Origin: Candidatus Aenigmatarchaeota archaeon
Lineage (GTDB): Archaea > Aenigmatarchaeota > Aenigmatarchaeia > CG10238-14
Direction: 5' to 3'
DNA length: 22,485 bases
NCBI GenBank assembly: GCA_044343545.1
Contig: JAWBZR010000013.1
Coordinates: 1-22,485 of the forward strand
The translations under genes and the position numbers were made by a program. Shown here one piece after another: positions 1 through 22,485 of the stretch. The notes beneath the pieces are model-generated. The model had not been told where the DNA came from, did not search any database, and saw nothing but the letters and a program-made list of their open reading frames with translations. Every line of letters begins with the position of its first letter. Position 1 is the first letter of the stretch.

Positions 1-447
1 ATTGGTATAAAAGAGATTAGCATAATATTTCTTTTGATTTTACCCGTCACATTGGCTTATGAAAGGACAGAAGACATATTTTTCGTGTACGAAAAATACT
101 CATATCCAGCTAAGCTGATGGCGATGAGCTTTAATGACAGCTTTCAAATAGGTATTTCTACTGATACTTGGATTTTGGATTTTGGCCAAATATACGTAGG
201 TATGGGTAGTAGGAAATATATTAATGTTTCTGCAAGCGACGATGTCAAAGTAAGCTTGAAGGCCACAGGCAATATAAGCAGTGTAATGAAATTTGAAAAA
301 AATAATTTCCTTCTTTTGAAAGGGAAGAGCGAAAACATACCTATATATGTTGAGCCTAAAAGTGTTGGAAACTATTCAGGCGAAGTAAGGTTAACTTTTA
401 AAAGAATTAAATACCCATTTTTCAAATGGTTGTTGAAATGCGTTTAA
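1..447 (+). CDS. Membrane-anchored/secreted Ig-like beta-sandwich hypothetical protein (5' truncated)
   Basis: Frame is open from base 1 (IGIKEISIIFLLILPVTLA, hydrophobic), so the true start probably lies upstream of the window. Beta-rich LDFGxIxxG...GNIS...GNYSGEV pattern. Confidence 0.6.
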   Translation: MGIKEISIIFLLILPVTLAYERTEDIFFVYEKYSYPAKLMAMSFNDSFQIGISTDTWILDFGQIYVGMGSRKYINVSASDDVKVSLKATGNISSVMKFEKNNFLLLKGKSENIPIYVEPKSVGNYSGEVRLTFKRIKYPFFKWLLKCV

Positions 448-1148
448 TTTTATTGCTATTAATTATTTTGCCGATTGTAAGATCAGCTGTGATAGATGTG
501 AGCGTGGCAGACTATATAAATGTAGATATAATTGGATTTAGACAAGAAAATTTCGGGGAAGCTCTTAAAGTTAGCTTTGAAGCGTTTAATTCTGGCAGCG
601 TTGGTTGTAATGCATTATTTAGGGTTGATGTAGAAGGAAAAGATTATTCTTTCAGGGGATGGTCAAGAAATCCAAAATTTCAGCCAAGTGACAGGAAGCA
701 AGTAGAATTTTATTTGTTTTTTTTCAACAAAACAGGAAACTTCACGGGTAAAATAAGATATTATTGTGCAAACGAGATAAAAGAAGTGAAAAATTTTAGT
801 TTGCAATCTGATAAATATGTTAGTCAGCCCACCATAGAAATAATTTCTCCAAAATTTTTTAGAAACAAAATCACTTTGCACGTAAGATCAAACAACACAG
901 GAAAATTTGCGATAATTCCGGTTGACTATCCAAGAGGTTGGATAGTAGAGCAGAAAACCGTCTATATAAATAGTAGATGGCCAAAGTACGTTGAAATAGA
1001 ATATTTTCCTGATATTTGGATGAACGGCAAGATGAAGTTTGTAGTTGTGGGTGAAAATGGAGGATATGGAATAAGAGAGGTTGATTTGCGTAAAGAGAAT
1101 ATCTTTAACGAATTTATTTTTTATGCTCTAAAAATTTTAAGAAAATAA
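438..1148 (+). CDS. Secreted hypothetical protein with Ig/CARDB-like domain
   Basis: ATG at 438 overlaps the upstream stop and begins a signal peptide (MRLILLLLIILPIVRS-A). FNSGSVGC motif, several N-x-S/T sequons. Confidence 0.65.
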   Translation: MRLILLLLIILPIVRSAVIDVSVADYINVDIIGFRQENFGEALKVSFEAFNSGSVGCNALFRVDVEGKDYSFRGWSRNPKFQPSDRKQVEFYLFFFNKTGNFTGKIRYYCANEIKEVKNFSLQSDKYVSQPTIEIISPKFFRNKITLHVRSNNTGKFAIIPVDYPRGWIVEQKTVYINSRWPKYVEIEYFPDIWMNGKMKFVVVGENGGYGIREVDLRKENIFNEFIFYALKILRK

Positions 1149-1187
1149 CTGAGTAAATTTTATAGCTATAGAAAATAAAAAAAAATT

Positions 1188-1940
1188 GTGGAACAAAAAA
1201 TTATAGGTTTATTTTCTGGTAAAGGCGGTGTCGGCAAGACAACATTAACGATTAATCTTTCGCTTGCATTGGCAGAGCTAGGAAAAAATGTTATAGCAGT
1301 CGATACAGATTTTAAAATGAGTGGTTTGGGACTGCATTTGGGTTTATACAAATTTCCAGCTACAATAGTAGATGTTTTACTTTCAGAAAAAAATGTGTTA
1401 GAAGCAATTTATGTTCACCCTACTGGAATAAGAATAATACCAGCACCTTTGTATGTAAGGGAGTTGGATACATCAAAACTTAAAGACATTTTTTCCGCGC
1501 CGATTTTTTCTCAGGGTTTTGCTCTTTTAGATACACCGCCTGGTTTAGAAAAGAACGTCATAGATGTTATGTCTGCTTGCACGTCAGCAATTATATTGAC
1601 AACACCAGATTTGCCTGCTTTGGCAAGTGCTATCAAAGTAGTTGAAAAACTTAAGGAATTAAAAATACCGATAATCGGAGTAATAATAAACATGCATACT
1701 AAGGATATGCTGAGAATAGAAGAAATAGAGGAAACACTAGAAACCAATATATTAGGCGTCATACCTTTTGATAAAAATTTTAGAAAAAGTTTGAATTTAA
1801 AAAAACCCTTGTTGCAATTAGATCCATATTGTAAAGCATCAATAGAAATTAAAAAAATAGCTGCGAAAATTGCCAATGAAAGTTTTAGAGAAGAAAAACT
1901 ATTATTTTTAAAGAGGATTTTAAGGGTGTTGAATTTATGA
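1188..1940 (+). CDS. minD: MinD/ParA-family ATPase (archaeal MinD-like)
   Basis: Deviant Walker A GKGGVGKTT, VDTD, LLDTPPG, TTPDLPA, IGVIIN, LGVIPFD. C-terminal amphipathic helix LLFLKRILRVLNL. Confidence 0.85.
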   Translation: MEQKIIGLFSGKGGVGKTTLTINLSLALAELGKNVIAVDTDFKMSGLGLHLGLYKFPATIVDVLLSEKNVLEAIYVHPTGIRIIPAPLYVRELDTSKLKDIFSAPIFSQGFALLDTPPGLEKNVIDVMSACTSAIILTTPDLPALASAIKVVEKLKELKIPIIGVIINMHTKDMLRIEEIEETLETNILGVIPFDKNFRKSLNLKKPLLQLDPYCKASIEIKKIAAKIANESFREEKLLFLKRILRVLNL

Positions 1941-4171
1941 AAAGATATTTATTAATTTTATTGATTTTTCTTCAAATTGCTTGCGCTAAACCAATAATAT
2001 CAAATTTAACAATTTACCCAGAAGAACCTTTTTTGGGCGACGAAGTTAAAATCCAATTTTCTTGTTATGAGGAAAATCAAACAATTAAAAAAATACAGGT
2101 TAATTGTTTGTCACCCATTGAAATTCCTAATTCCAGTTTTGAAATAAAAAAATTAGATAACTACCAATTTTCATTGTTGCTTGACTATCCATATTATGGT
2201 GTTTATTATTTTCAAATATTGTGTGAAAGCGATTCAATGACGGAAAATTCTACAATAGAAAATTTCAATTTTACGGTTTTCAATTTTACAGTTTATATAG
2301 ATAGCATAAAACCAGGTAAAATATATGAGGGAGATGAAGTCAAAATTTTCTTGAAGATAAAAAAGAATGATTTTGACGTCAACACTTCGTCAAACATAAA
2401 TTTTCAAATTTTCTTAAATGGAAAATCTGTAAATTTCAAGCTTCCACCATACTTTGATGCCTCTAAAGGTTGGACATTGACTTTTCAGGCACCATCTTCT
2501 GGAGAATATAAGTTAAAGATAGTGGCAAACGTTGATGAAAAAAAAGTCGAAGTGGAAAAAAACATCATAGTTCATAAATTGATAGACATATCTTTTTTAA
2601 GTATAGATAAAACAGAAATTTTACCTAATGATACGGTAACCATTAAATTTTTTATTAAAGAGAGAGATTTTAAGATAGATAATTCATCTCTTTCTACAAT
2701 AGTTTTGTTCGATTCAGAAAATATATCTTTTGATCAAAATACCTTTGATACTCTCGAGGGAACTATAGTGGAAATAAAAATGAAAGCAAAGGAAACCGTA
2801 GGAAATCATAAAATTTCAGTAAAGATTTTTTACAAGGGTAAAGAATATTTGAAGGAAATTGAAGTTGTTTTTCCAATAAAAGTTGAAGGTAATTTGAGAT
2901 TTAATGATGGTTCAAATCTTCAAGGAAAGATAAAGTTTAAAAGAAATAATTTCGAAAGAGTTATAATTACTAACTCTTCTGGATATTATAGTGGCACAAT
3001 TCCAAGAGGCAGATATGACATAGAGATAGAAACTGCCAATCATCCAAATTACCCATCTATAAAGTTGACGTTAAATAACACCGAGATAGATTCTTTTCTT
3101 GATCCGATAAAATTTGATGTTTTGAAAAATGTGAATTTAGAAGGTTTATTAATAGGCGGAGCCTACTATGTTGATGTTAGTTTAGATTCTTATGCTAACA
3201 TACAGTTGTCTTACGATCAAAAGAAGTTGTATAGAGAAAATGAAATCAAAGTTTATAGGTGCGAATATTGGAATTTTGATAAAGGTTCTTGTGATGAATG
3301 GCTTGAAGAAGTAGAAGCACTTGTAGATAAAGATAAAAACATGGTGATTCTAAATTCAAATATACCGTCAACTTTTATAATTTCTTGCAGAAAGAAACTC
3401 GAGTTGAAAGCTTTTTCTGATAAAAAAGATTATCATATGGGTGATGTCATCAACGTATACGGCTATGTTCAAGATGAAGATGGAAATTACATAGCTGATG
3501 CCAATGTCTCTATAAGAACCATAGATGTTAACAAATTTACAACAACAGATAAAAATGGGTATTTTTCTTCCCAGTTTTTGGCGCCAGACAAAGAGGGAAA
3601 ATTTAAAATAGATATAATTGCACAAAAGTCAAGTTACATAGAAGATAAAACCTCTTTGGAAATAAATGTCACAAAAATCAAGAAAATATTGATATTTGTC
3701 GAAGATACTATCAAAGTCTATCCAGGCAATATTACAATACCTTTAAGATTGGTTAATGTTGGGCAAGCGGATGTTGATTCATGTGTCATAAATGTTTCTG
3801 GTTTACCGTCAGATTTTAAGGTTTTAAACAATAAAGAAGAAATTGAAATAAAAAAAGGTGAAGAAAGATACTCGCCTATATCTATTTTCACGCCAAATAA
3901 CATTACACCTTCCGATTATATAATAAAAATTACATCTAATTGCGATGGTTTTATTGCAGAGAAACAGTTGCTTTTAATAGTAGAAAATGAACAAAAAATG
4001 CCAACAACGAAAATTGTTTTGCCTCAAGTCAATTTAAAAATTATGTTAACATTTTTTGTTTGTTTTTTGATAATTTTGTTAGCCTTTATATTGAAGAAAT
4101 ATAAAACAAAAAACCAAAACGATTCAATTCTTAAACAAATAAAAGACGAAATAAAAAAAGATTTAAACTAA
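1937..4171 (+). CDS. Large cell-surface protein with tandem Ig-like/carboxypeptidase-regulatory-like domains and a C-terminal TM anchor
   Basis: Signal peptide MKRYLLILLIFLQIACA, beta-rich repeats (TNSSGYYS, TDKNGYFS, LVNVGQAD), CxxWxFxxxxC motif, C-terminal TM followed by a Lys-rich tail. ATGA overlap with minD. Confidence 0.75.
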   Translation: MKRYLLILLIFLQIACAKPIISNLTIYPEEPFLGDEVKIQFSCYEENQTIKKIQVNCLSPIEIPNSSFEIKKLDNYQFSLLLDYPYYGVYYFQILCESDSMTENSTIENFNFTVFNFTVYIDSIKPGKIYEGDEVKIFLKIKKNDFDVNTSSNINFQIFLNGKSVNFKLPPYFDASKGWTLTFQAPSSGEYKLKIVANVDEKKVEVEKNIIVHKLIDISFLSIDKTEILPNDTVTIKFFIKERDFKIDNSSLSTIVLFDSENISFDQNTFDTLEGTIVEIKMKAKETVGNHKISVKIFYKGKEYLKEIEVVFPIKVEGNLRFNDGSNLQGKIKFKRNNFERVIITNSSGYYSGTIPRGRYDIEIETANHPNYPSIKLTLNNTEIDSFLDPIKFDVLKNVNLEGLLIGGAYYVDVSLDSYANIQLSYDQKKLYRENEIKVYRCEYWNFDKGSCDEWLEEVEALVDKDKNMVILNSNIPSTFIISCRKKLELKAFSDKKDYHMGDVINVYGYVQDEDGNYIADANVSIRTIDVNKFTTTDKNGYFSSQFLAPDKEGKFKIDIIAQKSSYIEDKTSLEINVTKIKKILIFVEDTIKVYPGNITIPLRLVNVGQADVDSCVINVSGLPSDFKVLNNKEEIEIKKGEERYSPISIFTPNNITPSDYIIKITSNCDGFIAEKQLLLIVENEQKMPTTKIVLPQVNLKIMLTFFVCFLIILLAFILKKYKTKNQNDSILKQIKDEIKKDLN

Positions 4172-4191
4172 AAATCAAAAAAATAATTTAA

Positions 4192-4797
4192 ATGATAGAG
4201 GATATCATTTTTGCATTTAAATCGATATTTGTCGAAATACTACCTTCAGTTTTTGTTTCAATTCTCTTATTCATTTTTGGCTGGATACTGGCGAAAATTT
4301 TTTCAGGCTTAACGAGTAAAACTCTTGAAAAATTAAAAATTGACGAGCATATAAAACTTGGAAAAAGAATAGGTTTTAGTGAAGTTGTTTCTTTAAGCGT
4401 ATATTGGATAATATTTTTCGTTTTCATAAATGCTTCTATAGAAAATTTGGGAATAAGCTCTTTATCTAACTATATGCATTCGTTGACCGATTTTATAATA
4501 AAACTTTTTAGCGGATTTTTGATAATAATAGTGGGTTATTCTATATCCTCTTTCATTCAATTAAAAGTTGTTCAAACAAAAATCTCTCATGCAGAAATTA
4601 TTTCACAGTTAATCTTCTTTTTTTCCATAATAATCACAATTGAAATGGCTTTAAAAGTTATAGGCTTACCTACGGAATTAATGGATGCGATTTTGTTAAT
4701 AATAGTTGCAAGTTTAGGCTTGGGAATTGCCATAGCGATAGGCTTGGGATTGAAAGATTTTGTATCTAATTGGGTTAAAAAATACTATAAAGATTAA
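4192..4797 (+). CDS. Polytopic membrane protein, MscS-associated TM-helix repeat (CmpX-like) family
   Basis: Repeated LPxxxxxILLxxxGWxxA-type helices and C-terminal GIAIAIGLGLKDFV motif. No cytoplasmic MscS beta domain is apparent. Confidence 0.7.
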   Translation: MIEDIIFAFKSIFVEILPSVFVSILLFIFGWILAKIFSGLTSKTLEKLKIDEHIKLGKRIGFSEVVSLSVYWIIFFVFINASIENLGISSLSNYMHSLTDFIIKLFSGFLIIIVGYSISSFIQLKVVQTKISHAEIISQLIFFFSIIITIEMALKVIGLPTELMDAILLIIVASLGLGIAIAIGLGLKDFVSNWVKKYYKD

Positions 4798-4833
4798 CAT
4801 TATTATTTAAGTTAACTTAAAATATTAAATTAA

Positions 4834-5268
4834 ATGGCCAACGAGATCACACTTAAAACTTCAAGAAAAAAATTTATTTTGTTTTATATTTTTGCAATCC
4901 TTCTAATTTTTCTCTATCCAAACTCATATTTTTATTCTCAAGGTGGAATCTATAACTATATTTTTTTCCTCATTTTATTTATTTCCTTGGCATATCCTGA
5001 AATAAAGATAGCATCTTCCGTTTACATCATTACAAGAGAGAATATCATAGAAATAAAGGGGATAATAACCAAAAGAAAGACAGTGATACCCTTCACTTCT
5101 ATTTCTCATGTCGTGATGAACAAAACTATTGGTGGAATCATAATGGGTTATGGAGATATCATAATTTCATCTTATAGAGATGTGTGTATAGTATTCGAAG
5201 GCATAAGTAATGCAGAAAAAATAACTGAAATTATAGAAAAAAGAGTTGAGAGTGAAAAAAGAATATAA
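4834..5268 (+). CDS. Membrane protein with bacterial PH (bPH_2-like) domain
   Basis: Two TM helices followed by YIITRENIIEIKGII...IPFTSISHV...GYGDIII...FEGISNAE. Confidence 0.75.
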   Translation: MANEITLKTSRKKFILFYIFAILLIFLYPNSYFYSQGGIYNYIFFLILFISLAYPEIKIASSVYIITRENIIEIKGIITKRKTVIPFTSISHVVMNKTIGGIIMGYGDIIISSYRDVCIVFEGISNAEKITEIIEKRVESEKRI

Positions 5269-5291
5269 AGACAATCGAATTATATGAATTC

Positions 5292-6539
5292 ATGAAAAAT
5301 GTTTACATAGAAACATATGGTTGTAGTTCAAACAAGTCAGATTCAGAAATAATGGCAGGTTTATTGATATCAAAGGGGTATAATATCACTTTTAATGAAA
5401 AAGATGCAGATTACATTATAATAAATACATGCGGAGTTAAGAAGCAAACAGAAGATAGGATATTGAAACGATTACAAGACCTGGCAAAAACAAACAAAAA
5501 AATAATTGTTGCAGGTTGCTTGACGAAAATAGATGTCGGAAAGATTAAATCAAAAATTCCAAATTATTATGCGCTCCTCGACCCTCAATCCATAGATAAA
5601 ATAGATTTAGCATTAAAAAATGGGGGGATTTTTTTTTCAGACAAGCCCATAGAAAAGGTTTGTTTACCAAAGTATTCATTTAACGACGTTGTTTATATCG
5701 TTCAAATTTCAGAAGGTTGTTTGTCTGCATGTTCATTTTGTGCAACAAGGTTTGCTAGAGGCAGATTGTTTAGTTTTGACAAAAATAGCATAATAACTTC
5801 CATCAATGAAGCAGTTAAAAATGGTTATAAAGAAATATGGTTAACTTCTCAGGACAATTCGTGCTACGGCAAGGATATCGGAAGTAACTTGGCGGAACTA
5901 TTAAATGAAATTAATAAAATAAAGGGGAAATTTTGGGTAAGGGTTGGCATGATGAATCCATTACATTTAAAGTCGTTTTTAGAAGATCTTATAGAAGCTT
6001 ATAAAAGTGAAAAAATTTTCAAATTTATACACATTCCCGTGCAGTCCGGAAGCGACAAGATTTTAAGGGATATGCGCCGAGGCTATACAGTCAAGAACTT
6101 TTTATATTACGTAAAAAGATTTAGAGAAGAAATAAATGAAATAACGATCTCTACAGATATAATAGTTGGTTATCCTACAGAAACTAATATTGACTTTAAC
6201 AAAACACTCAAATTGCTTAAAAAGATAAAACCAGATGTGGTAAATCTTTCTAGATATACTCCAAGAAAAAATACTTTAGCATCGCAATTAAAACAATTGC
6301 CACCTCATTTGGTTAATAAAAGGAGCAAAAAGGTTCATGATTTGATGAGAAAAATATTGAGCAAAAAAAACGAAAAATGGCTACATTGGAAAGGAGAGGT
6401 TTTAATAGATGAAAAGAATGACAATTTTCTTATAGGCAGAAATATTTTTTATAAACCAATAGTTGTTTCTGGGAAACTTGGAGAATATAGGCAAGTGGAA
6501 ATAGTTGAAACTTTTGCAAACTATCTTGTCGGAAAATAA
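5292..6539 (+). CDS. mtaB: tRNA t6A37 methylthiotransferase (radical SAM, e-MtaB/CDKAL1-like)
   Basis: UPF0004 N-domain Cys (TYGCSSN, INTCGVK, VAGCL), CxxxCxxC (CLSACSFC), HIPVQSGS, STDIIVGYPTET, C-terminal TRAM-like region. Confidence 0.9.
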   Translation: MKNVYIETYGCSSNKSDSEIMAGLLISKGYNITFNEKDADYIIINTCGVKKQTEDRILKRLQDLAKTNKKIIVAGCLTKIDVGKIKSKIPNYYALLDPQSIDKIDLALKNGGIFFSDKPIEKVCLPKYSFNDVVYIVQISEGCLSACSFCATRFARGRLFSFDKNSIITSINEAVKNGYKEIWLTSQDNSCYGKDIGSNLAELLNEINKIKGKFWVRVGMMNPLHLKSFLEDLIEAYKSEKIFKFIHIPVQSGSDKILRDMRRGYTVKNFLYYVKRFREEINEITISTDIIVGYPTETNIDFNKTLKLLKKIKPDVVNLSRYTPRKNTLASQLKQLPPHLVNKRSKKVHDLMRKILSKKNEKWLHWKGEVLIDEKNDNFLIGRNIFYKPIVVSGKLGEYRQVEIVETFANYLVGK

Positions 6540-6562
6540 AAATAAAAAAGAATGGGAAAAAT
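6534..6562 (-). terminator. Oligo-T terminator tract for the acidic microprotein gene
   Basis: Directly after the minus-strand stop at 6566 the minus strand reads ATTTTTCCCATTCTTTTTTATTTTTATTT. Confidence 0.45.
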
Positions 6563-6565
6563 CAA

Positions 6566-6664
6566 TTACCAGTCTTCATCATCGAACTCTTCATCGTAGT
6601 CTTCATCTTCCCAGTCTTCATCATCTTCCCAGTCTTCTTCTTCGTCCCTTCTTGTTATGTACAA
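6566..6664 (-). CDS. 32-aa hyper-acidic microprotein MYITRRDEEEDWEDDEDWEDEDYDEEFDDEDW (not in ORF track)
   Basis: TTG start 6 nt after a GAGGTG RBS (6671-6676), TATA box TTTAAATA (6707-6714), clean 33-codon frame, oligo-T tract after the stop. Confidence 0.75.
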   Translation of the reverse strand: MYITRRDEEEDWEDDEDWEDEDYDEEFDDEDW

Positions 6665-6706
6665 TTGTTTCACCTCTGAATATTCATTTATTCTATTGGG
6701 TAAAAG

Positions 6707-6714
6707 TATTTAAA
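6707..6714 (-). promoter_or_regulatory. TATA box of the acidic microprotein gene
   Basis: Minus strand ...GATAAAGG-TTTAAATA..., with a purine-rich BRE-like element upstream and spacing that fits a short leader carrying the RBS. Confidence 0.55.
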
Positions 6715-6778
6715 CCTTTATCATATTATTCTGAAGTAATAAATTTCTTTTATATTTTTAAGGCACGAAAGTAAAATT

Positions 6779-7078
6779 ATGAAAATAACAAAGCATCAAA
6801 TATTGGAAAAATTAAGAGAATGTTACGATCCGGAAATACCTATAAATATAGTAGATTTAGGCCTGGTTTATGAAGTGAAAATAAAAAAGAAAGATGTTTA
6901 TGTTAAGTTGGTTTTGACATCATTGGGTTGCCCGTTGGGTTTTTACATTACAGAGGAAGTTAAGAGAAAGATAAAAGAAATAGATGGAGTAAATGATGTA
7001 TTAGTAGAAATAGATTTTGATAAAACATGGACACCAGATAGAATGTCAAAAAAGGCTAGAGAAATTTTAGGCATTTAA
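6779..7078 (+). CDS. DUF59 (SufT/PaaD/Cia2-like) metal-sulfur cluster assembly factor
   Basis: DPEIPINIVDLGLVY, LTSLGCP and WTPDRMS motifs. Confidence 0.9.
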   Translation: MKITKHQILEKLRECYDPEIPINIVDLGLVYEVKIKKKDVYVKLVLTSLGCPLGFYITEEVKRKIKEIDGVNDVLVEIDFDKTWTPDRMSKKAREILGI

Positions 7079-7219
7079 CTTTTCTTCCATTTCTTTGGTT
7101 TCTTTCAAAAACCTTTCAATAACCCTTGGTAGATCTTTTTCTTCAACTCTAAAAATTTCTGCGATTTTTTTCAAAATTTCTTCCTTTTTCTTTAATTCTT
7201 TCCATTCTTCCATGTTCAT
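7067..7219 (-). CDS. 50-aa helical protein resembling the AlaRS helix-loop-helix dimerisation segment (not in ORF track)
   Basis: MNMEEWKELKKKEEILKKIAEIFRVEEKDLPRVIERFLKETKEMEEKLNA. GAGGTG RBS at 7230-7235. Lies 33 nt downstream of aMBF1 on the same strand. Confidence 0.7.
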   Translation of the reverse strand: MNMEEWKELKKKEEILKKIAEIFRVEEKDLPRVIERFLKETKEMEEKLNA

Positions 7220-7252
7220 ATAAAATCTACACCTCAAACAAATATTTTAAAT

Positions 7253-7690
7253 TCATTCTATCTCGACCACGTCACCTATGGTAAGGGGTGCAGTTTTTTG
7301 ATTTCTTTTAACAAATTCTTTTTCCATCTTAAAAAGAATTTTTATTTCCAACTCTTTTTCTATTATCCTTGCAAGTTTTTCATCTGGCTTTAAACTTTCA
7401 GATTCTATTCTTTTCAGAATATTTTCTTTAATTTTAATTTTCTCAGCAAATTCTTTCCTTGTCAGCTTCATTCTTTCCCTTGCCTCTTTAATAATTTTCC
7501 CAAAATTTTCAACCAACTCAAATTCTTCTTCTTTGCTTGTTACTTTTTTTGGCTTCTCAACCAACTTTTCATGAACCACTTGACCATAACAGGAGCAATT
7601 TTTGCACACTTCAACTATAGCATCTTCTACTTTTATCTTGAGGGTAGCTTCTTTTCTTCCACAAATATTACATTCTGAAATAAAAAACAC
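7253..7690 (-). CDS. mbf1: Archaeal multiprotein bridging factor aMBF1 (Zn-ribbon + Cro-type HTH)
   Basis: CNICG...VCKNC zinc ribbon, IKEARERMKLTRKEFAEKI...IESESLKPD HTH, C-terminal LTIGDVV. Start may be ATT at 7681. Confidence 0.9.
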   Translation of the reverse strand: MFFISECNICGRKEATLKIKVEDAIVEVCKNCSCYGQVVHEKLVEKPKKVTSKEEEFELVENFGKIIKEARERMKLTRKEFAEKIKIKENILKRIESESLKPDEKLARIIEKELEIKILFKMEKEFVKRNQKTAPLTIGDVVEIE

Positions 7691-7818
7691 CTTTTTCTCT
7701 TTTTAATTTATTCATTTGATAACATTTTAAATATTTGCCCTACAAAATTTATTAAATGGAGTATGGTGTTTATCGGATTATATCTGTCTTTTAAACTCTC
7801 GTTATCAGGTGTTAATTT

Positions 7819-10689
7819 ATGAATAATGTTAACGATGTAGAGCAGAGTATAAAAGAGTTTTGGAAAAAAAATGATATACCCAAAAAAGTGAGGAATCTTA
7901 ATAAAGGAAAGAAAAAATTCTATTTTCTTGATGGTCCTCCCTATGCAACAGGATACATACATATAGGTACAGCATGGAACAAAATTTTAAAGGATTGTTA
8001 TATAAGATATTGGCGCATGAAAGGTTTTGATGTTTGGGACAAGCCAGGATACGACACTCATGGCTTACCTATAGAAAATAAAGTGGAGCAAAAGTTGGGT
8101 TTGAGGTCAAAGAATGAAATAGAAAAATTGGGAGTGGAAAAATTCAATGAAGAATGCAGAAATTATGCGACTCAATTCATAGATATAATGAATAAACAAT
8201 TTGAAGATCTTGGAGTTTGGATGAATTGGGACGAACCCTATTTAACCTTGACCAACGAATACATAGAAGGAGCATGGTACACTTTTAAAATAGGTTATGA
8301 AAAGAACTTGCTTTATAAGGATGTTTATCCAGTTCATGTATGTCCGCATTGCGAGACAGCTGTTGCATATAACGAAATCGAATATACAGAGATAACCGAT
8401 CCATCAATATTTGTAAAATTTCCAGTTTATGGCAAAGAAAACGAATTTTTAGTGGTTTGGACCACAACTCCTTGGACACTACCCTCTAATACAGGCATAA
8501 TGGTAAAACCAAGCGGAGATTATGTATATGTTAAGGTGGGAAATGAGACATTAATTTTGGCCGAGTCAAGATTGCAATATGTGATGGAAAAGGCGGGTTT
8601 GAGCAATTATAGAATAGTAAAAAGAGTTAAAGGCAAAGATTTAGAGGGTTTAAAATATGAACATCCATTATCTGATATATTTCCTTTCATAAAAAAGCTT
8701 GAAAATGCACATAGGGTAGTTTTATCTGAGCAATATGTTTCCTTGGATGAAGGAACAGGTCTTGTTCATACAGCCCCAGGACATGGCCAAGAAGATTATA
8801 AAGTTGGAAGAGAGAATGGTTTGCCTATAGTTTCACCTCTTCGCCTTAATGGAACTTATAACAACAATTGCGGTAGGTTTTCTGGTAAGTTTGCCAAAGC
8901 AGCGGATGATGAAATAATAGAGGAATTTTATGTTAGAGGCCTGCTTTTGCACAAGGAGAAAATCACTCATGAATATCCGAAATGTTGGAGGTGCAGCTCT
9001 CCGCTTCTCTACATGTCAGTTCCTCAATGGTTTTTTAGGGTTACTTCGATAAGGGAAAAGCTCATAGAAGAAAACAAAAAAGTCAAATGGTATCCAGAGT
9101 GGGCGGGCAAGAGATTCGAAAACTGGTTGGAAAGCTTGGGTGATTGGCCGATCTCGAGACAAAGATATTGGGGCATACCTCTTCCTATATGGGAATGTGA
9201 AAGATGCGGAAAGATAAAGGTTATAGGATCAATAGATGAGTTGCCAAAAAAACCAAAAGATTTGCATAGACCTTACATTGATGAAATAGAAATAGAGTGT
9301 GAATGTAAGGGTATAATGAGAAGAATTCCTGATGTTTTGGATGTATGGTTCGATTCTGGTTTAGCTGCTTGGTCAAGTTTAAATTATCCGAAGGACAAGA
9401 AACTTTTCGAAAAATTGTGGCCGTGTGATTTACAAATAGAAGGTCCTGACCAAATTAGAGGTTGGTGGAATTCTCAACTCATTACTAGTGTGATTACTTT
9501 TGATGAAAAACCATTCAACACCATTCTTTTCCACGGTTTTGTTTTAGATGCTCACGGAAACAAGATGTCTAAAAGCAAGGGTAACATCGTCCAGCCAGAG
9601 GATGTTATTTCAAAATACGGTAGAGATGTATTGCGGTTTTATTTACTATCAAGTCCGGCCTGGGAAGATTTTTACTTTAATTGGAGAGATACGGAAAATG
9701 TCGCGAGAATATTGAATATATTGAGGAATACGTTTGTTTTCATAAAAACTTATGTCGTGAAAAAACCAAAAAAGCCTGCTCAATTGAAACCAGAAGATAG
9801 ATGGATATTATCAAGATTAAATAACATACTTGATGAGTACGACAAGAATATGCAGGAATACAATCATCATAAAGTTGTCCAAGCCTTACAAGATTTTATT
9901 TTGAATGACTTTTCAAGATGGTACATAAAGTTGATAAGAGATAGAGTTTGGCCGACATATGAAGGAAAGGATAAAGAGTCGGCTTTTTATACTTTGTTGA
10001 AAGTTTCTGAAATTTTATTAAAAATGCTCTCTCCATTCACGCCATTTTTAGCAGAGAAATATTATCAAGAAATTTTAAGGGACGAAAAAAGTTTAGAATC
10101 TATTCACATGTTTTCTCTTCCTAAACCTGATAAGAGGATGATAGATAAAGAGCTTGAAAAGCTTATGAATATAGCAAGAGAAATATTTGAAGCAACATCT
10201 TATGTCAGACAAAAAGAAAAGATAAAACTTAGATGGCCATTGAGAAGGTTAATAGTTACGAGCGATTGCAAAGATGTAAAATTGACGGTGGAGAAACTTA
10301 ATGATGTTTTAAAGTTTATGTGTAATGTGAAGGAAGTGGTTGTTGAAAAGAAGTTACCAAAAGGTAAATTTTCAGAGTATGTATTTAGCAATGGAAAAAT
10401 TTATCTCGATGTTGAAAGAGATGAAGAATTAGAGGCAGAAACCGTATTGAGAGAGCTCATAAGACATATACAATATGCAAGAAAAAAGAGCAATCTTGTT
10501 ATAAGCGACGAGATATTTCTTACGATAAAGACAGACGAGAGAACCAAGAGCTTGCTCATGCCCTTTATCGAAAGAATAAAAAAAGAAGTTGGTGCGGTTA
10601 GTGTTGAATTTGGAAAATTAGAGGGTGAATATAAGAGTAGTTTGGAGTTGGAAGATTTAAAAATAGAAATAAGTTTTAGTAAAAAATAA
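7819..10689 (+). CDS. ileS: Isoleucine--tRNA ligase (archaeal type)
   Basis: DGPPYATGYIHIGT, DTHGLPIE, WTTTPWTLPSN, GTGLVHTAPGHG, ISRQRYWGIP, DVWFDSG, EGPDQIRGW, KMSKS. Confidence 0.96.
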   Translation: MNNVNDVEQSIKEFWKKNDIPKKVRNLNKGKKKFYFLDGPPYATGYIHIGTAWNKILKDCYIRYWRMKGFDVWDKPGYDTHGLPIENKVEQKLGLRSKNEIEKLGVEKFNEECRNYATQFIDIMNKQFEDLGVWMNWDEPYLTLTNEYIEGAWYTFKIGYEKNLLYKDVYPVHVCPHCETAVAYNEIEYTEITDPSIFVKFPVYGKENEFLVVWTTTPWTLPSNTGIMVKPSGDYVYVKVGNETLILAESRLQYVMEKAGLSNYRIVKRVKGKDLEGLKYEHPLSDIFPFIKKLENAHRVVLSEQYVSLDEGTGLVHTAPGHGQEDYKVGRENGLPIVSPLRLNGTYNNNCGRFSGKFAKAADDEIIEEFYVRGLLLHKEKITHEYPKCWRCSSPLLYMSVPQWFFRVTSIREKLIEENKKVKWYPEWAGKRFENWLESLGDWPISRQRYWGIPLPIWECERCGKIKVIGSIDELPKKPKDLHRPYIDEIEIECECKGIMRRIPDVLDVWFDSGLAAWSSLNYPKDKKLFEKLWPCDLQIEGPDQIRGWWNSQLITSVITFDEKPFNTILFHGFVLDAHGNKMSKSKGNIVQPEDVISKYGRDVLRFYLLSSPAWEDFYFNWRDTENVARILNILRNTFVFIKTYVVKKPKKPAQLKPEDRWILSRLNNILDEYDKNMQEYNHHKVVQALQDFILNDFSRWYIKLIRDRVWPTYEGKDKESAFYTLLKVSEILLKMLSPFTPFLAEKYYQEILRDEKSLESIHMFSLPKPDKRMIDKELEKLMNIAREIFEATSYVRQKEKIKLRWPLRRLIVTSDCKDVKLTVEKLNDVLKFMCNVKEVVVEKKLPKGKFSEYVFSNGKIYLDVERDEELEAETVLRELIRHIQYARKKSNLVISDEIFLTIKTDERTKSLLMPFIERIKKEVGAVSVEFGKLEGEYKSSLELEDLKIEISFSKK

Positions 10690-10717
10690 TATAAGCAAGC
10701 TCTATAATATTATTGGT

Positions 10718-11161
10718 ATGCCAACTGTAATTGTCAAAGATGTTATGAATCCCAAGGTTGTTGTAGCAAAACCTCAAGCCACAGTCAAGGAAGCAGCTGA
10801 AATAATGTCTGCATTCAGAATAGGATGCTTGGTTGTGGTTGAAAATGAAAGAGTAGTAGGTATAGTAACCGAAAGTGACATAATAGGTAAAATAGTGTCA
10901 AAAAGAAAGGATCCGGAAAAAGTTACTTTAGAGGAAATAATGAGTAAGAATGTTATTACAATTTCTTCTGAGGAAACTATTGACGAAGCGGCCGAAAAGA
11001 TGGTGAATAACAAGATCAAGAGATTACCTGTTTTAGAGGGAGATAAACTCGTAGGCATAATCACAGCCACAGATCTTATCTCTTATGAGCCTAAAATTAT
11101 AGAGAGTTTGAGTGAATTATTTTCGATAAAGACACAGATTGGAAGAACTATTGCAGGTTAA
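10718..11161 (+). CDS. Tandem CBS-domain protein
   Basis: Two CBS repeats: VKDVM...GIVTESDI and IMSKNV...IKRLPV...GIITATDL. Confidence 0.92.
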   Translation: MPTVIVKDVMNPKVVVAKPQATVKEAAEIMSAFRIGCLVVVENERVVGIVTESDIIGKIVSKRKDPEKVTLEEIMSKNVITISSEETIDEAAEKMVNNKIKRLPVLEGDKLVGIITATDLISYEPKIIESLSELFSIKTQIGRTIAG

Positions 11162-11735
11162 ATTTTGTAGCAAAAACAAGCGGATTATCTAATACATTCA
11201 TGGTCTTATCTATTTCTTCTTTCAATTTATTTTCTTCTATGTCGAATTCCATTTGTTTTGCAACGGCTAAAATGACTTCTTTAACGAAGTCAGTTGTGTC
11301 AGTAAGTTCGAAGTTATAATGTTTTTCGACAAAAACATCATTTTTAACTTTCGTCTCTTTTATTCCCAACTCATCACTCTTTAAAATATTTCTACCTTTT
11401 ATGTTTGTAATTTCAAGATAAAGTTTAAATGGAATTTTTTTATCAAAATAAATTATTTTTGCTAATTTTAAAACACCCAATATTAAAGCTATGGTTCTTG
11501 TGATGTCAACTTCTTTAAGCATAATCAACTCTTGATATTTTATTATTCCTCTCGAGTTCAAACTTGCTTTTGCACCAGTTTCATCAAAGAATTTTATAAA
11601 ATCTTCATTAATTTCGTATTTTCTTAAGATTAAAAACCATGGTTTATTTCTTTGTATTTTTTCAAGTAAATTCTGATCAAATTTTATTTTGAGCTCAACT
11701 TCAGGCTTTATGAGAATTCTATAAAACGGTTTCAT
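11148..11735 (-). CDS. Hypothetical protein (about 195 aa)
   Basis: Long ORF filling the gap between genes. The likely start is ATG 11735 (MKPFYRIL), because the track's longer version overlaps the divergent ArsR gene. Confidence 0.65.
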   Translation of the reverse strand: MKPFYRILIKPEVELKIKFDQNLLEKIQRNKPWFLILRKYEINEDFIKFFDETGAKASLNSRGIIKYQELIMLKEVDITRTIALILGVLKLAKIIYFDKKIPFKLYLEITNIKGRNILKSDELGIKETKVKNDVFVEKHYNFELTDTTDFVKEVILAVAKQMEFDIEENKLKEEIDKTMNVLDNPLVFATKFNLQ

Positions 11736-11759
11736 CCAAATGATTATTAAAATTCTAAT

Positions 11760-11788
11760 ATTTAAATTGACATTTATAAATGTGTCAA
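11760..11788. promoter_or_regulatory. Divergent promoter with palindromic operator (putative ArsR site)
   Basis: ATTTAAAT (11760-11767), perfect 14-bp palindrome ACATTTATAAATGT (11770-11783), and TTGACA-N10-TGTCAA (11767-11788) immediately before the ArsR ATG. Confidence 0.65.
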
Positions 11789-11789
11789 A

Positions 11790-12056
11790 ATGAAAAGAAT
11801 TGCAAACATTTTTAAAGTTTTGGGTCAAGAGACAAGAATTAAAATATTATATTCTATAATGAAAAGAGAAAAGTGTGTAAAAGAAATTTTGAAAGGTGTA
11901 AAGAAATCCCAGCCAACAGTCTCAATTCACTTGAATATGATGGAAAGAGAAAAAATCGTTGAATCGAAGAAAACTGGAAGAGAGAGGATTTATAAGATAA
12001 AGAATAATAAAATAATAAGTTTGTTAAAAATTGCAGAGGAGATTTCAAATGAATAA
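11790..12056 (+). CDS. ArsR/SmtB-family transcriptional repressor
   Basis: FKVLGQETRIKIL...KCVKEI...SQPTVSIHL...KIVESKKTGRERIY. Confidence 0.9.
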   Translation: MKRIANIFKVLGQETRIKILYSIMKREKCVKEILKGVKKSQPTVSIHLNMMEREKIVESKKTGRERIYKIKNNKIISLLKIAEEISNE

Positions 12057-12417
12057 AGCACAAAAAATTGTTGCAATTTTTCTTTTAATCACGTTTATAA
12101 CAATCTCAGCTCTTTATGTAATTTATTTGAATAAGAAACAAAAATCTACGGATGACGGCATCCTATTTTTTTACAGCACAACTTGCCCTCATTGTAAGAA
12201 TGTTGAAGATTTCATACAAGAAAATAATTTAGAATCAAAGATAAAAATAATAAAAAAAGAAGTCAACTATAATCAAAAAAACTTTTTAGAGCTAACTCAA
12301 TATGCAAAATCATGTGGAGTAAATTATATAGGCGTTCCATTTGTTTATTACAAAGGCAAATGTTATGTTGGAGAAACAGAGATAATCAATCTATTAAAAA
12401 ATGTGACAGGTGTTTAG
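12049..12417 (+). CDS. Membrane-anchored thioredoxin/glutaredoxin-fold protein (CPHC)
   Basis: ATG 12049 after GAGGAG, N-terminal TM, FFYSTTCPHC, cis-Pro loop GVPF, second Cys pair. Confidence 0.8.
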   Translation: MNKAQKIVAIFLLITFITISALYVIYLNKKQKSTDDGILFFYSTTCPHCKNVEDFIQENNLESKIKIIKKEVNYNQKNFLELTQYAKSCGVNYIGVPFVYYKGKCYVGETEIINLLKNVTGV

Positions 12418-12418
12418 A

Positions 12419-12910
12419 ATGATACTTCTCTTTATCACGCTTTTGCTTATAAAACCAGTTTTAGCAGTTTGCCCGCTTTGTACTGTTGGGGTGGCTGTGG
12501 GACTCGGCTTGTCGAGATATCTCGGCATAGATGATATAATAACAGGCATATGGATAGGAGCTTTGCTTCTATCACTCTCTATGTGGCTAATTGACTGGAT
12601 GAAAAAGAAAAAAATTGTTTTTTCAAAAACCGAAATAATATTGCCCATAATTTATTTTATCGTCATCTTACCGCTTTATTTTCTAGGTTTTATAGGTCAT
12701 GCCGAAAACACATTTTTTGGAATAGATAGATTAATATTTGGAATTTTGCTAGGTACATTAATATTTCTCTCATCTGTGATGGCAGATAATTATTTGAGAA
12801 AAATTAACGATAATAAAGTTTTGTTTGCTTATCAAAAAGTTATTATACCTTTATTTTTCTTAATAATATCAAGCATAGTAGTCTATTTGCTGCTTGGAAT
12901 ATTTTCATGA
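12419..12910 (+). CDS. Uncharacterised polytopic membrane protein with N-terminal CxxC (CPLC)
   Basis: AGGTG RBS plus 6 nt to ATG 12419. Signal-like segment then VCPLC, followed by 4-5 hydrophobic helices. Confidence 0.75.
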   Translation: MILLFITLLLIKPVLAVCPLCTVGVAVGLGLSRYLGIDDIITGIWIGALLLSLSMWLIDWMKKKKIVFSKTEIILPIIYFIVILPLYFLGFIGHAENTFFGIDRLIFGILLGTLIFLSSVMADNYLRKINDNKVLFAYQKVIIPLFFLIISSIVVYLLLGIFS

Positions 12911-12922
12911 GGTGAGGTTTGA

Positions 12923-13471
12923 ATGAAAAAAGATGAATTTTTAAAAAAGATTGAAAAGATAATGAAAGAGAAAAAAATTGACTTGTCCTCTGATGAAGAT
13001 TTAAGCATAGGAGTGATGAATTTGATAAGCATAGAAGAGCACTTGTTTTTTACAGCCAAAAAAACTGGTAAGGACAAGTATTTTGCTATGTTGAACGAAG
13101 TAAGAGAAATGAGAAAGGTTTTGTTAAAAAAACTGATAAAAGATTATGAGGGCGAAGTTTGGTGTATAAGTAAGCATCTGTTAGCAGCTTCTATGCGTTT
13201 GATAGAAGTAGGAACAAAGCAATTAAATAAGGGAAATAAAAAAGAGGCAGAAGAAATGTTTGAATACGCTTATAGACTTTATACTATGTTTTGGGGTTTG
13301 AACTTGGGCTTGATAGATGTGAAAGATATTGACAAGAAGAAAATATTTGAGGAATCAAAAAAAGAGCATTATCTTTCTGAGGAATTGAAAGAAGAGGATG
13401 AGGAAAAGAAAAGTTTTTTTGCTAAATTAAAAAAGGCATTTGAAAAAGCAATAGATTGTTGCAAGGAATGA
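12923..13471 (+). CDS. Uncharacterised soluble helical protein with EEH, WCxxKH and C-terminal CC motifs
   Basis: Strong RBS GAGGTGAGG. NLISIEEH, VWCISKHLL, terminal IDCCKE. Confidence 0.75.
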   Translation: MKKDEFLKKIEKIMKEKKIDLSSDEDLSIGVMNLISIEEHLFFTAKKTGKDKYFAMLNEVREMRKVLLKKLIKDYEGEVWCISKHLLAASMRLIEVGTKQLNKGNKKEAEEMFEYAYRLYTMFWGLNLGLIDVKDIDKKKIFEESKKEHYLSEELKEEDEEKKSFFAKLKKAFEKAIDCCKE

Positions 13472-13516
13472 ACCTTTGAATAAAATTTTAAAAAAATTAA
13501 ATGAGTATTATTGTTT

Positions 13517-15856
13517 ATGCCTCTCGATAAAAAGGCTTTAATGAAAAAATTTCAATCTCAACCAGAAAAATATTGGAAAGTCAATCTCTTTGATGAAAAA
13601 GGTTTTGTAAGAAAAAAGTGCTCTAGCTGTGGAAAATATTTTTGGACATTAGATCCAGAGAGAGAAAAGTGCGATGACCAGCCATGCCGTTTTTATGAAT
13701 TTATAGACAATCCACCCACTAAAAAAAGGTTTGATTACGTTGAAACATGGAAAGTTATGGAAAAATTTTTTGTTAAAGAAGGACATACTTCGCTTAGACG
13801 TTACCCAGTTGTCTGTAGATGGTATCCTCTTTATTTTAACATCGCTTCCATCATAAATTTTTATAGAATAGACAGTGGTAAATTGGTTTTCGAATTCCCA
13901 GCCAATCCAGTGATAGTTCCACAATTTTGTTTAAGATTCAATGACATTCCTAATGTTGGTGTAACTGGCAAACACTTTACTTGTTTTAACATGGTCGGCC
14001 AGGCATGTTTTTTCGATGGAAAGCAAGGATATTGGAAAGATAGATGCATAGAGCTTGATTTCAAACTTTTAACAAAAGAATTTGATATACCTGAAAAAGA
14101 AATCATATTCATAGAAGATATGTGGGTAGGTCCATCAGCTTTTGGACCGTCTTTAGAATTTTATTGTCGTGGCCTTGAGTTGGGGAATGCAGTATTTACA
14201 GAATTTGTTGGCACGATAGATAATTACAAAGAAATGGAGCCAAAAGTAATAGACATGGGAGCTGGTTTGGAAAGGTTTGCTTGGATTACAAACGGAACGC
14301 CAACAGCGTACGATGTAACATTCGAGCCAGTGATAAAATACATGCTAAAGCAGTCAGGATTATCAGCCGATTTCGATTTCTTCCAAAGGTATTCTAGGTT
14401 GGCTGGTTCTTTGAATATAGAAGAAGTAGGTGACTTGAAAAAAGCAAGAGTAAAGATAGCAAAACAATTGGGTCTAAGTGTTGAAAAGCTTATAGAAAAG
14501 GTGAGACCTTTTGAAGCAATTTATGCTATTGCCGACCACACGCGTGCCTTAACATTTGCAATTTCTGATGGTGCTTTGCCAAGTAATGTAGGTGGTGGTT
14601 ACAATTTGAGAATAATATTGAGAAGAGTTTTTTCGTTTTTAGATGAACTAAAACTGGATATGGATTTAATAAAAATTTGTGAGTTGCATGCAAAACATTT
14701 GGAATATTTTTCTCCAGAATTGAAGGATCATATAAACGAAATAAATGTGATCTTCGATGTTGAAAGAAAAAGATATAATACAAGCAAAGCGAGAGCTGAA
14801 AAGATTGTTCAAGAAATTTTAGATAAGGGTGAAGAAATAAATGAAGAGAAGCTTGTCACACTATATGATTCAGAGGGAATAACACCAGAGCTTTTGCTGC
14901 AATATAAACCAGACCTCAAGATACCTGAAGATTTTTATTCCAAAGTTACTGCGAGACATATGAAAGAGGAAGAGCCTGTTAAGATGCAAGATATTGACAT
15001 TTCTGGTTTGCCTCCAACTCTTGCATTATATTATGATGACGAAAAAAAGATGGAATTTAAAGCCAAGGTATTAAAAGTAATAAATAATCAGTGGGTTGTG
15101 CTCGACAAAACATATTTCTATCCGGAGAGTGGCGGGCAAAAGGCAGATATGGGATTTATAGACGGACAGCCAGTAATCGATGTACAAAAAATAGGAAATG
15201 TTATTTTGCATAAAGTTGTTGGAAGTGTAGAAGAAGGTAGAGAGGTTGAATGTAAAATAAATGCTTTTAGAAGGCAAACACATACGCGTCATCACACAGC
15301 GACTCATATAGTATTCATTGCCGCTAAGCAAGTTTTAGGTTCTTGGGTGTGGCAGCATGGTGCTGAAAAAACAACTGAAAAAGCTAGAATAGACATAACA
15401 CATTTTGAGAATCTGACAGAAGAGCAAATTAAAGAGATAGAGAGAATTGCAAATGAAATAGTTGATAAAAATTTGCCAGTGAAGAAAGAATGGTATGATA
15501 GAAATGATGCTGAAAATAAATTTGGTTTTACCATATATCAAGGTGGTTACGTTCCAAGTAAAAAAGTGAGAATAGTGTCCATAGGCAATTTAAACTCTCA
15601 AGCTTGCGGAGGTACACATGTGGATAGAACAAGAGAAGTAGGTTATATAACTATAATAAAAACCAAAAGAATCCAAGACGGTGTTGTAAGGATAGAATTT
15701 TGCTCTGGCGAAGTTGCGGAAAAATACCTAAGGGAAAAGGCCGATTTGCTGGATCAAGTTTTACGAATTTTAAATGCAAAGTTAGATAATGCTATAGAAG
15801 AAGCCAGCAAGCTGTTTGCTAGATGGAAGGAGTTAAGGAAGAGGATAAAGAAATGA
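13517..15856 (+). CDS. alaS: Alanine--tRNA ligase, archaeal type, lacking the C-terminal globular C-Ala (DHHA1) domain
   Basis: N-terminal CxxC...FWT, RYPVV, QFCLRFND, GLELGNAVF, IDMGAGLERF, IADHTR, editing HHTATH and CGGTH, IQDGVVRIEF. Ends about 45 aa later. ATG 13517. Confidence 0.95.
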   Translation: MPLDKKALMKKFQSQPEKYWKVNLFDEKGFVRKKCSSCGKYFWTLDPEREKCDDQPCRFYEFIDNPPTKKRFDYVETWKVMEKFFVKEGHTSLRRYPVVCRWYPLYFNIASIINFYRIDSGKLVFEFPANPVIVPQFCLRFNDIPNVGVTGKHFTCFNMVGQACFFDGKQGYWKDRCIELDFKLLTKEFDIPEKEIIFIEDMWVGPSAFGPSLEFYCRGLELGNAVFTEFVGTIDNYKEMEPKVIDMGAGLERFAWITNGTPTAYDVTFEPVIKYMLKQSGLSADFDFFQRYSRLAGSLNIEEVGDLKKARVKIAKQLGLSVEKLIEKVRPFEAIYAIADHTRALTFAISDGALPSNVGGGYNLRIILRRVFSFLDELKLDMDLIKICELHAKHLEYFSPELKDHINEINVIFDVERKRYNTSKARAEKIVQEILDKGEEINEEKLVTLYDSEGITPELLLQYKPDLKIPEDFYSKVTARHMKEEEPVKMQDIDISGLPPTLALYYDDEKKMEFKAKVLKVINNQWVVLDKTYFYPESGGQKADMGFIDGQPVIDVQKIGNVILHKVVGSVEEGREVECKINAFRRQTHTRHHTATHIVFIAAKQVLGSWVWQHGAEKTTEKARIDITHFENLTEEQIKEIERIANEIVDKNLPVKKEWYDRNDAENKFGFTIYQGGYVPSKKVRIVSIGNLNSQACGGTHVDRTREVGYITIIKTKRIQDGVVRIEFCSGEVAEKYLREKADLLDQVLRILNAKLDNAIEEASKLFARWKELRKRIKK

Positions 15857-16785
15857 ACATACCTATAGGCGCGTATGTTGCTGTAAAACAATGTATGAAA
15901 ATAAAAAAAGGAGAAAAAGTTTTGATAATTACTGATGAAAAAATGAATCAATCACTTCCACGATATATCGAGGAGGTTTGTCTTCAACAAGGTGCAAGAG
16001 TTACTTTGATAAAAATAAAGCCGTTAGAAAGAAACGGTCAAGAGCCTGAAGATGATGTGGCAAAACTTATGAAAGAATTCGATGCAGAATTTCTTATTAC
16101 ATCAAAATCTTTAAGCCACACGAAAAGTAGAAAGGAGGCTTGTAAGGCTGGGGCAAGAATCGCATCCATGCCAGGTATAACCGAATTTTCTTTTACTGAA
16201 GGTGGTTTGACTGCCAATTACAATACGGTAAAAAAACTATGCTTGAAAATGTTTGATAAATTAAAGAATGCAAGAAAATTGGAAGTAAAAAGTATTAATG
16301 GTACACACTTAATTTTAGAAATAGGGGATTATGTCATTGATATAGATGAAGGCCTTTATCATCATCCAGGTAATTTTGGCAATTTGCCGGCAGGAGAAGT
16401 TTGTACGTCTCCTAACGATTTTTCTGTTAATGGCAAGCTTGTGATAGATAAAATGGGGAGATATGGAGAAAACATTATGGTTGAAATAGAAAATAGCATA
16501 GTTACAAAAATCTCAGGTTCTCCCTTGCTTGAGAGCGAATTCGAAATTCTCGGTGAAAAATCCAGAATTGTGGCTGAAGTCGGAATAGGAACAAATCCCA
16601 AGGCAAAAATAATAGGAAATGTTTTGGAGGATGAAAAGGTTTTTGGTACTATGCACATAGCATTTGGCAACAACATGTCTTTTGGCGGCAAAAATGATGT
16701 TCAATTTCATCAAGATGGTATAATAATTAAACCTACTCTCATTGTTGATGGGAACAATGTGATGAACAATGGAAAATGGGTGTGA
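15853..16785 (+). CDS. M29-like (aminopeptidase T / thermophilic metalloprotease) aminopeptidase
   Basis: ATGA overlap with the alaS stop. SLSHT, GNLPAGEV, AEVGIGTNP, EDEKVFGTMHIAFG, HQD. Confidence 0.85.
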   Translation: MNIPIGAYVAVKQCMKIKKGEKVLIITDEKMNQSLPRYIEEVCLQQGARVTLIKIKPLERNGQEPEDDVAKLMKEFDAEFLITSKSLSHTKSRKEACKAGARIASMPGITEFSFTEGGLTANYNTVKKLCLKMFDKLKNARKLEVKSINGTHLILEIGDYVIDIDEGLYHHPGNFGNLPAGEVCTSPNDFSVNGKLVIDKMGRYGENIMVEIENSIVTKISGSPLLESEFEILGEKSRIVAEVGIGTNPKAKIIGNVLEDEKVFGTMHIAFGNNMSFGGKNDVQFHQDGIIIKPTLIVDGNNVMNNGKWV

Positions 16786-16857
16786 GAAGCAATTAATGAA
16801 TTCACGTTTCTTTTGCAATGTCGAAAAGTATTATTTTTAAAAATCGAATATTTAATT

Positions 16858-17343
16858 GTGAAACCAAATGTTGGTTCTGGCGATGAAGGAAAAACTAGTT
16901 TGATTGGTAAGAGGGTATGGAAAGATGATTTAGTCGTAGAAATATTAGGCAAACTGGATGAGCTTAACTGTTTTTTGGGTTTTGCAAGATCAAAAATTAG
17001 CGATGAACATGTAAAAGAGTTAATCGAGGAAATTCAAAAAAAGATTTTCGTCATAGGAGGAGTTATTGCTGGAAGCAATGAAAATATATCTAAAGACGAT
17101 GTTTCATTTTTGGAGAAATTTATGGGTGAGTTTGAAAAAAAGTTAAAGCCGATACATTCGTTCGTTTTGCCAACAGGAGAAGAATCATGCATTGTTCATA
17201 TTTGCAGAGTAAAATGCAGGGAAGTGGAAAGATGTTTAGTCAAGCTTCATAGAAAAAAGAAATTGAATAAGAGTATATTGGCATTTATAAATAGACTTTC
17301 CGATTTACTTTTTATGATTGCAAGATTTATAGAGGAATCGTGA
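16858..17343 (+). CDS. pduO: PduO-type ATP:cob(I)alamin adenosyltransferase
   Basis: GSGDEGKTSL, GKLDELN, FVLPTG, HICRVKCREVER, INRLSDLLF. GTG 16858 is the likely start. Confidence 0.85.
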   Translation: MKPNVGSGDEGKTSLIGKRVWKDDLVVEILGKLDELNCFLGFARSKISDEHVKELIEEIQKKIFVIGGVIAGSNENISKDDVSFLEKFMGEFEKKLKPIHSFVLPTGEESCIVHICRVKCREVERCLVKLHRKKKLNKSILAFINRLSDLLFMIARFIEES

Positions 17344-17379
17344 AAAAATATTAATTTTCAATCACTCAAATAATATTCT

Positions 17380-17550
17380 ATGATTAAGGTTGATAAGGAC
17401 ATATGTATAGGTTGCGGTGCTTGTGCTGCTACTTGTCCAGAAATTTTCGAAATAGGAAAGGACGGAAAATCTCAAGTGAGGCAACAAAAAGACCTACCGT
17501 GTGTTGATACGGCTATAAACGCATGCCCTGTCGGTGCAATAACAAAGTGA
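17380..17550 (+). CDS. fdx: Monocluster [4Fe-4S] ferredoxin, 56 aa (not in ORF track)
   Basis: MIKVDKDICIGCGACAATCPEIFEIGKDGKSQVRQQKDLPCVDTAINACPVGAITK: CxxCxxC...CP plus an extra Cys pair. Confidence 0.93.
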   Translation: MIKVDKDICIGCGACAATCPEIFEIGKDGKSQVRQQKDLPCVDTAINACPVGAITK

Positions 17551-17556
17551 TATCTA

Positions 17557-18633
17557 ATGGATTTGGAAAGAAGAATCCAACTCATCAAGGCACCTCCCAC
17601 AGAAGAAATCATTACGGAGCAAGACTTGAGAGAATTGCTTGAAACAAAAGAAAGACCTGTAGCTTATGATGGTTTTGAAACTTCTGGTTTGTTGCATTTG
17701 GGCTCTGGCGTTTTGAGAGCGATAAAAATTCAGGATATGCTTGAGGCAAAGTGTGGTTTTATTCTTTGGATAGCAGATTGGTTTGCTTACATTAACAACA
17801 AGATGGGAGGCGATTTGGAGTTAATAAAAAAAACAGGCCAATACTATGTAGAAGGATGGAAAGCTTGCGGTGTTAATATAAAGAAAGTAAAGATAAGGTG
17901 GACAAGCGAAGCGGTAAAAGATGCCGATTATTGGAAAGGCGTTATAGATGTGGCAAAGCTAACGACGGTTAACAGGGCTATAAGAGCATGTCCTATAATG
18001 GGGAGAAAAGAAGTTGAAATAAAATACACCGCTCAATTATTGTATCCTATGATGCAGGCGTGGGATCCATTTTATTTAGGTGCAGATATTTTGCAGTTAG
18101 GCATGGATCAAAGACATGCCACAATGCTCTCTAGAGAAATTGCAGAAAAGTTAGGATTTTCAAAAAGAGTATGCGTTCATCATCATCTTTTATCAGGTTT
18201 GCAGTCAGGTGAAAGAATGGGTAAAGATACATTAAGTGAGCAAATAGAAAATAAAATGAGCAAGTCAAAACCCGAAACAGCAATATTTATTCATGATACA
18301 AGAGAGGATATAGAGAGAAAGATAAAGAGCGCCTTTTGCCCGGAAAAGATAGTGGAAGGAAACCCAATATTGGAAATATGGAAATACATAATACTTAGAA
18401 AATTTGAAGCAAGGACTATTAAAAGACCGCAAAAGTTTGGAGGGGACGTGCAAATAGAGAATTACTTTGAGTTGGAAAAGCTTTTTTCTGAAGGCAAGAT
18501 TCATCCGTTGGACTTGAAAATGGAAACAATAGAAGCTTTAGATGAAATATTAGAGCCTATAAGAAGGCATTTCGAAAAAGGTAAAGCAAGAGAATTGTAT
18601 GAAGTCGTGAAATCAGCCAAGATAACAAGGTAA
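17557..18633 (+). CDS. tyrS: Tyrosine--tRNA ligase (archaeal type)
   Basis: AYDGFETSGLLHLG, IADWFA, LYPMMQAWD, GMDQR, KMSKSKP, HPLDLK. Confidence 0.95.
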   Translation: MDLERRIQLIKAPPTEEIITEQDLRELLETKERPVAYDGFETSGLLHLGSGVLRAIKIQDMLEAKCGFILWIADWFAYINNKMGGDLELIKKTGQYYVEGWKACGVNIKKVKIRWTSEAVKDADYWKGVIDVAKLTTVNRAIRACPIMGRKEVEIKYTAQLLYPMMQAWDPFYLGADILQLGMDQRHATMLSREIAEKLGFSKRVCVHHHLLSGLQSGERMGKDTLSEQIENKMSKSKPETAIFIHDTREDIERKIKSAFCPEKIVEGNPILEIWKYIILRKFEARTIKRPQKFGGDVQIENYFELEKLFSEGKIHPLDLKMETIEALDEILEPIRRHFEKGKARELYEVVKSAKITR

Positions 18634-18637
18634 AAAT

Positions 18638-18895
18638 TCAATTATTGGGATGATCTTCCAACCAATTTTTTATGGCTTTTTTTATGTCCACAATCTCCTT
18701 TGTTCCATCAGGTAAAGGTCTTTTTATTGTGATTGGTATTTTCATCTGTCTAAATTCTTCTTTTGCTATTTCCATAGGATCGTCAGCTTCTGTCTTTACC
18801 AGTATTGGCGCGCCAAGAAAAATTTGTAAAGCCCTCGCACCTATTATTCTTGCAACTTCAAATCTCGTTAACCTATCCTTTGGCCAAGCTGGCAT
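18638..18895 (-). CDS. rpoK: DNA-directed RNA polymerase subunit Rpo6 (K)
   Basis: [17 protein letters not shown]...GAP...IPITIKR. GAGGTG RBS. Confidence 0.95.
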
Positions 18896-18906
18896 AAAAT
18901 TTCACC

Positions 18907-19101
18907 TCAAGGTTTAAACTTTACAACCTTGTCTATTAAATCTACGTGCCCCAAAAATAATGCCCTGCAACAATATCTCTCCAAGCCTAACTCATTTAAG
19001 ACCTTTTCTGCACTCTCACCTTCTTTAATTCTTTTTTGAAATTCTTCCCACAAGTGACCTACAACCTTTCCGCAAGAAAAGCATCTCACAGGTATAATCA
19101 T
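18907..19101 (-). CDS. rpoN: DNA-directed RNA polymerase subunit Rpo10 (N)
   Basis: [12 protein letters not shown]...LGLERYCCR. Confidence 0.96.
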
Positions 19102-19194
19102 TTAATCTCCTATTATAGGTTTAAAATTTTTGCAAATATATTTGTTGAACTTTATATTTTTAAAATTAACTCTCTTTTGTTTTTTGGTGAAAAA

Positions 19195-19228
19195 TCGAGT
19201 TTAAATTGATGTCGAGTTTAAATTGATG
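19195..19228 (+). repeat. Perfect 17-bp tandem duplication TCGAGTTTAAATTGATG x2
   Basis: Copies at 19195-19211 and 19212-19228. Each contains a TATA-like TTTAAA. Confidence 0.9.
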
Positions 19229-19246
19229 AAAAAACAATAAATCTTT

Positions 19247-19528
19247 ATGGACGAGCAAATGGATTTGGAAAAGAAACCTGTGAAGTCTAAAAAATTAAAA
19301 ATTATTCACACGACGGGAGGATATTTTGCGACTTTTGATGGCTCAAGAGTATGGGAAATTGACCCTGCAGTTAACTATGTTTTAGAATTATGTAATGGAA
19401 ATAATAGAATAGAGGATATAGCACAAGAAATAGCAAGGAACATAGATATGGATGTTGAGCTGATAAGACATACGCTATTAGGTATGCTGCTTGAATTAGA
19501 AAAAAACGGTTTCATCGAATATTTATGA
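19247..19528 (+). CDS. PqqD-family / RiPP-recognition-element-like winged-helix protein
   Basis: Three short beta strands, then EIDPAVNYVLELCNGNNRIEDIAQEIA...LLELEKNGFI, matching the PqqD pattern (xWxLxDGxxTxxEI...LxxxGLI). Confidence 0.7.
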   Translation: MDEQMDLEKKPVKSKKLKIIHTTGGYFATFDGSRVWEIDPAVNYVLELCNGNNRIEDIAQEIARNIDMDVELIRHTLLGMLLELEKNGFIEYL

Positions 19529-19771
19529 AAGTTTTTTCAGTTTTTCCAAAACTTCTTCTTCCCTTACTAACTTTATATATTTTTCCTTCAAATAACATAG
19601 TTTTGCTACCCCAACCTTTCTTTGGTAAATCATACCTGCACCTATTAGCTCGTGTACGTATTTTGTCACTGTTAACCTATTCATGTTTGTCAGTTGAGCT
19701 ATTTTTTGCAACGTCAAACCTTCAGGGTGCTTTTTTAAAACTTCTATAATAGCCTGTTTAGGATCTTTCAT
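19523..19771 (-). CDS. Winged helix-turn-helix transcription regulator
   Basis: IIEVLKKHPEGLTLQKIAQLTNMNRLTVTKYVHELIGAGMIYQRKVGVAKLCYL. ATG 19771. Confidence 0.8.
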   Translation of the reverse strand: MKDPKQAIIEVLKKHPEGLTLQKIAQLTNMNRLTVTKYVHELIGAGMIYQRKVGVAKLCYLKEKYIKLVREEEVLEKLKKLS

Positions 19772-19863
19772 AACAATCAATAATAATTATTGATAAACAT
19801 ATTTATTTAAACTTAATGTTTAACAGAAACATTTATAAATAAGGTTAACCATAAATATAGTTG

Positions 19864-20751
19864 ATGAAAAACATAATATTCAGTTTTGCTTTAATAGCCG
19901 TTTCGATTATAATGCTTTTGCTTATTTCTAACTTCCCAACGACATATGCAGCAACTAATGACACTGTTGTGATACATGTTAATGTTTCTTTGCTTTCAGA
20001 AATAACAGTCACGCCGGAAATGCTAGAATGGCTAAACATCGTTCCAGGTACACCTGCAGCAGAATTTAGCGTGGACATAAAAAACACGGGATCTACTAAT
20101 TTCACGAAATTATGGGCAACTGTTAACTCTTTTGCCACGGAAACGACAAATCCTCTTGGAAAAGGTAATCCTTTACTTTACGCTGCAGGTTCTTTCTTAC
20201 TATTAAAGAACGAAACAGCAGAAGATGCATTTAGATTTGTAAACAGAATGGAATGGAATGAAACAGAGATGCCAACTTACATGATTCCGAATCCATCTGA
20301 TGCTGTCTCATGGGGTTATTTCAGGAACTTTACAGATATTTACTTGTGGAACTTTAACGATAGTGAAACTGCAGGAGAATGCTTGAATGGAAGCCAAATG
20401 GAATTTAGAATAAAAACAACACCAGAATCAATAGTTTTGCCTGATAGAGACATGACTGTAGGCACGGTTGCAGCAACATTTCAAGCAAACACGACAGAAT
20501 GGAGCTCTTGGACGTTTTCTTCAGGTCCGTTAAAGGATTACTGTGTTTACATTCACAAGAGCTGTCAAAAGATAATGATTGCACAGTGGGATTACAATGC
20601 GAGCTTGCCTGCGTGCAATGCGAGAAAGTATATAACGCAAGAAACTTTTATGCCAAACATGGTACATACTGTTAATTTAACTGTATATATACCAAGAGGA
20701 GTTCCCCACGGCAATACCACCTCGAATATTTTAACAATCGTGGCCGAATAG
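19864..20751 (+). CDS. Secreted, probably heavily N-glycosylated surface protein
   Basis: Signal peptide, 12 N-x-S/T sequons, four Cys, IKNTGS motif, no C-terminal TM. Confidence 0.75.
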   Translation: MKNIIFSFALIAVSIIMLLLISNFPTTYAATNDTVVIHVNVSLLSEITVTPEMLEWLNIVPGTPAAEFSVDIKNTGSTNFTKLWATVNSFATETTNPLGKGNPLLYAAGSFLLLKNETAEDAFRFVNRMEWNETEMPTYMIPNPSDAVSWGYFRNFTDIYLWNFNDSETAGECLNGSQMEFRIKTTPESIVLPDRDMTVGTVAATFQANTTEWSSWTFSSGPLKDYCVYIHKSCQKIMIAQWDYNASLPACNARKYITQETFMPNMVHTVNLTVYIPRGVPHGNTTSNILTIVAE

Positions 20752-20761
20752 GCTGTGTTTT

Positions 20762-20953
20762 ATGGGATTGTTTGGAGGATTTTCCTATAAAAACAAGAAA
20801 GGTGAAAAGTACTATTTGCATTATTCAGAAAAAAAGAGGGTATATTATTTTTCCAAAGAGCCTGCTGACTCAATAGATTTACCCATAGGTTATGAAGTTG
20901 TTGAAAGTCCAAGAACCGGTTTACCTGTTTTGAGAAAAATAGGTAAAAAATAA
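20762..20953 (+). CDS. Small basic beta-rich hypothetical protein
   Basis: 63 aa, Lys/Tyr-rich: KGEKYYLH...YYFSK...LPIGYEVVESPRTGLPVLRK. Lies 10 nt after the upstream gene. Confidence 0.75.
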   Translation: MGLFGGFSYKNKKGEKYYLHYSEKKRVYYFSKEPADSIDLPIGYEVVESPRTGLPVLRKIGKK

Positions 20954-20980
20954 TTGTTTCATCATTGTTTCATTTAGCGA

Positions 20981-21038
20981 AAAAATGTTATAGTCGCATA
21001 AATTTTAAAAATCAAAAATGTTATAGTTAACTATAACA
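20981..21038. promoter_or_regulatory. Perfect 20-bp palindrome plus upstream half-site flanking a TATA-like element
   Basis: TGTTATAGTTAACTATAACA (21019-21038). AAAAATGTTATAGT occurs at 20981-20994 and 21014-21027. TTTTAAAA lies between them. Confidence 0.7.
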
Positions 21039-21092
21039 AATTTTATCAAAATTCGCGAAATATACAGTTCAGACCGTCTGGCCGGGGGTGTC

Positions 21093-21803
21093 ATGGGGCA
21101 GCAGTTATGGGAATTTGACAAGTTCTGGATAATTTGGTCCTCTTGCTTAGACAAGCCTAGGACGCTTAGTGAAATACAAGAATTTTGGGATTATGATGGC
21201 AATGCTTTATACCAAAAAGGTTTGAATAAACCGATATGGAAAGAAATGCTCGAGCAGGGTTTTATAGAAAGCAAGGGCAAGGTTAAAGTAAGGGGAGTTT
21301 CTGGTGATTTAATATATGGTAAGCTTGATTGGATACCCAATTATTTAGAAGAATTATCAAAAGAGTTGAGAGTAAAGCATGAAAACGAGCACCTTTTCCA
21401 TCTTTTAAAATGTATAGAAAACAAGAAAAAACTGTTGTATTATATTGATACGCATAGGACAATATTTTTTTTGTTGCCCAGAATTAAACTTCTTTTTGGA
21501 AAAAAAGACATGTTGAAAGCTAATTATGACCTTTGCGTGACAGCGCCTTTAACAATAATATTTAATTATTATATAATAGCTACCTTAAAGAAAAAATTAA
21601 AGTTAGAATTAGATAGCATATTTCTACTGTCCCAGTCGTTAATATTCACGCCTTTTATTAGAGTAAACTTTTTTGGATATTATAAAGAAGTAATGAAGGA
21701 ATTGTCGCTAAAAGAATTGCCTTTGGGAATATTTAACGAAGCAACAACTTTTAAATTATGGAAAGAGTATGCAAAAGATATTATGAAGGAGATAAATCTA
21801 TAA
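21093..21803 (+). CDS. Hypothetical protein with N-terminal wHTH-like region
   Basis: KPRTLSEIQEFW...ALYQ...MLEQGFIESKG resembles a winged helix. The C-terminal half is helical and unassigned. Confidence 0.65.
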   Translation: MGQQLWEFDKFWIIWSSCLDKPRTLSEIQEFWDYDGNALYQKGLNKPIWKEMLEQGFIESKGKVKVRGVSGDLIYGKLDWIPNYLEELSKELRVKHENEHLFHLLKCIENKKKLLYYIDTHRTIFFLLPRIKLLFGKKDMLKANYDLCVTAPLTIIFNYYIIATLKKKLKLELDSIFLLSQSLIFTPFIRVNFFGYYKEVMKELSLKELPLGIFNEATTFKLWKEYAKDIMKEINL

Positions 21804-21833
21804 TTTATTTTTACCAAAAATATTGTTGAGAAA

Positions 21834-22391
21834 ATGGAAATGGTTTATGAAAAAAACAGAATATTTTTGAAAAATAAAAAACTCAATAATCTAGACAAAT
21901 TTGTAATAAAATTTGTAAAAATCTTGGAAAAATATGCAAGATATGTTATAGCGGATATGTATCAATACTTTTTGGTCGTTCGAGAGCAACAGAAGATATA
22001 GATATTATTGTCGAAGAAAAAGATCTTTCTGAATTTTTTTCTCATTTAGAAAAAAAGAATTATTGGTTGATAAATGCAAGTTTTAATGAAGCTAATGAAA
22101 ACATAAAATATAATGCTATTAGAATTGCAAAAAAAGGTAAAGTTATTCCAAATATAGAATTAAAGATAGCTAAGATAGAAAAAATAGCACTTTCGGAAAG
22201 AATCAGAGTTTTTCTTAATTCAAGCTCAATTTACATACCCCCCCATAGAATTGCAAATAGCTTATAAGTTGTTTTTATCTTCTGAAAAAGATATAGAAGA
22301 TGCAAGACATTTATTTAATATTTTTTCAGATAAGATAAAAATAGAAGAGCTGAAAAAGATGGTTGAGGAATTAAAAGTGGAAAAAAATTAA
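21834..22391 (+). pseudogene. Frameshifted nucleotidyltransferase-superfamily gene
   Basis: Three frames join into MEMVYEKN...RYVI / SGYVSILFGRSRATEDIDIIVE...IYIPP / IELQIAYKLFLSSEKDIEDARHLF. Breaks at about 21950 and at a C7 run (22238-22244). Confidence 0.8.
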
Positions 22392-22409
22392 AATATTTGG
22401 GAATAAAAT

Positions 22410-22485
22410 ATGATTGATATCAAAGAGTTGAAAGAGCAGAAAATAAAGAATTTTGAAGAAAGATTAAAGTTTATAGATCTCTGGT
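22410..22485 (+). CDS. Small hypothetical protein, 3' truncated by the window (putative partner of the nucleotidyltransferase)
   Basis: ATG 22410: MIDIKELKEQKIKNFEERLKFIDLW..., open to the window end. Confidence 0.6.
   Translation, partial: MIDIKELKEQKIKNFEERLKFIDLW

Follow-up and report, generated by a model that had tools for sequence, protein, structure and literature searches.

A 50-residue paralogue of the dimer-zipper hairpin of archaeal alanyl-tRNA synthetase, encoded as its own gene in Aenigmarchaeota, as a probable subunit of the enzyme

Alanyl-tRNA synthetase (AlaRS) is described in reviews as an enzyme that keeps one prototype architecture throughout biology, and the passages concerned tell of an existing C-Ala domain that was remodeled with no parts added (PMC8583063, PMC8887476). 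In A. fulgidus AlaRS, as the relevant sections of the cited papers have it, dimerisation takes place via the helical subdomain of C-Ala, and the globular subdomain presents the tRNA with a basic surface (PMC8583063, PMC10485164). The helix-loop-helix (HLH) of that helical subdomain lies within an enzyme of 906 residues, ahead of the globular subdomain, and its partner is the identical HLH in the other subunit of the dimer. The mitochondrial AlaRS of C. elegans keeps a residual C-Ala of about 54 residues, comprising the first two helices (PMC8887476, PMC10485164); AlaRS of Nanoarchaeum equitans, with its α and β, is encoded by more than one gene and the products must assemble (PMC11392972, PMC6349945); and the AlaXp editing proteins, some of which are fused to a C-Ala homologue, have genes of their own that go back to the C-terminal half of AlaRS (PMC3158927), all as far as the cited sections tell. 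A full-text literature search found no description of a free-standing HLH peptide of AlaRS. Here, we describe such a peptide, how it is related to AlaRS, where its gene is found and what it probably does.

The locus lies in a window of 22,485 nucleotides, that is, the whole stretch of DNA analysed, with a G+C content of about 30%, from an Aenigmatarchaeota assembly of 651 kb in 22 contigs that is about 90% complete. The features discussed below are collected in Table 1.

Table 1. Positions of the features of the window that bear on the microprotein and on AlaRS
Feature	Position	Strand	Remarks
FeS_assembly_P gene	6779..7078	+	convergent; overlapped by 12 nt by the 3' end of the microprotein gene
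Microprotein gene (HLH2)	7067..7219	-	50 codons plus stop; second possible start at 7213
Shine-Dalgarno-like GAGGTG	7230..7235	-	10 nt upstream of the microprotein ATG; read from the sequence
A/T-rich TATA-like box TTTAAAATATTT	7240..7251	-	adjoins the mbf1 stop
MBF1-like gene, 145 aa	7253..7690	-	directly upstream of the microprotein gene; Pfam HTH_3, E = 9.1e-7
alaS, archaeal-type AlaRS, 781 aa	13511..15856	+	Pfam tRNA-synt_2c, tRNA_SAD
HLH1, AlaRS residues 737-781	15719..15853	+	diverged own HLH tail, aligns to the A. fulgidus HLH; predicted docking site

An earlier note on this DNA, made from its letters alone, had pointed out a free-standing 50-aa ORF, and the ORF is indeed there on the minus strand with the quoted core, its own start and its own stop, in the gap between the MBF1-like gene and the convergent FeS_assembly_P gene. 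It starts with the ATG at 7219-7217, with an in-frame alternative ATG at 7213-7211; the 48-aa version beginning at the latter is entry P0003 in the protein collection. The product is short, of low complexity and rich in K and E, and a Pfam search assigned it to no family at E ≤ 0.01. The 145-aa gene, whose stop is 33 nt from the start of the ORF, is called MBF1-like because its translation combines CxxC...CxxC cysteines near the N-terminus with the HTH_3 domain. As to the ribosome-binding site proposed in the same note, the GAGGTG motif is present at its place, but its use is uncertain because it is not kept in the other five mbf1-linked loci compared. The A/T-rich box, so labelled for its likeness to the archaeal TATA consensus, may be a putative promoter of the microprotein gene itself; boxes of the TTAAAATA type occur at about the same place, around the mbf1 stop, in three other loci of the window's genus. 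The one RNA-library run that has words in common with the region (X8, word share 0.07) covers 6603-6646 and 6817-7037, the latter a part of the FeS gene, with the ORF outside; since all the runs are contigs, it is uninformative about expression of the ORF either way.

Some further observations on the window may be recorded here. In the spacer between a MiaB-like gene and the FeS_assembly_P gene, at 6566-6673 on the minus strand, a 35-codon ORF with GAGGTG at its start would yield a peptide of extreme acidity in which D/E-W motifs are repeated and which may be another microprotein or a product of chance. At 1937-4171 on the plus strand, beside a ParA/NUBPL-type ATPase, is encoded a 744-aa protein with CarboxypepD_reg and weak MG2/Ig-like matches, probably a large surface protein. 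DNA of this stretch is contained in runs X1-X6, which belong to two studies of hot springs metagenomes, with word shares of 0.25-1.00; one of them may be the source sample, and they give weak support for a hot-spring habitat.

Which known protein does the peptide resemble? In the PDB, its best natural match is A. fulgidus AlaRS (2zvf, E = 0.044, 17.5 bits; 3wqy, E = 0.25), residues 745-782 of which align to residues 10-47 of the peptide; a designed repeat protein, 7rdr, outscores AlaRS via eight weak repeats only, of about 8 bits each. A profile made from five microproteins finds the post-editing HLH with far better values (2zvf, E = 1.8e-5; residues 745-779 of 3wqy, E = 7.7e-4), and it matches the full-length Aenigmarchaeota AlaRS frames L029 and L030 with E of about 1e-10 to 1e-11. 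The archaeal AlaRS pattern that the earlier note had given is verified by the A. fulgidus alignment, and its assignment of the peptide to the helices after the editing domain agrees with the profile result. It had also held that the peptide fits this pattern better than the window's own AlaRS tail does; searched alone, that tail reaches 2zvf at E = 8.5 (10.4 bits), worse than the peptide, and the microprotein profile did not detect it in a genome-wide scan at E ≤ 10. A word-index search for longer relatives of the peptide gave none among 63 candidates at E ≤ 1, the method being too insensitive for a query of 50 residues.

As judged from these alignments, the microprotein is homologous to the post-editing HLH of archaeal AlaRS. 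We call the tail of AlaRS itself HLH1 and the microprotein HLH2; HLH2 is a paralogue of the archaeal AlaRS dimer-zipper HLH that is encoded as its own gene. In alignments of genomes having the microprotein, the second helix of HLH1 carries 'LF-x-x-WK' and the microprotein keeps the canonical 'LP-R/K-x-x-x-RF' part. HLH1 and HLH2 therefore look like a pair of paralogues, each of which would have retained half of the ancestral features.

The AlaRS of the window aligns to residues 4-784 of the 906 residues of 3wqy. Thus, it ends after the HLH, without the globular C-Ala subdomain, and the truncation at this segment had been seen correctly in the earlier note. The ORF of the microprotein similarly ends after helix 2, with no globular GG-motif (DHHA1-like) subdomain following, and no detached globular C-Ala domain was found in the 651-kb genome, in which the sole DHHA1 match is a 375-aa protein whose motif in translation we take to be of the DHH type. 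Is the missing subdomain accounted for by an unusual substrate? Two tRNA(Ala) genes, with GGC and CGC anticodons (G000:C1:65325-65399 and C11:28761-28832), are among the only 27 tRNAs that aragorn found in the assembly, and both look like canonical tRNA(Ala) genes: G3:U70 is present and the T-arm is normal. An aberrant tRNA thus does not account for the missing globular subdomain.

Elsewhere, the counterpart of the microprotein is a segment of single-chain AlaRS, and this in two forms, with 11 tandem and 5 nested enzymes. The tandem form was reached from P0051 and P0064, which look like C-terminal fragments of AlaRS in which a linker joins HLH1 to HLH2. When P0064 was used as the query, 11 full AlaRS of 833-866 aa were obtained, covering 93-98% of P0064, one of them recorded as Candidatus Woesearchaeota; in their last 150 residues, HLH1 is followed by a linker rich in K and then by an HLH2 whose end coincides with that of the microprotein, and a globular subdomain is absent. 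The nested form is seen in Aenigmarchaeota AlaRS frames of 899-983 aa (L031, L032, L037, L038 and L039, the 899-aa frame of L032 being cut by the contig end), in which a hairpin like HLH2 is placed between the first post-editing helix and the canonical second zipper helix; in those frames that reach their end, the globular subdomain follows the second zipper helix. The C-terminal 479 residues of L037 were modeled with AlphaFold (mean pLDDT 92.6, pTM 0.80). The model has helices at 247-269, 272-279, 286-296, 301-329, 334-347 and 353-387, and the microprotein-homologous hairpin corresponds to 286-296 and 301-329.

In two genomes with canonical AlaRS of the 896-aa type (L029 and L030), the only match is the one within the enzyme. 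Four genomes have a full-length AlaRS, with both the HLH and the GG-motif globular subdomain, plus the small gene downstream (L033, of the same order, L040, L041 and L042). The idea that the microprotein compensates for the truncation of AlaRS was therefore rejected, and with it goes the earlier suggestion of a module that caps a truncated AlaRS. Separately, P0049, a metagenomic protein of 172 aa that is a distant relative, combines a free HLH with a globular part resembling DHHA1 (E = 1e-4, which does not reach the Pfam cut-off); from its sequence it is possibly a whole detached C-Ala domain, intermediate between the canonical and the microprotein forms.

Where, then, does the gene stand in related genomes? 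Of 61 genomes from the same order, 50 contain a small-frame homologue (51 show a match at E ≤ 0.01, the sole match of G059 being in a 642-aa frame). When the coordinates of microprotein and AlaRS matches were combined for the 50 genomes with a small-frame copy, the gene was found on the same strand no more than 60 nt downstream of the alaS match in 25 of them, and 170-3658 nt downstream in 12; in 6 it is on the same contig and the opposite strand, 5.2-8.5 kb from alaS, in another 6 it is on a different contig, and one genome (G052) has the microprotein without any AlaRS match. At adjacent-class loci (L003, L006, L013, L019, L027, L034 and L036), the start codon overlaps the alaS stop or sits 2-7 nt beyond it, and Shine-Dalgarno-like purine runs precede it. 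Linkage to alaS is ancestral, with the alaS operon as the common arrangement. In the window, the microprotein gene and alaS are on opposite strands, about 6.3 kb apart, and the order from mbf1 to microprotein also occurs in G001, G003, G004, G011 and G018. The six opposite-strand genomes belong to the window's genus and one other, and in all six the gene is behind mbf1. So, of the link with mbf1 that the earlier note had drawn, the direct adjacency stands, but it is a local matter of 6 of the 50 genomes in two genera; because the alaS operon is the common arrangement, the position behind mbf1 is a derived, local rearrangement. As the gene has moved about 6.3 kb away from alaS in the window's genus, its product must act in trans there.

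Can the two hairpins bind each other? The complex was modeled from AlaRS residues 495-781 (alignment of 12 rows) and the microprotein (alignment of 40 rows), and ipSAE was 0.82, 0.82 and 0.81 against 0.00 for the best of three controls, although this score may partly reflect likeness rather than specific binding, since the A. fulgidus HLH homodimer is a solved structure. Of 157 solved complexes, 116 attain the ipSAE mark, as do 2 of 215 mismatched pairs; these counts hold only roughly here, as own alignments were supplied. The partner has a pLDDT of 90-91, and at least 98% of the contacts are shared between runs. In the model, fragment residues 243-285, which are AlaRS 737-779 (HLH1), face microprotein residues 1-48, with interface residues at every 3-4 positions along the latter; residues 154, 158, 218 and 220 of the fragment, in the editing domain, also take part. 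The closest pairs of fragment and microprotein residues are 246-9, 253-16 and 256-19, so that the first helices would lie parallel.

Covariation in 32 paired sequences points in the same direction at one position. All 8 genomes with F at microprotein residue 23, which come from two clades (four are of the window's genus, the other four of another family), have a small residue (A, C or S) at AlaRS 765, and in 22 of the 24 others L, I or V at residue 23 goes with V or I at AlaRS 765; the model predicts that AlaRS 765 touches microprotein residues 19 and 22. This is only suggestive, because it was noticed after the model and because the pair ranks 54 among 3161 column pairs by MI-APC over the 32 sequence pairs, where editing-domain columns score as high. 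The mutual-information scan as a whole is unusable as proof, since its top scores mix interface and editing-domain columns, and relatedness dominates.

The microprotein most likely binds HLH1 of AlaRS as a stoichiometric subunit of 50 residues, a reading to which we give a probability of roughly 70%. HLH2 would bind HLH1 (AlaRS residues 737-781) with helix 1 parallel to helix 1, so that the hairpins form a four-helix bundle, and would thereby occupy or complete the surface that is used for homodimerisation in other archaeal AlaRSs. It would be made in roughly equal amounts with AlaRS, and the bundle might either replace the homodimer, giving a monomeric 'pseudo-dimer', or reinforce a 2:2 dimer. 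Physical binding of HLH1 and HLH2 is predicted by the model, and a 1:1 stoichiometry is suggested by the overlaps of start and stop codons; a constitutive 1:1 partner is what one would expect of a gene that abuts or overlaps the alaS stop in half of the 50 genomes and is fused in cis elsewhere. Since the microprotein has a net charge of about -1 and the tail of AlaRS ends in a basic run, a structural role is to be expected rather than nucleic-acid binding. The proposal of the earlier note that the peptide heterodimerises with the AlaRS tail is thus backed by gene order, natural fusions, co-occurrence (see below) and, as a prediction, by the complex model with its ipSAE of 0.82. On the opposite side stand the 12 of 50 genomes in which the gene is off the alaS strand or contig.

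An Id-type protein is an HLH by itself, which forms a pair with that of some larger protein, and by analogy only the microprotein might be a regulator of variable level that titrates the tail of AlaRS, breaks or prevents homodimers and so tunes charging. Such a regulator would profit from the predicted docking on the AlaRS HLH, a dimer zipper in A. fulgidus according to the cited sections (PMC8583063, PMC10485164), and from the situation in the window's genus, in which the gene is uncoupled from alaS and may have a TATA-like box of its own. Against this, the tight spacing behind the alaS stop in 25 of 50 genomes, with Shine-Dalgarno-like motifs upstream, suggests equimolar synthesis, and in the 16 AlaRS proteins that have the module fused in cis, titration is impossible. 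Neither does the peptide match any HLH transcription-factor family in Pfam; it has no sequence relation to Id-type or bHLH proteins, and gene order and fusions argue for a structural subunit. The dominant-negative role of the Id type suggested earlier fits these data poorly, and because the microprotein also accompanies full-length AlaRS and its mbf1 neighbourhood is a local rearrangement, we consider a regulator of this kind unlikely.

Slightly less likely still is an AlaRS-derived but independent product, a generic coiled-coil adaptor for MBF1, the ribosome, uracil-DNA glycosylase (UDG) or AlaX, with the linkage to alaS recording only its origin. The gene is behind mbf1 in 6 genomes and on another contig in 6, its neighbour in G060 is UDG, and in G052 it is joined to a UDG domain in one frame, all of which such an adaptor would explain; however, each alternative neighbour is confined to one or two genera, AlaRS fusions occur in two phyla, and none of the 7 genomes that lack an HLH-bearing AlaRS has the small gene. 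An archaeal-type AlaRS with HLH was found in 53 of the 61 genomes, and 49 of these 53 have the microprotein, the others being G002, G015, G026 and G050 (74-94% complete); the genus-mates of G026 and G050 have no more than weak microprotein matches. In the 7 genomes having no archaeal-type AlaRS match (G023, G035, G043, G049, G051, G057 and G059), there is no small-frame microprotein at all. As a PF01411 search and inspection of frame ends revealed, AlaRS in 5 of these 7 is about 595-606 aa long and comes to its end directly behind the editing domain, without HLH. Four of the 7 belong to genus g20, whose members G037 and G053 have both the HLH-bearing AlaRS and the microprotein. This co-occurrence is given as a pattern and with no statistic, because kin are not independent. 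The stoichiometric AlaRS subunit proposed above accords with it.

It is to be noted that the genomes in question show some peculiarities of their own. The AlaRS of about 595-606 aa (L044-L048, in G035, G023, G057, G049 and G043, respectively) match PF01411 at E of about 1e-143 and have no C-Ala at all. In one genus, 4 of 6 sampled members have no archaeal-type AlaRS, and alaS looks to have been replaced within the order. The AlaRS frame of G053 (L014, G053:C5) is 996 aa long with about 175 extra residues between the positions equivalent to 571 and 573 of the window's AlaRS, one match ending at 313 and the next starting at 839; the extra part could be an intein or an insertion domain. In G060, the microprotein gene lies directly upstream of the uracil-DNA glycosylase gene (PF03167; L020:1501-1677 and 1646-2206, plus strand), and in G052, which is of the same genus and has no AlaRS match, microprotein and UDG domain share one 238-aa frame (L035:700-1413, minus strand; also P0015), either a fusion or a sequencing frameshift.

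The microprotein ORF is a real gene, conserved far more than chance would allow, and the conservation and purifying selection on which the earlier note had made its claim depend were both found. A HMMER scan of 1.84 billion representative proteins gave 61 clusters (50% identity) at E ≤ 1e-3 and 23 at E ≤ 1e-10, and 56 of the 61 clusters are 36-75 aa long. Four other proteins of 50-53 aa, 60-84% identical to the microprotein, came from a word search; orthologues are named 'hypothetical protein' by NCBI, and two of the word-search relatives are 'alanyl-tRNA synthetase' at JGI. Among 18 codon-aligned orthologues, pN is lower than pS in 153 of 153 pairs (median pN 0.25, pS 0.81), and for the 6 pairs, among 14 listed, that allow dS to be estimated, dN/dS lies at 0.05-0.24, synonymous sites being saturated otherwise. 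In 40 aligned sequences, K12 and F37 are invariant, and L9, L16, V25, R36, E40 and E43 are conserved in at least 90%. A short, K/E-rich sequence of low complexity and no Pfam family might be taken for what a duplication of part of alaS at its 3' end left behind, a relic without function or a chance ORF; this reading is close to refuted by the intact frames in those 50 genomes, by the selection at saturated synonymous sites and by the two invariant residues.

A broader reading, which we hold tentatively and would not bet on, is that in at least two phyla of DPANN archaea the zipper by which AlaRS, a class II synthetase, forms homodimers became a hetero- or pseudo-dimeric four-helix bundle of HLH1 on the enzyme and a duplicated HLH2, the latter in cis in Woesearchaeota and some Aenigmarchaeota, or in trans as an obligate subunit of 50 residues in most Aenigmarchaeota. 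If this were true, AlaRS would work as a monomer plus the microprotein, even after losing the globular subdomain that binds the tRNA elbow, and HLH2 would be, to our knowledge, the smallest synthetase subunit; the two pieces of the split N. equitans AlaRS, for their part, are reportedly both large. It would, moreover, be a case from nature in which a paralogue of a fragment has taken over the interface of a homomer.

In this lineage, all that is left of C-Ala on the enzyme is a hairpin, of which another copy is encoded, as a conserved microprotein, by a gene of its own. Should the two bind each other, AlaRS would have a heteromeric form not known before, and the enzymes described here would make up a natural series in which to study the change from homodimer to heteromer, from the canonical form through the nested and the tandem-fused ones to those with the hairpin split off, either beside alaS or at a new site. 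Genes of 50 codons would then be shown to be able to encode parts that core enzymes of translation cannot do without in reduced genomes. The findings also raise the question of how a tRNA(Ala) of canonical L shape is bound by AlaRSs that have lost the globular subdomain.

How does the arrangement compare with the known systems? The residual C-Ala of the C. elegans mitochondrial AlaRS is like the AlaRS tail of the window, whereas the cited sections describe no separate partner peptide and an unusual mitochondrial tRNA, in contrast to the canonical-looking tRNA(Ala) genes here (PMC8887476). The microprotein shares with AlaXp, as far as the cited part goes, its being an autonomous gene from the C-terminal half of AlaRS, but AlaXp carries the catalytic editing domain and the microprotein is a zipper hairpin only, with no catalytic domain (PMC3158927). 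N. equitans, which is also a member of DPANN, likewise has AlaRS encoded by more than one gene, but its split yields two AlaRS subunits, according to the passages cited, whereas here only a duplicated hairpin of 50 residues is detached and the enzyme keeps its own copy (PMC11392972). Closest is the helical subdomain of A. fulgidus C-Ala (2zvf, 3wqy): there is sequence homology over residues 745-782, and the models predict for the microprotein, too, a helix-loop-helix that pairs with a second HLH. Unlike the A. fulgidus HLH, the microprotein is a separate product of 50 residues, and its predicted partner is the diverged, paralogous HLH of a 781-aa AlaRS.
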